Shown here: positions 1 through 64,000 of the stretch, piece after piece
Layout of the letters: every line of letters starts with the position of its first letter
How positions within the stretch are numbered: the first letter of the stretch is position 1
From: an uncultured archaeon
GTDB taxonomy: Archaea; Thermoproteota; Nitrososphaeria; Nitrososphaerales; Gagatemarchaeaceae
Length of the DNA: 64,000 nucleotides
NCBI GenBank assembly: GCA_963799775.1
Contig: CAWCYD010000003.1
Location: 672,001 to 736,000 of the forward strand
Reading direction: 5' to 3'
Translations under genes and position numbers: made by a program
The notes under the pieces: model-generated
Databases searched by the model: none
What the model saw: only the letters and a program-made list of their open reading frames with translations
Told to the model about the DNA's origin: nothing

Positions 1-1178
1 GGGCTGGCGAACAGCCCTCCGCCGAGTCCCATGACGAAGATGATTATCGCGAACTGCCAAAAGACAAAGTCGTAGGGGAGCAAGGTGAGAAGGAGCAGGC
101 AAGTTCCCGAGATGAGCATGCCACCGGTGGCCAACCCTCTCGCCCCCCGCCTATCTGCGAGGCGCCCGCTCAGGGGGCCCATCACGACGAATCCCAAGAG
201 CATCGGCGTGATGTAGAGCCCGGACCAGAACGGGGTCGACTGGTAGCTGTAGCCGTGGAGAGGGAGCCAGATCCCCTGCAGAAGGATGATCAGCATGATT
301 TGGGTGCCGCCCCTCCCTATGGAGGCGAGGAAGGATGCGATGTTCCCCGCCCTGAAGGCGGCTATCTTGAAGAGGTCCAGCCTGAACATCGGGCCCTGCA
401 CCCGGCCTTCTATGAAGAAGAAGCCGGCCAGGAGCGCGACGCCCGCGAGCGTAGCTCCCACGACCCACGGGTCTTCCCAACCGAAGTATGAGCTCCCGTA
501 TGGCAGCAGCCCGTAGGTCACGGCCACCATTATCAAGGTCAGACCTGCCGCGAATGTGAGATTGCCCCAGAGGTCGATCTTTTGCCTGCGCTCGGGCTTG
601 CTGACCTCTTTGAGCATCAAGTAGGCCCACGCGGTAGCGAAGACTCCTATAGGGACGTTAACGAGGAAGATGTACCGCCAGTTGATGGACGCAAGCACGC
701 CTCCGAGGCTGAGCCCCAGCATCGAGCCCGCTATGACAGCGACCATGTTGATACCGAGGGCCTGGCCCCTCTCCTTGACGGGGAAGGCGTCGGTGATGAT
801 CGCGACGCCGTTGGCGAAGAGGAAGGCCGCCCCCACTCCCTGGATTATCCGGAAGATGATGAGCTCCAGCGCGCCGGTATCCCCTACGTTTGGGGTGAGG
901 TAACCCAGGATCGATCCTATCGTGAAGATCGCGAACCCGAGAGTATACAGCCGCACCCTTCCGTAGATGTCAGAGAGTCGCCCGAAGGTCACGAGCAGGG
1001 TGGAGGTCACCACGCTGTACCCGAAGAGGATCCACAGCAGGTACTGGAACGATGAAAGCGGGTCGATCTGGAGTCCTCGGAAAATCGCGGGGAGCGAGAT
1101 GAGCACTATCGTCCCGTCCAACGAGGCCATGAGGACGCCTATCGTGGTGTTGGAGAGCGCGATCCACTTGTACTGCAA
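1..1178 (-). CDS. MFS transporter (DHA2/EmrB-like), runs off the left edge
   Basis: Hand translation from TTG at 1178: [29 protein letters not shown]...[12 protein letters not shown] (MFS motif A)...RIIQGVGAA...[12 protein letters not shown]; many TM helices; not in the ORF track because it has no stop in the window. Confidence 0.9.
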
Positions 1179-1259
1179 AGAAAACACTTCGGCCCCGAAC
1201 CATTAGGATATAAACAATTTGGGTCCGAAACAAGGAACCGCAGTCCTGACCAGAAAACA

Positions 1260-1956
1260 CTAGGCCCCGCAGCGCACGACGATGGACCCTCCCATCTGCC
1301 GCTCCGTGATTGCCACGGAGGCAAAGTACCCTGAGAGCAGCTCGACGAGGGACTTGTTGTCGAGGACGAGCCTGTAGGTGTCGCGGAGAGAGCCGAACCT
1401 CAGGCCCCGCCGCCCTCCCGTGAGGAAGCCGATGACGGGCGGGGCCACCGCTATGTAGGCCCCGACGAGGCGCGCCTTGGCTCGCGACGAGGGCTTTCCC
1501 AGGTCGCAAAAGGCGAACCTTCCCCCTTCCCGGATGGATTCCTTGATCTGGACGAGCGCGGTCTTCAGGTCGCCGAGCGTCCCTCAGCGAGAAGCCCGCG
1601 ACCGCTGCGTCGAAGCTACCCGCCCTGAATGGGAGATGCTCGAAGACGCATTGCACCCTGTCGAACCCCCTGGCCTCTGCCAGCATCTTCCTTGACGCGT
1701 CGGCCAGCACGGGCGAGCCCCCCTCGGCCTCGACCACCCGGGAGAGCGTCCCAGGCCCTGCGCCGAGGTCCAGCACGAGCGCCCCCTTTCCGTCGGCTCC
1801 GACCGCGTACGAGGCCACGTCCTTCCTCATCTCCTTGTCCGAGAAGAGGGAGATCCTGCTGGACCCCTTCTCGTAGATCGGGATGAGGGACTCCAGGGAG
1901 TCGACGACCCCCCTCCACTTTGAGTGAAGGCCCGGACCTTCACTCGAGTCTGTCAA
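1260..1956 (-). CDS. Class I SAM-dependent methyltransferase (UbiE/MenG-like); frameshift near 1580
   Basis: VLDLGAGPG motif I and LPFRAGSFDA motif in ORF 970..1956; C-terminus continues in ORF 1260..1448. Confidence 0.8.
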
Positions 1957-2814
1957 AGCGCTTCATCGCCTTTGGGAGGCAGGCCACCACGTCGGCCGCG
2001 ACGAGGTGCATGCCCAGCTCCTTGACCGCCTCCGCCCCCGCGAGGCCGTTGAGGTAGGCGGCGCAGCACGCGGCCTCGAATCGTCCCATCCCCTTCGCTG
2101 CGAGCCCGGCGACCACCCCGGTGAGCACGTCCCCAGTCCCGCCCACTGTCATCGCCGGCGAGTGAGTGTTGTTCAGGCCCACCGCCTTCCCGTCGCTGAT
2201 GACGTCCGTCGGCCCCTTTAGGAGGACGACGACGTTGTGCGTCGACGAGACCTTCTTCACGAGGGCCACCCTCTCGTCGAGCGCCTCAGGGACCTTCTCC
2301 CCGAAGAGCCTCTCGAACTCCTTCGCGTGCGGCGTGACTATCATCTTCTCTCTCTGCTCAGGCGGTGCCTCGAGTATCACGGGCCTCAGCGCGTCTGCGT
2401 CCAACACCATCGTCTTGCACTTTGCCGAGAGGGTCGAGACGGCCAGCTTCAGCTCCCTCGGGTTCTGGGGCCCAGGCCGGGCCCTATCGCGATGCAGTCG
2501 AGCTCCGGGAGCCAGCCCGCCAGCCGGGTGGCGTTCCCCCGGGTCAGCTTGCTGTCCGGGAGGGGGAAGACTATGAGGTCCGGTGAGAGCGACCTGACGG
2601 GGCCTGCCACCACCGCGGGGACGGCGAGATAGACGAGGTCGACGCCGCTGCGGGCGGCGCCCATCGCCGCGTGGAAGGGAGCGCCGTGGTAGACCCTGCT
2701 GCCGCCCACCACGCAGACGACCCCGTTCATCCCCTTGTGCGAGCTCCTCTTCCGCGCGGGTATCCTGCTCTTCACATAATCCTCGTCGACCTCGAATGTG
2801 GGAAGAGGCTCCAT
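1940..2814 (-). CDS. nnrD: ADP-dependent NAD(P)H-hydrate dehydratase (YjeF C-terminal); frameshift near 2450
   Basis: SHKGxNGxVxVVGGS, IGPGLG, VLDADAL, TPHAKEF, LKG and GGTGDVLTG motifs across ORFs 2449..2814 and 1940..2410. Confidence 0.92.
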
Positions 2815-2829
2815 CGCCGTCGATGCTCC

Positions 2830-3573
2830 TCAGAAAGAGTAAGCTTGCTTCTTCGGGGGTTCCAGGGTGACCAGCGTCTCTATCGGGCAGTTGAGCTTCA
2901 TCCTCTCCTTCAGCTTCGGGAGGGACTGCTCCATGGACGCTATCGTGAAGATCCCCACGGGGCGCGCCCTCGCCTTCTCGGCGAGCCTCACCAGCGCGTC
3001 GAGGGTGACCCCGGAACGGATGAGGTCGTCGACTATCAGGACGTGCTCCCCCTTCTTCAGGGAGCTCTTCGGGAGGTAGAGATACTTCACAGAGTCCGGG
3101 GAATAGACCATCCGGTGCTCGTAGAACTCCTCCGCCGCGAGGTCGCGCTCGGTCTTTGCGATGGCGACGCTCACGTTGAACTCGTCGGCTATCTCGACCG
3201 CCAGGGGCACGCCGTCCACCTCCATGGTGAGCACCTTCTGCACGTGGGACGGCTCGAACTCGCTGTAGACCACTTTCGCTATCTGCTTCAGGAGGCCCAC
3301 GTCGAGGACCACCTTCGTGAGGTCGTACACGCCTTCGCCTGTCGTCCTGATGTTGTCGGAGACCATCTTCTTGAGCAGCCTCTCCCTGAAGACGGCGACG
3401 AACTTGTCGGAGCGAGCGGGACTGGGGAGGACGTGCCCCCTCACATACCTGCTCAGGATGGGAGCCGAGAGGCCCAGTATCGACGAGAGCTCCTTGTAGC
3501 TGTAGCTCTTCTTGAGGGTGGAAAGGAGCTCGACCGAGGAGATCCTTGACTTGACCTCAGCCACGCGGCTCAA
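2830..3573 (-). CDS. HTH-phosphoribosyltransferase fusion (PurR-like regulator)
   Basis: N-terminal HTH (YSYKELSSILGLSAPILSRY) plus PRPP-binding loop VLIVDDLIRSGVT. Confidence 0.8.
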   Translation of the reverse strand: MSRVAEVKSRISSVELLSTLKKSYSYKELSSILGLSAPILSRYVRGHVLPSPARSDKFVAVFRERLLKKMVSDNIRTTGEGVYDLTKVVLDVGLLKQIAKVVYSEFEPSHVQKVLTMEVDGVPLAVEIADEFNVSVAIAKTERDLAAEEFYEHRMVYSPDSVKYLYLPKSSLKKGEHVLIVDDLIRSGVTLDALVRLAEKARARPVGIFTIASMEQSLPKLKERMKLNCPIETLVTLEPPKKQAYSF

Positions 3574-3658
3574 TGATTTCTAGACTTGGGTGCGCGGCGG
3601 TGTAGAAAAACCTTCGCCATTCCGTTGGGGATTAACACGTCCGTGAACACGCGCGCGC

Positions 3659-5491
3659 TCAGTGGCCCAGGATTACGCGGAGCTGCGTCGGGAGGAAGCT
3701 CTTGTCTGGGTAGAAGATGAAGAACCAGAGGAAGACCCCCGCGAGGACGATGTAGGCTATCGGGGTGGGGAACCACTTTCTGCTCAAGAAGTAGGCGGCC
3801 CCGATGGAGAGCGCCGGCACGGCCTCGATGAAGTAGTAGGGGTAGGTCACCCGGCCGTAGAGGAAGAGGAAGACGTAGCCGAAGAAGACGAAGATGACCC
3901 AGAGGAGGGCGAGCTTCGCGACCTCGAAGTCCATGGCCTCGGACACGCTCGCAAGGGTGGACCTTCTTGCCCTTCCGCCAGACGTAGAAAGTGTAGGCCC
4001 CCCAGAAGTAGAGGAGCCAGACCTCGAACTGGTTCGTGATGCCGTAGTAGCCCACGGCGATGTAGTGGTAGCTGCTCGAGGGGCTGGTCACGTTGACGTT
4101 GGTCACGAGGTACCCGACGGGTGAGTAGTAGGTCACCCAGTTGAGGGGCGTTATCGGCGTCTTGAGGACGCTGTCAATCCACCCTTGGCTGGTCGCCGTC
4201 ATGACGAGCCCGCCGCCATACTTCAGGATGAAGTCGATCTGGCCGAGGAAGTTCGTCGCGGTCCCGGCGCCGAAGAGGGTGTCGTAGGTCTCCAGCCCGA
4301 CGGCGAAGACGAGGAAGACCCAGAGGCACAGGAGGAGCGTCGAGACCCCGATCTGCCTCCGCGTCCCCTGGCCGAAGATCAGGTGGTAGAAGACGAGGAC
4401 CAGGAAGAGGAACACGGCCGTCTCCTTGCACAGCGCCGCCAGCCCCAGGGATATCCCGGCGAGCGCGATGTTGTCGAGCTTCCACCAGCGGACCTTCGCG
4501 AAGTAGAAGAAGAAGCCCAGGAGCCCGAAGAATATGGCGCCGACGTCGATCACGGCGATGCTCGAGTGGACGAAGAAGAGCGTCTCAAACGCGAGCAAAA
4601 AGGCCGCGTAGATGGAGAGCCGCTCGTTCTTGGTTATCACCCAGCATATCCCGAAGAGGAGGGGGACGCTGAACGTCCCGAGTATGACGTTGAATATCCT
4701 CCAGCCGAAGGTGTCGTTCCCGAAGACCGCGATCCCCGCGGCGATGAACGCCTTTGAGAGGAAGGGGTGCTCGAGGTTGCAGTTGTCCTGGTATGGGGCG
4801 CACTTCTCCCCTGAGAGGAGGGTCTGGGCCGCAGGGACGTAGTATACCTCGTCCATTACGCAGCCGTCTACCTGCTTGTCTGTGGCATAGCACGTGAGGT
4901 CTTCGTAGCTCAGCGTAACCGGCCCCGAGGGCGCCGATTGGAGCGTCCAGGCCCCGTATCGCTTCCCCCTGGCTGAAGGGCCGACTCCGGAGTCACAAGA
5001 TGAGCGAATCCGGAATCTGGCAAGACCGTGTTGCCGACGGCAACAGAGAGCGAACCGATGGCGTCGGTCCCATAGTCGGAGACGACGACATTCAAGGTCG
5101 AGCCGCTGTATTCGGGAGACAGCATGACCAGACCGTCTTTCACCGTATCCCCGACAGGCCCTTGAAGGGTTGCTGTCTTTCCGAGCGCGGGCGTGTTTAT
5201 CGTCCAAAGATGTGCGCCCAGCAGGCCCAGGACTATCAGCGCGAGGATGAGGATGGTGTTCTGCCTCTGAGGGTAGAGGAGCAGGGCGTAGACCAACCCC
5301 CAGGTCATTGAGAGGCCCGAGGCCCCCCCGAGGATGTAGGTCATCGGCGCGAGCACGGCCGTAGAGACGCTCGCGGGCGAGTGGGCGTGTAGGACCACCA
5401 CCGCGAGCATCGCGAACAGGTCGATGAACGCGATGGCTGCCAGAAAGAGGACTACAAATCGCAGCGCGAGGTAGCGCTGAGGGGCGCTCAC
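3659..5491 (-). CDS. GT-C membrane glycosyltransferase (PMT/GT39-like protein mannosyltransferase); frameshifts near 4940 and 3950
   Basis: MDEVYY, NLEHPFLSK, GWR and LCKET motifs; many TM helices; three overlapping ORFs 4910..5491, 3570..5207, 3659..3946. Confidence 0.82.
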
Positions 5492-5600
5492 ATTCGAAAG
5501 GCCCTCGAAGGGTCGTTATAGCGGTTGCGAGAATCGCGCCTGCTGAGAAACCGAAAAAATTCCTAAATACCCTGATAGGGGGTCAGGCACGAAAAATAGT

Positions 5601-6017
5601 TTGTCTATAGTCTTTAGAAAGTTCGGGGATGAGCTGAACGGCTTTGTCGGGAGGACCGTCGTTGTGCTGACCGCTGATTCCAAGGAGTACACGGGGACGC
5701 TTGTGGGGGTCGACGACAAGCTCAACCTGGTGCTGGACAAGGTCTCTGGCGCAGGCCCTAACGTGTTCAAGTTGGCCATGAACGGGTCGAGCGTCCGCGA
5801 GATCCGCCTCGCGGAGAAGCCCTTCGACTTCAAGGCGCTGGGCGAGAGGCTGAACAGGGTGTTCCCAGGGTTCGTCGTGGTGAGGGAGGACGTCGGCGCC
5901 GTGATCGTCATGGAGAAGATCAAGGTCACCGACAAGGGCGTGACCGAGGGAACGGGCCTCGCGGCCGACAAGGTGAAGGCTATCTTCGACGACTATCTCC
6001 GCGAGCAGAAAAAGTAG
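5601..6017 (+). CDS. Sm-like RNA-binding protein with C-terminal extension (SmAP3 type)
   Basis: Sm1 motif YTGTLVGVDDKLNLVLD, Sm2 motif AMNGSSVREI, and an extra C-terminal domain. Confidence 0.88.
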   Translation: MSIVFRKFGDELNGFVGRTVVVLTADSKEYTGTLVGVDDKLNLVLDKVSGAGPNVFKLAMNGSSVREIRLAEKPFDFKALGERLNRVFPGFVVVREDVGAVIVMEKIKVTDKGVTEGTGLAADKVKAIFDDYLREQKK

Positions 6018-6018
6018 C

Positions 6019-7371
6019 TCACGCCACCATCGTGGGATATTCCATCTTCGTGGGCGCCGGGGCCTCGAGCCTCCCGTCCAGGTATGCCTGGTAGGCGCTC
6101 ATGTCGAGGAGGCCGTGCCCCGAGTTGTTGAAGACGATGACCTTCGCCTGGTTCTTCTCGCGGCAGCGGATGGCCTCGTCTATCACGAACTTGATCTCAT
6201 GGGCGGACTCGGGCGCAGCGATTATTCCCTCCGTCCTCGCGAACGTCATCGCGGCCTCGAAGACGCCCGTCTGGCTGAACGCGACAGAGCGCATGTGGCC
6301 CTTGTTGATGAGGTAGGATATTATCGGCGCCATCCCGTGATACCTCAGGCCCCCCGCGTGGATGGGCGGCGTCTTGTAGTCCTTCCCCAGGGTGTACATC
6401 TTCAGGAGCGGGGTCATCCCCGCTGTGTCCCCAAAGTCGTAGGTGTACTTGCCCATCGTGGTGTGGGGCACCGCGCTGGACTCGCACGCAACGAACTCGA
6501 TCGGGGCTCTGTTCTTCAGCTTGTCGCCCATGAAGGGCAGGCAGAACCCGCCGTAGTTAGAGCCCCCTCCGATGTTGCCGACGAGGACGTCGGGCTTGAC
6601 ATCGAGGATCTCCAGCTGCTTCTTCACCTCGAGCCCGATGACAGTCTGGTGTAGCAGGACGTGGTTCAGAACTGACCCGAGAGAGTACTTGGCCCCGTCG
6701 TCCGCCAGGACGTCCTCGAGCGCCTCGCTTATCGCGACGCCCAGCGAGCCCGGGTCGTTCGGGTCCTTCTCGAGACGGGACCGGCCGAACTTGGTCCTGT
6801 TGCTGGGAGAGGAAAGGCACTCCGCCCCCCACGTCTGCATCATCGTCTTGCGACCGGGCTTTTGGTTGTAACTTGCGGCGACCATGAAGACGCGGATATT
6901 CAGCCCAAAGTAGGCCCCAGCCATCGCGAGGGCCGAGCCCCACTGTCCGGCCCCAGTCTCCGTGGAGATCCGCTTCGTCCCCTCCTTCATGTTGTAGTAT
7001 GACTGGGCGAGGGCCGTGTTGGGCTTGTGGCTGCCCGAAGGGTTGACCCCCTCCCACTTGTAGTAGATCTTGGCGGGCGTCTTCAGGAAGCTCTCGAGCT
7101 TGTAAGCGCGGTAGAGCGGTGTAGGCCTTGGGAGCCACCTATAGGCTTCCATGACCTCTTCTGGGATCTTGATCCATCGCTCTTGAGAGACCTCCTGGAG
7201 GACGAGCTCCTTGGGGAAGAGCCTGAAGAGCGGCTCGGGGGACATGGGCTTGTGCGTACCCGGGTCCAAAGGAGGCGGGAGCATCTCTGGGAGGTCCGCC
7301 TGGATGTTATACCACGACGTGGGGATCTCGTCCTGGCTGAGGAAGGTCGCACGGTCTTTGGGGGAGCTCAA
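6019..7371 (-). CDS. trpB2: Tryptophan synthase beta chain 2 (TrpB2)
   Basis: [22 protein letters not shown] (PLP lysine), [22 protein letters not shown]. Confidence 0.95.
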
Positions 7372-7482
7372 TGCGAGGAAATCGGGCGGCCATGCGTCTA
7401 ATAACGGTTGTCGGAGCCGCCGGCTTGCGCTCGTCGAACCTCACCGAAACTCCTAAAGCCGAAATTCGAGGGGGCAGTCTCC

Positions 7483-8537
7483 TTGAGACTGGTCCTGGCC
7501 GGCTTCGGGGTCGTCGGGCAGAGTTTCGCACGACTCCTGATGGCCCAGGAGAAAGACCTCGCTCTGCGATACGGCCTCGTCTCCCAGGTGGTCGGCATCA
7601 TGGACAGCTCGGGATGGCTTATCGACGAGCACGGCATCGACCTCAGGCGGGCCCTCAGGACGAAAGCCGCGTACGGTGGGATCGCCAAGGGCTCCAAGGG
7701 CGGGGCGAGGGCGTCGGAGGTGATCAGGGACATCGAGGCGGAGGTGCTCATCGAGGCGACGCCCACCAACTTCAAGACCGGGGAGCCGGGGTTCTCCCAC
7801 ATGAAGGCCGCCTTCGAGGGGAGGAAGCACGTCATCACCTGCAACAAGGGGCCACTGGCCCTCGCATACCACGCCCTTCACGAGCTCGCGAGGCACGACG
7901 GAGTGCAGCTCAGGTTCAGCGGTGCGGTAGGGGGCGGGCCCCGATACTTGACTTTGGCAAGACCTGCGCGACCGGAGACCAGCTCAAAGGGATGAGGGGG
8001 ATACTCAACGGCACCTGCAACTACATCCTGACAAGGATGGAGGCGGAGGGGGTCTCCTTCGACGTGGCTCTCAAGGGAGCGCAGGAGGCGGGATACGCGG
8101 AGGCGGACCCGTCCCTGGACGTCGACGGGTTCGACACGGCGGTGAAGCTCGTGATCACGGCGAACCACCTCCTGCTCAGCAAGGCCGGCATCAAGGACGT
8201 CAAGATCAAAGGCATCCGCGGGATATCGTCTAAAGAGGTCTCAAAGGCGAGGAAGGAAGGCAAGGCGGTCAGGCTCATCGCCTCGGCCTCCCGCGACGGC
8301 AGCCTGGTCGTCAAGCCGATGACCATCGAGAGGGAGCACCCCTTGTGCATAAGCGGGGCCAACAACGCCGTTGAGTTCGAGTGCGAGTACTCCGGCCCAA
8401 AGGTGATAATCGGCAAGGGAGCAGGCGGTCCGGAGACAGCCTCGTCGCTCCTCAGGGACCTCCTCGAGATCAGAGGCAAGATCAACGGCCAGGCGGCGCC
8501 TCAGGCCTACAGCATCGGGACCTTGAACGGAGTTTGA
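7483..8537 (+). CDS. hom: Homoserine dehydrogenase; frameshift near 7945
   Basis: LAGFGVVG Rossmann motif, TCNKGPLA, GILNGTCNYIL, GYAEADPSLDVDGFD, GAGGPETAS. Confidence 0.93.
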
Positions 8538-8547
8538 GGTCGAAGAC

Positions 8548-9962
8548 ATGAAGGTTGTCATGAAGTTCGGGGGGAGTTCCGTCGCCTCCGCCGAGCGGAT
8601 AAGGAACGTCGCGGACAGGGTGAAGGGAAACAGCAAGGGGCACCACGTCGTCGTGGTCTGCTCGGCGATGGGGGACGTCACAGACGAGCTCTTGGCCCTC
8701 TGCGCGGACGCCTCGAAGGGGATGGAGAAGCCGGTAGAGGAGAGGCTCGCCTCAATCCGTGAGACCCACCTTGCCGCCCTGACTGCCGCGGTGAGCGACA
8801 AGACGGTGAGGCGACAGGTCATGGGCATCATGAACCTCACCCTCAGCCAGCTGGAGAAGCTCGCGAGGGGCGCAACGGTCCTGGGAGAGCTGACACCGAG
8901 GTCGAGGGACGCGATCGTCTCGTGCGGGGAGAGGCTCTCGAACCCAATAGTGATGGGAGCTCTGATCGAACGTGGCATGGACGCTGTCTACCTCACGGGT
9001 GGCGAGGCCGGCATAATGACCGACGACAGGTTCGGGGACGCGACCCCCTTGATGGAGGTCACGAAGTTCCAGGTGAAGGAGAAGCTCGGCCCGCTCCTAG
9101 CCGAGGGCAAGACCCCCGTCGTCACGGGCTACATCGGCGCTACGCAGAGCGGGGACACCACGACGCTCGGCAGAGGCGGCTCAGACTTCACAGGCACGAT
9201 AATCGCGGCATCGATCGACGCGGACGAGGTCTGGATATGGAGCGACGTCGACGGGCTGATGACCGTGGACCCACGTCTGGAGCCAAAGGCCCGCGTGCTC
9301 AGGGAGGTCTCCTACGAAGAGGCGGGCGAGATGGCCGTCTTCGGGGCGAAGGCCCTGCACCCGCGGACCCTGGAGCCGGTGGCCGAGAAGGGCATCCCGG
9401 TGAGGTTCAGGAACACGTTCAAGCCCGAGGACCAGGGACCGTGGTAAGGCGAAACCCGAAGCTCTACGCGAAGAACGTCGTGAAGGCGGTGGCCCTCGTG
9501 AAGGAGGTCGCGATAATCACCGTGGCGGGGGCGAGCATGGTGGGAAAGCCCGGCAGCGCGGCGCGGATCTTCGACGTGATGGGCCGGAGCGGGATAAACG
9601 TCATGATGATATCGCAGAGCGTCTCCGAGTCCAACATCAGCATGGTCGTTGCGCGCTCGTCGATGGAGAAGGGCGCGAACGCGCTCGAGCTCGCGCTCCT
9701 GGGGCAGGGGGGCTACAGGCACATCCTCACGGAGAACGACGTCAGCGCCGTGGCCATCGTCGGGGGCGCGCTCAGGGCGACGAAGGGGGTGGCGGCGACC
9801 GCGTTCAGCGCTATCTCAGGCAAGAGCATCAACATCAAGATGATCGCATCGGGCTCGTCGAACCAGAACATCTCACTGGTCGTGGCCGAGAAGGACGCGA
9901 AGGAGACGGTGAGGGCGATCCATGCGGCCTTCAGGCTGGACAAGCTCAACTCTCGCAGCTGA
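8548..9962 (+). CDS. lysC: Aspartate kinase with C-terminal ACT domains; frameshift near 9440
   Basis: VMKFGGSSV, TTLGRGGSD, WSDVDG, FGAKALHP; ACT domains in ORF 8922..9962. Confidence 0.93.
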
Positions 9963-9990
9963 ACTCGCCGTCCGCGGAAGCTCCGGCCAT

Positions 9991-11710
9991 CTACCCGTAT
10001 CTGAAACGGACTCCGCGCCCAGGCTCGCCAGGCTCCAGCTGGACCATCTCTCTCGGCCCTATCTCGGCGCACGTGCCGCAGCCTATGCACCCCTTCCCGT
10101 CGAAGAGGAGGGTGCCCTCCTGGACGTCTTTGATCGTCTCCCTGTAGGCGAGCACGTCGAGGCCCTTGTTCTGCCCCTCGGCTGCGAGCTGCTTGAGGTT
10201 GACCGCGTAGAGGCCCTTGTAGGACATGAAGGTGCCTTTGGTCGTCACCAGAGCGAAGCAGCCCACCGGGCAGCTCGGGGCCCCACGGCTTGACGGAGGA
10301 CTTGGACGCAGCCTCGACGTCCACCTTGACGACCGCGCTGGGGCCGTCACCCGTCTCGGAGACGCGCGGCCTTGAGATCCCTGCCTGCGGCGGCTTGAAC
10401 TTCACATTCTTCGAGAAGATGGAAGAAGAGAAGAGGACCTTTGGGAGCGTGGAGTACGCAAATCCGCTCTCGCTGAAGAAGCTCTCCCTCCCTGACCTGT
10501 TCACGTCCTCGTAGAGAGGAGCGAGCATGTCCTTGTAGCGCGACAGGTTGGAGGCCCTGTAGGAGCCCGACTCGCTAGCCAGAAGGAACGTCTCCCCGGC
10601 CATTATCCCGCCTGCTATCGCCCTGCGCATCCCGTCGAAGAGAGGCCCATATCTTGATGAAAGCCCCCAGCGCGTCCCCTGCCGCGAGATATCCGGTCGC
10701 GTAGGGCGTCTTGAGCATCGCCGTGTGCCCCCTCGGGATGTTGTGCGCGGAGGACTCCAGGAGCTCGCTCCCGTCGAGCAACTCGGCGACATATGGGTGA
10801 GCCTCGAATGACTCTAGGACTTCTCTCAAGGTCCCGACCTTCTCGAACCTCTCGGTGAAGGCCCTGACCATGGAGTCTAGAGAGGCGATTATCCCTACGG
10901 AGACGGTCTCGCGGTTCGTGACTATGAACCCGCTCCCGCTGACGCCCAGCATGAAGTCCCCGAAGCAGTCGACCACTCTGCCTTCCCCGGGCCGGAGCTT
11001 GAACCTCCTCTCGATTTCGTCGCCCGGGAGGCGGAAGACGTGCTTGATGCTGTGATAGAGCTGCCTGGGGCCTAGCATCTCTCTCAGGCCTGCGGCCTCC
11101 ACCAGGTTCGAGGTCACGCCAGAGCAGTCTATGACCAGTTTCGATTTGATCTCGCCCCGAGACGTGACCACGCCGACGACAGCCGCTCCCTCCTCCGCAC
11201 CAAAGTCCTCCTCGCCGCCCTTCTTCTCGCTGCGCTCTGTAAGGAGGCCGGTCACGGTGGTCTCGGGCAGCAGCTGGGCACCCGCGGCCACCGCCATCTC
11301 GGCGAACCACGGGTCGAACTCGCTCCTGACGACGGAGTGGTTGTGCCCTGTCTGTATCTCGACGGTGAAGAGCCCCAACCTTGAAAGGATCGAGCCCCCG
11401 TCGAGCACATAGCGCCTGAAGGTCTCCAGACTCCCTGTCTGGCGATGAGAGGATCTCGACCTCGTGGGAGATGGACTTTCCTCTGCAGGGGAGCCTGGGA
11501 CTCGAACTCCGGGATTAGGTCTATGAGGCCGTAGCCCTTGGTGAAGTCGCCATAGAGGACACCGCCGGAGACGTTGCTGTCGCCAGGGGCCTTCGACCGC
11601 TCCAGGAGCGCTACCTTGGCGCCTTTGCGCGCGAGCGTGAGGGCCGCAGCGGACCCCGCAGGGCCCGCGCCGATTATTGCTGCGTCGTACTCGGCTGTTC
11701 CAGCACTCAA
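9991..11710 (-). CDS. fixC: FixC-like ETF:quinone oxidoreductase flavoprotein with C-terminal FixX-like ferredoxin; several frameshifts
   Basis: IIGAGPAGS FAD motif, NVSGG, GDALG; C-terminal CPVGC...CIGCGTC...GVRFRYG typical of FixX. Confidence 0.82.
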
Positions 11711-12846
11711 GCCCTATCCGGGAAGGCTTCGAGCGTGTCTATCAGCTTTGGCACAAAGTCGTAGAGGTCGGCCACCACGGAGTACTGGGCTGCAAGATGG
11801 ATCGGGGCAGCAGGGTCCGGGTTGACCGCGAGTATCTTCTTTGCCTTGATGCCGCCTCTGTGAGGCGCAGAGCCGCTCACTCCGAGGGCGATGTAGAGCT
11901 GGGGGCTGACGAGCGTTCCGGTCTGACCCAGCTCGTGGTCTCTTGTGACTATCCCTTCCAGCGCCTTTACGTTCGCCATCACGAGCCCTCGCGACGCTCC
12001 GATCTCCGTCTTGAGGCCCCACTTGCGCTCGATGAGCTCCTTCAGCTCTGTAGCGAGCTTGAACGCCTCCATAGGGTTCCTTGGAGAGCCGTCGGCCCCG
12101 CGGAGGATTCCCATGCCGAGGCCGATCACGACGTCCGCGTGCTCGAGGTCGAAGTTGGGCTTTGGCAGCTCGACCAGCTCCTTCACGGTGAGGGCGTACG
12201 CCTTGCCGGGTCGGGGCATCTGGAGCTTCTCGACCTTCGCGTTCGCCCTCCTGCTGGGGTTGCGGGGCAGCGGGGCGAAGCTCCCGGGCTTTAGCGTAGC
12301 GACCTGAGGCCTGTGGCGTGGCGTCCAGATCTTGGCCACTCTGCTGCCAAAGTCAGGCCTCACCTGGGTCATCGTCTTCGGGAACATCTCGTTGAACTTG
12401 GGATTGAAGTAGTCCTGGACCTCAAAGTCGATGTTGTCCGTGGCAAGGCCCGAGTTGACCCTGTACGCCAGCCTCGCGGCGAGCTCCCTGCCGAACTCGG
12501 TCGCGAGGAATATGATCGCATACGGCTTCCTCTTCAGTATCATCGCCTCGAGGGTGTCGATCAGTCGCAGGGAGTGATAGGTCCGAAGCGCAGGGTCGTC
12601 TACCACGAGCACAAGGTCTGCGCCGTGGTCGATCGCCTCCTCGGGGAGGCCCCTCAGGTGGTTCCCGAGGATCAGGCCCACGAGCTTCTGCCCTACCTGG
12701 TCTGCCACCTTGCGGCCTGCGGCGAGCAGCTCAAGCGAGTCGTTGGAAAGGTGCCCATCGTCCCTCTGGAGGAATACCCAGACGTCCTTGTAATCGGCCA
12801 GGACGACCTTCGCTGAGGTGGTCGCGGCAGGCGCGGTGGTGCTCAT
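11707..12846 (-). CDS. fixB: Electron transfer flavoprotein alpha subunit
   Basis: GRELAARLA, RPQVATLKPG, IGASRGLV, GQTGTLVSPQLYIALGVSGSAPH. Confidence 0.92.
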   Translation of the reverse strand: MSTTAPAATTSAKVVLADYKDVWVFLQRDDGHLSNDSLELLAAGRKVADQVGQKLVGLILGNHLRGLPEEAIDHGADLVLVVDDPALRTYHSLRLIDTLEAMILKRKPYAIIFLATEFGRELAARLAYRVNSGLATDNIDFEVQDYFNPKFNEMFPKTMTQVRPDFGSRVAKIWTPRHRPQVATLKPGSFAPLPRNPSRRANAKVEKLQMPRPGKAYALTVKELVELPKPNFDLEHADVVIGLGMGILRGADGSPRNPMEAFKLATELKELIERKWGLKTEIGASRGLVMANVKALEGIVTRDHELGQTGTLVSPQLYIALGVSGSAPHRGGIKAKKILAVNPDPAAPIHLAAQYSVVADLYDFVPKLIDTLEAFPDRA

Positions 12847-14045
12847 GCCAGCAGCTCCTCTCCGAGCATGGACACGGTGAACGGCGTGAGGGCCCCCCTT
12901 GCGCTCCAGTCATCCTTCAAAGCCTGCGGCAGCGCGTCTGCCACGTCTCCCTTTTCGAAGGGCCCTACCTCCTTCCCCTCCCACGTCGTCTTGTCGACGT
13001 GCTTGGTAAAGACGAGGCTCTTGTCGAGAGTCTTTTGTCCGGAGGGCGCCCCCATGATAATGGCGGGACCCACTATCACGGCCGACCCGCCGAACCCTAG
13101 CCGGGCGGGGTCCGCCTGGAGCACGTCAGCGGTCCACTTTATGGGCTCCCTCACCCCCTTGCCCTTGTAGTAGTTCTCGACCACCCGCCCAAAGTCCACG
13201 AACTGGATAGTCTTTGCCACATACTCTGGTGCGAACGTCATCAGGCATGGGGCGTCCATCTCTAGCCTCTGGAGCCACCTGCCTATCCTTCTGTCGGCGT
13301 GGATGCGCAGCGTGTCGGGATCGACGTCTAGCTCCTCGACGTAGGTCGCGTGCGGGAGCTCGATCCCCATCTTCTGGGATACCACCTCGGCTACCTGCGG
13401 CCCGACGCTCCCCGTCTCGCCGTCCGTCGTGCGGATCCCGGCGACCACCACGAACTTTGTGACGTTGGCCCTCTCAGTCTTCAAGCGGGCCGCGGCCTCT
13501 TCGCGGGTGAGGTTGCCCTCCACCAGGTGACCGATGACCGATGTCTTGGTCCCTGGCTCCTCGTTGTAGACCTTGTTTGGCAGGAGGTTCTGGTCGTATA
13601 GCTCCCTCGCCTTGGCCTCGATCTCCTGCATCGAGGATGAGCCCGAGACCATGGAGATCAGCGCGTCGAACGGCGCGACGTGCCTCTCGTAGATCTTGAA
13701 GACGGCGTGCCCCACGGCATAAGAGGTCGCTACCGTGTCCGAGCCTGCCAGCTTCGGGTCGCTGAGTATGATCTCCTCGTCGACGCCCGTCGCCTCGGCG
13801 TTGAAGAGCGGCGTGAGCACGGGCTTTAGCCTGGCGTCAGGCCCCATGCTGAGCGTGACGATCTTCCCGCCAACCCGCCTCTTCAGGTAGTCTGCCCCTT
13901 CTATCGCCTTCTCGTCGTTTGGGTTCACCACCATCTCCATCGCATCGCGCTGGACGATGTTGTCGACGCGGACGACCTTCGCTGTCCGAGCCGGAACGCC
14001 TTTTACCAGTGCTATGATAAGCAATTTGCGACCCTCGCTCAGCAT
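12843..14045 (-). CDS. fixA: Electron transfer flavoprotein beta subunit (enlarged)
   Basis: VKGVP, VNPNDEKAIE, LSMGP, AGSDTVATS, TTDGETGSVGPQVAE. Confidence 0.9.
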   Translation of the reverse strand: MLSEGRKLLIIALVKGVPARTAKVVRVDNIVQRDAMEMVVNPNDEKAIEGADYLKRRVGGKIVTLSMGPDARLKPVLTPLFNAEATGVDEEIILSDPKLAGSDTVATSYAVGHAVFKIYERHVAPFDALISMVSGSSSMQEIEAKARELYDQNLLPNKVYNEEPGTKTSVIGHLVEGNLTREEAAARLKTERANVTKFVVVAGIRTTDGETGSVGPQVAEVVSQKMGIELPHATYVEELDVDPDTLRIHADRRIGRWLQRLEMDAPCLMTFAPEYVAKTIQFVDFGRVVENYYKGKGVREPIKWTADVLQADPARLGFGGSAVIVGPAIIMGAPSGQKTLDKSLVFTKHVDKTTWEGKEVGPFEKGDVADALPQALKDDWSARGALTPFTVSMLGEELLA

Positions 14046-14105
14046 TCCGGGGATAAAAGTATTAGGTGAAATAGCCGAAATATGTGTCGCTTCGCTTCCT
14101 CTTTC

Positions 14106-15023
14106 TCAGAGCGACCCTTCGATGGCCGCGATGCCTTCCTTGATCGTCTCCGCGCCCTTTGTGAACTGGGCCTTCTCCCTGTCGTTGAGGTCGAGGGGCA
14201 ATATCTTCTCGACCCCGTTCGCCCCTAGGACGAGGGGCACTCCGATGCAGACGCCTTTGAGGCCGTACTCCCCCTCCAGGTAAGCCGAGGCAGGGATCAC
14301 CTCCCTCCTGTCCAGGGCGATCGCCCTGACCATCTTGACCACCCCGTTCGCAGGGGCGTAGACTGTGGCGCCCTTCTTGGATATCACGTCGATCGCGACC
14401 CGCCTCGTGGCCTCCATAGCCTGGTCGATCTGGGTGTCGTCCATGAGCTTCGTGAGGGGGACGCCGCCTATCGAGGTGAAGCGTGCGAGCGGGAGCATGC
14501 TCTCGCCGTGCTCTCCGATCACCAGCGAGGTGATGGAGGAGTGGGACACGTCGAGCATCGCCGAGATGGTCGACTTGAACCTCGAGAGGTCGAGGACTCC
14601 GCCCATCCCGATCACCTTGCCCTTGGGGAAGCCGGTCTTCCTCAGGACGACGTAGTTCATGACGTCCATCGGGTTCGTCACCGTGATCGCGATCGAGCCG
14701 GGCGCGTGCTTGGCCAGCTCCTTGGCCACGGAGGCAACGATCCCCGCGTTCTTCTGGAGAAGGTCCATCCTCGTCATCCCCGGCTTTCGCGCGACCCCTG
14801 CTGTGATCACGACTATCTTCGAGCCACGGAGCGCGGAGAAGTCTGTGGAGCCTCTCACGTCGACGTCGACACCTGTCTCCGCGATCTTCTGCGAGATGTC
14901 GATGGCCTCTCCTTCCGCCAGCCCGGGGACGACGTCGACGAGCGTGACGTCATCTATCCCTGCGGATGCTACCTCGAGGGCAGACTGCGCGCCCACGCGT
15001 CCCGCGCCGAGGAATCCGATCAA
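14106..15023 (-). CDS. mdh: Malate dehydrogenase (LDH-like)
   Basis: GAGRVG, TAGVARKPGMTRMDL, TNPMD, LDLSRF, GEHGE. Confidence 0.95.
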   Translation of the reverse strand: MIGFLGAGRVGAQSALEVASAGIDDVTLVDVVPGLAEGEAIDISQKIAETGVDVDVRGSTDFSALRGSKIVVITAGVARKPGMTRMDLLQKNAGIVASVAKELAKHAPGSIAITVTNPMDVMNYVVLRKTGFPKGKVIGMGGVLDLSRFKSTISAMLDVSHSSITSLVIGEHGESMLPLARFTSIGGVPLTKLMDDTQIDQAMEATRRVAIDVISKKGATVYAPANGVVKMVRAIALDRREVIPASAYLEGEYGLKGVCIGVPLVLGANGVEKILPLDLNDREKAQFTKGAETIKEGIAAIEGSL

Positions 15024-15091
15024 TCTATGGTCCGCGGAAGCGCCCAGAGACGATTAGAAAAAGGTAGGCATCTCCGGCTCGAGATGTTATC

Positions 15092-15379
15092 TCAGAGCCG
15101 CAGCCCGAAGGATTGGGCGAAGTCCTCGAACTGGACGTAAGCCTGGAGGAACATGATGCCCTTGTCGCTGATCTTGTACTTTGAGCTCTTCTCTGCCGCC
15201 TCTTCGGTGAGCAAGCCCGCGCCCACCAGCTCCACTATCAGCTTCGTCATCCTAGAGTACGAGACGTTACCGCGTCTGAGCAGAGTCGTTATCCCGACCC
15301 CTTGTCCGTCCTGGTTCAGGTCGCGGGCAGTCGCGAGTACGTCCGCGATGATCTTGCCCTGGGTTCTATACTGGGGCAT
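15092..15379 (-). CDS. Small winged-helix DNA-binding protein
   Basis: YRTQGKIIADVL...ITTLLRRGNVSYSRMTKLIVELVGAGLL...YKISDKG wHTH pattern. Confidence 0.85.
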   Translation of the reverse strand: MPQYRTQGKIIADVLATARDLNQDGQGVGITTLLRRGNVSYSRMTKLIVELVGAGLLTEEAAEKSSKYKISDKGIMFLQAYVQFEDFAQSFGLRL

Positions 15380-16013
15380 TCAAGAACTCTCCTGGCTTTC
15401 TGAACGAGAACTTCAAGACTGGGACGAATAGCGCGACTAGTCCAACTTCCCTCATCAATAGCTGCAAGAATGTTAACAATAGCATGTCCGGCGCCGCGAG
15501 AGAGACCCACCAGCCTGCGGCGAGCATCCCCAGGCCCGTCGCGATGAAGAGCGTGTTAGGGTTCTTTGTCTTCGAGTAGGACAGCGTCGTCTCGAGCACG
15601 CCGTAGAGGATGAAGAAGAATGACAGGCTCTTCAGGACCGTCTCGACGCTCGTGGAGCTGACGGCGAATATGGGCAGGAGGATCAAGAGCGGCCCCAGTC
15701 GCTGTTTGACAACCACGTCCAGGACATGGGAGAACGCCAAGAAGAAGTATCCGACCGTCTGCAGGAACAGCCCGGTGATCAGCAGCGTCGACGGCGAGAA
15801 CTCGGGCCCCTGGAGGTTGGTGAACGCGCCGACGCCTTCCAGGCCCTGGAGGATGAAACCCGCGCCCAGGAAGACGAATGCGGAAGTCAGCCGGAGCATG
15901 GAGGAGCTGCTGGTCTCTCGCAGGCCCTTGTAGGAGACTGCGGCTATGGAGAACGCTACGAATGCCCCAATAAACTGTAGGGCGTTCTCGAACATGACCA
16001 AATCCGGTCCCAC
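15366..16013 (-). CDS. Membrane protein with about 7 TM helices, overlapping the wHTH gene
   Basis: 215 aa, about seven hydrophobic segments with short loops. Confidence 0.75.
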   Translation of the reverse strand: MGPDLVMFENALQFIGAFVAFSIAAVSYKGLRETSSSSMLRLTSAFVFLGAGFILQGLEGVGAFTNLQGPEFSPSTLLITGLFLQTVGYFFLAFSHVLDVVVKQRLGPLLILLPIFAVSSTSVETVLKSLSFFFILYGVLETTLSYSKTKNPNTLFIATGLGMLAAGWWVSLAAPDMLLLTFLQLLMREVGLVALFVPVLKFSFRKPGEFLNAPV

Positions 16014-16134
16014 AGACCTTAACCTAGAGTCCGGAGGGCCGATTGAATATAAAAGCTTGATGTCTGAGCTATGCTAGTTCGTCGGCTCATGGTTGCGAGG
16101 TGGCGCTTAAGTATGCTCACCCGCTTATTGCATG

Positions 16135-16370
16135 ATGTTCGCTGATAGGGGGCTGTCCAGGCTCGCCAGTTCCCTGCCCTCTCTCCGGAGGGCGAAAGGG
16201 CCCGCAGGTGAAGCTATGATTGGAGACCCGGTGACGGCAATCCCAGGAGCAGATGCAGGCAAGTTGACGCTCCGGAAAGAGCCGGAAAGTTGACAGAGCC
16301 GATGCACGAGCGGTCGACGCGGAAACGCTCTGGAAACGCCTTCCGTGAACCTCGCAGGGATTTAGTTTTG
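16135..16370 (+). ncRNA. Candidate structured non-coding RNA (unassigned family)
   Basis: Nested helices 16171-77/16354-60, 16186-94/16337-45, 16218-22/16238-42, 16254-60/16298-306; GNRA hairpins; TATA-like cttaagta 16106-13 upstream; T-rich tract 16361-69 downstream. Confidence 0.55.
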
Positions 16371-16430
16371 CACAACCATTAAATAGGTGTAAAATTATTT
16401 CAATAATAACTCAATCCGGAGTGCAATCGT

Positions 16431-17370
16431 TTGTCATCCGAAAGAGATTTCTCAAGACTGATGAAGTTGCAAAGGGCTCTCGACAAGTGCCCTCGTTGTG
16501 GCAAGGGTCATATGGTCGTTGACAACACGGGCGGGGAGCTCGTTTGCAGTGCCTGCGGTTTCGTGGTCAAAGAAAAGATAGAGGAGACGGGTCCGGAGTG
16601 GCGGGCTTTCTCGAAGGAAGAGAAGGACGACAGGTCCAGAGGAGGGATGCCGACCTCGATCGCGATGCACGACATGGGGCTCGCGACGGTCATCGGCGGG
16701 ACGAACAAGGACGCGTCGGGCAAGTCTCTATCCGGGTCGATGAAGGCGACAGTGGAGAGGCTCAGGACATGGGACAGCAGGAGCCAAGTCCACGAACCCA
16801 TGGACAGGAACCTGAGGCAAGCTTTCAGCGAGCTCGACAGGCTCTCCGACAAGCTCTCTGTCTCAGAGGCCGTCATCGAAAAGGCTGCTTACATCTACAG
16901 AAAGGCGCTCGAGAGAGGTCTGGTGCGCGGCAGGTCGATCTCCGCGATCATTGCGGCATCGCTCTACGCTGCGTGCAGGGACAGGGAGACTCCGAGGGAC
17001 CCTGAAGGACCTCGCTGTGGTATCAAACGTGAAGAAGAAGGACATCGCCAGGTGCTACAGGCTCCTACTCAAGGAGATGGACATCAAGATGCCGGTTGTC
17101 GACCCGGCAAAGTGCGTCTCAAGGATCGCATCCAGGGCGAGCCTCTCCGAGAGGACCAAGAGGAGGGCATTAGAGATATTGAAGAAGGCCGAGGAAGCCA
17201 GGATCTCCGCAGGAAAGGACCCGATGGGGCTGGCCGCAGCCGCGCTCTACGTGTCTTGCACCCTCGAGGGAGAGGACAAGACTCAGAGGGACGTCGCGGA
17301 GGCCGCCGGGGTGACCGAGGTCACGATAAGGAACAGGTACAAGGGCCTGCGTTCCGCGCTGGGCATCTAG
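16431..17370 (+). CDS. tfb: Transcription initiation factor IIB (TFB); frameshift near 16995
   Basis: Zn ribbon CPRC...CSAC, GPEWRAF, HDMGL, GLVRGRSI, GKDPMGLAAAALY, TEVTIRNRYK. Confidence 0.96.
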
Positions 17371-17479
17371 ACGAGTTAGCAAGCGATCCCTGCACGGGAA
17401 GAAAATGGAAGGGAAATTCATATTCGCTTTACATAACCGGTAATATCCATTCACGGTCTGGACTTCAGGTCTCAAGTAC

Positions 17480-18651
17480 TTGTTTTCAGAGGAAGCCCAG
17501 CGTGAAGCCCAGCCCGATTCGAGCGCAAACATCGTCTCCTTGGTCAGGCTTCTCTCCGACATAGGCCCTGACATCGCCGAGATCTCCAGGCGTCTGGGGC
17601 AGTTCAAGGAGAGCGTGAGATACCGCTACAGGGAGAAGGCATAAAGCGAGGTTTTGCAATCAAGGCAGACGTGGACTACGGGGCCCTTGGGTTGACCAGG
17701 GTCGTGATGAAGCTCAGGTTTTCCCCGATGTACACGCAACAGTCCCACAAGATTCTCGAGGTGTTGAGCAATCTATCCTACCTCGTGGCATATGCTGGGA
17801 CGATGCCAAACGATCTCTACATAGTTCATGCAGGCGTCCCCACGGAGTTTACGGAGGAATTCCATCGACTGATGGAGAGCCTCAGGGACCGGGGGATGTT
17901 CATGTCGGTGGAGTTCTATGACTGCAACTGGTTCAGGGTCGCGCCGATGCGGGCGGAATGCTTCAACTTTGACGAGGGTGTCTGGGACTTCGATTGGAGC
18001 AACCCGCCACCGATAGAGGAAAAGGCTGCTCGTGCCACCATCAGCGAGAAGAAACCTCTCGACAAGGTGGACCTTCTCATCGTCAAGGAGCTTTGGAAGG
18101 ACAGTAACCGCTCGCTCGTAGAGATTCGCGAGGCCATCAAGAAAGTGAACGGCGTTGACATCAACTACAAGACTCTCGGGTGGCACTTCGCACACCACGT
18201 GTTGGGACACCACCTGATCAGAGACTACTCGATAACCTGGCACGGCATGAAGTACAACAGCGACCTTCAGCAAATCACGCGAGTCGGGAAGCACGGTTAT
18301 CTTGGGGCGTCGCTCATACTTCGAGAAGCAAATGAACAGGAAAAAATGCTAATGCGAGGCCAACTCAATCGTCTGCCGTTTCTGTGGTCCGAAGCGTCTG
18401 GCGAGGTCTACTACGCACAGCTCTTTTTCCCGCTAGAAATGATTAATGAGGCCCTGGAATATCTCAAGACTCTGCTAAAGCCGTACGGGGATAGAGCCGA
18501 GCTCTTCATTCTAGACAGAAGGGAGATGACGTCATTCACGATAGGTTATCAAATGTGGGACGAGCGAAGCTCCCAATGGAGCTTCGACCGTGAGCGTCTT
18601 CTTGGCCGTCTGGAAAATACACTTCTGAAGGTTGCGGACAGAAGAGCCTAG
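17480..18651 (+). CDS. Large tandem Lrp/AsnC-like transcription regulator (HTH-RAM x2); frameshift near 17640
   Basis: TTG 17480 frame gives IVSLVRLLSDIGPDIAEISRRLGQFKESVRYRY (HTH), joining ORF 17671..18651 (VDYGALGL; second HTH LDKVDLLIVKELWKDSNRSLVEI); both halves end in an aromatic F/W-D-x-x-x-(x)-W-x-F-D motif. Confidence 0.78.
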
Positions 18652-18776
18652 TCCGCGTTTCCGCCGCCTTCAAACGCCTTCAAGTGGACTCCTGCATGCA
18701 CACCATGCGCTGTCATGAAGAGTGAGAAGGCTCCAAAGACGACCAACGCGTACCTTACCTTCTGATCGAGTTCCAT
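18648..18776 (-). CDS. 42-aa peptide with signal/TM segment: MELDQKVRYALVVFGAFSLFMTAHGVHAGVHLKAFEGGGNAD
   Basis: Hand-translated ATG 18776 to TAG 18648; TATA box 24-31 nt upstream (leaderless spacing); charged N-terminus, hydrophobic core, polar tail; stop overlaps the regulator stop. Confidence 0.7.
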   Translation of the reverse strand: MELDQKVRYALVVFGAFSLFMTAHGVHAGVHLKAFEGGGNAD

Positions 18777-18795
18777 GGAAACAGTCTTCTGAATC

Positions 18796-18817
18796 CAGAT
18801 TAATAAATCTGCGCTTT
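18796..18817 (-). promoter_or_regulatory. BRE/TATA promoter of the peptide gene embedded in inverted repeat CAGATT-N4-AATCTG
   Basis: Minus strand aaagcgcagaTTTATTAAtctg; palindrome arms 18796-18801 and 18806-18811. Confidence 0.6.
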
Positions 18818-18931
18818 GCATGACCAAAAGGCCATTTGTGCGATGTAAATTCTAACGTTATTCTCAGCAAATGGGTCAGTTATTGCATGATAGAGCGGCA
18901 TCCCGCCTATGCGAATTCTAAGGCCCTGCTT

Positions 18932-20065
18932 CTAGATTGGCGCCTTGCCTTTGAGCACGCGCTTCAGCAGCTCATTGAAGACGATGAGCGTCCCGGAGCC
19001 ACCGAGGAGAAACACGATGACCACGGTCGGGATGTAGTCGAGGGGGTTGCCCGTGTTCGAGGTCCACGGGACGCCCCAGACCGCTTGGGCGAAGAACGAG
19101 AAGATGCTCCCTACGTAGTCTATGGACCAGTGAAGGAGCAGGCTGGTGTGGAGCCCGTACTTGATGTAGAGATAGCCAAGCGCGAGTCCGGCCAGCGCGG
19201 CCTCGCTTATCTTTCCTGGACCCCAGCCCGACCCCGAGGCGTAGTGCGCGTAGCCGAACATTATCGAGGACAAGACCAGGAAGGCGTAGACGACGGGCCT
19301 GATCGCCCGTATCTTCGTAGAGTCCTCCGCCCGTGCCGGGAAGAGGGAAGGGCCAGTCGTCTCGAACGAGGCCACCGTCTCGATGTCGTCTGCCTCGTCG
19401 GCGTCCCACAACGAAGAGGGACGCCAGAGAGCCTTCACGATTTTCCTGGGCGAGAACTCCCTGAACATGACCAGGCCCAGGACAAGCACGGGCACCCCGA
19501 TCATGATGAGCCGGAAGGAGGTCTCCTCCAGAAGTGGCGCGAGCGTGAAGTCAACGAGTAAGGAGAAGGGGTCTCCCGTCAGAGAGCCCGTGGATATGCC
19601 GGCGGAGTTCTGCGCTGTGTCGACCAGCAGGGTCACCAGGCTCGTGGCCCCCAGGAGCACCATCATCGCGGCCATAGGGTTCGTGAAGAGCGCCTCGTAG
19701 CCCTGGGTGGCGGCTCCCCTGAGCGACCTCCAAAATCCGATCCCCTGCTTCAGCGCGAGAATCACGCACGCGAGATAGGCGACCGAGCAGACAAGGAACA
19801 GCACTCCTAGGTTCCCCGATACGGGCACCTGGACGCTGGTGAAGACCACGTCGAGGTTGATCCCGTAGATGGGCGTTGATGCGGTGTAGTTGTTGGAGAG
19901 GTGGGCGCCGAAGACCGTGTAGACCCCCACGGGGAAGGAGACGAGCATCATCCCCAAGGTGAAGATCAGCACCGCGTCAAGGACCAGTAGCCATCTCGTC
20001 CAGGACCATCCTCCCGACTCGACCGCTCGCTGCTGTTGCTGCGGTTCGTTTGGGGGTAAGGACAA
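18932..20065 (-). CDS. CPBP/CAAX (Abi/Rce1-like) intramembrane glutamic protease
   Basis: APLLEETSFR (EExxxR), FGYAH (FxxxH), LLHWSID motifs; multiple TM helices; probable TTG start at 20065. Confidence 0.88.
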   Translation of the reverse strand: MSLPPNEPQQQQRAVESGGWSWTRWLLVLDAVLIFTLGMMLVSFPVGVYTVFGAHLSNNYTASTPIYGINLDVVFTSVQVPVSGNLGVLFLVCSVAYLACVILALKQGIGFWRSLRGAATQGYEALFTNPMAAMMVLLGATSLVTLLVDTAQNSAGISTGSLTGDPFSLLVDFTLAPLLEETSFRLIMIGVPVLVLGLVMFREFSPRKIVKALWRPSSLWDADEADDIETVASFETTGPSLFPARAEDSTKIRAIRPVVYAFLVLSSIMFGYAHYASGSGWGPGKISEAALAGLALGYLYIKYGLHTSLLLHWSIDYVGSIFSFFAQAVWGVPWTSNTGNPLDYIPTVVIVFLLGGSGTLIVFNELLKRVLKGKAPI

Positions 20066-20070
20066 CTCTT

Positions 20071-20334
20071 CTAGGGGTCTCTGGCTCTCGCCTGGTCTGC
20101 TGAACGGTCCTTTCTCTCTGCCTCGTCCTCGCTCCGCCTGTCCTCTAGGTAGACGTATCCCTTGTAACCGCAATTCTTGCAGTAGTAGTCCTGCGGGACG
20201 AGCCAGCCGCCCAGCTCGCTGCCCTTGAAGAGGGGGGAGAGACAGTTGACGCAGAGTTTTGGCACTGGCTTGCTGGGGTTCCTCCTCACGAGGCGCGGCA
20301 TCCCTTCGTCCGCCTCCTCCTCAGTGGACGGCAA
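20071..20334 (-). CDS. Small zinc-ribbon protein
   Basis: CVNC...GWLVPQDYYCKNCGYKG. Confidence 0.75.
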   Translation of the reverse strand: MPSTEEEADEGMPRLVRRNPSKPVPKLCVNCLSPLFKGSELGGWLVPQDYYCKNCGYKGYVYLEDRRSEDEAERKDRSADQARARDP

Positions 20335-20381
20335 CGGGGTCCCGATGTTTCCGGCGCATCCCTAAAACCCTTTGCGCTGGC

Positions 20382-21179
20382 TCAGGGGACGTTCGTGACC
20401 TGCACGTGGACCACCTCGCTGAAGGACTGCCCACCGAGATATGTCCCCGTCACCGTCATCGGGTAGACCTGGCCCCCGTTGAAGGTCAGGCTGGCGAAGA
20501 CGATCTCGGTGCTTGAGGCCGAGCCGCCTGGCTGGAGCGGGTTCGCTTGCGAGACGCTCCCGAAGTCGAACGTCTGACCGCCGCCGTTGAGCGTCAGCAC
20601 CGCCTCGAGGTGGGAGGCCGATCGTCCGTCGTTGGGAATAGAGAGGGTCACGTTGAGCTGCGGCACCGCAGGGATCGTCGACTCGACGTCTTGAACCGAG
20701 ACGACCTCGATGGGCAGGGAGGTGTTCGCGCATCCTCCAATCGCGCCGCCGACCTCGGTTGCATTGACCTGCTCTACGGATGAAACGGAGCCTGACCCGT
20801 TGAGGAGCACCCGGATCTCGGCGGCGGGCGTCTGGACCGGCGCGTCCCCGCAAGGATAGGACACCGTCCCGTTGTAATATGCGAACGTCATCGAGCCCTG
20901 CGCCTCCCCGATGTAGTTGAAGCAAAGGCCGCCGGCCGCGCTCGTGAAGGCGGCGCTCTGCTCGACCGCCTGGGCCGCCTGCGGCATCGATGGGTCGTTG
21001 CAGTCGACCCCCGTGGTGGTGGCTGTAGAGATCGCTCCACCGGCGGGCGTGCTCAGCCGCTGGGTCTCGACGTAGAAGAAGTACACTCCGCCGACCGTGG
21101 CGACCAGGATTAAGACCACGAGGACGCTTGTCGGTATCTTCGTCCCCTTTCCTGTGCCCCACTTGTCGCTTCCTTTCAC
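20382..21179 (-). CDS. Membrane-anchored extracellular protein of unknown function
   Basis: Basic N-terminus, single TM (VLVVLILVATVGGVYFFY), S/T/G-rich beta-type ectodomain with four Cys. Confidence 0.72.
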   Translation of the reverse strand: MKGSDKWGTGKGTKIPTSVLVVLILVATVGGVYFFYVETQRLSTPAGGAISTATTTGVDCNDPSMPQAAQAVEQSAAFTSAAGGLCFNYIGEAQGSMTFAYYNGTVSYPCGDAPVQTPAAEIRVLLNGSGSVSSVEQVNATEVGGAIGGCANTSLPIEVVSVQDVESTIPAVPQLNVTLSIPNDGRSASHLEAVLTLNGGGQTFDFGSVSQANPLQPGGSASSTEIVFASLTFNGGQVYPMTVTGTYLGGQSFSEVVHVQVTNVP

Positions 21180-21378
21180 AATCGTCTCGCAGTCCGAATC
21201 ATGTCATCACAAATAGGTTATGTTAGCAAGATGACCAGTTCGCCTGCAGGCTACGCCTTGATCGTTCATTCGCGGTTGCAACCGCGCTCTTTTGGGTGCG
21301 AAGGTCAGAAGGACAGCTGTTTGAAAATGGGCGGGTATAACCGCCGATGGGAATTGATATTGATATTGAATCGATTGC

Positions 21379-21816
21379 TGCGTGACCTGCGGGATCCTCC
21401 TTACAGAAGAGAATTGGACGCTCGGGAACTGAAGAAGGCGCTACCGAACCTGCAAATATTGTCACGCTGCCAGGGTGAGGGCCTATTATCGCGAGCACAA
21501 GACGGAAAGGAACGACTACTCGCGTAGGCATCGTGAGAAAGCGAAACTTGCAGTGCTGTCTCATTACGGAGGAGATCCACCTCATTGCAAATGCTGCAGA
21601 ATCTCAGACATTGAATTTCTGACGTTAGATCATTTGAATGATGACGGCGCCAAGCATCGACGAGATATCGGCTATCCTAATTCGGGCCACTTCTACTTCT
21701 GGTTGATCAAGAACGGCTATCCTGCCGAGGTTCCGCTTCAAGTGTTATGTTGGAACTGCCAATGGGGCAAGAAAAGCAAAAGAGGATGCCCACACGCTAT
21801 GACCCAGAGTAACTAG
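21379..21816 (+). CDS. Small HNH-like endonuclease; N-terminal Zn finger cut off by an in-frame TGA (possible pseudogene)
   Basis: CKCC...FLTLDHLNDDG...LQVLCWNCQWGK in ORF 21475..21816; same frame upstream reads CVTCGILLTEENWTLGN*RRRYRTCKYCH with TGA at 21430-32. Confidence 0.72.
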
Positions 21817-21818
21817 TC

Positions 21819-21938
21819 TTGGGCGACGAATACTGCTATTGCGGGACAAAGATGGTCCAGATCCAGAGTTGCCGATATCGGTGCCCGAACTGCGGGGCCC
21901 TGCTGGATTGCGAGGACGTCTCCGGCCTCCCAAAGTAG
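21819..21938 (+). CDS. 39-aa CPxCG zinc-finger microprotein MGDEYCYCGTKMVQIQSCRYRCPNCGALLDCEDVSGLPK
   Basis: Hand translation TTG 21819 to TAG 21938; six Cys including CPNCG; below the ORF-track cutoff. Confidence 0.75.
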   Translation: MGDEYCYCGTKMVQIQSCRYRCPNCGALLDCEDVSGLPK

Positions 21939-22006
21939 TCTTGCGATTGGATTTTTCAAGCGCGCGCTTATAGCCATCTCTCAGAGGAGCCTTCAGCAGC
22001 GAGAGA

Positions 22007-23030
22007 ATGAAGGCGGCCCTGGTGGGTGCGGCTGGAGAGGTGAAGATGGAGGAGTGTCACCGACCCTGTCCCCGCGGAGGGCGAGGTCTTGGTCAAACTC
22101 AAGTGCTGTGGCGTCTGCGGCACAGACCTCGAGAAGGTCCAGGGCGTCGGCATCACGACGAAGATCTTGGGGCACGAGGCCGTGGGCGAGGTGGAGGAGG
22201 TCGGGAGGGGCGTGTCGAACGTCGAGAGAGGGATGCGCGTGTTCGCCCACCATCACGTCCCCTGCCTTTCGTGCGACATCTGCCGCCGCGGCAAGACAAC
22301 CTACTGCGCGGAGTTCGCGAGGCACAATCTCGTGCCCTGCGGCCTGGCCGAGAGGTTCTTGGTCCCGAAGTTCAACGTCGAAAGGGGGGCCGTGATCGAG
22401 CTCCCCGAGGCTCTGGACTACGAAGAGGGGAGCTTCATCGAGCCTCTGTCGTGCTGCATCCTCGGGATGGACAACGCGCGCGGTGCGTCAGCCCGCTCCG
22501 CCGTCATCTATGGCGCAGGCCCAGTCGGCCTGATGATCTACAAGCTTCTCTCCCTCGCCAAAGTCCCGAAGATCGCGGTGGGGGACGTGAGCGAATACAG
22601 GAACTCGTTCGCAACGAAGCTCGGTTGCGAGCTCGTCTTCAACCCGGCGAACCAGGAGGAGACGGAGAGGACGCTCGGCAATGCGATGCCAGGCGGCCCC
22701 GAGCTCATCGTGGTCGCGACCGCGAGCACGGCCGCGTTCGAGGAGGCGACCCGGAGGGCAGCCAGGGGAGGGACGGTCCTGCTCTTCGGCGCACCGAAGA
22801 GAGGTGCGACCGCGACCATCGACCTGGCTAGGCTCTTCCTGAACGGGACATGGTTGGTCACGAGCTACGCATCGAGCGAGAAGGAGACACAGGAAGCGAC
22901 GAAGCTTCTCGCCCAGGGGTCTCTCGAGGTGACCGACCTCATCACCCACAGGTTCCCTCTCGCCGACTCGGAGAAGGCGTTCGCCGCAGCGGGCCAGCAG
23001 CAGTGCATGAAGGCCCTGATATCGGATTGA
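22007..23030 (+). CDS. Zn-dependent (MDR) polyol/sugar alcohol dehydrogenase; frameshift near 22060
   Basis: GVCGTD, GHE, CxxCxxC...C structural Zn site, IEPLSC, GAGPVG. Confidence 0.9.
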
Positions 23031-23037
23031 TCGCTGG

Positions 23038-24089
23038 ATGAGGCCCAAGACCGCCGCTGGACGAGCGAAGGCGCACCCCGTCGCCAAGAGCGAGGCCGAC
23101 CCGAACACGCAGACGATCCTCAGCGTCTTGAAGACGTATCCCGCGAACGAGGTGGCCATCATAGGCTGCAACACGGCGCACATCGGCAGGAAGAGCTGTG
23201 AATACGACCTGCTCGTTGTGAGCAAGGACCCGACGCCGCCAAAATATGTGAAGGCGGGGGACGTCTACGCGGAGATAGTCTTCAGGTCTGAGAGGGAGCT
23301 GAGGAGTCCAGACCCGGAGCTCAGCGTCTCGCTGGCAAGGTCGACCATCTTGAGGGACGGGTCGCTCCTCCTGGCAGGGGTGGTAGCCGGCTGCCAAAGC
23401 AAGGAACTGGAGAACTGCGCAAAGGCTGCCGAGTCCCGTCTCGCCTCTGCGCTGAAGGCCCTCGGAAGGGTCGACGCCGAGGTCGCACACGACGTGACTG
23501 AAGCTGACTTTTGGCTGACGTCGGCTGCGATCGACTTCGCCATGTCTGAGATCTTCTTCAGCCTCCAGATCCCTTCGCCGAGCCACCTCTTCTCGCAGAT
23601 GAAGGCCCTCTCGAACAAAAAGTCGGCGAGCTTCAAGGAGTGGACCGAGGCCTCGGGCTTCACACTCGCGACGAAGGCGTCCTGCGAGAACAGGCTCGAG
23701 ACGCTCGGCGTCCTCTACGACGTGTTGCGCACGACGTCGATGGACATGCCGATGTCCTTGAGGTTCGGGAGGTTTCGGTCGGAGGACGCCATCTCCATAG
23801 TGAAGGGAAAGGCGACGGAGCTGCTACGGTCGCTCGAGACGATCGAGTGCTACTCCTACCTCGGCTACGAGGTCGTGAGGACCGTCCTCGACCTGCACGC
23901 GCTCCACTGCTACGTCCTCAAGAAGGAGCCCGACTACTCCAACATAATCGGCGAGCTGACGGAAGGACCGAGAGGCTGATCTCCGAGGAGCTCCTGAAGG
24001 GGATGGGCATAGTGAGGCAGCCGGAGCTCATGAAGGCTGGGGCGGACTCGTTGAGGGCCGCTATCTCGACCCTCGCGACGAAGATCTGA
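23038..24089 (+). CDS. Hypothetical protein with degenerate nucleotidyltransferase-like N-terminus; frameshift near 23970
   Basis: AIIGC...SCEYDLLVV resembles the hG[GS]...DhD NTase motif; helical C-terminus. Confidence 0.55.
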
Positions 24090-24103
24090 GCGGGGTATCC
24101 GGG

Positions 24104-25039
24104 ATGTGCCGTGTCGGAGTCGTCAAGGGCGATGAACTCCTGAGGTACTCGTTCCCCCCTCCGCACCCGTTCAACTCCTCCAGGACCGTGGCATTCTGGA
24201 AAGGGCTCGGCAGGATGAAGCTTGGCGAGGTCGACCTCGAGCCGGAGAGGGCGGACGAAGAGATGATCGAGCTGTTCCACGAGCCGGCGCACGTCGAGTT
24301 CGTCAGGAAAGCTTCGACGCTCGGATATGGCTATCTCGACGAAGGCGACACGCCCGCCTTCGAGGGCGTGCTCGAGGCCACGGAGTTCGCCGTCGGTTCG
24401 ACCGCCTCCTGCGTGGAGCGCGTGGCGAACGGGGAGATCGACCATGGCTTCAATCCGGTCGGAGGGCTCCACCACGCACGGCCCGACCGCTCCGCGGGCT
24501 TCTGCGTATTCAACGACATCGGTGTGGCGGTGAGACTGTTGAGAAAGCGGGGGGTGAAGAGGATCCTCTACGTGGACATCGACGTGCATCACGGCGACGG
24601 CGTCTTCTATCCGTTCGAGAGCGACCCTGACACATTCATCTTCGATGTCCACGAGGACGGGCGGTTCCTCTATCCGGGGACCGGCCGCCAAGACGAGACG
24701 GGAAAGGGCGTCGCTGTCGGGACGAAACTCAACGTCGCCTTGCTTCCCGGGGAAGGAGACGAGCGATTGAAGGACGTCATCCCAAGACTTGAGGCTTTCG
24801 CAGCCAAATCGGAGCCTGACTTCGTCATACTCCAGTGCGGCGCGGACGGTTTGGCAGGGGGCCCGATAGGCGGGCTCAACTACTCTCCCGAGTTTCATAG
24901 GACGGTGACGCAAACGCTGCATTTGTTTTCACACGAAGTTTGCAGTGGAAGGATGGTGGCCCTCGGAGGAGGCGGCTACGACCCGGAGAACTGCGCGCGG
25001 GCCTGGACAGCAGTGGTTCGAACACTTATCGAGAAGTAA
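24104..25039 (+). CDS. Zn-dependent deacetylase (HDAC/AcuC family)
   Basis: HPF, GDTP, GGLHHA, GFCVFND, DIDVHHGDG, QCGAD, GGGGY. Confidence 0.93.
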   Translation: MCRVGVVKGDELLRYSFPPPHPFNSSRTVAFWKGLGRMKLGEVDLEPERADEEMIELFHEPAHVEFVRKASTLGYGYLDEGDTPAFEGVLEATEFAVGSTASCVERVANGEIDHGFNPVGGLHHARPDRSAGFCVFNDIGVAVRLLRKRGVKRILYVDIDVHHGDGVFYPFESDPDTFIFDVHEDGRFLYPGTGRQDETGKGVAVGTKLNVALLPGEGDERLKDVIPRLEAFAAKSEPDFVILQCGADGLAGGPIGGLNYSPEFHRTVTQTLHLFSHEVCSGRMVALGGGGYDPENCARAWTAVVRTLIEK

Positions 25040-25129
25040 GTACCTTAAAATTCCAAATCTTGGAATATTTGTAGTGATAAATGAAGAATCCGATATATAG
25101 GCTTAAGTCCTAGTATACGTTGTCAGAAG

Positions 25130-25339
25130 ATGAACAGGGGCATGAGCAACCACCTGCAACCGCAACCTAGGCCAACGAAAACTAGCAGTTGCAGTTTCTG
25201 CGGACGGACTCTGGGCCAAGAGTACTACTTCACCTGTCACGTCTGCGGTGCCAAGTACTGCTACATCCACATGTATAGGCACGGCAAGGCGCACAGGGTG
25301 CCGGCGTCAGCGACGCCAGCTGCGATACTGGTCGAGTGA
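25130..25339 (+). CDS. Small AN1-like zinc-finger protein
   Basis: CSFC...FTCHVCGAKYCYIH...H; AT-rich promoter upstream. Confidence 0.7.
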   Translation: MNRGMSNHLQPQPRPTKTSSCSFCGRTLGQEYYFTCHVCGAKYCYIHMYRHGKAHRVPASATPAAILVE

Positions 25340-25358
25340 CCCCTCGGCCACCGAACGG

Positions 25359-25844
25359 TCACCCGGTCTTCTGTTTTCGGAGTTCCAAAGCCGCTTGTCG
25401 GACTGATTTCACTATGTTCTGGTAACCGGTGCACCTGCAGAGGTTGCCGCTCAGGCCCTGCCTGATCTCTTGGTCGGACGGCGCGGGGTTCTCCTTCAAG
25501 AGGAACGCGATCTGCATGACCATCCCCGGAGTGCAGTAGCCGCACTGGAGGCCGTGGTTGTCCCAAAAGGCGCGTTGAATCGGGTGGAGGCCCCCTTGCG
25601 CATCCTGCAGGCCCTCTATGGTGGTGATCTCCCTCCCGTCGGCCTGGACGGCGAACATCGTGCACGACTTCGCCGACGCTCCGTCAAGTAGGATGGTGCA
25701 GGCGCCGCAGTTTGAGGTGTCGCATCCGACATGAGTCCCGGTGAGGCCAAGCGACTCGCGCAGGAAATGGACGAGCAGGAGCCTCGGCTCGACCAGCTTT
25801 GTGACCTTGCTGCCGTTGACCGTGACAGTGATCGTGGATTTCAT
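25359..25844 (-). CDS. coxS: 2Fe-2S subunit of a CoxSML/xanthine-oxidase-family molybdoenzyme
   Basis: [35 protein letters not shown]. Confidence 0.92.
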
Positions 25845-25857
25845 CTTCTCGAGCTCC

Positions 25858-26755
25858 CTATGCCTTCGCTCCTTTGGCCCTCGCGACAGCCGCCTCGATT
25901 GCCCTGGCCGTGAACACCCTCGCCATCGCTCGTTTGTAGTCTGCTGACCCCCTGAGAGGGTCGTCCGTGGGAGAGCTCTCGCTCGCTGCCGCGGAGGAGG
26001 CTTCGGCGATGACATCGTTCGTCATGGTCTTGCCTGTCAGGCACTTCTCGGCCCTCGACGCTCTGAGGCTCTTCGATGCGAGCCCGGTCAGTCCGATGCC
26101 CGCACACGAGCACCGTCCGTCCTTAGACCCGTCAAGAGAGACCTGCGCGGCCACTCCGACCGTCGCGAAGTCGCCCGCCTTCCTCTCGAGCTTCATGTAG
26201 GCGCCGCCACTCCTAGAGCCTGGTGGTATCGGGACGGAGATCTCCATTATCAGTTCGTCCTCGCTCAGGGCCGTCGTGAACGTGTCGACGAGGAAGTCAT
26301 CTATCGAGATCGACCTCCTTCCCGACGGGCCGACAGCCACAACCCCGCCCCGCAACGCCAGGACCGCCGCCCCCATGTCGCCGCTTGGGTCTGAGTGGGC
26401 GAGTGAGCCGCCTATCGTCCCCAGATTGCGGACCTGAGGGTCGCCGATAGAGGACGCCACCTCCGACAGCAGAGGGCACCTTCCTTCTCACCAAGGGAGA
26501 GGTCTCGAGCGCGTGGTGCCTCGTCAGGGCCCCGATACGGAGCAGCTTGCCGTCTGGGCTCTCTTCGACGTACTCGAGCCCCTTCACTCTGTTGATGTCC
26601 ACTATCACTCCAGGGGAGGCTAGCCTCATCTTCATGAGCGGGATGAGGCTCATCCCGCCCGCGAGCACCTTCGCGTCTCCTCGGTGCTCATGGAGCAGGC
26701 TCACCGCCTCTTCGACCGAGCTGGGAGAGAAGTACTGGAAGGCGCGCGGGACCAA
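25858..26755 (-). CDS. coxM: FAD-binding medium subunit of a CoxSML-family enzyme; frameshift near 26470
   Basis: [47 protein letters not shown]. Confidence 0.9.
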
Positions 26756-26811
26756 CGTGTGAACACGAAGCAGGCCCGAGTTCGGGATAAAACTATTCTG
26801 CGCTCTCCGCT

Positions 26812-27693
26812 TCAGTCGACCCGAGGAGAGGAGGCGCTGCGTCGGTCCTCGTGCACCTTTCCAAGGTATGCAGAGTGGGGTATGTGCTTGCCCCTCTGGG
26901 TCGCGATCACGTCTGCGATTATGCTCACGACCACCTCTTCCGGAGTGACCGCGCCGATGTCGACGCCGATGGGAGAGTGGAGCGACTCGATGAATCTCTC
27001 GTCGACCCCTCTCTTCCTCAGCTGCTCCACGTCCTCGACGACCCGCTGCATGCTCGCTAGCATGCCCACGAACCTCACCTTCTTCTTGGAGAGCAGCTCG
27101 AGGGTGGGCACGTCCCGCTCCCCCTTGGTGAGCACCACGACCGAGTCCGTCTCCAGAAAGTTGAACTTGGCCAGGTCGTAGTCTAGGTCGGTTATCAGCT
27201 CGTCGGGCTCTTCCGTCAATACAGGAAGGTGGTCGATGACCACCGTCTCGTATCCCATTGTCTTTCCGAGCTTCACCAGTCCTTCCTCGACGTCGTCCTT
27301 CCCTCCCTGCCCTATGAGTACCAGCCTGTTGGCGGGAAGGTAAGGCTCCACGTAGATCTCCATCATCCCCCCGCAGTTCGTCTCGACATAAACTTCGTCT
27401 GGGGACGGATTCTTCAGCGTGCCCTCGATGGCGGACATCGCATCCTCCAGGTGGACCTTCACGATCCTCGCCTTCCCAGTCCTCAGAGCGTCCTGGGCCA
27501 TCGTCGCGACTGCAGACTCTGGACACACCCCGCCTATCGTGCCGAAGATTATCCTGCCATCCCTGGAGATGACCGCCTTGAACCCGGGCTTGCCGAGAGA
27601 TGAGCCCTCGATGCGCACGACCGTGGCCACGACGAATGGCTCCCTCCTCTCCGCCATCTCGTCGATGAAACGAGTGAAGTCGTGCTGCTTCAA
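26812..27693 (-). CDS. XdhC/CoxF-type molybdenum cofactor insertion chaperone
   Basis: ATVVRIEGSS, GTIGGVCPE, CGG, VGMLAS, SPIGVDIGAVTPEEV. Confidence 0.9.
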   Translation of the reverse strand: MKQHDFTRFIDEMAERREPFVVATVVRIEGSSLGKPGFKAVISRDGRIIFGTIGGVCPESAVATMAQDALRTGKARIVKVHLEDAMSAIEGTLKNPSPDEVYVETNCGGMMEIYVEPYLPANRLVLIGQGGKDDVEEGLVKLGKTMGYETVVIDHLPVLTEEPDELITDLDYDLAKFNFLETDSVVVLTKGERDVPTLELLSKKKVRFVGMLASMQRVVEDVEQLRKRGVDERFIESLHSPIGVDIGAVTPEEVVVSIIADVIATQRGKHIPHSAYLGKVHEDRRSASSPRVD

Positions 27694-27858
27694 GCCTGTC
27701 TGGATTTTGGGGCGTCAGCCTATTTATCGATATTCTCTGAAACGCGCTCATCAGGGATGAGAGCAGGAGATGAGGCCCGAATCTCGGAATACGCTTAATT
27801 ACTTCAACCGAAAAGGAAAACGCACCGAAGGGGAGACTGCGGTAGGAAGTGATAACGG

Positions 27859-28209
27859 ATGAGTTTCGGACAAAGTGGAGGCGGCTACGGTAGCCGCGGT
27901 GGATTCGGCAGCAGAGACAGCAGCTCCAATTCCTTCAAGCCAAAGCCAGTCGAGGTCGGTAAGGAGTACGACGTCACCATCTCAGACACCAGCAGGCGAG
28001 GCGACGGCATCGCGAAGATCGACGGGTTCGTGATCTTCGTCGCCGGCGGGAAGCAAGGACAGACAGCCAGGATCAAGGTCACCCAGGTCTCGGACCGGTT
28101 TGCGACGGGCACCGTGGTCGGGGGTTCTGGGTCGGCTCCGGTCTCAGAGAGCGGAGAGTTCCCTGAGCCCAGAGAGATGGCTGAGGAATTGGAAGAATCC
28201 GACGAATAG
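27859..28209 (+). CDS. Single-TRAM-domain RNA-binding protein
   Basis: PVEVGKEYDVTI...RGDGIAKIDGFVIFV; G/S/R-rich N-terminus and acidic tail. Confidence 0.9.
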   Translation: MSFGQSGGGYGSRGGFGSRDSSSNSFKPKPVEVGKEYDVTISDTSRRGDGIAKIDGFVIFVAGGKQGQTARIKVTQVSDRFATGTVVGGSGSAPVSESGEFPEPREMAEELEESDE

Positions 28210-28321
28210 GCGCGCGGGTACGCGATCATGCAGAGGTTGTTCATCGTCAAGAGGCAACCTCCTCCCTCGATTCTAGGTCAAGCATATCTACGAAGACGAT
28301 GCGCAGACGAGGCGCGTCGCG

Positions 28322-28729
28322 ATGATCAAAGTCTTCACCGATGGAAGAGCTGAGCCCAACCCTGGGCTCGGGACTTTCGGTTTCGTGGTCTACGAGTCAG
28401 GCAAGCGACTTCATCACGAGCACGGTGTGGTCGGGGAGCAGGTGACCAACAACTATGCGGAGTATCATTGCCTGGTGAAGGCACTTGGATACCTGCTCGC
28501 GCGGAAGGACGAGGAAATCGAGGTGCTCTCAGACTCCAGCCTCCTGGTCAATCAGATGAAAGGCGACTGGAAGATAAAGAGGGGGGCCTACCGCGACGAG
28601 TACGTAAAGGCGAAGAAGCTTGCGTCGAGCTTCTCGAGGCTCAGGTTCCGCTGGATCCCTAGGGAGGAGAACACCGAGGCTGATGAGCTGACGAATATCG
28701 CTTTCGCAGAAGCCCGGCGCAAAGGATAA
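28322..28729 (+). CDS. rnhA: Ribonuclease HI
   Basis: VFTDG..EPNPG, TNNYAEY, SDSSLLVNQM, WIPREENTEADEL. Confidence 0.92.
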   Translation: MIKVFTDGRAEPNPGLGTFGFVVYESGKRLHHEHGVVGEQVTNNYAEYHCLVKALGYLLARKDEEIEVLSDSSLLVNQMKGDWKIKRGAYRDEYVKAKKLASSFSRLRFRWIPREENTEADELTNIAFAEARRKG

Positions 28730-28763
28730 TATCACTGCCGGCCCCGCAAGGGCTCGAACCTTA

Positions 28764-29610
28764 ATGGACTATGGGCTGAAGAACAGGATGTCGAGGATGA
28801 TCAGGCCCTCTGACTGGGCATTCGGTCATGCTGGCTTGCGACCACGGCTACTTCATGGGGCCTACGAGGAAGCTCGAGAACCCGCGAAGCACCATCGCTC
28901 CACTGGTCCCCTACGCGGATGTCGTCTCGGTCACCCGCGGGATACTAAGGAGCTCCGTCGACCCAGAGTGGGACATCCCGATCCTGTTGCGCGTCTCAGG
29001 GGGGACCAGCATCCTCCAGGACGACCTCAGCAACGAGGGCATCACCACGTCCATGAAGGATGCGGTCCGCCTCAACGCGACCGCGGTCTCGATCTCGATC
29101 TTCGTCGGGGCCCCCAACGAGAAGCAGACTCTCCTCAACCTTGGCAGGCTCGTCGACGAGGGAGAGGAATACGGGATGCCGGTGATGGCGATAACAGCCG
29201 TCGGGAAGGAGCTTGAGAAGAGGGACGACAGATACCTCGCCCTGGCCTGCAGGATAGGAGCGGAGCTGGGCGCGCACATGGTGAAGACATACTACTGCGA
29301 AGGTTTCTCCCGGGTCGTGGAAGGATGCCCCGTGCCGCTCGTCGTGGCGGGAGGCCCGAAGCTCAACACGGAGGCGGACGTCTTCCAACTGGTCTACAAG
29401 GCGATCCAGGAAGGAGCGGTGGGAGTGGACATGGGAAGGAACATCTGGCAGAACGACAACCCCGTCGCCGTGATAAAGGCGATAAACGCCATTGTCCATG
29501 AAGACGCCACGGACAAGGAGGCGCTCGAGGTCTTCAACCAATCCAAGGGCACCGTGGAAGAGCTCGCCAATCCGCCGTCGTCCCGGCCGGCAAAGACCCG
29601 CAGGCGCTGA
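28764..29610 (+). CDS. lsrF: LsrF-like class I (DhnA) aldolase/thiolase; frameshift near 28815
   Basis: MDYGLKNRMSR, ACDHGYFMGPT, ELGAHMVKTYY, AGGPK, GVDMGRNIWQ. Confidence 0.85.
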
Positions 29611-29697
29611 GGCCTCAGTGCTGTCTGGTGGAGCTCTTGACCCGAGGTCTCCAGCTTCAGCATTGTTTTTACCATTGAGAGAAGGACGCTAGGCACC

Positions 29698-30705
29698 GTG
29701 GCGGAACGGGAAGGGATGAAAGTCGGCGTCGGCGTGATCGGTGCCGGCAGAATCGGGAAGATCCACGCCACGAATCTCGCCAGAGAATGCCCTAACGCCA
29801 AGCTCGTAGCCATTGCGGACGTCGCGGAGGACGCTGCAAGAAAGCTGGCGGCGGAGTTCGGGGTGACCAACGTCTTCACCGACTACTTGAGGCTGGTCGA
29901 GAACCGAGAAGTGCAGGCCGTGGTGATCGCGACCCCGACCTTGATCAAGCCGCAGATAGTCAAGTTCGCGTGCGAGGCCGGGAAGCACATCTTCTGCGAA
30001 AAGCCGATCGCCACGGCGCTCCACGAGGCCGAACAGGTGGTCAAGTCCTCCCAAAAATCGCCTGCCAAGTTCCAGGTCGGCTACCAGAGGCGCTTCGACC
30101 CTCTGCACGTCAAGATCAAGCGTGCCATAGAGTCCGGGGAGATAGGCAACGTAGTCTTGGTGAAGTCCAACACCCGCGACCCCGCCCCCAACCCGTCGCA
30201 GTGGCCCGACCTCAAGAACAGCGGTGGCATATTCGTGGACAGTGCGAGCCACGACTACGACGTCGTGAGGTGGCTCTGCTCGAGCGAGGTGAGCAGGGTG
30301 GAGGCAGACGGCTCGCCCAGGTCGCTTCCCGACCAGCACACCGTCGTCACCAACCTCTCGATGGCAAACGGGATGCTCGCACAGGTCGACGCGAGCAGGA
30401 TGTCCAGCTACGGATACGACGTTAGGGTGGAGGTGCTGGGCACCAAGGGTGCGATATTCACAAAGCCGGACGGAGCCAGCGACCTGCGAATCCTGAAGGG
30501 GCCGCAGGAGGCGCTCCTGACCTACAACTGGTATCCCGACCGCTTCAGGGAGGCGTACAGGCTCGAGATGGAGTCGTTCTTGGACTGCATCGTCAAGGAC
30601 GGCGAGAGCAAGGTGACAGCTCTCGATGGCAAGGCCGCGGTGGAGATCGCCGCCGCCGCGCGCAAGTCCATGCAGGAAGGCAAGTCTGTCAACCTCCCGC
30701 TGTGA
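29698..30705 (+). CDS. iolG: Gfo/Idh/MocA oxidoreductase (inositol 2-dehydrogenase-like)
   Basis: IGAGRIG, FCEKP, VGYQRRFD, RDP, SGGIFVDSASHDYD, YGYDVRVEV. Confidence 0.82.
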   Translation: MAEREGMKVGVGVIGAGRIGKIHATNLARECPNAKLVAIADVAEDAARKLAAEFGVTNVFTDYLRLVENREVQAVVIATPTLIKPQIVKFACEAGKHIFCEKPIATALHEAEQVVKSSQKSPAKFQVGYQRRFDPLHVKIKRAIESGEIGNVVLVKSNTRDPAPNPSQWPDLKNSGGIFVDSASHDYDVVRWLCSSEVSRVEADGSPRSLPDQHTVVTNLSMANGMLAQVDASRMSSYGYDVRVEVLGTKGAIFTKPDGASDLRILKGPQEALLTYNWYPDRFREAYRLEMESFLDCIVKDGESKVTALDGKAAVEIAAAARKSMQEGKSVNLPL

Positions 30706-30715
30706 GCGCCCTGAC

Positions 30716-31828
30716 CTAGCGTCTGGCCTTTGCGAGAGAGTCGGAGAGCCCTTCGAGGACTTTCGAGACCGACTGCGGGTTTGCGCCCGTGCCCATGTGG
30801 CCGATGCGGATTATCTTGCCGCTCAGACCTTCGAGGCCGTCAGCGATCATGATGTCGTGCTTCTCGAGCAGGTTCTGGCGGAGCTTCCCCGACCATTTGG
30901 GCTTTACTCTTGCCACGCTGACGGTGTTAGAATAGAAGCGCTTGTCCGTGAAGATGGGCAGTCCGAGGTCTTCAAGCCCCTTCCGGATCCGGGAGGCCGC
31001 TCTCGCATGCCTCTCGTAGCGGTTGCGCAGGCCCTCCTTCAGCACGAGGTCCGTCGCCTTGCTCAGCGCGACGATCACGGAGGTAGGCATCGAGGACGGA
31101 TAGGGATGCCCCCACGACCCGTCTACCTCGATGGACTCGCGCCAGGTGTTGAGGTCCAGGAAGAGACTGTGGATCCGCGGCTTGTTCTCGCGCGCCTTCT
31201 CCCACGCAGCCTTGCCGATGGCGACAGGCTGGGCCCCGAATATTCCCCCTATCGCCTTGCTCGCGTAGCCTATCACGTAGTCGACGCCCCAGTCGTCCAT
31301 GCGGACCTCCATCCCCCCGAAGGTGGATATCGCGTCCAGGACCGTGAGCACCCCTCTTTTCTTGCATACCTTGAAGATCTCAGAAGGAGGGCTAGCGGCC
31401 CCCGTGGATGTCTCCGTGTGGACGAGGAACAGGGCCTTTCCCGCCACGTCCTTGCCCGCATTGTCGAGTGCCGCCGCGACGTCTTCAGGCGTGGGCCCTG
31501 TTCCGAGTCTTGAGCGTATCTTGATGGCCTTCGCCCCTATGGCCTTCATCATCTTCGGGATCATGCCAGAGAAGACTCCGTTCTCGCAGACGAAACCTGT
31601 CCCCCCGCGACCGACGAGGTTCACCACCGAGGTCTCGACGGCGACCTGCCCTGGCACGGGCATGAGCAGGACGTCGTTCTTCGTCCCAAAGACGCGTTTG
31701 AGCTTCGAGGTGGTATCTTCATAGATCGGTTTCCATTCGGGGCCGTAGTGAGGGAGCACCGGCTCCGCTAGGGCCTTGAGCACCTCCGGGTCCGGCTGCG
31801 ACGGCCCGGGAATCATTAGCAATATCAT
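30716..31828 (-). CDS. Class V PLP aminotransferase (serine-pyruvate/alanine-glyoxylate type)
   Basis: LMIPGP, HTETSTG, LDAIST, ASKA, IRIGHMG. Confidence 0.9.
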   Translation of the reverse strand: MILLMIPGPSQPDPEVLKALAEPVLPHYGPEWKPIYEDTTSKLKRVFGTKNDVLLMPVPGQVAVETSVVNLVGRGGTGFVCENGVFSGMIPKMMKAIGAKAIKIRSRLGTGPTPEDVAAALDNAGKDVAGKALFLVHTETSTGAASPPSEIFKVCKKRGVLTVLDAISTFGGMEVRMDDWGVDYVIGYASKAIGGIFGAQPVAIGKAAWEKARENKPRIHSLFLDLNTWRESIEVDGSWGHPYPSSMPTSVIVALSKATDLVLKEGLRNRYERHARAASRIRKGLEDLGLPIFTDKRFYSNTVSVARVKPKWSGKLRQNLLEKHDIMIADGLEGLSGKIIRIGHMGTGANPQSVSKVLEGLSDSLAKARR

Positions 31829-31895
31829 GACATCGCTCCCTTGATTTTCTTCCGTCCCACCGTCGGACGTTATTTAAGGCTCGTCGAACGAATCG

Positions 31896-33914
31896 TCAGA
31901 TTATCGTGAGGCTCTCGTAGGCTTGCTTTACCTCCTCCACGGAGGCCTCGTCCTCCAGCGTGGCGATGTCGCCCAGCGGACGACCGTCGGCCACGGCCTT
32001 GACGACGCGCCGCATTATCTTCCCGCTCCTAGTCTTTGGAAGCTTGTTCACAAAGTAGACCTGGGCCGGCTCCGCTATCGGGCTGAAGTTGCTTCTCACC
32101 CAGGCCCGGAGCTCCCGCCTGAGCTCGTCGCTCGGTGAGAACCCCTGCTTCAGGACCACGAAGGCGATGGTGACCTCGCCCTTGATCGGGTCTGGGACGG
32201 CGACCACGGCCGCCTCGGAGGCTGCCTTGTGGGAGACGATCGAAGACTCGAGTTCGAAGGTCCCTATCCTGTGGCCGGCGACCTTGAGAACCTCGTCGGC
32301 CCTCCCGGCGACCCAGATGTAGCCGTCGTTGTCTTTCACCGCGTAGTCTCCGCAGTAGAAGTACCCTTTGGGTGCGAAGCGGTCGAAGTACTGCTTCACG
32401 TACCTCTCGGGGTCTCCCCACATCCCTGTCGGGGAGCCGGGCATGCCAGGCCACGGGTTCTTTATCACGAGCAGTCCCTTCTCTCCGTGCTTGACGGGCT
32501 CGCCCTTGTCATCCACGACCTCGGCGTCGACCCCGGGTATCGGGAGGCCGTTCGTCCCCGGCTTCATCGGGATAAGCATCAGCCCGGGCAGGTGAGCTAT
32601 CATTACCCCACCGGTCTCGGTCATCCACCACGTCGAACCGACCGGGCAGCGTCTATCCCCGACGACCTCGAACAGCCAGCGCCACGCAGAGGGGTTGATC
32701 GGCTCTCCGACGCTGTGTATGAGCCTCAGCGAGCTCCTGTCGTGCTTCCTGACAAAGTCTTCGCCGAACCTCATCTGCATCCTTGTGGCGGTCGGCGTCG
32801 TGTAGAACACGGAGACGCCGTATCTCTGTATCACCTGCCACCACCTGTCAGGCTGGGGGAAGTCTAGCGTCCCTTCGTAGACCACCGCAGTGGCTCCCTC
32901 AATCAACGGACCGAAGACGACGTAGCTGTGTCCGGTCACCCACCCGATGTCCGCCGGACACCAGTAGACGTCGCTGTCCTTGATGTCGAAGACCCACTTC
33001 ATCGTCGCGTGCAGGAGCACCGCGTATCCCCCGTTGTCATGAATCATCCCCTTTGGTTTCCCAGTGGTGCCAGACGTGTAGAGGACGTATAGCGGGTGCT
33101 CGCTCTCGAGCGGCTCGGGGGCGACCCTGGCCGAGGTCGGCACGCCCATCATGAGCTCGTCGTACCAAAAGTCCCTCCCGACGGTCATCTTCGTTTCCTT
33201 TGTGTCCAGCCGCCTGACGACGATGACCTCCTTGATCGTCTTCGTCTGCTCGAGCGCCTTGTCGGCTATCCCCTTGAGCTCCACCTGCTTCCCTCTCCTG
33301 TTCAGGCCGTCGGCAGTGACGAGCATGGTCGCCCCAAGGTCGTTTATCCTCGAGGAGAGGGCCTCCGCGCTGAACCCGCTGAACACGACGGTGAAGGTCA
33401 CGCCCAGCCTGGCCGCCGCCAGGAGGACGACGACCGCCTCGGGGATGAGAGGGAGATAGACGGCCATCCTGTCCCCTTTCTTCAGTCCAAAGTTGTTCTT
33501 TAGCAGCGACGCGAACCGGTTGACCTCTCTCCAGAGGTCGTAGTAGGTGAGCTTCCTCACCTCGGCTGGAGAACCGTCCTTCCCCAACGCCTCGCTCTCC
33601 CATATCAGAGCGACCTTGTTCTTCCTAGGTCCCTCTACATGCCTGTCGAGGGCGAGATGGGAGAGGTTCAGCCTCCCGCCGGGGAACCACTTCGTCACGT
33701 GAGGGTGGTCCCCCGTGGCCATGACCTTGTCCCAAGGCTTCGACCAGGGCAGCTCCCTGGCTACGCTGTCCCACTGGGCGGCCGCTCCCTCGACCGACGA
33801 GGCGTGCATCGCCTGATACCTCTTGACGTCCACGCTCCTCTCGGACCAGTTTGGGAGTTCGATCCTCTCATCGAAGGGGAGGGACTCGCCCAGGATCTCG
33901 GTCTCTCCTGTCAA
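31896..33914 (-). CDS. acs: AMP-forming acetyl-CoA synthetase
   Basis: YTSGTTGKPKG, ADIGWVTGHSY, SVGEPIN, WWMTETGG, GRADEV, LPKTRSGKIMRR. Confidence 0.95.
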   Translation of the reverse strand: MTGETEILGESLPFDERIELPNWSERSVDVKRYQAMHASSVEGAAAQWDSVARELPWSKPWDKVMATGDHPHVTKWFPGGRLNLSHLALDRHVEGPRKNKVALIWESEALGKDGSPAEVRKLTYYDLWREVNRFASLLKNNFGLKKGDRMAVYLPLIPEAVVVLLAAARLGVTFTVVFSGFSAEALSSRINDLGATMLVTADGLNRRGKQVELKGIADKALEQTKTIKEVIVVRRLDTKETKMTVGRDFWYDELMMGVPTSARVAPEPLESEHPLYVLYTSGTTGKPKGMIHDNGGYAVLLHATMKWVFDIKDSDVYWCPADIGWVTGHSYVVFGPLIEGATAVVYEGTLDFPQPDRWWQVIQRYGVSVFYTTPTATRMQMRFGEDFVRKHDRSSLRLIHSVGEPINPSAWRWLFEVVGDRRCPVGSTWWMTETGGVMIAHLPGLMLIPMKPGTNGLPIPGVDAEVVDDKGEPVKHGEKGLLVIKNPWPGMPGSPTGMWGDPERYVKQYFDRFAPKGYFYCGDYAVKDNDGYIWVAGRADEVLKVAGHRIGTFELESSIVSHKAASEAAVVAVPDPIKGEVTIAFVVLKQGFSPSDELRRELRAWVRSNFSPIAEPAQVYFVNKLPKTRSGKIMRRVVKAVADGRPLGDIATLEDEASVEEVKQAYESLTII

Positions 33915-34036
33915 GGCCCGAGCTTCTAGCCTTCCGTTGAGATATTAAGGTTCCAGCCGGTCAGCAACCTATATCTCGCGGTCGTTCTCGCGCGAGGTTG
34001 CCTCTTGCCCTTCGACCTCTCACGCGCCACGGGATC

Positions 34037-34834
34037 GTGCTGACCTTGGAGACCGTGCCCGTCGACCTGCAGGCCGCCCTGAGGCTCGTCCACCTCGTCA
34101 AGTCCTACGGAGACGTGAAGGCAGTGCGAGGGATCGACCTCACGGTGGGCAAAGGAGAGATCCTGGGCCTCCTGGGACCGAACGGCAGCGGCAAGTCCAC
34201 GACGATGAAGATGGTCCTCGGGATCCTGAAACAGGACTCGGGGGAGGTCTACATCCTGGGAGAGAGGCTCTCCGACGCGCCCCTGGAGCTGAAGAAGAAG
34301 ATGGGGTATGTCCCTGAGACCCCGCAGGTCTACGAGTTCCTCACAGGGATAGAGTACATCGACTTTGTGGCTGAGATGTACGGGGTTCCCCCCTCGGAGA
34401 GGAGGGACCGCATCTCTCAGTTCCTGACGGGCCTCCAGCTCGCGGGGCACGAGAACGAGCTCATCAGCGGCTACTCGCAGGGGATGAAGCAGAAGGTCGC
34501 GATAATCTCCGCTCTCGTACACAAGCCAAAGATCCTGGTCATGGACGAGGCGCTGAACGGGCTCGACCCCCGCTCGGCCCGCCTGGTGAAAGACCTTCTC
34601 AGGCAGCTCGCGAGCGAAGGCATCTCGATACTTTTCAGCACCCATGTTCTCGAGATCGCGCAGGCGCTCTGCGACAAGGTGGCGATAATGTATCAGGGGA
34701 CAATCCTTGCGCTGGGAACGGTCGCCGAGCTCCGGCAGACGGCGGGCCTCCCCGGTTCCACGCTGGAGGAGGTCTTCCTGAAGATGACAGGAACCGACAA
34801 CATAACCGAGGTCGTCAAGGAGCTGTCCAGATGA
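34037..34834 (+). CDS. ABC transporter ATP-binding protein
   Basis: GPNGSGKST, YSQGMKQK, MDEALNGLD, STH. Confidence 0.93.
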   Translation: MLTLETVPVDLQAALRLVHLVKSYGDVKAVRGIDLTVGKGEILGLLGPNGSGKSTTMKMVLGILKQDSGEVYILGERLSDAPLELKKKMGYVPETPQVYEFLTGIEYIDFVAEMYGVPPSERRDRISQFLTGLQLAGHENELISGYSQGMKQKVAIISALVHKPKILVMDEALNGLDPRSARLVKDLLRQLASEGISILFSTHVLEIAQALCDKVAIMYQGTILALGTVAELRQTAGLPGSTLEEVFLKMTGTDNITEVVKELSR

Positions 34835-34847
34835 GGTCGGCCGGGCA

Positions 34848-36521
34848 GTGTCAAGGCTAGGCAGGATCTACGCCATCGCTGACACGCTCTCAAAGTCCCA
34901 GCTTCGAGCGGGAAGAGCGGGGAGGGGGAGCGCGAACCTCTTCAGGAACCCGGCGATACTCGGCGTCATCGACGTGGTCTGCTTCGTCGTCTTCGCGCTT
35001 GTAGGCTACGGGATCATGCGTCTGGTCTCGACGCTGCCGCAGTCGGTGAGTGCCACGGTCGTGACGGCCCTCTTGGAGAGCTTGGTGTTCGTGCCTGCTC
35101 TCATACCGGGGGTGGTTCTCATCGCCGGCGTCCTCTTCGAGATGAGCTCGTCATCGAAGTTCGCCTCCAGCGACTCGATAAACTGGCTGCCCGTCACGCA
35201 GGTGGAGTACGTGACGGCGTCGACCCTCTCTGTCGCGTTCAACTACTCGGTCGTCCCGTCGGTCATACTCGGGCTGACCCTCTGGCCCGCTGTGAGCCTC
35301 GGCCACGGCGCGACATGGGTAGATGTCCTGATACTCAGCAGCGTCTCCCTGTTCTACGGCGGCGCGATAGTGGAGATACTCCGCGCTGCGGTCAACAGGA
35401 TGAGCACGGTGGTCATGCAGCGTGCACGGCGAGGAGCCCTGGTGCTGAGGCTCGTCGTGATGGTACTCGTCATCCTCGCGTTCCAGGTCATTTTCAACTT
35501 CTACTTCCTCGTCGACCTCATCAACAGCTTCAGCTCCTCGCTTAGCCTCGCAGCGTTCCTGCCGATCCTCTGGGCGTCCCTCGCCGTCAAGGCGAGCTTG
35601 GCGGGGGACGTCCTCCAGACCGTCGTCTACTCGGCCGCGACGTTCGGGTTCGCTGCCGCGATGCTCTGGGTCGCGGTCAAGGTGAGGTCGAGATACTGGT
35701 CGCCGACGCCTTCGCAGGTGACCGTGACTCACCGCGAGTACGTCCCCGGCGCCGGATCCGGTTTCGGGCTCTCAGTGTTGGGGCTAGGTCCGGTCGAGGT
35801 GACGCTCGTGAAGAAAGACCTCAAGGGCCTGATCAGGCGCCGGGAACTGCTCCAGTACTTCGCAATCCCGTTCGTCATGGGGATAGTCTTCCTCCTCCAG
35901 TTCACCTTCAATCCCGCCCTCAGTAGCGGTGCGGCGGCAGCCCAGACCCCGGCGTTCGTGAGCCAGCTGCCGGTCTGGTTCGTAGGGGGCTTCTTCGGGC
36001 TCATAATCTCCTCCATAAGCTACGGGCAGGAGCAGAAGTCCGCCTCGATGCTCTATGCGCTTCCCTTGACCGCGAAGCAGATCATGCGCGCCAAGCTCTT
36101 CGTGGCCCTCCTCCTCCCGATGGTGGCGACGGTGGGGATCTTCGCGATCATCGCCTTCCTCACGAGACCGCCGCCCTTGATCGTAGCGGAGGATTTCGCC
36201 ATCGCGGTCGCGATAACTGTGGAGGAGGTCTGCCTCGGGCTCGCCTTCGGGGCAAGATACCCCGACTTTCAAGAGCGCCCCAGGCCCAGGTTCGTGGATC
36301 CCATCGGCATCCTGATCCTCGTGATCCTGGGGCTTGTCGTGATGTTCTTGACCGCGCTGCCGGTCATCCTGATCGACATCCTGTCCTCGTTCTCAGGTGC
36401 CCAGTCGCAGGTGCAACCGCTCTTCCTCGTGGCGCTGGCCTTCGCCGTCGCGGTGGTCGGCCTCTCCTACAGCTTCGCGACCCGCCAGACGAAGAAGCTC
36501 TTCACCGAGTTCAAGTGGTGA
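34848..36521 (+). CDS. ABC exporter permease (large, internally duplicated ABC-2 type)
   Basis: About 14 TM segments; LPVT and LPLT...AKL motifs in the two halves; follows the ABC ATPase. Confidence 0.8.
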   Translation: MSRLGRIYAIADTLSKSQLRAGRAGRGSANLFRNPAILGVIDVVCFVVFALVGYGIMRLVSTLPQSVSATVVTALLESLVFVPALIPGVVLIAGVLFEMSSSSKFASSDSINWLPVTQVEYVTASTLSVAFNYSVVPSVILGLTLWPAVSLGHGATWVDVLILSSVSLFYGGAIVEILRAAVNRMSTVVMQRARRGALVLRLVVMVLVILAFQVIFNFYFLVDLINSFSSSLSLAAFLPILWASLAVKASLAGDVLQTVVYSAATFGFAAAMLWVAVKVRSRYWSPTPSQVTVTHREYVPGAGSGFGLSVLGLGPVEVTLVKKDLKGLIRRRELLQYFAIPFVMGIVFLLQFTFNPALSSGAAAAQTPAFVSQLPVWFVGGFFGLIISSISYGQEQKSASMLYALPLTAKQIMRAKLFVALLLPMVATVGIFAIIAFLTRPPPLIVAEDFAIAVAITVEEVCLGLAFGARYPDFQERPRPRFVDPIGILILVILGLVVMFLTALPVILIDILSSFSGAQSQVQPLFLVALAFAVAVVGLSYSFATRQTKKLFTEFKW

Positions 36522-36579
36522 AAGGCCCTCTGTGCCTCGGTAAGGTTTAATCCTGAAGCGCCGACGGGATGGCAGGTAC

Positions 36580-38035
36580 TTGAAAGACGGGACATACGGG
36601 TACGACTCTTACCTCTCTCCATTCACATGGCGATATGGCAGCGAGGAGATGAGGAAGCTCTTCTCCGAGACGCAGAGGAGGGCGACCTGGAGGAAGGTCT
36701 GGCTCGGCTTGGCGGAGGCCGAGGCCGGGATGGGGCTGATCTCTGGCAAGGAGCTGGAGGGGATCAGGAAAGCGTCGAGCGAAAAAAAGGTCGACATCGG
36801 AAGAGCCCACGAGATAGAGAAGAAGATCAAGCACGACCTGATGGCGGAGCTCAGGGTCTTCGCCGATCAGGCGGAGGGCGGCGGCGGGAAGCTCCATCTG
36901 GGCGCGACGTCGATGGACATAGAGGACAACGCCGACGTGATGATGTTCGCACGCGGGCTCGAGATCGTAAGCGGGAGGCTGGTCAGCTGTCTGACGGCGG
37001 CCGCGGCCAAGGTCAAGCGGTACAAGGGGCTCGTCTGCATGGGATGGACCCATCTCCAGCCGGCCGAACCTACCACGCTCGGGTACAGGTTCGCGAACTA
37101 CGCCCAGGACACTCGTGATCGACATCCGCCTGATCGATGACCTCCGCAGGGATTTCCTAAAGGGAAAAGGGATGAAGGGGGCGGTCGGGACGTCGGCGAG
37201 CTACTCCAAGCTGCTTGGAAGCGCCGCGAAGGCCAAGCGCCTCGAGGAGGAGACGATGGGACACCTGGGTTTCCCCTTCTTCGATGTCGCCAGCCAGACG
37301 TATCCCAGGAAGTTAGACTACCTCATCCTCGCGGCTCTCGCCTCGGTGGCCGCCTCGTGCGCCAAGTTCGGGCTGGACATGAGCGGTCCCTTCAGTCTCC
37401 TGCCTTCGGAGAGCTCTCTGAGCCGATCGAGGACGAGCAGGTCGGGTCCAGCGCCATGCCGTTCAAGAGAAACCCTGTCACTGCTGAGAGGATGTGCTCG
37501 TTGGCGAGACTGGTCTCCGTGATGCCGCTGGTCGCTTTCATCAACGCCTCGAACACCATCCTCGAGAGGACGCTCGACGACTCTGCCGCGAGGAGGGTAG
37601 CGATCCCAGAGGCGTTCCTCGCTGTGGACGAGTGCTTGGCCATCTACGAGAGACTTATGACCAGACTCCGGGTTTATCCGGCGATGATAGAGAAGAACCT
37701 TGAGAGGTTCGGCGCGTTCTCTGGGACGGAGGCGGTGCTGATGGAGCTCGCCGAGAAGGGAGTGGACAGGCAGAAGGCCCACGAGGCGATCAGGGTGCGT
37801 TCCTTCGAGGCCTGGGAAGCGGTCTTGCGGGGGGAGCCGAACCCGCTCGAGGGGCTCCTCGCAAAGGACAAGCTTGTCTCTTCGAGGATCGCGAAGAAGC
37901 GGCTCGAGGTCCGTACTCGACCCGTCGAGGCACACGGGAAGGGCCGAAGATAGCTGCGACGACTTCCTGAAGAAGACGGTGGGCCCGATACTAGCCTCTC
38001 ACGGAAAGTCAAGGCCGAGCAAGGTCAGGTTCTAG
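36580..38035 (+). CDS. purB: Adenylosuccinate lyase; frameshifts near 37110, 37385, 37910
   Basis: SPFTWRYGS, HLGATSMD, THLQPAEPTT, GSSAMPFKRNP, LERTLDDSA. Confidence 0.92.
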
Positions 38036-38045
38036 AGCGGCCTTC

Positions 38046-39119
38046 CTAGGCCAACCGGACCTCGCCGAGGACCACGCCTTCGCCTCGCTGGACCGAGCCG
38101 ATCGGACGTCCCTTGAAACCCTTCTTCCTGTAGGCCTTCAGGACCTGTTCCACCTCGCTTCGAGGAGCGACGACGCAGAGCCCGACGCCCATGTTGAACG
38201 TCTTGAACATCTCGGCGTCGCTGAGGTGCCCTTCGCGCTGCAGGAGACGGAAGATGGCGGGCCTCTCGCTCGTTGGGATCGCCTTGAGCCGGAACTGGAG
38301 TCTCCGGGAGCCGGTCAGCCTTGTGAGCTTCGTGAACGCCCCGCCGGTGATGTGCGCGATCCCATGGACCTCGCTCCTCCGGAGGGCTTCGAGCGTCGGC
38401 CCTACATAGATCCTGGTGGGTCGCAGGAGCGCGTCGCCGAGGCTCTCGCCGAGCTCGGGGAGCTCCCTTTCCAAGCTCTTGCCCTTGACGATCTTCCTCG
38501 CCAGGGTGTACCCGTTCGAGTGGAGGCCGCTGCTCTCGACCCCGATGACGACGTCGCCCTCGCGTATCGAGGAGCCGTCGACCACGTCTTCCTTGCCCAC
38601 GACTCCCACTCCCATCGAGATGAGGTCGAAGCCGCAGCCATCGATGCCTTTCACGAGTTCGCTCACGATCGCGGTCTCGCCTCCCACGATGGGCGCGCCG
38701 GCCTCCCGTGCACCCGAGACCAGCCCCTTCGATAGCTCCTCGACCAGTCCGGCGTCCTCGCGCTCAAGGCTCATGTGGTCTAGGAGCGCGATGGGCTCGC
38801 AACCCAAGCAGATTAGGTCGTTGACGGTCATCGCGACGCAGTCTATCCCCACGGTGTCGTACCTCCGGAGCTGCTGCGCGACCAGCACCTTCGTCCCGAC
38901 GTTGTCGGTGTGCAGCCCGAGCAGCCTGCCGCCGCCGATGTCGATGAGGCCGGCATAGTGGCCGATTCCGATGACTGGTTCGCCGAACTTGCCCTTTCGC
39001 GTCGAGAAGGTCGCCCCGAAGGTCTTCGCCATCTCCGCCTGCATCGAGCGCACCTTGACGACGTCGACGCCGGACAGCGCATAGGCGTCCCCGCGCCGTG
39101 CCTTGTTGACGCTGGGCAA
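38046..39119 (-). CDS. purM: AIR synthase
   Basis: YALSGVD, HTDNVGTK, GIDCVAMTVNDL, GGETA, SSGLHSNGY, HITGG, TFNMGVG. Confidence 0.95.
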   Translation of the reverse strand: MPSVNKARRGDAYALSGVDVVKVRSMQAEMAKTFGATFSTRKGKFGEPVIGIGHYAGLIDIGGGRLLGLHTDNVGTKVLVAQQLRRYDTVGIDCVAMTVNDLICLGCEPIALLDHMSLEREDAGLVEELSKGLVSGAREAGAPIVGGETAIVSELVKGIDGCGFDLISMGVGVVGKEDVVDGSSIREGDVVIGVESSGLHSNGYTLARKIVKGKSLERELPELGESLGDALLRPTRIYVGPTLEALRRSEVHGIAHITGGAFTKLTRLTGSRRLQFRLKAIPTSERPAIFRLLQREGHLSDAEMFKTFNMGVGLCVVAPRSEVEQVLKAYRKKGFKGRPIGSVQRGEGVVLGEVRLA

Positions 39120-39131
39120 GGGATGGCCTCC

Positions 39132-40001
39132 CTAACCTGTGGAAAGCTTTCGGCCCGTTATGCTCTCGTAGACGTGGACGTATCTTCTGCTGACCTCGTC
39201 GATGAGTTCGCCAGGCAGCTCTGGCGGAGGCGGGACCGGGAGGCTTGCCTTTCGCGCGGCGTCCAGTTTCGCCCTGTAGCCGGAGCTTTGGAGCCAATCG
39301 CGGATGGGCTGTTTGTCGTAGCTCTCCTGCGACTTGCCGGGCGAGTAGGAGGCGGCCGGCCACATCCTGAACTCGTCCGGGCCGATGGAGTCGGCCATCA
39401 GGATGGACCCATTCCGGTCCTTTCCGAACTCTAGCTTCAGGTCGGCAAGGATGAATCCCGCTCCTTTGGCCTTGTCAGACATCCTCTGATAGACCTCGAT
39501 AGTGGACGCCTTGACCTTCTTCAGCTCGGCGTCGGTCATGAGCCCCTGCTTGATGATCTCGGCCTCGGTCAACGGCTCGTCGTGGACCTCGGACTTAGTG
39601 GTGGGGTCGAAGTAGGGGGCTGGGAGCTTAGAGGCCAACACCCTCGGGCCGGGGAGAGAGACCTCGCCCTTTGTCAGCCTCTCGAAGAGGCTCCCGTAAA
39701 GGTAGCCTCGCACGATGCACTCGACCATTATCATCTTCAGCTTCTTCACGACCATCATGTTGGGGCCCTCGAGCCTGACCATGTGGTGGGGCACCCCGAG
39801 AGTCTCGAACCAGTACGCCCCCATCTTGCAGAGCGCCTCACCCTTCTTCGGGATGCTGGTGGGGAGCACGACGTCGAAGGCGGAGACGCGGTCGGTGAAG
39901 TGGAACAAGAGATGGTCGGCGTCGAACTCGTAGATGTCCTTGACCTTCCCCGACCTCAGGAAGCGTCCGGGCGGCTTCTGGGCCTGGGCTGTCAACGCCA
40001 T
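39132..40001 (-). CDS. purC: SAICAR synthase
   Basis: GKVKDIY, TDRVSAFD, ECIVRGY, DLKLEFG, DKQ. Confidence 0.95.
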   Translation of the reverse strand: MALTAQAQKPPGRFLRSGKVKDIYEFDADHLLFHFTDRVSAFDVVLPTSIPKKGEALCKMGAYWFETLGVPHHMVRLEGPNMMVVKKLKMIMVECIVRGYLYGSLFERLTKGEVSLPGPRVLASKLPAPYFDPTTKSEVHDEPLTEAEIIKQGLMTDAELKKVKASTIEVYQRMSDKAKGAGFILADLKLEFGKDRNGSILMADSIGPDEFRMWPAASYSPGKSQESYDKQPIRDWLQSSGYRAKLDAARKASLPVPPPPELPGELIDEVSRRYVHVYESITGRKLSTG

Positions 40002-40444
40002 GCCTCCCGCATCTTCTCGATCTTTTCTCTGACGTTCTTGTCGCTCAGCGCGACTATCTCAGCTGCGAGGATGCCGGCGTTCCTGGCGTTGTCGATCCCG
40101 ACGCAAGCGACGGGGACGCCCGGGGGCATCTGGACTATCGACAGGAGAGAGTCGAGACCGTTAAGCTTAGCGTTCACCGGCACACCGATGACGGGCTTTG
40201 TCGTCGAGGCGGCTATGACCCCCGGGAGGTGGGCGGCCAGGCCCACGACCGCGATGAATATCTCCGCCTTGGATGAGGCCAGGTACCTCCTGAGGCCTTC
40301 GGGATTCCTGTGGGCAGAGAGGAACTGGACCTGGTGAGAGACCCCGAGTTCCGTCAGCGCCTTCACCGCGTCGTCGACTACCGCCTGGTCGCTCTTGCTT
40401 CCAGCGACTATCGCTACCTTGATGTTCTCCGGCATATCGCTCAC
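39992..40444 (-). CDS. purE: N5-CAIR mutase / AIR carboxylase
   Basis: GSKSD, SAHR, AAHLPG, PVIGVP, DSLLSIVQMPPGVPVA. Confidence 0.95.
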   Translation of the reverse strand: MSDMPENIKVAIVAGSKSDQAVVDDAVKALTELGVSHQVQFLSAHRNPEGLRRYLASSKAEIFIAVVGLAAHLPGVIAASTTKPVIGVPVNAKLNGLDSLLSIVQMPPGVPVACVGIDNARNAGILAAEIVALSDKNVREKIEKMREAWR

Positions 40445-41100
40445 TTCTGGCCCGGACGTTGTCTGTTTTTGAATGCTTTCGTCAGGCGGCGCGGCCTAAC
40501 GACCCTCGTATCCGTGACGATCACGTCAAGCGGGACGTCAAGACGAGACTCGGGGACGTGGGGGATCCTCTGAGATTCTAGGGCCAGGCCGACCTTCCTG
40601 ACCCCGGTCGCGCCTGCGAGCGACCTGTCGAAGTAGCCTGCCCCGTATCCGAGTCGGTGACCCTGCTCGTCCCAGGCCACGAGAGGGACGAGTATCATGT
40701 CGGCCTCCGAGATCGCGATGGGATGCGAGTGTGATGGGATCGGCTCCAGGATTCCGAAGGGGCCGGGCACGAGGTCTTCCTCGAACGATCCTATCTCGTG
40801 GAAGCTCAGCGTCCTCGAAGTCACGTTGGTGACAATAGCCGCCACCCGCTTCCCGTCTTCCAAAGCTCTCTCGACGATCGGTCGCGTCTGGACCTCGTCG
40901 GGTTTGGCGACGTATGAGATGATTTGACGTGCCCTCTGATACTCTGGAAGCGAGACCAAGTTCTTCAGCACGTTCGAGCTCAACTCGGCGAGTCGGGCGG
41001 GGTCGATCGACCGCCTCTTCAGCAAGGCCACTTCCCTCAGCTGCCGCTTCCTCTCCCAGGTGCTCAACCTCCGGCTCCTCGAGACGGCAACCGCTATCAC
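40441..41100 (-). CDS. 5-formyltetrahydrofolate cyclo-ligase
   Basis: C-terminal part of ORF 40441..42183: [28 protein letters not shown]. Confidence 0.9.
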
Positions 41101-41979
41101 ACCATGACCCCGCCGTGTTCCAGGCCGTTCTGGATGGCCGCGGCGATCAGGGTGTTCTCCATCAGCATGGCGACGGTCATTGGACCGACCCCTCCGGGCA
41201 CGGGCGTGATCATCGAGGCCTTCTGCGAGACTTCGTCGAACTCGGCGTCCCCTACGAGCTTGCCGTGGATCCTGTTCATCGCGACGTCTACGACGACCGC
41301 GCCGTCCTTGACCATCTCTCGCCCCAGGACGAACTCGGGACGCCGTCCGACCGCCGTGACAAGGACGTCTGCCTGCCTCGTCAGAGACACGAGATCCCGA
41401 GACTTTGAGTGACAGACCGTGACCGTGGCGTCCTGGGCAAGGAGGAGGTGCGCCAGAGGCCGGCCTACCAGGGCGCTCCGGTTGATTATCACGCACCTTG
41501 AGCCCGCGAGCGGGGACCTTGTGATGGCGCAGGAGTTCCATGATCCCCTTCGGGGTGCACGGGAGCAGCACCCCCTGGTTGTAGAACAGCCGCCCCATGT
41601 TCATAGTGGTCAGCCCGTCCACGTCCTTCTCGGGGGAGATCAGGTCTATCATCATCCTAGCGTTGAGATGGGAGGGAAGAGGAAGCTCCAGGATTATCCC
41701 GTTGACGGTCTTGTCCGAGTTGAGCTTCCGGATCAAGACGCCGAGGTCTTCGCTCAAGGATGTGCCTCTGAGGTGGTGCCCCTCGGTGGCTATTCCAAGC
41801 TCCTTCGCTGCGCGGTGCTTGCTGTCGACATAGATCTTCGATGGGGCGTCGTCGCCTACGAGGATCGTGGCGAGCTTCGGCTCCACGCCCCCGCCCATCT
41901 TCATCATCTCGGCCTCCTTTGCCAGACGGTCCCTGATCTCGTGCGCGAGTGCCCTGCCGTCCATCAAGACCGCAGTCAT
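41097..41979 (-). CDS. folD: Methylene-THF dehydrogenase/cyclohydrolase; frameshift near 41500
   Basis: [48 protein letters not shown]. Confidence 0.93.
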
Positions 41980-42614
41980 CTTCTGTCTATCACCACTCGT
42001 CTTCCCTCGATTTTTAGCCTTCCTTCGACGAAGAGCTTCACCGCGAGAGGGTAGATCTTGTGTTCTTCCTTCAATATTCTGGCCGAGAGCGACTCGACGT
42101 CGTCGTCCTCGTGGACCTTCACGGCGCTCTGCAAGATTATCGGTCCGGAGTCGACCTGGGGGACGACGAAGTGGACCGTGCACCCAGAGACCTTGACCCC
42201 GTGCTCCAGTGCCTGCTCCTGAGCGTGCAGCCCGGGGAAGGAGGGGAGGAGAGCGGGGTGTATGTTGACTATCCTTCCCCTGAAATGGTCGACGAACTCG
42301 CGCGAGAGCAGCCTCATGTAGCCCGCGAGTACGACCAGCCCCTCGCTGGCCGTTATCCCTCTCCGCCTCAGCACCTCCATCAGCTTCCTGTCGTAGTCGA
42401 GCCTGGTCGGGAGGCCCGAAGGGTCGAGGCAGATTGACTCCACGCCGTGCCTCTTCGCGAGCTCCAGCGCCTTCGCTTCAGGCTTGTCGCTTATGACGAC
42501 GCGGACCCGAGCCCCCCTGATGCGCTTGCGTTCGATGGCACGGATGATGGAGAGCATGTTGCTGCCTCTACCGGAGACGAGGATGGCGATGCTGCACGGC
42601 GAGGCTTCAGGCAA
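41976..42614 (-). CDS. purN: GAR transformylase (folate-dependent)
   Basis: SGRGSN, LAGYMRLL, NIHPALLP, SGCTVH, DSGPII, EH. Confidence 0.95.
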   Translation of the reverse strand: MPEASPCSIAILVSGRGSNMLSIIRAIERKRIRGARVRVVISDKPEAKALELAKRHGVESICLDPSGLPTRLDYDRKLMEVLRRRGITASEGLVVLAGYMRLLSREFVDHFRGRIVNIHPALLPSFPGLHAQEQALEHGVKVSGCTVHFVVPQVDSGPIILQSAVKVHEDDDVESLSARILKEEHKIYPLAVKLFVEGRLKIEGRRVVIDRR

Positions 42615-42629
42615 GGGACTCTCGGGCCT

Positions 42630-44049
42630 TCATCTCTTCTCTTTGACCCCCACTCCAAGCTTCGAGTAGTCGCCGTTGACGCACGCAAAGCAGAGGCTGT
42701 TCTTCGGCAGCCCTATGGCTTCCGCGAGCCCGTCGATGTCGTTGTAATGGAGCTCGTCCACACCCAGTGAAGCGGCGACCTTGGCGCTGATGACCTCCGA
42801 GTCATCGTCGTTGGGGGCGACCCTGTGGGCGAGCAGCTCTTCCCTGCTGGGGAAGTCTACGCCCATGTAGCATGGGTGCTTTATGGGAGGGAAGGTGATC
42901 GCCATCTTGATGCTCTTCGCTCCTGCTTCCTTGAGCGCATGCACTATGATCTCGGAGCTTGTCCCTCTCACCACGCTGTCGTCGACCACTATCACGTCCT
43001 TGCCCTGGATCGTCTCCTTGATCGGGATGATCCTCCGGACCACCTCTTCCCTCCCCCCTTGCTTGGGCTCGATGAAGCTCCTCATGGTGCCCTTCCGCCT
43101 GTACCTGTCCTTCATCAGCCCCTCGTCCATCGGGATGCCGCTCTCCGTCGAGTACCCGAGGGCCGCCGGTCTGGCTGAGTCTGGCACCGGGATCACGACC
43201 TTCCCCTTCATCTTCCTTCGGCGCGCGAGGATCTTGCCGACGTTCTTCCGGGCCTGGTAGACGTTGACGCCGTCGATCACGGAGGACGGGTGGGCGAAAT
43301 AGGTGTACTCGAACGAGCAATGTGCTGACTCGACCTTCGGGGAGAAGCGGAACGACTCGAAGCCCCTCTTGGCCCTCCGAGGCGTATCATCTCGCCGGGC
43401 TCGACGTCCCTGACGAACTCGGCATCGATTGCGGTGAGGGCGCAGCTCTCCGACGCCGCGATGTGCGTCCCTGACTTCTTCTGGAAGCCTATGCACAGGG
43501 GACGGTAGCCTCTGGGTTCCTCACCGCGAAGACCTCGCCCTGCTTGTTCAGGATGGTGAACGAGTAGGCGCCCTTCACCTCCTTCGCAAGCCGCTCGAAC
43601 GCCCAGAACCAATCGTTCTCCTCCTTCAGCATCTGCAAGAGCCTCTGCCCTACGACCTTTGTGTCGGTGGAGCAGTCGACGCTCGACCGGGAGGCGAGGA
43701 CAGTCTTCTTGAGGTCGTCGGTGTTGAAGATGGTCCCGTTGTGCGCAAGGCTGAACTCGTTCCCGAATTGGATGGGCTGGGCGTTGCCGAGGTTGGACCT
43801 TCCCTTGGTCGAATACCTGATGTGCCCGATCCCTGACGGCCCTTTGTAGCCTGTCAACTCCTGGGCGAAGTTGATCCAGTTGAAGGCCAACCCCATCCTC
43901 TTGAAGACGGGCTGGCCTGGGAGGGCGATCCCCCACGACTCTTGTCCCCTGTGCTGAAGCGCCTCCAAACCCTTGAGTATCTTGGGGACGACGTCCACCC
44001 CTTTTGTGGAGTGGGCCCCGACCACGGCGCAGGCCTCTTTTGCGCCCAT
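42630..44049 (-). CDS. purF: Amidophosphoribosyltransferase; frameshifts near 43500 and 43375
   Basis: KEAC (N-terminal Cys), LQHRGQE, GHIRYST, HNG, CSFEYTYF, VDDSVVRGT, CFAC. Confidence 0.94.
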
Positions 44050-46263
44050 CTAGTCCATCAGCTCCGGGATCGCGCCTTCCCACTTGGACTTGAGGGAGGA
44101 GACGCTCAGCTTCGTGGTCTTGCCGGAAGAGACCAGCGAGAGGGAGTCGCCCCCGACCTTGCCCACGGTGGCGCACCCAATTCCAGAGTCCTTCAACGAG
44201 GCGAGGACAGCCTCCCCGTCTTTGGCCTCGACGACAAACCGCCCGTGAGACTCTGAGAAGAGCGTCTCGATGTCCCTGCCGCAGGAGGTAGGCACCCGGG
44301 AGACGTCGACAGCCACCCCCACCTCGCCAGCGATGGACATCTCTGCTATCGCGACGGCGAGCCCGCCGCCTGAGACGTCGTGGACGGCGGTCACGAGACC
44401 ACCGTGGATCAGCTTCAGGATGGCCCGACAGGTGGCGAGGTCGCTCTTGACGTCTGGGCGAGGGGTCTCCCATGCGCCTTTGGCGATCGGAAAATTGACG
44501 GCGTATTCCGAGCCGCCGAGCTCAGGCCTCGTCGACCCGACGACGATGACAGAGTCGCCTTTCCGCTTGAAAGCCATGGTCATGATGTCCTCTTGCCTCT
44601 CGATCAGGCCCACGACAAGGGCTATCGGGCTGGGCTTTATCGCCCGTCCGGTCGCGGAGTCTTCGTTGTAGAAGCTCACCTTCCCCCCTACGACGGGCAG
44701 ATCGAACGCCTTGCAGTAGTCTGCCATCCCCGTGAGAGACTGCCGGAAAGTCCAGTAGACCTCGGGGTCGGATGGGTCTCCGGACTGGAGGTGGTCGACG
44801 AGCGCTATCGGCTCGGCTCCCACGGAGACGACGTTCCTGCACGCCTCAGCGACGCAGCCGGCCGCCCCGGAGTAGGGTTCGAGTGAGCACTGCTTGCTGT
44901 TGCCGTCCCCCTTGACCGCCAGGAAGCTACCGTTGGGGAGCCTCAAGACGGCGGCATCTCCCTGTCCGGGCTTGACGACGGTCCTCAACCCGACCTCGTG
45001 GTCGTACTGCTGATAGACCCAGCGCTTGCTCGCCACGTTGGGCGAGGTGAGGACCGTTAGCAGGGCGTCCTTGAGGGTGGGCTCGGACTTTGCAGACCGG
45101 CTCTTCGTCGCCCCTATCGGTGCCTTGGGCCGCGCCGACGGCCAGGGGATCAACGGAGCCTCGGTGACGAGCTTCGAAGGCAGGTCGGCGACCACCTTCC
45201 CGTCCCACCGGATGACCAGGTTCGGCCTGGAGGTGACCTTCCCGATCACGGAGTGCGGGACGCCGTACTTGTCAAGGACGGAGACCACACCTCCCTTTGA
45301 GTTCGCCTCTCCGGCCGGCAGGACCAAGAGCATCCTCTCCTGCGACTCTGAGATCATTATCTCGGTGGGCGACATGTCGCCCTCCCTCAGCCTCACCCGC
45401 TTCAGCTCCACATCGACACCGGTCCCGCCCTTCGAGGCGACCTCGGACAAGGCGGTGGAGAGCCCTCCGCCTCCCAGGTCCTTCATCCCTGGATCTTCTG
45501 CCCCTTCGCTATGACCTCGAGGAGCGAGTCCAGGAGGAGCTTCTTGATGAAGGGGTCGGTGGACCTGGACAGATGAGCGGTCGCTGGCCGCGTCTGCCTT
45601 TAGGTTCGCGGACGCGAAGGTGGCCCCCCTGATCCCGTCGCGCCCTGTGCTCCCGCCTATCAGCACCAAGACGTCGCCCTCCTTCTTGGCTTCCCCGAGG
45701 ATCAGGTCGCCCTTCTTTCCGACACCGACGCAGGCCACGTCGACTAGGCAGTTCTTCTCGAAGGAGTCGTCGAACTCTATCTCGCCAGCCACGGTGGGGA
45801 CGCCGACGCAGTTGCCGTAATCCGCTATCCCCCTAACCACGTTCTTGAAGAGCCATCTCGAATGCCCGCTCTCATCGATCAGTCCAAAACGCAAGATGTC
45901 GACCAGGGCGATGGGCCTGCTGGCCACAGAGAGTATGTCCCTCAAGACGCCGCCGATGCCCGTGGCGGCGCCTCCGTATGGGTCCACCGCGGAAGGGTGG
46001 TTGTGGCTCTCGATGTGAAGTGTGACGACGTATCCGCCGCCGACGTCGACCACCCCGGCGTCGTAGCCGGGCCCGAGGACGACCCTCTTTCCTGTCGTGG
46101 GGAAGAGCTTGAGGAGGGCCTTCGACGACTTGTAGCTGCTGTGCTCGGACCACTCGGCGTCTATGATCGACCACTCCGTCTCGTTGGGCTCGCGGCCAAG
46201 GGACTTTCTGACGAACGCCATCTCGTCGGCGGTGAGGCCCAGGCCCAGCTGCTCGGCCTTCAT
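44050..46263 (-). CDS. purL: FGAM synthase large subunit; short out-of-frame stretch near 45490-45560
   Basis: WSEHSSYKSS, ESHNHPS, TGRDGI, DLGGGG, SESQERM, QYDHEV, GGKVSFYN, HDVSGGG. Confidence 0.95.
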   Translation of the reverse strand: MKAEQLGLGLTADEMAFVRKSLGREPNETEWSIIDAEWSEHSSYKSSKALLKLFPTTGKRVVLGPGYDAGVVDVGGGYVVTLHIESHNHPSAVDPYGGAATGIGGVLRDILSVASRPIALVDILRFGLIDESGHSRWLFKNVVRGIADYGNCVGVPTVAGEIEFDDSFEKNCLVDVACVGVGKKGDLILGEAKKEGDVLVLIGGSTGRDGIRGATFASANLKADAASDRSSVQVHRPLHQEAPPGLAPRGHSEGAEDPGMKDLGGGGLSTALSEVASKGGTGVDVELKRVRLREGDMSPTEIMISESQERMLLVLPAGEANSKGGVVSVLDKYGVPHSVIGKVTSRPNLVIRWDGKVVADLPSKLVTEAPLIPWPSARPKAPIGATKSRSAKSEPTLKDALLTVLTSPNVASKRWVYQQYDHEVGLRTVVKPGQGDAAVLRLPNGSFLAVKGDGNSKQCSLEPYSGAAGCVAEACRNVVSVGAEPIALVDHLQSGDPSDPEVYWTFRQSLTGMADYCKAFDLPVVGGKVSFYNEDSATGRAIKPSPIALVVGLIERQEDIMTMAFKRKGDSVIVVGSTRPELGGSEYAVNFPIAKGAWETPRPDVKSDLATCRAILKLIHGGLVTAVHDVSGGGLAVAIAEMSIAGEVGVAVDVSRVPTSCGRDIETLFSESHGRFVVEAKDGEAVLASLKDSGIGCATVGKVGGDSLSLVSSGKTTKLSVSSLKSKWEGAIPELMD

Positions 46264-46980
46264 GCCCGGCTGCTCCTCTTCCCCCGCGTCACCAGAGACG
46301 AGAGCATCAGCGCACCATCGTGCAGGCCCAGGGGGCTCAGAAGCGCCTCGGCGGCCCTTTCCGGATGGGGCATCAGACCGACGACGTTGCCCGGCTTGTT
46401 GCACACGCCCGCGATGTTGTGGAGCGTCCCGGTGGGATTGCTCTGCTCGGTGACCTTCCCTGAGGCGTCGCAGTATCTGAAGACGACGAGCCCGTCCTTC
46501 TCGAGATTCGCGAGCTCCGCGTGCGGCAGGAAGAACCTCCCCTCACCGTGGGCGATCGGCATCGACATGAGCCTGGCCCTGCGTGAGGCCCGTGGTGAAG
46601 GCCGTGTGCGCGTTCTCGACCCGCACGTTCGTCCACTTGCAGGCGAACTTCAGGGTCGAGTTGCGGAGGAGCGCGCCAGGAAGAAGGCCGCTCTCAACCA
46701 GGATCTGGAAGCCGTTGCAGACGCCCAGCACAGGCACCCCTCTCTCTGCGAGACGCTTGACTGACGCCATGGCAGGAGAGTTGGCAGCGATAGCTCCCGC
46801 CCTCAGCCGGTCTGCGAAGGCGAAGCCGCCCGGCAAGACGACTGCACCGTAGTCACCGCGCCCAAGGAGAGCGTCCTCGTGCCACACGAGAACGGGTTCG
46901 ACCCCCTTGATCAATCGCAGGGCCTGGACCATGTCGAGGTCGCAGTTGCTCCCGGGGAAGCGGATGACCGCTACCTTCAC
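46260..46980 (-). CDS. purQ: FGAM synthase glutaminase subunit; frameshift near 46570
   Basis: FPGSNCD, PGGF, GVCNGFQIL, PIAHGEG, MPHPER. Confidence 0.94.
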
Positions 46981-47267
46981 GTGCTCGGCGCCTTCCCGAC
47001 TGTAACTTCGCAGGAGTGCGCTGCTGGATTGAAGATGCGAAGGTCGTTGCACATCTTCTCGACGAGGCGCTTTGCGGAGGATTGGTCGGGAGCGACGACC
47101 TTCACCCTGAGATATTTCCCCGCGCGGATCGATTGGACCTGCCCGAAGCCAGACTTTGCGACAAGGTCGTGGAGGATGGTCTCGCCCTCGGGCTCCCGCA
47201 CGCCCGGCTTGTTGGAGATGACCACGCTCACCTCGAACGTCCGACTTTTAGTCGTAATTCCCGCCAA
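46977..47267 (-). CDS. purS: FGAM synthase small subunit
   Basis: KPGVREPEGETI, IRAGK, NP; directly upstream of purQ. Confidence 0.9.
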   Translation of the reverse strand: MAGITTKSRTFEVSVVISNKPGVREPEGETILHDLVAKSGFGQVQSIRAGKYLRVKVVAPDQSSAKRLVEKMCNDLRIFNPAAHSCEVTVGKAPST

Positions 47268-47384
47268 TTTTCCGCGTCTATTTAAATCGAATTTGGCACG
47301 TTCCTGTTAAACGGCGCATCACACCGATAGGGCGAAATAGCCATCGCATGGAGCACGCAAGCGTAACACCGGTAGGTCGATCGA

Positions 47385-49013
47385 GTGCCAAAGTCAAGCG
47401 GCGACGTCAAGGTGAGGACCGCGGTTCTGAGCGTCGCAGACAAGTCAGGTCTGACAGACTTCGCGAGAGGGCTGCGTTCCTTTGGGGTGTCTCTGCTCGC
47501 GACGGGAGGGACGCACTCGGCGCTCAAGGAGGCCGGGGTCGAGGTCAGGAGCCTCACAGAGGCGATGGGTCTCTCGGAGGCGCTCTCTGGCCGGGTGAAG
47601 ACGCTCCACTCCAATCTGTTCGCGGGCATACTGGCGAGGAGAGACGACCCTGGGCACATGAGGGAGCTGAGGGAGATGGGAGTCTCGCCGATCGACATGG
47701 TGGTGTGCAACTTCTACCAGTTCGAGAAGGTCGCCCGCGACCCGAAGGCCACCGAGCAGACCGTCCTCGAGAACATCGACATCGGGGGCCCGTCGATGGT
47801 CAGGGCATCGACCAAGAACTGCCTGTTCGTGACCGTCGTGCCGTCCCCCAAGTTCTACGGCCCCGTTCTGGAGGAGCTCTCCAAGAGGCGCGGCAGCGTC
47901 GGGCTGGAGCTCAGAAAGTCCCTGGCGGTGGAGGCGTTCGCCTCGACCGCCTCATATGACGCCGTCATCTACGACGAGCTTAGGCGGAGGTTCCGCGCCG
48001 TCGAGGAAGAGAAGTTCCCACCGAAGTTCGTCCTCTCGGCCACCAAGTACGAGGACGCGAGATACGGAGAGAACCCGGACCAAGAGGCAGCCATCTACTC
48101 GATAGACGGGGCGCAGAGCATGACGCGGTGGGAGCAGCTCTCCGGCGACCCGCTCTCTTTCAACAACTACCTCGACATCGGCAGCGCGTACGGGCTGCTC
48201 GAGGGGTTCGAGCACGTTCCCACCGCCGCGACCGTGAAGCACGGTCAGATAAGCGGGTTCGCCTGCGCACCGAGGATAGCGAGGGCGTACGAGTTCGCGC
48301 ACGCCTGCGACCCCGAGGCAGACTTCGGCGGGACGGTGGTCCTGAACAGGAACGCGGACCTCGCCGCGGCGAGGCTGATCGGGAAGAACGAGGGCAAGAA
48401 GGACGACTCGGTCTACACCGAGATAGTCATCGCGCCTTCCTTCGACACCGATGCGATGAAGCTCCTAGAGTCGAAGCAGAAGAAGAAGATACGCATGATC
48501 CAGGCGGCTGAGAGGGCATTCTACGAATACGATTTGAAGGAGCTGGAGGGGGCGCTCCTTCTCCAGGAGCCGGCAGACTACCGCAAGAAGCTGGACCGGA
48601 GCAGGCTGACCTTCCCCACAAAGGCGAAGCCCGACGACGCGACTGTCCAGAAGCTCCTGGCGAGCTGGGAGGTGGTGAGGCGAGTCCAGTCCAACGGCAT
48701 CGTGATCGCCGACGGCAAGGTTGGGAGGGGGGGCGCCCTGGACGAGTTCTGGACAATCGGGGTCGCGAGCTTCAGGAAGAGGAGCGGCGCCGTCAAGATA
48801 GCCCTGGACAACGCGGGAGCGCGTGCGAAGGGCGCCGTCTGCGCCTCGGACGGGTTCTTCCCGTTCAGGGACAACGTGGACCTGTTGGGGGCCGCCGGGG
48901 TCAGGGCGGTGATCCAGCCAGGTGGGTCTATCAGCGATGAGGAGGTCGTAAAGGCGGCGGACGACTATGGGATCGCGATGGCGATCACCCACGTGCGAGC
49001 CTTCAAACACTAG
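47385..49013 (+). CDS. purH: Bifunctional AICAR transformylase/IMP cyclohydrolase
   Basis: LSVADK, TGGT, GRVKTLH, IDIGGP, RYGENP, VKH, ASDGFFPFRD, IQPGGS, RAFKH. Confidence 0.92.
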   Translation: MPKSSGDVKVRTAVLSVADKSGLTDFARGLRSFGVSLLATGGTHSALKEAGVEVRSLTEAMGLSEALSGRVKTLHSNLFAGILARRDDPGHMRELREMGVSPIDMVVCNFYQFEKVARDPKATEQTVLENIDIGGPSMVRASTKNCLFVTVVPSPKFYGPVLEELSKRRGSVGLELRKSLAVEAFASTASYDAVIYDELRRRFRAVEEEKFPPKFVLSATKYEDARYGENPDQEAAIYSIDGAQSMTRWEQLSGDPLSFNNYLDIGSAYGLLEGFEHVPTAATVKHGQISGFACAPRIARAYEFAHACDPEADFGGTVVLNRNADLAAARLIGKNEGKKDDSVYTEIVIAPSFDTDAMKLLESKQKKKIRMIQAAERAFYEYDLKELEGALLLQEPADYRKKLDRSRLTFPTKAKPDDATVQKLLASWEVVRRVQSNGIVIADGKVGRGGALDEFWTIGVASFRKRSGAVKIALDNAGARAKGAVCASDGFFPFRDNVDLLGAAGVRAVIQPGGSISDEEVVKAADDYGIAMAITHVRAFKH

Positions 49014-49042
49014 AGCCATCATCGATATATCTTAAATCGCCG

Positions 49043-49648
49043 ATGGCTCGGGGTGGGTCTCGGAGCGATTTGAGCACTCTTCGGGATATGGTGAACGTCT
49101 CAGTCATGGTCGCGGTCGCCATGGTCGCCCTGCTGGTCTCCGTGCCCGCTGTCCAAGCCGCCAGCTACTCGGTGAGCCTCCAGACGGACTCGCCTTCATA
49201 TGCCGGGACGACGCCGATCGTCATCACGGGGACGGTAACTCCGGCACCTGGGTCGGGCACGGGCATCATAATCACGATAAAGAACTCCGCGGGGACTGTG
49301 GCGGACATCGATGAGGCGTTCCCCAACCCTGTGACAGGGACTTTCAACTACACCTCTTACCCCGGCGGGAACCCTGCCTGGACCAGCGGGGTGTTCTCCG
49401 TCAATGCGACGTGGGGAGGCAACTCGGGGACGGCATCCCAGGTGGTCACGTTCACGTACGCGGTCACGTCGACCACCACTACGACGACCACAACCACCAC
49501 AACCACCACCAGCACGGGCGTCACACAGACGAACGCACCTGAGTTCCCTGCAACCGCAGTGCCGGTCGTGACACTGGTCGCGATTGCTGCGATCGCGGTG
49601 CTCCTGCGAAGAGTCTCCTTGAGGCCTGCGACCCCAGTCAGCCTCTAG
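49043..49648 (+). CDS. Secreted surface protein with Thr-rich linker and PEF-type C-terminal sorting signal
   Basis: Signal peptide ending VQA; poly-Thr; APEFP followed by TM helix and LLRR; true start may be 49088. Confidence 0.82.
   Translation: MARGGSRSDLSTLRDMVNVSVMVAVAMVALLVSVPAVQAASYSVSLQTDSPSYAGTTPIVITGTVTPAPGSGTGIIITIKNSAGTVADIDEAFPNPVTGTFNYTSYPGGNPAWTSGVFSVNATWGGNSGTASQVVTFTYAVTSTTTTTTTTTTTTTSTGVTQTNAPEFPATAVPVVTLVAIAAIAVLLRRVSLRPATPVSL
49472..49515 (+). repeat. ACN trinucleotide repeat encoding a poly-Thr linker
   Basis: accaccactacgacgaccacaaccaccacaaccaccacc. Confidence 0.8.
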
Positions 49649-49726
49649 TCGTGCGGTCTCCTCTCAGTTTTCACCACGTGTAAACGCGTTAAATATGGAG
49701 CGCTCGCGGGCGAGCCCTACAGCGAT

Positions 49727-50887
49727 TTGCCAATGAAACCAGAGCAGCTAATGCGCACACCTGTGTCAGAGCTCAGCACTGACGCCCAGACCTTTCCGTC
49801 CAGCGAGCCCGTCTCGAAGATAATGGGCTACTTTAGCGAGTCGAAGATGCTCGAGGCCTTCGTGGATGATGGCGACGGCGCCACAAGCGTCGTCTCGATA
49901 CGGGGCCTTCTGGACGTAAACAACCTCGAGACGAAGCTCTCCGCGATCATGCACCAAGTGGCCCGCCTCGGTCCCAACAACAACGTGAGCGACGCTGCCA
50001 CGCTGATGCGCGAGTTCAGGACCCGCTCCCTGCCGATCTATAGTGGGAAGAAGCTTGCAGGGAGGATCACCTCCCCGTCGATAGTGGCGAAGCTCCTCGA
50101 CACCGACATGCCTGGGAAGATATCCTCGATCATGACTCCCAGTCCCATAACCCTGGATGCCTCCGACAAGGTATCCCAAGCAAGGGACATCATGATCAAG
50201 AAGAGGATCGACCAGGTGCCTATCACCAAGAAGGGTAGCCTCGATGGCATCGTGAGAGTAGACGAGATCGTCTTCAACCTCATGCCAAAGGCAGAGAGGG
50301 CGGCGAAGGGAGACAGCCCGAGAGGGAGGTATGCCGAGGAACTAGGGATGTTCGGAGGTGACGTGGTCATAACGAACGAGGTCACGGACTCCTTGCGGGA
50401 GGTCTACCAGAACATCTTGAAGAGCGGCTCCAACTACTCGGTGATAACGACGGACGACGAGATCCAGGGCATAGTGACCTATCGCGATTTCCTTACCGTG
50501 CTGACGAAGAAGGCCTCGAGCACGGTCCCCATGTACATCGTGGGGCTCCCTGAAGACCCGTTCGAGGCAGAGACGGCAAGGAGCAAGTTCCAGAGCGCCG
50601 TCGAGTTCCTGCGCAGGAGCACGCCGGACCTCGAGGAGGCGAGGGCGACGATAAAGATGGGCGTGACAAAGTCACCCAAGAAGAAGTACCAGGTGAAGGT
50701 GTTCTTGGTCTACCCTAGACGACACCTGTCCTACGAGATATTCTCGTATGAGCTGGCGGACGCGTTCGACCACGTGAACGGGTGGATGAAAGAGGTCATC
50801 GAGAGGTCGAGGCCCAGGAGGAGTTCCAGAGGCTCCAACTCCAGGTCCTTCCCGGAAGACTTCCGTCCAGAGACGGCCCCGGGCTAG
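49727..50887 (+). CDS. Four-CBS protein with C-terminal HPF/RaiA-like domain
   Basis: CBS repeats (e.g. IMTPSPITL...DQVPI...GIV; GIVTYRD) followed by a beta-alpha-beta-beta-beta-alpha-like domain ending YELADAFDHV. Confidence 0.72.
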   Translation: MPMKPEQLMRTPVSELSTDAQTFPSSEPVSKIMGYFSESKMLEAFVDDGDGATSVVSIRGLLDVNNLETKLSAIMHQVARLGPNNNVSDAATLMREFRTRSLPIYSGKKLAGRITSPSIVAKLLDTDMPGKISSIMTPSPITLDASDKVSQARDIMIKKRIDQVPITKKGSLDGIVRVDEIVFNLMPKAERAAKGDSPRGRYAEELGMFGGDVVITNEVTDSLREVYQNILKSGSNYSVITTDDEIQGIVTYRDFLTVLTKKASSTVPMYIVGLPEDPFEAETARSKFQSAVEFLRRSTPDLEEARATIKMGVTKSPKKKYQVKVFLVYPRRHLSYEIFSYELADAFDHVNGWMKEVIERSRPRRSSRGSNSRSFPEDFRPETAPG

Positions 50888-50915
50888 TCCGTGGTGAGAG
50901 AGGCCCTCAGATAGC

Positions 50916-51938
50916 GTGAGCGCGGTCAAAGGCTTTCCCAGACGCACTCCGGAAATATCAGAAGGTAGAGGGGCAAAGCGGGCAAGCACCGAGATGGCAC
51001 CTCCCGCAAAGGCAGGCAAGGCCCGGTCACTCCTGTCGGTCTCCGACCTCTCTGCGCGTGAGCTCACCGGGATGTTCGAGAGGATGAAGTCGATCAAGCC
51101 GGCCATCAGACGGCGGGACACGCTGTCCGACCTGAAGGGAAGAGCGGTCGGACTCTTCTTCGAGAAGCCATCCACGCGGACAAGGACCAGCTTCGAGGTC
51201 GCGACGGTGCGCCTGGGAGGCCATCCGGTCTACCTGGCGGCTGACGAGCTTCAGGCAAGCAGAGGCGAGCCTGTCCGCGACACTGCGAGGATCCTCGGCA
51301 GCTACCTGGACGTGATCGTCGGGAGGGTCTACTCCCACGAGACGTTGAGAGAGATGTCTCTGTACTCTGGAATCCCCGTCCTGAACGCGCTCAGCGAGCT
51401 GGAGCACCCCACCCAGGTCATCTCCGACCTTTTCACCATAATCGAGACGAAGGGCAAGCTCCAAGGCCTCACCCTCGCGTTCATAGGAGACGGGGACAAC
51501 GTGTGCAACTCGCTTCTCCTGGGAACTTCGCTCATGGGAATGAACATGGTGGCCGCCTGTCCCCCTGCATATGCCCCCAGCCCTGACGTAGTGCGCAGGG
51601 CGGAAGAGAACGCGAGGAAATCAGGGTGCAAGATGAGGATAGTTGAAGACCCGAAGGAGGCGGCTGTGGACTCCGACGTGCTCTACACCGACGTCTGGGT
51701 CAGCATGGGAGAAGAGAAGGAGAAGGGCAGGAGGATGCGCGCCTTCCAGGGGTTCCAGATCAACTCCGAGATACTGAAGCTGGCTTCGAGGGACGCGATT
51801 GTCATGCACTGCCTGCCGGCGCACAGGGGACTCGAGATAACGAACGACGTCATCGAAGGGAAGCAGTCCGTTGTCTGGCGACAGGCCGAGAACAAGCTCT
51901 ACGGGGCAGCAGTCTCGCTGGACTTTGTGGTCAGGTAG
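50916..51938 (+). CDS. argF: Ornithine carbamoyltransferase
   Basis: FEKPSTRTR, HPTQ, GDGDNV, YTDVWVSMG, HCLP, QAENK; start may be near 50994. Confidence 0.95.
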   Translation: MSAVKGFPRRTPEISEGRGAKRASTEMAPPAKAGKARSLLSVSDLSARELTGMFERMKSIKPAIRRRDTLSDLKGRAVGLFFEKPSTRTRTSFEVATVRLGGHPVYLAADELQASRGEPVRDTARILGSYLDVIVGRVYSHETLREMSLYSGIPVLNALSELEHPTQVISDLFTIIETKGKLQGLTLAFIGDGDNVCNSLLLGTSLMGMNMVAACPPAYAPSPDVVRRAEENARKSGCKMRIVEDPKEAAVDSDVLYTDVWVSMGEEKEKGRRMRAFQGFQINSEILKLASRDAIVMHCLPAHRGLEITNDVIEGKQSVVWRQAENKLYGAAVSLDFVVR

Positions 51939-52033
51939 CAGGCCGCAGTTTGCTCGAATGGCGCAATTACGGCCCGCTCGACAACGACTTCGGGAAAGCA
52001 TATCTATCTTAAGGCGGGCACTCCCTCCACAGG

Positions 52034-52843
52034 TTGCGAATCAGGGACGCGCTCCCGCACGTCTTCAACAGGGCCTATCCGGTCCTTGACCCGAAGATGC
52101 CCATGCTCCCTGCCGTCTCGATGCTCCGTTTCCAGCAGATCGACGGCCTCCCGTTGGTGATCGAGACGGCGGCAGGCCGGCCGCGCGCCTTGCACGGATA
52201 CTCGCTCCTGAAGAGGATACTCGCCCTGGAGCAGGGAGGGTTCTGGAAGTTCATCGAGAGGCCGTGTGAGGACGCGGCCCAGAGCATCGGCGCGGTCTCC
52301 GCCCAGGACGACATTGAGAGGCTCTTCGACGTCTTCCTCAAGGAGAGATTCGGCTTCGCCTGGATCAGCGAGACAGAGAAGACGGGTGCCCCGGTGAGCC
52401 TGGCGGACGTCCTAGAGCTTTACAACACGGGGCTGATAGAATCAGACCTGCAGGTCAAGGACGTGGCATCCCCCGTCTTCGCGCTCCCCGGGATGACGCC
52501 GTTGAGGAAGGCGCTGCTCTTCATGTTCAGCCACAGGTTCAGGAGGGTCTTCCTCTCCGCGGGTGGCGCCTTCATATCGGACAGGAGCATAATCAGCCAC
52601 ATATTCAGCCCGGCCGTGCTGCACGACCTAGCCGCGAAGCCGGACAGCCTCCTGGAGAGGCCCATTGCAGAGATAGAGAAGAGCAGGTCCAGACGCGTGC
52701 CGGGACGGACTACGCTGAAGGCCGCCGCTGGCGCCCTGGCAGGAGACTTCGGACAGTGCCTCACTTCGAAGGGCTCTGTCATCACCCCGTGGGACATTAT
52801 CATGAAGCCGTGGGTCGAGAAGAAGCTCAGGATAAACGAGTGA
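52034..52843 (+). CDS. Divergent CBS-domain protein
   Basis: Repeated CBS-like units (QIDGLPLV; QVKDVASPV...FRRVFL; VITPWDI). Confidence 0.7.
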   Translation: MRIRDALPHVFNRAYPVLDPKMPMLPAVSMLRFQQIDGLPLVIETAAGRPRALHGYSLLKRILALEQGGFWKFIERPCEDAAQSIGAVSAQDDIERLFDVFLKERFGFAWISETEKTGAPVSLADVLELYNTGLIESDLQVKDVASPVFALPGMTPLRKALLFMFSHRFRRVFLSAGGAFISDRSIISHIFSPAVLHDLAAKPDSLLERPIAEIEKSRSRRVPGRTTLKAAAGALAGDFGQCLTSKGSVITPWDIIMKPWVEKKLRINE

Positions 52844-52856
52844 GCGGGATGGAGAT

Positions 52857-52953
52857 TGGTGGGCCGACCCGGATTTGAACCGGGGAACTTGACGACGCTT
52901 TCGCGTTTTCGCCGTGTGAGAGCGACGTCCAAACCAGGCTAGACGATCGGCCC
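52857..52953 (-). tRNA. tRNA-Val(CAC) with encoded CCA and a 19-nt intron at position 44/45 (52889-52907)
   Basis: Minus strand GGGCCGA TC GTCTAGCCTGGTTTGGAC G TCGCT CTCACAC GGCGA A[AACGCGAAAGCGTCGTCAA]GTTC CCCGG TTCAAAT CCGGG TCGGCCC A CCA; TATA-like cttaaat about 30 nt upstream. Confidence 0.93.
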
Positions 52954-53000
52954 AGATTGAACACGCGCCTATCGAGCCGATTTAAGCTGTGAGGCCTGGG

Positions 53001-53168
53001 CTACTTCTTCAGACCGACTGACCTGTTCTTCAGCCTAAGGACCGAGGCGTGGCACTTTCTGCACCTTGTGGCCTGCAGGGCGTTCCTGGCCCCGCAGCGC
53101 AGGCAGACCTTGAGAAAGAGACGCCTCTTCTGGGCGATCTGCTTCTTCGTCACGTCGGCGATCGGCAT
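53001..53168 (-). CDS. rpl40e: 50S ribosomal protein L40e
   Basis: Hand translation MPIADVTKKQIAQKRRLFLKVCLRCGARNALQATRCRKCHASVLRLKNRSVGLKK. Confidence 0.93.
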   Translation of the reverse strand: MPIADVTKKQIAQKRRLFLKVCLRCGARNALQATRCRKCHASVLRLKNRSVGLKK

Positions 53169-53235
53169 CTGCTGGATTCGTTCTCACGCCGTTCGGCGGC
53201 AGTTTAAGGACTTTTCGAAGCGCAAGCGACGGAAT

Positions 53236-54111
53236 TCAGCGGGCCGCTCGCCTCACGAGGGCGGGTATCTCGGACGTGGTCCTCGCGACGCTCGCCCCGA
53301 CGCCCTCCAGGGCTGCGATCTTGGTCTCTGCCGTCCCGAAGTTGCCGTAGATTATGGCGCCGGCGTGCCCCATGTGCTTCTCCTTCGGCGCAGACCTTCC
53401 CGCGATGTAGGCGACGATGGGCTTCGCGAAGCCCGTGTCTTTGACGTGCCTGGCCACCTGCTCCTCCGCGTCACCTCCGATCTCTCCGACCAAGACCACG
53501 CTCGAGACCTCGGCCGCTGATGCCGCCCAGTCCAGACACTCTGTCAGGGTCGTGCAGTTCACGGGGTCTCCCCCGACTCCGAGTGCGATGTGCTGGCCCA
53601 GCCCGGCCTTCGACAAGGTGTCGGCCACCTCGTACATCAGGGTCCCGCTCCGGGAGAAGAGGGCGACCCCTCCCTCGCGAAAGGACGACGAGGGCATTAT
53701 CCCTAGCTTCAGCATCTTGGAAGGCATGATCACGCCGGGCGTGTTCGGCCCCACGACGCGGGCGTCTGAAGCTCGGGCAAGGTCGATCATCTTGAGCGAG
53801 TCTCTGATCGGGACGTGCTCGGTTATCACGATGAGCAGCTTCACATCCGCGTCAATGGCCTCTCGGGCGGCCTCCAAGAGCGACGGCGCCGGCACGAAGA
53901 GCACCGATGCCCTCGCGCCTGTCGCCTGCGCCGCCTCCTTGACCGTGTCATAGACGGGGACGCCCCCCACTTCCTGTCCCCCCTTGCCTGGCGTCACGCC
54001 TGCGGCTATCCTGCTGCCGTATTCCTTCATCAGCCCGGCGTGAAGGCTGCCATACCTCCCCGTGATGCCCTGGACGAGGACAGGCCATCTGTCGTCGAAG
54101 AAGAGGCTCAG
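53236..54111 (-). CDS. sucD: Succinyl-CoA synthetase alpha subunit
   Basis: VLVQGITG upstream in frame, GVTPGKGG, GPNTPG, SRSGTL, GEIGG, MGHAGA (phospho-His); start codon uncertain. Confidence 0.93.
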   Translation of the reverse strand: MSLFFDDRWPVLVQGITGRYGSLHAGLMKEYGSRIAAGVTPGKGGQEVGGVPVYDTVKEAAQATGARASVLFVPAPSLLEAAREAIDADVKLLIVITEHVPIRDSLKMIDLARASDARVVGPNTPGVIMPSKMLKLGIMPSSSFREGGVALFSRSGTLMYEVADTLSKAGLGQHIALGVGGDPVNCTTLTECLDWAASAAEVSSVVLVGEIGGDAEEQVARHVKDTGFAKPIVAYIAGRSAPKEKHMGHAGAIIYGNFGTAETKIAALEGVGASVARTTSEIPALVRRAAR

Positions 54112-55221
54112 CGAGGCTTTCCCCCATCCAACGCTGCCAGCACCGCCTCCTGAGCGGTCGGGAAGACGGAGATCTCGGTCCCGGACAGGGCAGCTCGCGC
54201 CTCCGCCTCCTCGGCCCCGCTTATCCTCGCGAAGATCGGGGCCATCGGGCCCTCCGCCACGACCGCCATCAGGCCCTCGGCCACGTCGGTCGTCCTGGTG
54301 ATCCCTCCGAAGATGTTGATCAAGACGGCCCTCACACGCGGCATCGCCCGCACCAGCCGGAGCGCGGCCTCGACCCTCTCGCGCTGGGCCCCGCCCCCTA
54401 GGTCAAGGAAGCAAGCGGGATAACCGCCTGCGTCTGTCAACAGGTCGAGGGTGGAAAGCACAAGGCCCGCGCCGTTGCCCACGACGGCGACGTCACCCTC
54501 TAGCCTCACAAAGGCGAATCCAGACCTAGCCGCCTCGGCTTCGAGGGGTGCCCTCGGGAGGCAGCTCGGAGAACTCTGGATGACGGAAGAGAGCGTTGTC
54601 GTCTATGACGACCTTGGAGTCCAGGGCGACGAGAGTGCCGTCTGAATGGATGACGAGGGGGTTGATCTCCGCGAGCTCGCACTCCTCCTCGCGTGAGAGC
54701 CTCTCAAGCCGCATGAGGATGCCGCTGAACTCGGCGAGCGTCCTTCCATCGAGCCCAAGCTCTCTGCCAAGGCCATCGGCGCTACCGCTTGCCAGCCCCT
54801 CGAGAGGGATGGGAATCCGGGGGATCTGGCTGCCGCCCAGGGACTCGACGTCCACCCCGCCCGTCGACGATGCGAGAGCCATGAACTCCCTCCTCCCTCT
54901 GTCGAGGCTTATCGAGAGGTACATCTCCACCGAATGCTCCAGTGCCTCCTCGACAAGCAACCCTCTCGTCGGTTCGCCGCCGATGACCGACCCGAAGAGC
55001 CGGCCCGCCTCGCTCAAGGCCTGTTCCTTGGTCCTGACCAGGACCACGCCTCCGGCCTTGCTCCGCCCGCCGGAGAGGACCTGCGCTTTGAGGACGACGG
55101 GCAACCCGAGTTCCTCGACAGCCGACACGACGTCCCCCGTGCCGTGCGCGAGCTTCGAACGAGGTACGGGGATGCCGTAGCTTGAGAAGAGCTCCTTCCC
55201 CTGGTGCTCGAGGAGCCTCAT
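54108..55221 (-). CDS. sucC: Succinyl-CoA synthetase beta subunit; frameshift near 54550
   Basis: LLEHQGKEL, KAQVLSGGRSKAGGV, EINPL, DDNALFRH, NGAGL, FLDLGGG, NIFGGI. Confidence 0.92.
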
Positions 55222-55338
55222 TGTTGACCGGGCCAAAATAGCGGCGTTCTCGGATAAACCTAGCTGCCGACGTCGCTCTCCTTGTTTTTCTAGGTAGACG
55301 TTTTTATATCGGCGAGAAGGCTGGTTTAAACTTAGGAC

Positions 55339-55871
55339 TTGCCGCTCCGAATTCCAATCTGCGCGTTCGATGCGAAGACGGGCATCCTATGTGCAAAATG
55401 CCAGGCCAAGCTCAGCGCAGGTCAGATTTCTAACTCGGACATCGTCGTCTCGAACTGTCCTCGTCAAGCTCGCAGAGTCGGTCCCTGAGCTGAACAAGGT
55501 CGCGCTCCTCAGGTCCTACAGCGTCGAGGGGAACTACGTGATGGAGATGGAGCAGGCGGACGCAGCTCTCCTGAGGTCCAAGCCCGAGATAAAGCAGAAG
55601 CTGGAAGACACGCTAAAGGGCAAGGTGTGGGTGATAGGGACCACGAACTCTGACAGGCAGTTCCTGGAGGAGCTGTTCTACCCCATCAGGATCCTCACAG
55701 TCAACACGGTGTGGCTTCCCGACGGCAGCAAGCTGACGAAGGTGATAATCCCCGGGAGGAGGCCGGAGAGGCTCCGAGGGGAGATCGAGTGCCCTCAAGA
55801 AGGTAGTGAACCAGGTGAAGGGGATAGAGCTGATGGTCGAGTCCGAGAGGGAAGCGACCCTCAGGCTCTAG
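55339..55871 (+). CDS. Archaeal NusA-like KH protein with N-terminal Cys cluster; frameshifts near 55455 and 55790
   Basis: TTG 55339 frame MPLRIPICAFDAKTGILCAKCQAKL; middle ELFYPIRILTVNTVWLPDGS; end KKVVNQVKGIELMVESE. Confidence 0.72.
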
Positions 55872-55953
55872 CGGAAGCAACAAGGCGTCCGGCCGTCCCG
55901 TCTGTCATCTAGCCTAGCGAAGATTTAGAAACGCCAAACGGCCAACCGGGTGT

Positions 55954-56304
55954 GTGGAATTTCATCGCGAGGAGGGAGAGGGGGGCGCGCAGCAAAGATG
56001 GATAGATCACAACCTCCCCACCTGTCCTCTGTGCAGGCCCCAGGTATTATGGCGCATCGCCACCCAGGTGGACCAGCAGGCCCTCGTGAGGTGGTACTTC
56101 AAGTGCCCGAACTGCGCAGTCGTCATGTCGACGATACCAGACAAGGCCGTCTCGGCGCTGGCCGAGCCTGTCAACGTCACGAAGACCGCGCTCGAGGTCA
56201 ACCTGAGGATCGAGAGCGTTGAGACGAAGAGCGACGAGGACTTTGTCGGCGAAGAGTTCCCCCTGTCCGAGCTGCAGATCTGGGCCGAAGAGAGCGAGAG
56301 CTAG
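55954..56304 (+). CDS. Zn-ribbon hypothetical protein
   Basis: CPLC...FKCPNC, acidic C-terminus. Confidence 0.62.
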   Translation: MEFHREEGEGGAQQRWIDHNLPTCPLCRPQVLWRIATQVDQQALVRWYFKCPNCAVVMSTIPDKAVSALAEPVNVTKTALEVNLRIESVETKSDEDFVGEEFPLSELQIWAEESES

Positions 56305-56306
56305 TC

Positions 56307-56987
56307 TCAGACGAAGCCGTTCTTCACAAAGTCGGCTATGGAAGCCGAGGCACGAGTCGTTATCGGCGCACCGTGGCCTGGGAGTAGCAGGTCGTACTCG
56401 AGGGCAGAGATCTTCCTGATCGATTCTCTGGCCTGGTCCATGTCTACCGACAGGGAAGGCGGGGGGAGACGCGGCCATCCCTTCGAGTCGGTCCGTAGGG
56501 TGTCCCCCACGAAGATAGCCTCCCTCTCCCTGTAGAGGCAGATGCTCCCGCTTGTGTGTCCAGGGGTGTGCACGACCACGAGGTCGATGACCCTGTCCGA
56601 GTCCTTGAGCAGGACGTCTGGAGCGACGGGGACGAAGCGCATGACGGGGCCCATGACGCCGAAGAGGACGCCCATCATCCCCTTCGCCTCCTTGAGCTTC
56701 TCCTCCCCCGAGAGCTTCGCTGCATCCGCCTGATGGATTGCGACTTTGGCTCCCGTGAGGTCCTTCAGCTTCGCCGCGCTGCCGGAATGGTCGATGTCAG
56801 GGTGGGTCAGGACGATGTAGTCGAGCTTGGTCGGTTCCACGCCCGCCTTCTCGATGTACTCGGTTATCTTCCTCTCATTTCCCGGGAGGCCCGTGTCGAT
56901 GACGGCGGCACCGTCGCTTGTCATGACGAGGTATGAGCCGGCGCCGTTGAGTCTGTCGATCTTGTGTATCCCCGGACGGAGCTCCAC
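56307..56987 (-). CDS. Metallo-beta-lactamase-fold hydrolase
   Basis: IDTG, THPDIDHSG, HTPGHT, GD, PGHG. Confidence 0.9.
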   Translation of the reverse strand: MELRPGIHKIDRLNGAGSYLVMTSDGAAVIDTGLPGNERKITEYIEKAGVEPTKLDYIVLTHPDIDHSGSAAKLKDLTGAKVAIHQADAAKLSGEEKLKEAKGMMGVLFGVMGPVMRFVPVAPDVLLKDSDRVIDLVVVHTPGHTSGSICLYREREAIFVGDTLRTDSKGWPRLPPPSLSVDMDQARESIRKISALEYDLLLPGHGAPITTRASASIADFVKNGFV

Positions 56988-57034
56988 GTTGGTCCGAGGC
57001 GCGAAGGCATGATAAATCCTTCTGGCGCTCCGTG

Positions 57035-58352
57035 CTAGGGCTGCAGCCTCTCGGGGTCTCTCGGGAAGAGGGCGGCCTCCTTGACGTTCTCGATCCCGAG
57101 CAGGGACGCGGTCAGCCTCTCGATGCCCAGCGAGAACCCGCCGTGCGGAGGGCACCCGAACCTGAAGGGCTCTGTGAACCACGTCAGTCCCTCTGGGTCG
57201 AGCCCCTTCTCGGCGATCTGCTCCAGGATCTTGTCGTGCCTGTGCTCTCTCTGGCCGCCCGACGAGAGCTCCAGGCCCTTGAAGACGAGGTCCACCGAGC
57301 GCGCGAACTCGGGCGCCCCGTCGACGTGCATGACGTAGAACGGCTTGACGGAGGAGGGGAAGCGGTTGACGAAGAAGTAGTCGCTGTCGTATTCTTGTTT
57401 GACGTGCTCTGTGAGGAGCTTCTCAGACTCCCTGTCGAGGTCTCTGTCACGCGGCAGGGGGTGTCCCAGCACTTTCAAGGTCTCGTAGATCCCAGGAAAG
57501 GCGAGCTCCGGGAAGGGCGTCTTCGGCTCTTCGAGGTCAAGCTGGAGAATGTCGAGCTCTCGCCGGCACCGCGAGTTCACGTTCCTTATCCCGCTGACGA
57601 GCATCGCCTCCTCCACGCGCATGGTGTCCCTCTCGTCGTCCAGGAAAGAGATCTCCGGCGCGATGGTCCGGTGCTCGCTCATGTGCCTGGGAGTGTGCGA
57701 GACCTCGGCCCTCCAGCTCGGCCCGAGGTCGTAAACGTTCCCCAGCCCTCCTGCTATCGCAAGCTGCCTATGGAGCTGCGGGTCGCTGCCTGAGGAAGGC
57801 AGGCTTGCCGTAGTAGTCCGTCTTGAAGACCTCCGCCCCTCCCTCCGAGATCCCACCGAGGATGCTGGGGGTGAAGATGCGCATGAACCCCTTCGAGCGT
57901 AGATACGACTCCATGCCCTCCACGAGGGCGTCCTGGATGCGGAAGATCGCGATGAACCTCCGGCCTCCGGAGGTCTAGAGTCCTCCAGTTGAGGCGCGTG
58001 TCTATGTTCGCGTCTGTAACCCCTCGCGGGTCCAGCGGGAGCGGCGTCGCCGAAGCGCTGATGAACCTCCAAGCTCTCAGGGATGATCTCGAACCCGTTC
58101 TGCGCCACCTTCGCCTCCTTGACCAGGCCCGTGCACCTGATCACGTCCTCCGGATGGAGCGAGGTCACCTTTGCGACCATCTCTTCGGGGACACTTCTTC
58201 TTCGGGACTGTCAGCTGGATTATCCCTCGGCTGTTGCGGACGAGGACGAAGTTGATGCCCCCCAGCAGCCTGACGTCGTGGACCCACCCGCTGACGGTGA
58301 CCTTCTCCCCGAGCTTCTTCGCTATCTCTTCTGGGGAGGCGGTTTCTTCCAA
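57035..58352 (-). CDS. aspS: Aspartyl-tRNA synthetase (archaeal type); multiple frameshifts
   Basis: GWVHDVRLLGG OB fold, PQL, WRAE..HTPRH.SE, ELSSGGQREH, PPHGGFSLGIERL, FPRDPERL. Confidence 0.93.
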
Positions 58353-58387
58353 GGCCCCTCCGCACCTCCTTGGTGCGCTTTAAGAAT

Positions 58388-59698
58388 CTAGAGGGCTTTG
58401 TACTGCTCCGCCCAGTTCGCGTATGCGCGGAGCATCTCAGGGGAGACGCTCGGCTTGCGGGCCTTCATTATCTCCTTAAAGTCCGTCATCACTATCGGTC
58501 TCGGTTGTACGCTCTTGTCCAGGGCCTTGCCCGTCTCGAAGAGCTCGCGCACCACGCGGAGCTGCGCCCCCTGGCAGATGTCCCTGATGTCGGAGCCCGA
58601 GTACCCTTCTGAGATCCGCGAGAGGTTCTCCAGGCCGATGCCGGAGTCGACGTTGATGGGCGCCGTGTAGCTCTTGAACATCGACATCCTCCCCTCGAAG
58701 TTGGGGAGCGGGATGTAGATCCTCTTCTGGAACCTTCGCAGGAACGGCCAGTCGAGCGACCAGGGCTTGTTCGTGGCCCCCACTGTGTAGAGGTGGGTGT
58801 CGTTCCCCTTGTCCTGGATGCCGTCCATCTCCTTGAGGAACTGGTTCCTGACGCGAGTCTCGCCGCCCACCTCGTTCGTCCTGTTCCCGAGGATGGAGTC
58901 GAGCTCGTCGATGAAGATTATCACGGGGCTCCCCTTGTCGAGGAGCTTCCTCGCCTCTGTGAAGAGCTTCGAGACGTTCTTCTCGGCCTCTCCGAGCCAC
59001 TTGCTCATTATCGAGGCCGCGTCGATCGAGATGAAGTAGCCGTCTATCTCCGCCGCTGTGGCAGCCGCGAGCATCGTCTTGCCGCAGCCGGGAGGTCCAT
59101 ACAGCAGAATTCCCCGCGCCCAACCCAGCGGGAAAAGGTCGGGCCTGTCGAACGGGAAGACTATCGACTCGCGTATTGCCCTCTTCGCGTCGTCCAGGCC
59201 GATGACGTCGTCCCATCTCACGTTCGGCTTCTCGCGCACGACGAGCTCGTTGAAGGACGCCCTCAGCTGCGGGACCATCTGCGGCCCCTTGTTGCCGTTA
59301 CCGTTACCGTTACCGTTACCGTTGCCGGGCCTCTCTATTGTTACAGGGACCGTCTCGGCGCTGGAGGAGGCGGCCTCTCGGGCGCTCCCGTTGCCGTTGC
59401 CGTTCCCGCTCGGCCCGATGATCGAGAAGTTAGCAGTCTCGGGGGGAGTGTCTTGGGGGACCAGCCCGTGCGCCTGCTGGATCGCCTTCACGCGCTCCTG
59501 GTAGATGGACGCCTTGTCCATGTAATGCCTGTTCAGCTTGTAATCGGGATAGAGCCTGACCAGCTTTATCAGGGTGGAGATGGCCTTTTGATAGCTCTGG
59601 ATCGCCATTCCGTGCGCGCCCTGCGAGTCGAGGCGTATCGCCTCGCCCGCGTACTTCCTTGCGTCCTCCTCCAATTCCCTTGCAGCTACTACGCTCAT
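58388..59698 (-). CDS. cdvC: Vps4-like AAA ATPase CdvC with N-terminal MIT domain
   Basis: MIT helices (ARKYAGEAIRLD...YQKAI...YPD), GPPGCGKT, IFIDELD, ATNKPWSLD, RRFQKRIY. Confidence 0.93.
   Translation of the reverse strand: MSVVAARELEEDARKYAGEAIRLDSQGAHGMAIQSYQKAISTLIKLVRLYPDYKLNRHYMDKASIYQERVKAIQQAHGLVPQDTPPETANFSIIGPSGNGNGNGSAREAASSSAETVPVTIERPGNGNGNGNGNGNKGPQMVPQLRASFNELVVREKPNVRWDDVIGLDDAKRAIRESIVFPFDRPDLFPLGWARGILLYGPPGCGKTMLAAATAAEIDGYFISIDAASIMSKWLGEAEKNVSKLFTEARKLLDKGSPVIIFIDELDSILGNRTNEVGGETRVRNQFLKEMDGIQDKGNDTHLYTVGATNKPWSLDWPFLRRFQKRIYIPLPNFEGRMSMFKSYTAPINVDSGIGLENLSRISEGYSGSDIRDICQGAQLRVVRELFETGKALDKSVQPRPIVMTDFKEIMKARKPSVSPEMLRAYANWAEQYKAL
59291..59407 (-). repeat. Two hexamer repeat tracts encoding (Gly-Asn)n in the CdvC linker
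   Basis: (ccgtta/ccgttg)n at 59291-59326 and 59388-59407. Confidence 0.85.
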
Positions 59699-59703
59699 GA
59701 TGT

Positions 59704-60574
59704 TTACTCGTTACTCCTTGACGAACCCGATGGCTTGACCTTGCCCTCCGCGACCAGGTGTATCATCGACTGCTCCACCAGGTCCTGCGGGATCCCAAGC
59801 TGCTGTGAGGTCCTTGAGATGTCCATGGCGCCCTCGTGCGTCGCCGCGTACCTGAGGACCGTCGTACTCGACCTTCTCGTCCTTCGGGCTCGCGTAGAGC
59901 GTCCCAAGCACGTTGCTCACCTCGTCGTCGTCTCCTGTCGCAAGTAGCGGCGTGTGGTCCTCGGCCGTCCTCATTATCTGCTCCTCGAACTTCCCGGGCA
60001 TCATGTTCAGGCTGTCTTTTAGCCGGTTCGCCTGCTCCTCGGCGAACTTCCTCGCCTGCTCGACCAGGTCCTCGGAGTTGTCCGCCTTGATGTCGATGTT
60101 GATGCTGGGCGATATCTGGCCCATCTGCGCCATCGTCTCGACGAGGGTGCTGTTGATGTCCGTGGACGCGGCGTCGAGGGCGGGGATCACTCCCTGCATC
60201 TCCTTGCTGATCTGCTTGAGCGACCTGAACGCGGTGTCCATGTGCACCATTGCGTCCCCTATCTCCGTGATGCTCTGCAATCGAAGCGAGACCTGTGTGA
60301 GCGCGAGCTCGCTGGCCTCGACTACCCTGCACACTTTCCTCACCTCGGCGTGCTCGGTGGCGTAGACCGCGGCCTTTGGCTTGTTCTTCTCCTGCAGGGC
60401 GCGCACAGTGACCTCGAAGAGCTTCTGCCTCCTCTCCCCGAGCCTCAGCTTGAGCGTGTCGAGCTCCTTGCGCTGGGCCTCGATTTCGCGGAGGGCTACG
60501 GCGATCCTTCCCTTGTAGTCGCCGCCTCCTCTCCCTCGCTTGAAGATGCGCAGCGTGTCCATCGAGGCCATCAC
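59704..60574 (-). CDS. cdvB: ESCRT-III protein CdvB with C-terminal winged-helix domain; frameshift near 59860
   Basis: Snf7 core (AAVYATEHAEVRK...LTQVSLRLQSITEIGD); wH VLRYAATHEGAMDISRTSQQLGI in ORF 59704..59907; directly upstream of cdvC. Confidence 0.85.
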
Positions 60575-60776
60575 TAACTAGGCACCTGCCCCGCTAGGGA
60601 GTACACTGGCACGGTAACCTCTCGCAAACCAAATCCGAAGTAATCATGGCTCAGGTCAACAATCGGAAACAAATCGCTGAACATGCGGCGAATCTTCGAA
60701 GGTGCGGCTCCCTTGTCGCTCAAGATCTTCAATCTATGACCTCGACTGATGCTAGTCTCGCTTGCTCGTTGTTAGT

Positions 60777-60830
60777 AAAAAGAGGAGATGAGGGGACGTT
60801 CCCACTTGCGCGGGCGCGCATCCCCCTCAC
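60777..60830 (-). terminator. Stem-loop plus T-tract after the ESCRT-III paralogue
   Basis: Minus strand tgagggggat...gtcccctca followed by tctcctcttttt. Confidence 0.55.
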
Positions 60831-60847
60831 ACTTCCGACTGGTTCCT

Positions 60848-61496
60848 TTACGATGAGCTTTCCGTAGAGCTTTCCATCGAAGGGAGACCAGAGGGAATCT
60901 CTGGGAACTTCTCCTTCATCCTCTGCTCTGCGACTGCTGCAGCCTCTGCAAGAACCTTCTCTGCATCCTCGTTGGCAGCCTCGAAGTTGAGGTTGTATCC
61001 TCCCACTGTGCCCGCATCCACTAGGATGCTGCTCAGCAGGCCAGATATCTCCCCGATTTCGCCTTCTGCCTCCGGTAGGACACTGACAAGCCCTTGCCTG
61101 ACGCTGCGAATCACTGACATTGCAGGGGTGAGGGTCACCACGATGTCGCCCAGCTCGGTGATTGTGTTCAGCCGTAGGGTGATCTGCTCGAGAGCCAGTT
61201 TGGCCTGTGTGACCATCCTGTTCATCTTCCTTATCTCTGCGAGTTCGTTCGCATAGACTGAAGCATGCTGCGAGTCATGCTTCTGGATAGATGACACGAT
61301 CTTGTTGAAGATCGAGGCGTCTCGTTCCCTGAGCTTTGCTGAAGTTGCATCGAGTTTCGCGACTTGCACCTGAATCTGCCTTACTGCCAGGTCCAGCCTC
61401 GGCTCTGAGGGGACCAGGGTTCTTCACAGACTCACGTACTCGTGACGTGATTCCTGCGCTGTTTGACTTCTCCCACTTGCTTGCGAATTGGGACAT
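60848..61496 (-). CDS. ESCRT-III (Snf7) paralogue, CdvB1/B2-like; frameshift near 61400
   Basis: ASVYANELAEIRK, ALEQITLRLNTITELGD, EDAEKVLAEAAAVAEQRMKEKFP; no wH domain. Confidence 0.9.
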
Positions 61497-61544
61497 ATTG
61501 ACTCGCTGCTTCAACATAGATGACCAGTCTTCTTATGCAGAATG

Positions 61545-61571
61545 TCACCGAGCAACCCGTCACCTCGGTGA
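61545..61571. promoter_or_regulatory. Inverted repeat TCACCGAG-N11-CTCGGTGA in the divergent ESCRT-III/trmB promoter
   Basis: Perfect 8-bp arms at 61545-52 and 61564-71. Confidence 0.5.
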
Positions 61572-61603
61572 ATGGCATGGGAGTGAATCGTGGAGCGGGC
61601 GGG

Positions 61604-62811
61604 ATGAGCCTCGCAGACGACTCTGCTGAGCTCGTCGCGGGCCTTCAGGGGTTCGGGCTCACCGAATACGAGTCGAGGGTCTACTTCGCTTTGCTCTCGA
61701 ACGGTGCCTGCACGGTCAACCAGATACAGTATGCCTCCGGTGTCCCCCGGACCAAGGTCTACCAGGTCTCACAGCAGCTCACGCGCAAGGGGTTGCTCAG
61801 AGAGGTAGAGGGCGGGAAGCCGTCGAAGTTCGAGGCCCAGCCCCCGGAGATACTTCAGTCGATACTGGTCGAGAGGGAGAGGAAGGTCAGGTCGTTGAGA
61901 AAGTCCATGGTGGCGCTCAAGAAGGTCAGGGAGAAGAACGTCAACCCCGGAGACGTCACGGAGGAGAGGTATCTCTCTCTCGGTTCCCAGAGCCTCTTGA
62001 TGAAGCTCAAGGAGTCGATACTAAAGGCGGAGAAGGAGGTGAAGTGCATCGTCGACAACTGGGGGCTGCATCTCATCCAGGAGTGCATCGAGGAGATAGA
62101 GAGCGCGTGCAGGCACGACGCCCAGGTCAGGATAATCTCCTCTCTCGCGGAGACGGTCCCAGAGTTCCCGTTCTCCTCGCCTAGGCTGAAGCTGAGGTTC
62201 GGGAAGCACTTCGTGGCGAAGAGCGTGTTCATCATCGACAACTCGGAGTTGATAATTGTCAACAGCCAGACCGGCAGGGGCTACCAGCTGGTCCTGAGCG
62301 AGCTGAGGAGCGCCATCGGGGACGAGTTCTTCGAAGGCGCGTGGAAGACGTCGACAAGCAGCAGGGCGATCTCCTCTCTCCAGCTCGTCGACGGGATGCC
62401 CGTGTTCGTCGACCCGATCCTGATGAATGACTCTTCATCGAGGCCGTCTCTCGCGTCGTAAAGGACGAGGGCACGATCGAGAGCATAGGCGAGGCCCTGA
62501 TAGCGCTGGTGGAGGCGAGGGTGACCCCCAAGCTCACGCGCCAGCCGATCGACATCGCCGTCAGGTTCATGCTTGCCATGATGAGGGAAGAGCTGGGAGA
62601 GGATGTGACGTCGACGGAGTACGACCCCCTCACCAAGATAGCGAGGATCGAGATGCCAGACAGCCACGGGGCTGTCCCTGGGTCCACATGGTATTTCGCT
62701 CTCACCGGGATGCTGAAGAGATCGGGGACGGGGAACGAGCTACTGCAAGTGGTGGCCTCGCCCGAGACGAGGAGCCGCATCATCCAAAGGCGGTTCGCAG
62801 GGACGCGCTGA
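61604..62811 (+). CDS. TrmB-family transcription regulator with extra C-terminal domain; frameshift near 62430
   Basis: FGLTEYESRVYFALL...SGVPRTKVY...L.RKGL wHTH, effector-type domain (ILKAEKEV...FIIDNSELII), continuing in ORF 62509..62811. Confidence 0.85.
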
Positions 62812-62870
62812 GTGACACCCTCTCCAAAGTCTTAGATAGCTCTCAAGAAGGAAAGGGCGGCCGTTTCGAT

Positions 62871-63584
62871 TTGGCGTCTGGAGCAGAGACCAGGGTGGCC
62901 TTCATCTCCGATGTGCACTCGAACCTGGAGGCCCTGGAGGCTGTGCTCGACGAGGTAGGTAGGCTCAAGGTGTTCTGCGCAGGGGACGTCCTAGGCTATG
63001 GCGCGTCGCCGAACGAGGTCGTGAGCCTCCTCCGCAGCATCCGAGCGACCTGCGTCCGCGGCAACCACGACCAAGCCGTGTTGGATGGGGATGCGGGGGA
63101 GTTCAATCCGACCGCGGCGGTCGCGGCCAAATGGACGACGGACCACCTGGACCGAAAAGGCCGGGAGTTCCTTGAAGGGCTCCCGACCGTCGTGACGACG
63201 GAGATTGGGGGGAAGAGGCTCTTCATGACGCACGGGCCCCCCAACGACCCGATGTGGGAGTATGTCTCCCCTTCCACTCACTCAGACCTCTTCGATTACT
63301 ATCTGGACAAGACAAAGTCTCAGGTGATCGCACTCGGCCACACACACATCGCCTTCCAGTGGCACGGCGACGACGGCGGCGTCGTATTCAACCCCGGGTC
63401 GGTTGGGCAGCCCCGGACGCGAGACCCGAGGGCCTCGTTCGCCATCCTGACGGTGAGAGAAGGCAGCCCTGAGGTCGACGTAGACCTCAGGAAGGTCGAG
63501 TACGACGTGGAGAGGGCGGCGAAGAAGATATTGGAGTCAGGACTTCCTGCTTCGCTTGCGAGCCAGCTTCTTGCGCGGGACTAG
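62871..63584 (+). CDS. Calcineurin-like metallophosphoesterase
   Basis: SDVHSNLEAL, GDVLGYG, GNHD, HG, GHTH, NPGSVGQPR. Confidence 0.92.
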   Translation: MASGAETRVAFISDVHSNLEALEAVLDEVGRLKVFCAGDVLGYGASPNEVVSLLRSIRATCVRGNHDQAVLDGDAGEFNPTAAVAAKWTTDHLDRKGREFLEGLPTVVTTEIGGKRLFMTHGPPNDPMWEYVSPSTHSDLFDYYLDKTKSQVIALGHTHIAFQWHGDDGGVVFNPGSVGQPRTRDPRASFAILTVREGSPEVDVDLRKVEYDVERAAKKILESGLPASLASQLLARD

Positions 63585-64000
63585 GCCGCCTGAGACGTCG
63601 ATGTAGATGGGCCTGCCGTCGAGCTCGTCCTCCTCCCATTCGCCGCCCTCCGATTGCTCTTGGGAGACCTCGATGTCCTTCACCCGCACGAGGAACGCCA
63701 GGTGCTTCTTAAGCGGCGAGAGCATGGAGACCGTCTCCTCGTCGAGTCCGGCGACCCTCGCTTTCGCGAGCACCGCGGCGGGTGAGTACCCCCTCTTCTT
63801 TCTCAGGGCCTGGAGCCTCCTCGCGACGTCCCTCTCGACGCCTTCGGCCATCAGCTTGTCGTCTCTTACCTTCTCGATGGCCACGATCGTCTCTCCCTTG
63901 GAAGCGGCCTCCCAGTCGCCGGTGCCCCTGAAGCTGAACTCCATCGCCGAGACGGGGACGTCCAGCTGCTTCCCCCCGACCTTGAGCTTGATGGGGGCGC
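63537..64000 (-). CDS. ileS: Isoleucyl-tRNA synthetase, C-terminal fragment (runs off the right edge)
   Basis: LMAEGVERDVARRLQALRKKRGY...LAFLVRV matches the archaeal/eukaryal-type IleRS C-terminus. Confidence 0.75.
   Translation of the reverse strand, partial: APIKLKVGGKQLDVPVSAMEFSFRGTGDWEAASKGETIVAIEKVRDDKLMAEGVERDVARRLQALRKKRGYSPAAVLAKARVAGLDEETVSMLSPLKKHLAFLVRVKDIEVSQEQSEGGEWEEDELDGRPIYIDVSGGLVPRKKLARKRSRKS

Follow-up and report, generated by a model that had tools for sequence, protein, structure and literature searches.

Positions 16067–16300 of the window, meaning the whole 64,000-nucleotide stretch of DNA analyzed here, very probably represent an internally deleted copy, about 234 bp long and devoid of tnpB, of an insertion element made up of tnpB and an omega RNA. 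Judged by sequence, the folded stretch upstream of tfb is the omega-RNA scaffold of a TnpB, a known kind of RNA whose family is known from the literature and not from Rfam. The stretch carries a truly conserved multi-helix RNA structure, now without an adjacent protein gene. A tie between the mini-element and the regulation of tfb would be hypothetical, and the tfb context is accidental.

The site had originally been described as an unassigned multi-helix RNA in a gap of more than 400 bp, either a stand-alone structured ncRNA or a regulatory leader of tfb. The gap measures 417 bp between the ORFs at 15366–16013 (minus strand) and 16431–17564 (plus strand). A conserved structure outside any Rfam family is indeed present, but the RNA does not belong to an unassigned class, nor is it a leader. 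Homologues and covariation, the absence of which would have spoken against an RNA, are both abundant. A strong Rfam match, which would have denied novelty, is not found; the family is known from the literature instead. The features of the site are collected in the table.

Features of the region upstream of tfb (positions in the window)
Feature	Position	Strand	Details
Host target-site left flank	16047–16058	.	Conserved TATA-like ATATAAAAG, then CTT; GATGCA... directly after the motif in 16/20 empty loci
Left target-site duplication	16059–16066	+	Degenerate; GATGTCTG versus GATGCACG on the right, 5/8; from the empty-site comparison
Left-end remnant (putative)	16067–16131	+	Degenerate left inverted repeat at 16067–16086, TCGGCTCATG at 16082–16091
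Left-end motif GGCGCTTAAGTATGCTC	16102–16118	+	Contains TATA-like TTAAGTAT at 16107–16114
Residual ORF	16132–16293	+	53 codons; start codon of tnpB, then in the same frame its last ~51 codons (blastp)
Omega-RNA (guide RNA) scaffold	16136–16300	+	R1 147 bits (partly circular, see text), sole match in the 64-kb window; ends at right end ...ACAGAGCC
H2	16147–16159 with 16163–16175	+	12 pairs, 9 double-changed; 94% of cells paired
H3, variable-length hairpin	16176–16182 with 16187–16193	+	10 pairs, 9 double-changed; 87.8% paired
H4	16200–16210 with 16250–16260	+	Encloses H5 and H6; 5/9 pairs double-changed
H5	16221–16225/16241–16245	+	Inside H4
H6	16228–16230/16235–16237	+	3/3 pairs double-changed; GC to CG swaps in 15/35 sequences
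H7	16263–16270 with 16287–16294	+	8/8 pairs double-changed; 92% of cells paired
H8	16274–75/16282–83	+	Within the variable loop of H7
Right terminal inverted repeat	16281–16300	+	Shares positions with the tail and with the 3' strand of H7
Right target-site duplication GATGCACG	16301–16308	+	Continues the empty site of relatives
Putative guide segment of the omega RNA	16301–16320	+	Guide role and length by analogy; starts with the right target duplication
Host intergenic DNA	16321–16460	+	GAACCTCGCAGGGA block, T-tract 16361–16369 and A/T-rich promoter-like region of tfb; counterparts in relatives without the element
tfb	16461–17564	+	Pfam TFIIB and Zn ribbon; one-base frameshift near 16993–16998

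Homology to tnpB 3' ends

Four intact tnpB genes (405–526 aa) of the same genome have 3' ends that share 72–79% identity with the segment 16136–16300, and 16141–16300 yields four BLAST matches within this genome (E 1e-34 to 5e-21, identity 76–81%); identity to the copy c502 is 79%. The 53-codon ORF, whose ATG is aligned with the start codon of copy c665, is identical to TnpB residues 356–410 at 32/55 positions (blastp, E 3e-15). The covariance model R1 was built from six own-genome copies, the window copy among them, so its score at the window is partly circular; the BLAST matches are free of that. R1 detects 16 copies in the genome, namely the window and 15 other places, and has matches in 19/23 genomes of the genus. 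In 80 loci selected by the TnpB protein alone, it matches the tnpB 3' end in 79. Ten of the 16 own-genome copies sit after a tnpB ORF of 390–526 aa, as do 19 of the 35 aligned copies after an ORF of at least 368 aa. Seven other aligned copies have both a left and a right end and no tnpB, and such copies recur in other genomes.

The ORFs upstream of the four matched own-genome copies (405–526 aa) all match Pfam PF07282, a Cas12f1-like TNB domain. Two TnpBs were run against NCBIfam, and both match NF040570 (guided_TnpB, E 1e-18), with a TnpB score of 67.6 bits that lies below the curated cut-off of 100 bits. Given this score, and the fact that a PDB sequence search with a TnpB returned no matches, the proteins called TnpB here are, as far as sequence comparison goes, divergent members of the family. 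The RuvC-like residues D171, E255, and D349 are invariant in 9/9 aligned TnpBs, and three to four TnpBs of the genome combine the invariant D-E-D triad with the same type of scaffold. Several tail residues, among them R359, G360, G378, E382, and D398, are likewise invariant among the nine. Across the four own-genome copies the TnpB stop codons and tail frames vary but the nucleotide sequence is conserved, which suggests that the 3' end is constrained as RNA. The family is present in genomes titled Nitrososphaerota/Thaumarchaeota and Bathyarchaeia. Four tnpB ORFs of 201–244 aa need not be real pseudogenes, as the assembly may hold indel errors (compare the frameshift in tfb).

In the original description the RNA could not be matched by eye to RNase P RNA, SRP RNA, or a known riboswitch. 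Rfam gives no match at gathering score in the whole window. Within 15950–16480, at E values up to 10, two Rfam matches appeared and no others, both at chance level (E 2.4–2.5): mir-2070 with 15.6 bits and a partial snoR118 with 15 bits. RNase P, SRP, riboswitch, and C/D families gave no match within 16136–16300 at E 10. An identity as RNase P or SRP RNA is rejected, because the genome carries its RNase P RNA (160.5 bits) and SRP RNA (85.7 bits) elsewhere. A C/D-like 5' end had also been suggested; ATGATG and CTGA are present at 16132 and 16142, respectively, but not in a C/D arrangement, since a CTGA 4 nt after ATGATG does not fit the spacing rule of C/D boxes.

The conserved RNA fold

Folding energy alone does not separate the locus from chance. 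The plus strand reaches a minimum free energy of −92.1 kcal/mol (z −0.63), and 56/200 shuffles fold at least as well; the minus strand has a z of −0.11, with 93/200 shuffles as good. The comparative data do make this separation, for another fold than the one originally drawn. In the alignment A2 (35 sequences), which was fitted to the R1 structure and so favors it, 89.2% of cells are paired compared with 36–47% when partners are slid, 39/52 pairs are changed on both sides, and any of five measures is reached by 0/500 shuffles. On its own, RNAalifold predicted 29 pairs, 20 of them with compensatory changes, and recovered H4, H5, and H6. Helices H2–H7 are 88–98% paired with many double changes, and H3 varies in length among copies, being absent in the shortest case and ~80 nt in the longest. 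At 44.8% paired, helix 1 of the initial model is unsupported.

The window copy forms 41/49 supported pairs (41/46 without gapped pairs), similar to copies that adjoin an intact tnpB, and is changed in 3/65 conserved columns. In all aligned copies conservation ends at ...ACAGA(G/A)CC, and the sequence beyond is unique to each locus. Since it ends in the window at ...ACAGAGCC (16300), the downstream sequence is flank, in the guide position of an omega RNA.

The motifs from which the original fold was drawn are all present, including TCCCTGC (16171–16177) and GCAGGGA (16354–16360), CGGAGGGCG (16186–16194) and CGCCTTCCG (16337–16345), GATTG/CAATC closing CCG-GTGA-CGG (16218–16242), the repeated AAGTTGAC (at 16261 and 16287), the T-tract (16361–16369), and TATA-like motifs at 16047–16055 and 16107–16114. 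Among the pairings proposed, GATTG/CAATC and CCG/CGG correspond to the covariation-supported H5 and H6, whereas the others find no such support. The closing helices 16171/16354 and 16186/16337 have their 3' partners in host flank beyond 16300, which is also found in relatives without the element; in the family fold, 16171–16175 form the 3' strand of H2 and 16187–16193 that of H3. The 3' partner of TGCAGGC/GCC-ga-TGCA likewise comes from the host flank beyond 16300, GCTC/GAGC belongs to the H7 loop, which varies in length, and the GCG-GAAA-CGC hairpin (16319–16329) is host flank outside the element. The repeated AAGTTGAC largely coincides with both strands of H7, as GUUGAC pairs with itself through G-U.

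Insertion site, element ends, and rival readings

The site is uninterrupted in 16/20 orthologous tfb loci, a count read by eye (a pattern search matched 9/20 relatives and the window), and the ~234-bp piece at 16067–16300 is thus an insertion. When the loci upstream of tfb were checked for orthologous copies of 16136–16300, one of the 20 was found occupied, by another subfamily. Between the site and the ATG of tfb lie 157–160 nt in seven near relatives, 185 nt in an eighth, and 398 nt in the window. Relative to the empty site, the extra DNA begins at 16059–16063, ~75 nt before the scaffold, in agreement with a left end at ~16063–16067. The mini-element lies upstream of the conserved promoter-like region that belongs to tfb itself. 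The conserved TATAAAAGCTTGATGCAC upstream of tfb holds insertions of two different subfamilies in two species, at points that differ by 2 bp. Orthologues of tfb match only residues 1–179 in the frame of 16461–17564, the remainder being read in the frame 16951–17370, and this frameshift is possibly an indel error of the assembly.

A mini-element keeps both ends and lacks its core; here the right end is clear and the left end moderately supported. A left-end profile derived from four intact copies scores 2.1 bits at the window, which 7/2000 shuffles reach; scanned across the genome, it recovered its four source copies together with some weak left ends of other copies, and did not reach the window site at E 10. 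A near-identical left-end motif occurs in the TnpB-less copy L065 of another genome. Terminal inverted repeats were assessed by comparing the first 20 nt of the left end with the reverse complement of the last 20 nt: 9/23 elements match at 13 or more of the 20 positions, versus 0/1150 shuffles, and some public copies have perfect 22-nt repeats. The match in the window, 11/20, is marginal, with a shuffle maximum of 12. Other copies have exact duplications of 7–10 nt, and the automated search found no exact one for the window copy. Duplications of at least 8 nt accompany 16/35 copies versus 12/175 controls, and 22/72 versus 9/360 in a second set. Left flanks throughout the family are A/T-rich at −13 to −7 and carry T at −3/−2, and the T-rich motif at −3/−2 of the presumed target is suggestive of a TAM.

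Intact copies of the element measure ~1.35 kb and carry tnpB, encoding an RNA-guided nuclease, as their sole gene, with an overlapping omega RNA. In the window the element integrated at the conserved TATAAAAGCTT/GATGCAC, ~160 bp ahead of tfb, and duplicated ~8 bp. What is left comprises a probable left end, decayed but with its TATA-like motif, the start codon of tnpB in frame with its last ~51 codons, a ~160-nt omega-RNA scaffold that overlaps these codons, and the right inverted repeat. Transcription, if any, would start from the left-end motif (16107–16114) or the host TATA (16047–16055), and the transcript would fold into H2–H7 and take its guide from the flank that begins at 16301. This RNA could be loaded in trans by a catalytically intact TnpB of a paralogous element, and would then aim at the unoccupied version of its own insertion site.

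Whether the copy is alive or a relic is a separate matter from its identity as a mini-element, which is compatible with both. A still working "guide-only" gene would be transcribed from the TATA-like motif of the left end and would use TnpB in trans to cleave unoccupied copies of the site, with TAM-plus-GATGCACGAGCGG... as predicted target; cleavage would protect or spread the insertion, or the host would have co-opted the RNA. The largely intact scaffold, the same-scaffold TnpBs with their D-E-D triad, and the recurrence of TnpB-less copies in other genomes are in favor of such a gene. The TATA-like motif at 16107–16114 also lies ~25–30 nt before the 5' end of the scaffold, in line with the TATA-to-start spacing of archaeal promoters. 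The use of such RNAs in trans is accepted in the literature, going by part of one preprint (10.1101/2023.03.14.532601). However, the window differs at 16224 and 16225 from bases common to 34/35 sequences, which breaks an otherwise invariant pair, the two innermost pairs of H7 are also broken, and the left repeat and left duplication are degenerate. Moreover, the copy is single and has no orthologue. Because of the degenerate left end, the two changed near-universal bases, and the broken H7 pairs, a slowly decaying relic is more likely, and a functional guide is unlikely.

It is quite improbable that the piece is a plain 5'-truncated tnpB fragment that lost everything upstream of ~16136 by an unrelated deletion. 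The weak left-end similarity, the lack of an exact duplication in the automated search, and an inverted-repeat match within the shuffled range would fit such a fragment, but the extra DNA from 16059–16063 is collinear with the left-end blocks TCGGCTCATG, GGCGCTTA..., and ...GCATG at the start codon, GGTGGCGCTTAAGTATGCTC is almost identical to the left-end motif of L065, the profile score is rarely reached by shuffles, and the ORF begins exactly at the aligned start codon. A novel host-encoded ncRNA or cis-regulatory tfb leader, as in the original prediction, was plausible for a structured intergenic sequence upstream of tfb that has no Rfam match and is followed by a T-tract. This reading is now very improbable: it is largely refuted by the empty sites in 16/20 loci, and the sequence has homologues in tnpB 3' ends at 15 further loci of the genome, lies upstream of the promoter-like block of tfb, and shows no conservation of the helices linking it to the downstream flank, while RNase P and SRP RNA are encoded elsewhere. 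Hardly any weight can be given to the 53-codon ORF as a real small-protein gene conserved at the protein level. Its frame is open, starts with ATG, and is collinear with the TnpB tail and its invariant residues, but it contains no catalytic or zinc-finger parts and matches no Pfam family, its 58% amino acid identity to the parent tail at 76% nucleotide identity is, by a rough estimate, no better than drift, and its last ~15 codons shift frame and stop among paralogues whose nucleotides and base pairs are conserved.

Carrier elements and known RNA-guided systems

The RNA resembles the TnpB omega RNA (reRNA) of IS200/IS605 elements such as ISDra2 (OMEGA) in being a structured RNA of ~150–200 nt that overlaps the tnpB 3' end. 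As in OMEGA systems, it ends at the right end of the transposon with the flank in the guide position, is tightly linked to the gene, and is associated with a T-rich motif 5' of the presumed target; unlike in those systems, the family has no Rfam match and the window copy has lost tnpB. The carriers also differ from IS200/IS605 in their ~20-bp inverted repeats and ~8-bp duplications and in that no Y1 TnpA was found; a search of the genome with PF01797 gave no match at E 0.01, although the assembly is 81.67% complete and a past transposase is possible. According to passages of PMC13565253, IS200/IS605 elements by definition lack terminal inverted repeats and target duplication and have subterminal hairpins instead, a description that the present elements do not fit.

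Protein-less IS605-type derivatives, named PATEs, are similar in that the core of a tnpB element is deleted and two ends are left, with a guide RNA in need of TnpB in trans, as far as they are described in portions of the sources (Dyall-Smith et al., 2011, PMC3119063; Meers et al., 2023). In a section of the preprint, they "often encode omega RNAs," which are necessarily used in trans (Meers et al., 10.1101/2023.03.14.532601). PATEs have subterminal palindromes and lack inverted repeats and duplications, whereas the mini-element here is MITE-like in its ends; furthermore, the window copy is single, old, and decayed and not part of a proliferating family. Solo TnpB elements in repeats of DDE-type and Asgard-Cas1-type transposons are also similar: tnpB is the only gene between their symmetric ends, its 3' end lies no more than 250 bp from the end of the transposon, and mobilization in trans is presumed, in the relevant part of that study (Altae-Tran et al., 2023, PMC10691335); in contrast to these, a partner transposase with matching ends was not found in the present genome. 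Fanzor nucleases, which are RNA-guided, likewise travel together with their guide RNA in elements that have inverted repeats and duplicate their target, as outlined in passages of PMC13565253, but are eukaryotic, while the host here is archaeal. Those passages further state that Fanzor1 takes the 3' duplication into its scaffold; here the duplicated 8 nt vary freely, follow the scaffold, and would form the start of the guide. TldR-type repressors, in which a nuclease-dead TnpB carries a guide against a host promoter, were considered and rejected, as D/E/D is invariant in 9/9 proteins. For 16301–16320, a BLAST of 16050–16450 gave no second site beyond 14-nt chance matches, and the guide position matches its own flank only.

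Perhaps, and this is offered tentatively, the TnpB family is not of the IS200/IS605 type and travels in elements that lack a transposase, end in ~20-bp inverted repeats, make 8-bp duplications, and would insert beside archaeal promoters (an A/T-rich TATA-box-like block, ~4 bases, TT(R)). Gene-less derivatives, consisting of a left end with a TATA-like motif and the scaffold, would then be free-standing guide-RNA genes that use TnpB in trans. Searches of the genome for a mover gave the following: a 12-mer repeat pattern had 62 matches, near chance by a rough estimate; a 20-mer pattern led to a 1186-bp IS with five identical copies, which is unrelated and has different ends; and the single Cas1-like ORF, which was rejected, is flanked by neither matching repeats nor a duplication.

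With the assignment to a mobile TnpB element, a false lead is removed, as the seemingly novel 200-nt archaeal RNA is its guide-RNA scaffold. The inverted repeats, 8-bp duplications, and target-site pattern of this clade bear on pairings of RNA-guided nucleases with transposition beyond IS605/IS607, which part of a 2026 review describes as rare in prokaryotes. The comparison also provides a working covariance model and a structure backed by covariation for the omega RNA of this TnpB clade, a divergent archaeal group that is absent from Rfam and to which no solved structure is related by sequence. Their compact size of ~410 aa and their defined scaffold make these TnpBs candidates of interest as small genome-editing nucleases.

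Homology of the locus to tnpB 3' ends

The gap upstream of tfb, which the original prediction put at more than 400 bp in an otherwise tightly packed region, measures 417 bp between the flanking ORFs, and all the motifs that it named are present and correctly placed in the window sequence. Neither of the neighbouring products, of 215 aa and 326 aa, matches a Pfam family at E 0.001. Folding energy does not set the region apart on either strand: against 200 shuffles, z is -0.63 on the plus strand (56 shuffles fold equally well or better) and -0.11 on the minus strand (93 shuffles). An Rfam scan of the whole 64-kb window returned no family at the gathering score, and a permissive scan of 15950-16480 gave only two matches, both at chance level (E 2.4 and 2.5). 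The RNase P RNA (160.5 bits) and SRP RNA (85.7 bits; cut-off 96.5) of this genome lie on the same contig, outside the locus.

A DNA search of the same genome and 40 relatives showed that positions 16141-16300 are repeated in the genome itself, in four strong paralogues (E 1e-34 to 5e-21, 76-81% identity) and a weaker one, with further weaker matches in genomes of the genus. The part of each strong paralogue that matches is the 3' end of a 405-526 aa ORF, and all four ORFs carry the Cas12f1-like TNB domain (Pfam PF07282, E 1.4e-9 to 2.8e-8). Both ORFs that were scanned match the NCBIfam model NF040570, "RNA-guided endonuclease TnpB family", with an E of 1e-18 and 67.6 bits, below the curated cut-off of 100 bits. 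Within the window, a 53-codon ORF (16132-16293) aligns to TnpB residues 356-410 (32/55 identical, E 3e-15), and this establishes, at the level of sequence, homology to a tnpB 3' end. Residues D171 (GVDRN), E255 (ALEDI) and D349 (RDVNA), which by their position we take to be the RuvC-like triad, are invariant in an alignment of nine TnpB proteins, and the TnpBs of this genome are catalytically plausible. These proteins form a divergent clade, since a sequence search of the PDB with TnpB returned no match.

Conserved structure of the RNA scaffold

A covariance model (R1; 178 positions, 52 pairs) was built from an alignment of six copies from the same genome. It has a single match in the window, at 16136-16300 (147 bits), 16 matches in the genome, and is present in 19 of the 23 genus genomes, the present one counted. 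Ten of the 16 copies have an ORF of 390-526 aa and four one of 201-244 aa, the shortest being those of the copy at C3:1156793 (105 aa) and the window copy (53 aa). Among 35 matches aligned to R1, 19 follow an ORF of at least 368 aa.

In this 35-sequence alignment, 89.2% of cells form standard pairs versus 36-47% when partners are slid by one to three columns, both-sided changes occur in 39 of 52 pairs, and not one of five measures is attained by any of 500 shuffles. Because the alignment was fitted to R1, these counts lean towards the model; the control with slid partners and the numerous GC-to-CG swaps (in H6, in 15 of the 35 sequences) nevertheless argue that the covariation is real. Seven helices, H2-H8, are 86-98% paired, while the outermost helix in the first model, of three pairs, reaches 44.8% and is not supported. 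Left to find its own pairs, RNAalifold returned 29, forming the cores of H2, H4, H5, H6 and H7, 20 of them with compensatory changes. The constraint appears to act on the RNA, since hairpin H3 ranges from absent to ~80 nt with its stem retained, and frame and stop of the last ~15 tnpB codons shift among four close paralogues while nucleotides and pairs are kept.

Sequence comparison also fixes the right end, as conservation stops at ...ACAGA(G/A)CC (16300 in the window) in every copy and the sequence beyond is locus-specific. A scaffold that overlaps the gene 3' end, is bounded by the right transposon end and has the flank as guide has the layout of a TnpB omega RNA. Independently, R1 matched the gene 3' end at 79 of 80 loci chosen in public species-representative genomes solely for their TnpB protein patterns, with record titles naming Nitrososphaerota/Thaumarchaeota, Bathyarchaeia and a few others. 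The expectation of a conserved structured RNA with homologues was thus borne out, whereas the view of it as novel and unassigned gives way to tnpB homology. The fold proposed in the prediction survives in part: GATTG/CAATC and CCG/CGG correspond to H5 and H6, and the two copies of AAGTTGAC largely to both strands of H7. Both long-range helices and TGCAGGC/GCC-ga-TGCA are not a family property, because their 3' partners lie in host flank past 16300, which is also found in relatives without the element.

Coordinates of the features (window positions unless a contig is named; C2 and C3 are contigs of the same genome)
Feature	Position	Pairs with	Strand	Remark
Left flanking ORF	15366-16013		minus	215 aa
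Right flanking ORF	16431-17564		plus	
Downstream neighbour	17671-18651		plus	326 aa
Left-end block 1	16082-16091			TCGGCTCATG; collinear with intact left ends
Left-end block 2	16102-16118			GGCGCTTAAGTATGCTC; collinear with intact left ends
Left-end block 3				...GCATG; ATG aligns to the start codon of c665, an intact copy
H2	16147-16159	16163-16175		
H3	16176-16182	16187-16193		
H4	16200-16210	16250-16260		
H5	16221-16225	16241-16245		
H6	16228-16230	16235-16237		
H7	16263-16270	16287-16294		
H8	16274-16275	16282-16283		
1186-bp insertion sequence	C2:335657-336843			
1186-bp insertion sequence	C3 near 1518284, 1540433, 1637502, 1870625			

Insertion site, element ends and target pattern

The upstream regions of the best tfb orthologue from each of 20 other genus genomes establish the scaffold as part of an insertion. 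An uninterrupted site, TATAAAAG-(C/T)TTGATG-CA and variants, is found in 16 of the 20, a count made partly by eye, of which a pattern search recovered nine; one region (G018) is occupied and is the only one with an R1 match, and three are unjudgeable (one short contig, two differing upstream). The window junctions read ...AAGCTTGATG / TCTGAGC...ACAGAGCC / GATGCACGAGCGG..., and empty sites ...AAGCTTGATGCAC...; the distance from the site to the tfb ATG is 157-160 nt in seven near relatives, 185 nt in an eighth and 398 nt in the window. A regulatory leader for tfb, the other role proposed for the RNA, is contradicted by the absence of the insertion from these 16 orthologous loci and by the conserved A/T-rich promoter-like block of tfb, which lies downstream of it; nothing found links the insertion to tfb regulation.

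At ~160-260 nt before tfb, 16 of the 20 relatives (L071-L090) conserve the block TATAAAAG(C/T)TTGATGCA (16047-16062 in the window). After it come ~95 nt of low conservation, then a conserved GAACCTT..GGGG block and a T-tract. The block may serve as promoter for either the divergent 215-aa gene or a short upstream transcript. Just upstream of one orthologue (L073, G022:C2) the usual site is absent, and ...TTGGACAGAGCC/CAGAGTCGGGG... resembles the right end of a further element, with no R1 match at E 1. The tfb gene itself (16461-17564) is frameshifted near 16993-16998: its product is 94-97% identical to orthologues over residues 1-179 and continues as unrelated R/G/E-rich sequence, and the missing C-terminal half (...TLKDLAVVSNVKKKD...) is encoded in frame at 16951-17370. 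A G run with one base too many is the likely cause, whether the gene is truly a pseudogene or the assembly carries an indel; the genome has two other TFB paralogues.

Direct repeats flank the element copies and vary from one copy to the next; those of at least 8 nt occur at 16 of 35 copies versus 12 of 175 mismatched-flank controls, and at 22 of 72 versus 9 of 360 in a wider, partly overlapping set. At their ends the elements carry inverted repeats of ~20 nt (at least 13 of 20 positions matching in 9 of 23 elements versus 0 of 1150 shuffles), perfect over 22 nt in some public copies. IS200/IS605 elements, as defined in a 2026 review, have neither inverted repeats nor target duplications (PMC13565253). 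Since the present elements have both, and a search of this genome (81.67% complete) for a Y1 TnpA gave nothing, they were not assigned to that family. They are alike, at the level of kind, to DDE-associated TnpBs flanked by inverted terminal repeats and solo TnpBs with the same ends, as described by Altae-Tran et al. (2023, PMC10691335); the 2026 review calls such ends around TnpB rare in prokaryotes (PMC13565253). No partner transposase with matching ends was found in the genome. The only Cas1-like ORF (628 aa, G000:C3:1829545-1831431; L094 694-2580) is solitary, and its Cas1 domain, at residues 270-543, scores weakly (29.7 bits); it has an HTH gene nearby and is not surrounded by TnpB-type inverted repeats. 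An 1186-bp insertion sequence, present outside the window in five 100% identical copies and probably active, is bounded by perfect 17-bp inverted repeats (CAGTATCTCCGAATGA...) and contains an ORF for a 367-aa transposase; as a partner mover it was rejected, its ends being unrelated to those of the TnpB elements.

On the left of the duplication, T occupies position -2 in 18/23 elements (22/29 in a wider set) and -3 in 14/23 (15/29). A/T is found at 17-19 of 23 per position from -13 to -7 (16-23 of 29 from -14 to -7), and a run with 7 of 8 A/T in 14/23 left versus 5/23 right flanks. These counts, which may in part reflect the general A/T richness of tolerated intergenic sites, suggest as a lead a target preference beside TATA-like promoter elements, and TT(R) may be the transposon-adjacent motif of a guide beginning with the duplicated 8 nt. 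The element in G018 (L078/L061, G018:C1:348137-349500, minus; duplication TGCACTGG) is intact and of another subfamily, has a 419-aa tnpB, and shares the orientation of the window element, from whose insertion point it lies 2 bp away. The G018 scaffold is 67% identical to that of the window, compared with 79% for the window's nearest paralogue.

Remains and state of the window copy

The extra DNA begins ~75 nt 5' of the scaffold. Its three blocks collinear with intact left ends, the score of a profile of four left ends on 16014-16140 (2.1 bits, reached by 7 of 2000 shuffles) and the motif GGTGGCGCTTAAGTATGCTC, near-identical to one in the left end of L065, a TnpB-less copy from another genome, are best read as an internal deletion that left the tnpB start codon fused to the final ~51 codons, in a mini-element of left end, omega RNA and right end. 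In a genome-wide scan with that profile the window site is too weak to surface. Seven further aligned copies have a duplication-defined left end 101-197 nt from the scaffold. The TnpB-less L065 (G014), L051 and L069 (G003) and L068 (G016) share a left end, the scaffold and an extra 5' hairpin (GAGGACGGGTC...CCGTCTGA); they appear to form a MITE-like guide-RNA family that is proliferating and is separate from the one-off deletion in the window.

The window copy is probably old and decaying, to judge from its conserved-column changes, broken pairs and degraded left end. It departs from 3 of 65 columns conserved at 85% or more: at 16224 and 16225, where the usual base is otherwise common to 34/35 sequences and the change breaks a G-C pair of H5 that is invariant in the other sequences, and at 16287 (30/35). 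H7 has lost its two innermost pairs, the left inverted repeat matches the right at 11/20 positions and the left duplication copy at 5/8. It forms 41 of 49 supported pairs, three more being lost to gaps; functional loss is not established, because the gap-free pairing (41/46) is no outlier.

Either the host TATA (16047-16055) or the TATA-like motif of the left end (16107-16114) could drive transcription, and the RNA would be loaded by TnpB in trans, by likeness to PATE-borne omega RNAs, for which this is proposed in a preprint (Meers et al., 10.1101/2023.03.14.532601). Its guide, ~16-20 nt from 16301, would be aimed at the unoccupied insertion site. On sequence grounds, the feature is a TnpB-less omega-RNA mini-element of known type with a real structure, and it is the inverted repeats, duplications and target pattern of the family that merit specialist attention.

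Follow-up and report, generated by a model that had tools for sequence, protein, structure and literature searches.

A candidate cassette of a fused Lrp/AsnC-like regulator gene and a convergent micropeptide gene in Gagatemarchaeaceae-like Nitrososphaerota

Results

The window, i.e. the whole stretch of 64,000 nucleotides that was analyzed, holds a regulator gene and a convergent gene for a 42-aa peptide, and comparison of related genomes indicates that Gagatemarchaeaceae-like Nitrososphaerota have a lineage-specific cassette of two such genes, of which this pair is one copy. The regulator and a unit of the peptide are probably a physically interacting cognate pair, wherever they meet. We tentatively propose the pair as a receptor-propeptide cassette, a serious possibility rather than a probable one.

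Gene structure of the locus

The micropeptide gene, here called type 1, lies on the minus strand at 18648–18776 (ATG start, codons 18651–18776, stop 18648–18650). The initial annotation had picked it out as an overlooked ORF, and the comparison of loci bore this out. Its ATG, which follows a TATA-like box, was retained across loci, its frame was the sole open frame in 19 of 19 loci, and the substitutions at codon positions 1/2/3 numbered 309/194/479 and 296/83/637 in two peptide groups. This codon-position pattern, together with the single open frame, ruled out a chance ORF or non-coding conservation, and on such evidence the 42-codon ORF is a real coding gene with a conserved frame. Twenty-one longer matches were considered as fusion forms of the peptide and rejected as upstream extensions made by the gene caller; in the 6 of the 21 that were read, the peptide was always at the C-terminal end. 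The peptide stop shares the 4-nt ctag with the regulator stop, TAG at 18649–18651, which agrees with the overlap described initially, and the lower G+C content that had been noted was also found (0.49–0.56 over 17300–18950 vs 0.60–0.67 on either side). A simple scan, bacterial in design, found no intrinsic terminator between the convergent genes.

The regulator gene of the window is broken into two pieces. The N-terminal piece (17480–17644, plus strand; 54 aa, TTG start) carries the first helix-turn-helix (HTH) and is 64–79% identical to the N-termini of intact orthologues; the position of its TTG start is common to the orthologue group, and the TAA that ends it arises from a frameshift. At the frameshift site, a short G/A run at 17636–17641 on the plus strand, 1 nt is missing relative to the DNA of 8 orthologues. 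The main piece (17638–18651, plus strand) comprises RAM-like domain 1, the WDFDW linker, winged HTH (wHTH) 2 and RAM-like domain 2, and its frame continues the orthologous sequence; the downstream ORF itself is 17671–18651 (326 aa), with its frame open from 17572. The orthologues have uninterrupted frames of 390–405 aa. The TFB (TFIIB) gene 600 nt upstream (16431–17370, plus strand) is broken as well: a G run near 16995 holds one extra nucleotide, a similar homopolymer indel. Because the gene just upstream carries such a similar indel, an assembly error is the likelier cause of the regulator frameshift, and a true pseudogene is the less favoured alternative. The initial observation on the sequence of this locus was partly confirmed: the fused Lrp/AsnC-like halves of a regulator of about 390 aa were recovered, but the intact frame was not, two ORFs in different frames standing in its place.

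As had been described, a CPBP (Rce1-like) intramembrane protease gene lies directly upstream of the peptide gene on the same strand (18932–20173, minus; the start is uncertain, TTG 20173 or 20065). Its product matched PF02517 with E 2.5e-9 (37.7 bits, cut-off 22.4) and so has the Rce1-like domain, and what we take to be the EExxxR, FxxxH and HxxxD-type motifs could be read in the translation. Comparison lent no support to the suggested role of this protease in the cassette: a CPBP neighbour occurred only within the orthologue group of the window (8/24 other loci; 7/79 loci in a wider synteny set). TFB, upstream in 8/79 loci, is a neighbour within that orthologue group. In 25 loci of other clades, the gene of the metal transporter VIT1 was divergent from the peptide gene. 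No modifying enzymes were conserved near the cassette in the 79 loci, and the regulator, the peptides and the CPBP protein gave no PADLOC match, so that a defence or toxin-antitoxin reading was set aside. The genome encodes two PF00496 oligopeptide-binding proteins, and oligopeptide ABC transporters have been reported for the archaeal family (passages of PMC10640624); both points count for the receptor-propeptide reading.

Peptide promoter

The peptide gene was recovered with a TATA-like element of its own at leaderless spacing, as the initial annotation had it. The element lies within the 16-nt near-palindrome CAGATTTATTAATCTG (18796–18811, minus strand), whose centre is about 27 nt before the ATG. 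Scanning the window for this near-palindrome gave 4 matches, from two sites each counted once per strand, of which the second has 3 mismatches; none of 100 shuffles reached these 4 matches. The near-palindrome had no counterpart before the regulator gene and in the window was found only at the peptide promoter. In the loci listed, a TTAAAT/TTTATAAAT-type box stood at about -30 to -23 before the peptide ATG, and in several clades the peptide promoters carried inverted repeats over their TATA/BRE.

Domains and predicted fold of the regulator

The AsnC-type wHTH of Lrp/AsnC regulators was found in the regulator family: among 22 members, PF13404 (AsnC-type HTH) was detected in 20 (best E 2.8e-8) and PF13412 in 13. 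The window's own copy, searched alone, gave no AsnC-type wHTH match at E up to 0.1, and PF01037 (RAM) had no match in the 22 members at E up to 1. The family profile aligned both HTHs to ST1022 and PH0061 (E 0.003–0.005); the recognition helix of the first HTH is basic, and its pattern aligned with that of ST1022. This basic helix and the inverted repeats at the peptide promoters are indirect signs that the regulator may bind DNA sequence-specifically. In the model predicted for an intact orthologue (pLDDT 87.6), each half aligned over whole Lrp/AsnC chains, RAM domain included (Z 7–8, 140–146 residues, rmsd 3.1–4.0). The model and the PF13404 matches thus support a fused tandem wHTH+RAM-like protein with Lrp/AsnC-like halves, which is the build that the initial annotation had assigned to it. 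No TPR protein was among the structural matches listed for the model.

The closest fold to the model was NirDL (4ch7; Z 16.4, 290/309 residues aligned, rmsd 4.8), with which it shares the double Lrp-like fold of NirDL/AhbA-AhbB. NirDL was also the top match in Foldseek (E 9.6e-9), and the next unrelated structural match reached only Z 9.5. This likeness would suit a protein that is not a regulator, namely a divergent sirohaem decarboxylase of the NirDL/AhbAB type, or a wHTH-based protein that recognises or modifies a multi-core ribosomal precursor. Multi-core precursors do occur among ribosomal natural products. A search of 16 genomes of this genus for PF17805 (AsnC_trans_reg2) found none, and the full genome of the window had no match at E up to 0.01, where 3 control genomes did; the ammonia-oxidiser-like relatives have a fused PF17805 protein. 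However, none of the 22 family members matched PF17805 at E up to 1, vs 20 with the AsnC-type HTH, and the family profile, searched against solved chains, found Lrp regulators and not NirDL. One genome (G037) holds both PF17805 and a family member, the family is multigene (2–12 matches per genome), and conserved modifying enzymes are missing from its surroundings. We consider such a function highly improbable and treat the protein below as a predicted regulator.

Conservation of the regulator-peptide pairing

The initial annotation expected similar peptides beside homologues of the regulator, and these were found. In 41 related genomes, 58 of 67 matches of the peptide profile were convergent to and within 400 bp of a regulator family member, and the peptide was present at 73 of 79 loci of public MAGs (Nitrososphaerota, including Ca. 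Gagatemarchaeum), although these counts overstate independence because the compared genomes are related. The regulators linked to type 1 were all placed within one clade (82 rows, SH-aLRT 87) that includes several paralogue subclades. The pairing outlasted many duplications while every other neighbour changed, and clade-specific tails of the peptide followed the regulator clades. These comparisons support a peptide gene that stayed bound to the regulator family through several duplications. Distances among regulators and among peptides were correlated (Spearman 0.71), which is expected from co-inheritance and is not taken here as a sign of co-evolution.

Nine of the 67 peptide genes had no listed regulator; 2 of them lay beside excluded regulator fragments and 1 at a contig start. 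Orphan peptide loci in two genomes were not syntenic and had no regulator within about 4 kb. Many distant members of the regulator family were without a partner (28/35 in one set, several in another). Orphan peptides and partnerless distant regulators both count against the receptor-propeptide reading.

It could be that the regulator senses a small molecule and that the micropeptide gene is only its nearest regulated gene, the two products never being in contact; the peptide might then act as a small effector in the membrane or after secretion, for instance in stress or adhesion, or be archaeocin-like. Lrp-type regulators often control adjacent genes, and the inverted repeats that several clades have over the TATA/BRE before the peptide gene would fit such control. 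The orphan peptide genes point the same way, as does the CPBP gene adjoining the window's peptide, CPBP/Abi proteins being tied to bacteriocin immunity in bacteria. However, a mere target would hardly be expected to keep its place over many duplications when all other neighbours changed, nor to carry tails that differ among regulator clades, and the fused pseudo-dimer is unlike the ordinary amino-acid-sensing Lrp octamers. We regard this explanation as quite unlikely.

Architecture of the peptides

The type 1 peptide of the window has a charged N-terminus, a hydrophobic stretch (residues 10–26), a His-rich juxtamembrane part and then a Gly-rich acidic tail. The N-terminus of type 1 has two acidic residues and a neutral net charge, small residues abound in the hydrophobic stretch, and Gly25, just past the stretch, was invariant in 63/63 peptides. 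The pN/pS in type 1 was 0.13–0.35 for the N-terminus, 0.09–0.53 for the hydrophobic stretch and 0.20–0.71 for the tail. Within clades, constraint was lowest on the tail, which fits either pherotype divergence or a lower importance. The stronger constraint on the N-terminus and the hydrophobic stretch, together with the acidic residues and neutral charge of the N-terminus, is unusual for a plain signal peptide and counts against the receptor-propeptide reading.

Some signals of other kinds were considered and set aside. A double-glycine leader would have E/L/I at another distance before GG, and here only 3–4 residues follow; a class III (prepilin-type) signal would have K/R at -2, which is lacking; RTX GGxGxD repeats have Asp where these peptides have Pro, and the units are too few; and for an archaeosortase C-terminal signal, the motif and the membrane segment are in reversed order.

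Regulators of other paralogue clades have convergent partners of other types. Type 2 (7 loci, an eighth locus having a 44-aa variant) consists of a membrane segment and 2–3 tandem GDPGGxGxPN units, type 3 has no hydrophobic stretch and, in 5 of 6 loci, 1, 3 or 5 tandem DPIGGFGPSY units, and type 4 (6 loci) has a membrane segment and one GDPIGxGxPx unit. Types 2 and 4 have basic N-termini and, like the window's peptide, a His-rich segment after the membrane stretch. All ORFs of types 2, 3 and 4 stop straight after a unit. A scan with the unit pattern gave 15 matches in 7/41 genomes and its reversed-pattern control none; 14 of the matches were in the window's genus (6 genomes), every one adjoining the regulator of the type 3 clade. 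Repeat units were identical in translation and differed in DNA, which suggests selection on the units, the scan pattern admitting differences at degenerate positions only.

The C-terminal Gly/Pro unit is pointed to as the functional moiety by these comparisons, because other clades keep only this unit and their ORFs end at it. The claim of the initial annotation that the tail is the functional part therefore has two sides: types 2–4 lend it comparative support, but no other part of the peptide is under so little constraint within clades. The invariant Gly, and in types 2 and 4 the basic N-terminus, may be read as signal-peptide-like. Type 3 precursors lack any export signal, an observation against the receptor-propeptide reading.

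The same architecture would also allow a partner that does not diffuse, i.e. an unreleased micropeptide, in the membrane or, where no segment is present, in the cytoplasm, which binds, tethers or switches the regulator. It might in this way serve as an anti-regulator, or as a co-sensor of some condition in the membrane or outside the cell, for example pH or metals through the juxtamembrane histidines. In type 1, constraint is strongest on the N-terminus and the hydrophobic stretch, the small-residue-rich stretch suits helix packing, and type 3, lacking an export signal, could act intracellularly. Such a partner would also fit the His-rich segments that types 2 and 4 and the window's peptide have past the membrane stretch, and the VIT1 metal transporter gene that diverges from the peptide gene at 25 loci. 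But tandem units with the ORF ending exactly at the last one are seen more typically in precursors that are processed; in types 2 and 4 the basic N-terminus suggests a tail outside, away from a cytoplasmic regulator, and the 10 or so residues of a cytoplasmic N-terminus would offer very little surface for docking. An unreleased partner appears unlikely to us.

Discussion

In the receptor-propeptide reading, topology, cleavage, export and import, binding and autoregulation are all parts that we infer. The regulator would be a cytoplasmic transcription factor of two fused Lrp/AsnC-like halves and the peptide its small precursor, driven by an own leaderless promoter. In the forms with a membrane segment, the hydrophobic N-terminal part would serve as signal or anchor and put the short C-terminal part outside the cell. 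Proteolysis would then free the Gly/Pro-rich C-terminal unit, which in the window may be the stretch around the ...EGGGNAD end and in other clades the DPxGxGxP-type units, at times several per precursor. The freed unit would be re-imported and bound by an asymmetric RAM-like pocket of the fused regulator, and the binding of the regulator to promoters would change as a result, including the peptide promoter with its inverted repeats over TATA/BRE. A wider proposal is that ribosomal peptides serve as cell-cell signals in Gagatemarchaeaceae and in a few non-ammonia-oxidising Nitrososphaerota close to them, with intracellular receptors that are fused Lrp/AsnC proteins, several orthogonal duplicated receptor-pheromone pairs per genome and precursors that range from signal-peptide to leaderless multi-copy forms; we regard it as somewhat unlikely in this full extent.

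Bacillota and their phages have well-known systems in which peptides signal to cognate cytoplasmic receptors, and those of the RRNPPA/Rgg type (Rap/Phr, PlcR/PapR, NprR/NprX, AimR/AimP, Rgg/SHP and ComR/ComS) are the nearest analogues of the archaeal cassette. As in these systems, the regulator gene of a predicted cytoplasmic receptor adjoins a gene for a precursor of 16–60 aa, the precursors have a signal-like N-terminus or none, with the candidate active part at the extreme C-terminus, and many diverged receptor-peptide pairs occur in one genome. The convergent arrangement is known for some Rgg/SHP pairs. Some precursors, moreover, hold several units, and a propeptide with several pheromones has a precedent in PMC11343458. 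The archaeal cassette differs by a fused Lrp/AsnC pair instead of a TPR receptor, by Gly/Pro-rich units, by the acidic plus basic and highly conserved N-terminus of type 1, and by its occurrence in Archaea. Because its predicted fold is without TPR, the archaeal regulator is not a member of RRNPPA/Rgg and would be similar in function at most; the likeness is one of genes and predicted products.

Each half of the predicted regulator resembles archaeal Lrp/AsnC proteins such as ST1022/Grp, PH1519/FL11 and LysM, in which an AsnC-type wHTH is followed by a ferredoxin-like RAM-type domain. Unlike them, it has two halves in one chain of about 390 aa, joined by the WDFDW linker, and no PF01037 match. 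The ligands known for RAM domains of the Lrp/AsnC family are amino acids rather than peptides, which counts against the receptor-propeptide reading, and this family is not known to have an adjacent cognate peptide. Sections of the review PMC2995911 describe neither a peptide ligand nor an adjacent cognate peptide for the Lrp/AsnC family. With the sirohaem decarboxylases NirDL/AhbA-AhbB, its best structural match, the regulator shares the fused or heterodimeric double Lrp-like architecture; however, the identity is about 10–12%, a PF17805 signal is lacking, and the archaeal family is multigene with peptide partners.

The idea of a CPBP protease in maturation finds its parallel in staphylococci, where the precursor AgrD, about 45 aa long and with an N-terminus that associates with the membrane, is matured with AgrB and the CPBP-type protease MroQ. 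In contrast to the archaeal regulator, the Agr receptor is a membrane histidine kinase, and the archaeal CPBP gene neighbours the cassette in one orthologue group only.

In titles and abstracts covered by our literature search, we found no such peptide-receptor communication system described for Archaea. If the signalling reading is true, the cassette would be the first archaeal peptide quorum-sensing family and its regulator the first peptide-binding receptor of the RAM type. Should the peptide units be the ligands, RAM-type domains could sense peptides, the fusion of Lrp halves would yield an asymmetric receptor, and receptor-pheromone diversification would have evolved independently in Archaea. 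Under the rival readings too, there would be a conserved functional link between an archaeal micropeptide and a transcription factor. The whole cassette family is conserved in abundant, uncultured archaea of acid soil and peat. In public data the regulator family comprises at least 742 clusters, labelled 'hypothetical' or as generic Lrp/wHTH regulators, and the peptide family at least 689 clusters with 'hypothetical' or generic labels.

Locus organization

The 42-codon micropeptide ORF (18651-18776, reverse strand) shares a 4-nt ctag (18648-18651) with the convergent regulator, so that the two stops overlap as the initial annotation had described. That annotation had also given the regulator as one protein of about 390 aa. 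In the window it consisted of two forward-strand ORFs in different frames, ORF 1 at 17480-17644 (54 aa, TTG start) and ORF 2 at 17671-18651 (326 aa; no stop in this frame from 17572 on). Alignment of the DNA with 8 orthologues showed one base missing in a short G/A run (17636-17641); the length held for the orthologues, whose open frames encode 390-405 aa, but not for the window copy. The TFB gene that precedes it on the same strand (16431-17370) was likewise split. A G run near 16995 is one G too long, and the two resulting frames separate the Zn ribbon and first TFIIB repeat from the second repeat. Two homopolymer indels inside 650 nt, in an assembly of 3 contigs with an estimated completeness of 81.7%, suggest that both frameshifts are assembly errors; the window regulator might still be a real pseudogene.

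As reported before, a CPBP gene (18932-20065/20173, reverse strand; PF02517, E 2.5e-9) lies directly upstream of the peptide on the same strand. It is itself directly preceded on that strand by an 87-aa zinc-ribbon-like ORF with two CxxC pairs (20071-20334), for which no Pfam match was found at E up to 0.1. The G+C content was 0.49-0.56 over regulator and peptide vs 0.60-0.67 in the surroundings, in agreement with the earlier remark on composition. A second low-G+C patch (21200-21900; 0.48-0.51) contained a 113-aa ORF (21475-21816) with Cys/His-rich motifs and no match in a Pfam search at E up to 0.001.

Fold and identity of the regulator

Taken alone, the window regulator gave no match to Pfam or NCBIfam models (E up to 0.1). 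Among 22 family members, an AsnC-type HTH was detected in 20 (best E 2.8e-8) and HTH_24 in 13, and a search of solved structures with the family profile retrieved archaeal Lrp/AsnC chains (E 0.003-0.005), to which both halves aligned. The AlphaFold2 model of L007, an intact orthologue 70% identical to the window copy, had a pLDDT of 87.6 and a pTM of 0.85 and showed the order HTH – βαββαβ-like – linker – HTH – βαββαβ-like. Whole Lrp/AsnC regulators aligned to residues 14-164 and, separately, to residues 191-359 (Z 7-8), indicating that the proposed "pseudo-dimeric Lrp" holds at fold level. The closest structural match was NirDL, a fused sirohaem decarboxylase (Foldseek E 9.6e-9; Z 16.4, 290 residues aligned; next row 9.5). 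Sirohaem decarboxylase identity was not recognisable, and none of the 22 members matched its domain PF17805 at E up to 1. That the Lrp-like protein is an enzyme or a peptide-handling protein was also considered, and seems improbable to us.

PF17805 (sirohaem decarboxylase AhbA/B, NirDL) had no match in the source genome while control genomes were positive, and it was found in 0 of 16 genomes of the genus searched (the source genome and 15 others). A fused two-domain PF17805 protein was present in four genomes of ammonia-oxidiser-like families of the same order (G027, G032, G035, G038). In the haem-using archaea of the genus, a distant double-Lrp family member could be a candidate for sirohaem decarboxylase.

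The micropeptide ORF and its promoter

A homologous ATG-start ORF of 38-48 aa was convergent to the regulator in 19 of 25 loci from the source genome and its relatives, with its stop -27 to +32 nt from the regulator stop. The remaining six were L006 with a divergent 77-aa partner, L024 with a degenerate start-less copy, L019, which runs into a contig end, and L003-L005, where no homologous small ORF was seen. Third codon positions took most substitutions (309/194/479 and 296/83/637 at positions 1/2/3 in two groups), and only the micropeptide frame was free of stops in 19/19 loci. Judged by this substitution pattern and the single open frame, the previously unannotated ORF is a gene, as had been proposed.

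The 63 distinct peptides of the window's kind (type 1; 38-48 aa, median 40) have a near-invariant N-terminus (M-T/E-L-D-E/Q-K-I/V-R-Y-G) and a single Gly/Ala/Ser-rich hydrophobic stretch (residues 10-26), with Gly25 invariant, followed by L/V and then mostly His. The tail reads P-L-E-x-x-G-G-x-G-x-x, or H-x-G-x-H-L-K/R-A-L/F-E-x-G-G-x-x-D in the window's subclade, and the final residues are alike within regulator clades and different between them. Within-clade pN/pS, of which the ranking alone is meaningful because synonymous sites were near saturation, was lowest for the N-terminus (0.13-0.35) and hydrophobic stretch (0.09-0.53), and in 6 of 7 clades the tail had the highest values (0.20-0.71). 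That these first two segments are so strongly constrained in type 1, like the lack of an export signal in the type 3 ORFs described below, favours the main rival to a propeptide, a non-diffusible partner which binds or tethers the regulator; we give it a real but minor chance.

A TATA-like box (TTTATWAAT or TTAAAT/TTAAAA) stood about 23-30 nt ahead of the peptide ATG in the loci compared. This spacing fits leaderless transcripts and extends to these loci what had been claimed for the window. The window's box falls within a near-palindrome (18796-18811) with no second such site in the window. Clade-specific inverted repeats overlapped the TATA/BRE region of peptide genes there, in L036, L040, L043 and L100 (-40 to -27) and in L110-L115. 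The window's clade has CAGATTTATAAATCTG-like repeats, a second clade TAAGCATATGCTTA and the type 3 clade TAAGCTTA; all are possible operators. The peptide gene might then be a regulated target and nothing else, which we hold to be rather unlikely.

Distribution of the pair

The regulator family is multigene, with 6 members in the source genome and 2-12 matches per genome in 22 genomes of the genus. It was matched in 31 of 41 compared genomes (E up to 0.001), and the peptide profile gave 67 matches in 26 of the 41. When these were compared with 122 of 141 regulator rows (the 19 omitted were small fragments, left where a frameshift or contig end interrupts a gene), 58 of the 67 peptide matches were convergent and ≤400 bp from a regulator match; two of the other nine lay beside omitted pieces (G022:C2) and one at a contig start. 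The peptide was present at 46/56 regulator matches with E <1e-60 vs 11/66 weaker ones. Public genomes yielded 79 loci, every one of them in Nitrososphaerota/Thaumarchaeota or in archaeal MAGs without a name, and among them one from Candidatus Gagatemarchaeum stordalenia; the peptide was on the convergent strand in 73, counts that are not independent, as the loci often come from the same genomes as the compared set and all are relatives. Five of these peptides were disrupted or start-less (L089, L091, L094, L097, L103), and contig ends cut three of the six loci lacking one.

Of 301 genomes sampled from the class, 5 had a match to the peptide profile; the 180 and 39 genomes of the two largest families had none. 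All type-1-linked regulators fell in one 82-row clade of an 88-row ML tree (SH-aLRT 87), which comprised several paralogue subclades and only one member without the peptide (L072). L127 and L128, single-copy members of the regulator family that belong to other families of the order, had convergent type-1-like ORFs of 40-43 aa. Public databases held at least 689 peptide clusters; among the 120 listed, those named were "hypothetical protein" and no Pfam domain was assigned. At least 742 regulator clusters were named hypothetical, "DNA-binding Lrp family transcriptional regulator" or "winged helix-turn-helix".

Lone type 1 genes, without a regulator of the family inside about 4 kb, occurred at G000:C3:1840812-1840928 in the source genome (L028, L108) and at G018:C3:164481-164597 (L109). 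There is no synteny between the two loci; the former has a PIN-like pair of small ORFs and a gene for a 104-aa membrane protein in its vicinity. Two distant family members of the source genome, L004 (G000:C1:15284-16165) and L005 (G000:C3:601550-602434), appear to be recently duplicated (about 83% identity), and neither had a visible partner ORF.

Precursor types and interpretation

Where type 1 was absent, convergent ORFs were sought by an ATG plus a hydrophobic stretch or Gly motif. Type 2, a 60-82-aa ORF in L006 and 6 orthologous loci (an eighth had a 44-aa variant), combines a basic N-terminus and a hydrophobic stretch with a His-rich segment and 2-3 tandem GDPGGxGxPN units. In type 4 (44-48 aa, 6 loci) the N-terminus is again basic and is followed by a hydrophobic stretch, HG(L/V)HPLH and a single C-terminal GDP(I/V)GxGxPx unit. 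Type 3, an ATG ORF without a hydrophobic stretch, was found at 5 of 6 fetched loci of one paralogue clade, with L130 as a sixth example. It is preceded by a conserved TAAGCTTAAT-type box and has either 16 aa with one DP(I/M)GGxGPS unit or 39, 62 or 63 aa in which the DPIGGFGPSY unit stands 3 or 5 times in tandem. Within one gene, these units have the same protein sequence encoded by differing DNA. A degenerate DNA pattern of this unit matched 15 times in 7/41 genomes (reversed pattern, 0), and 14 matches, in 6 genomes of the genus, were convergent to that clade's regulator. By this search rule, which may miss some, no convincing partner was found at 28/35 loci of one set, nor at L003-L005, L072, L106, L107, L114, L123-L126 and L129.

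The C-terminal Gly/Pro unit, single or tandem, is constant across the four builds, which argues that the cassette is about this unit rather than the membrane segment. The ORF ended directly after a unit in every type, and precursors of several units whose end coincides with a unit boundary are characteristic of processed peptides. Signal peptides would be compatible with the basic N-termini of types 2 and 4 and with the invariant small residue that follows the hydrophobic stretch. The source genome encodes two oligopeptide-binding proteins of ABC importers. Because of these constant units, processed-type precursors, signal-like N-termini and importers, we tentatively favour a receptor–propeptide cassette over the other readings, on sequence grounds. 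It would work in the same way as Rap/Phr, AimR/AimP and Rgg/SHP, although the archaeal receptor fold is unrelated. Propeptides that hold several pheromones have been described in RRNPPA systems (PMC11343458), and oligopeptide ABC transporters were reported for the family (PMC10640624). The latter is the paper on Gagatemarchaeaceae genomes, and its main text has no mention of Lrp, AsnC or CPBP, and a text search of a 2010 review of archaeal Lrp regulators (PMC2995911) gave neither fused forms nor peptide ligands. In the accessible literature outside subscription journals, no such cassette was found for tandem or fused archaeal Lrp, archaeal peptide quorum sensing, or thaumarchaeal small membrane proteins with Lrp.

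Neighbouring genes

The small ORF was the only constant partner of the regulator. The CPBP gene was confined to the window's orthologue group (8/24 other loci; 7/79 public loci), as was the upstream TFB (8/79); from its adjacency in this one group, the protease may mature the window's peptide type. Further neighbours included V4R, LysE and glycosyltransferase genes. In the largest regulator clade (L044-L062 and others), a VIT1-family iron/manganese transporter gene was divergent from the peptide gene in 25/79 loci, the two sharing an intergenic region, which hints that the regulon of this clade concerns metal homeostasis.
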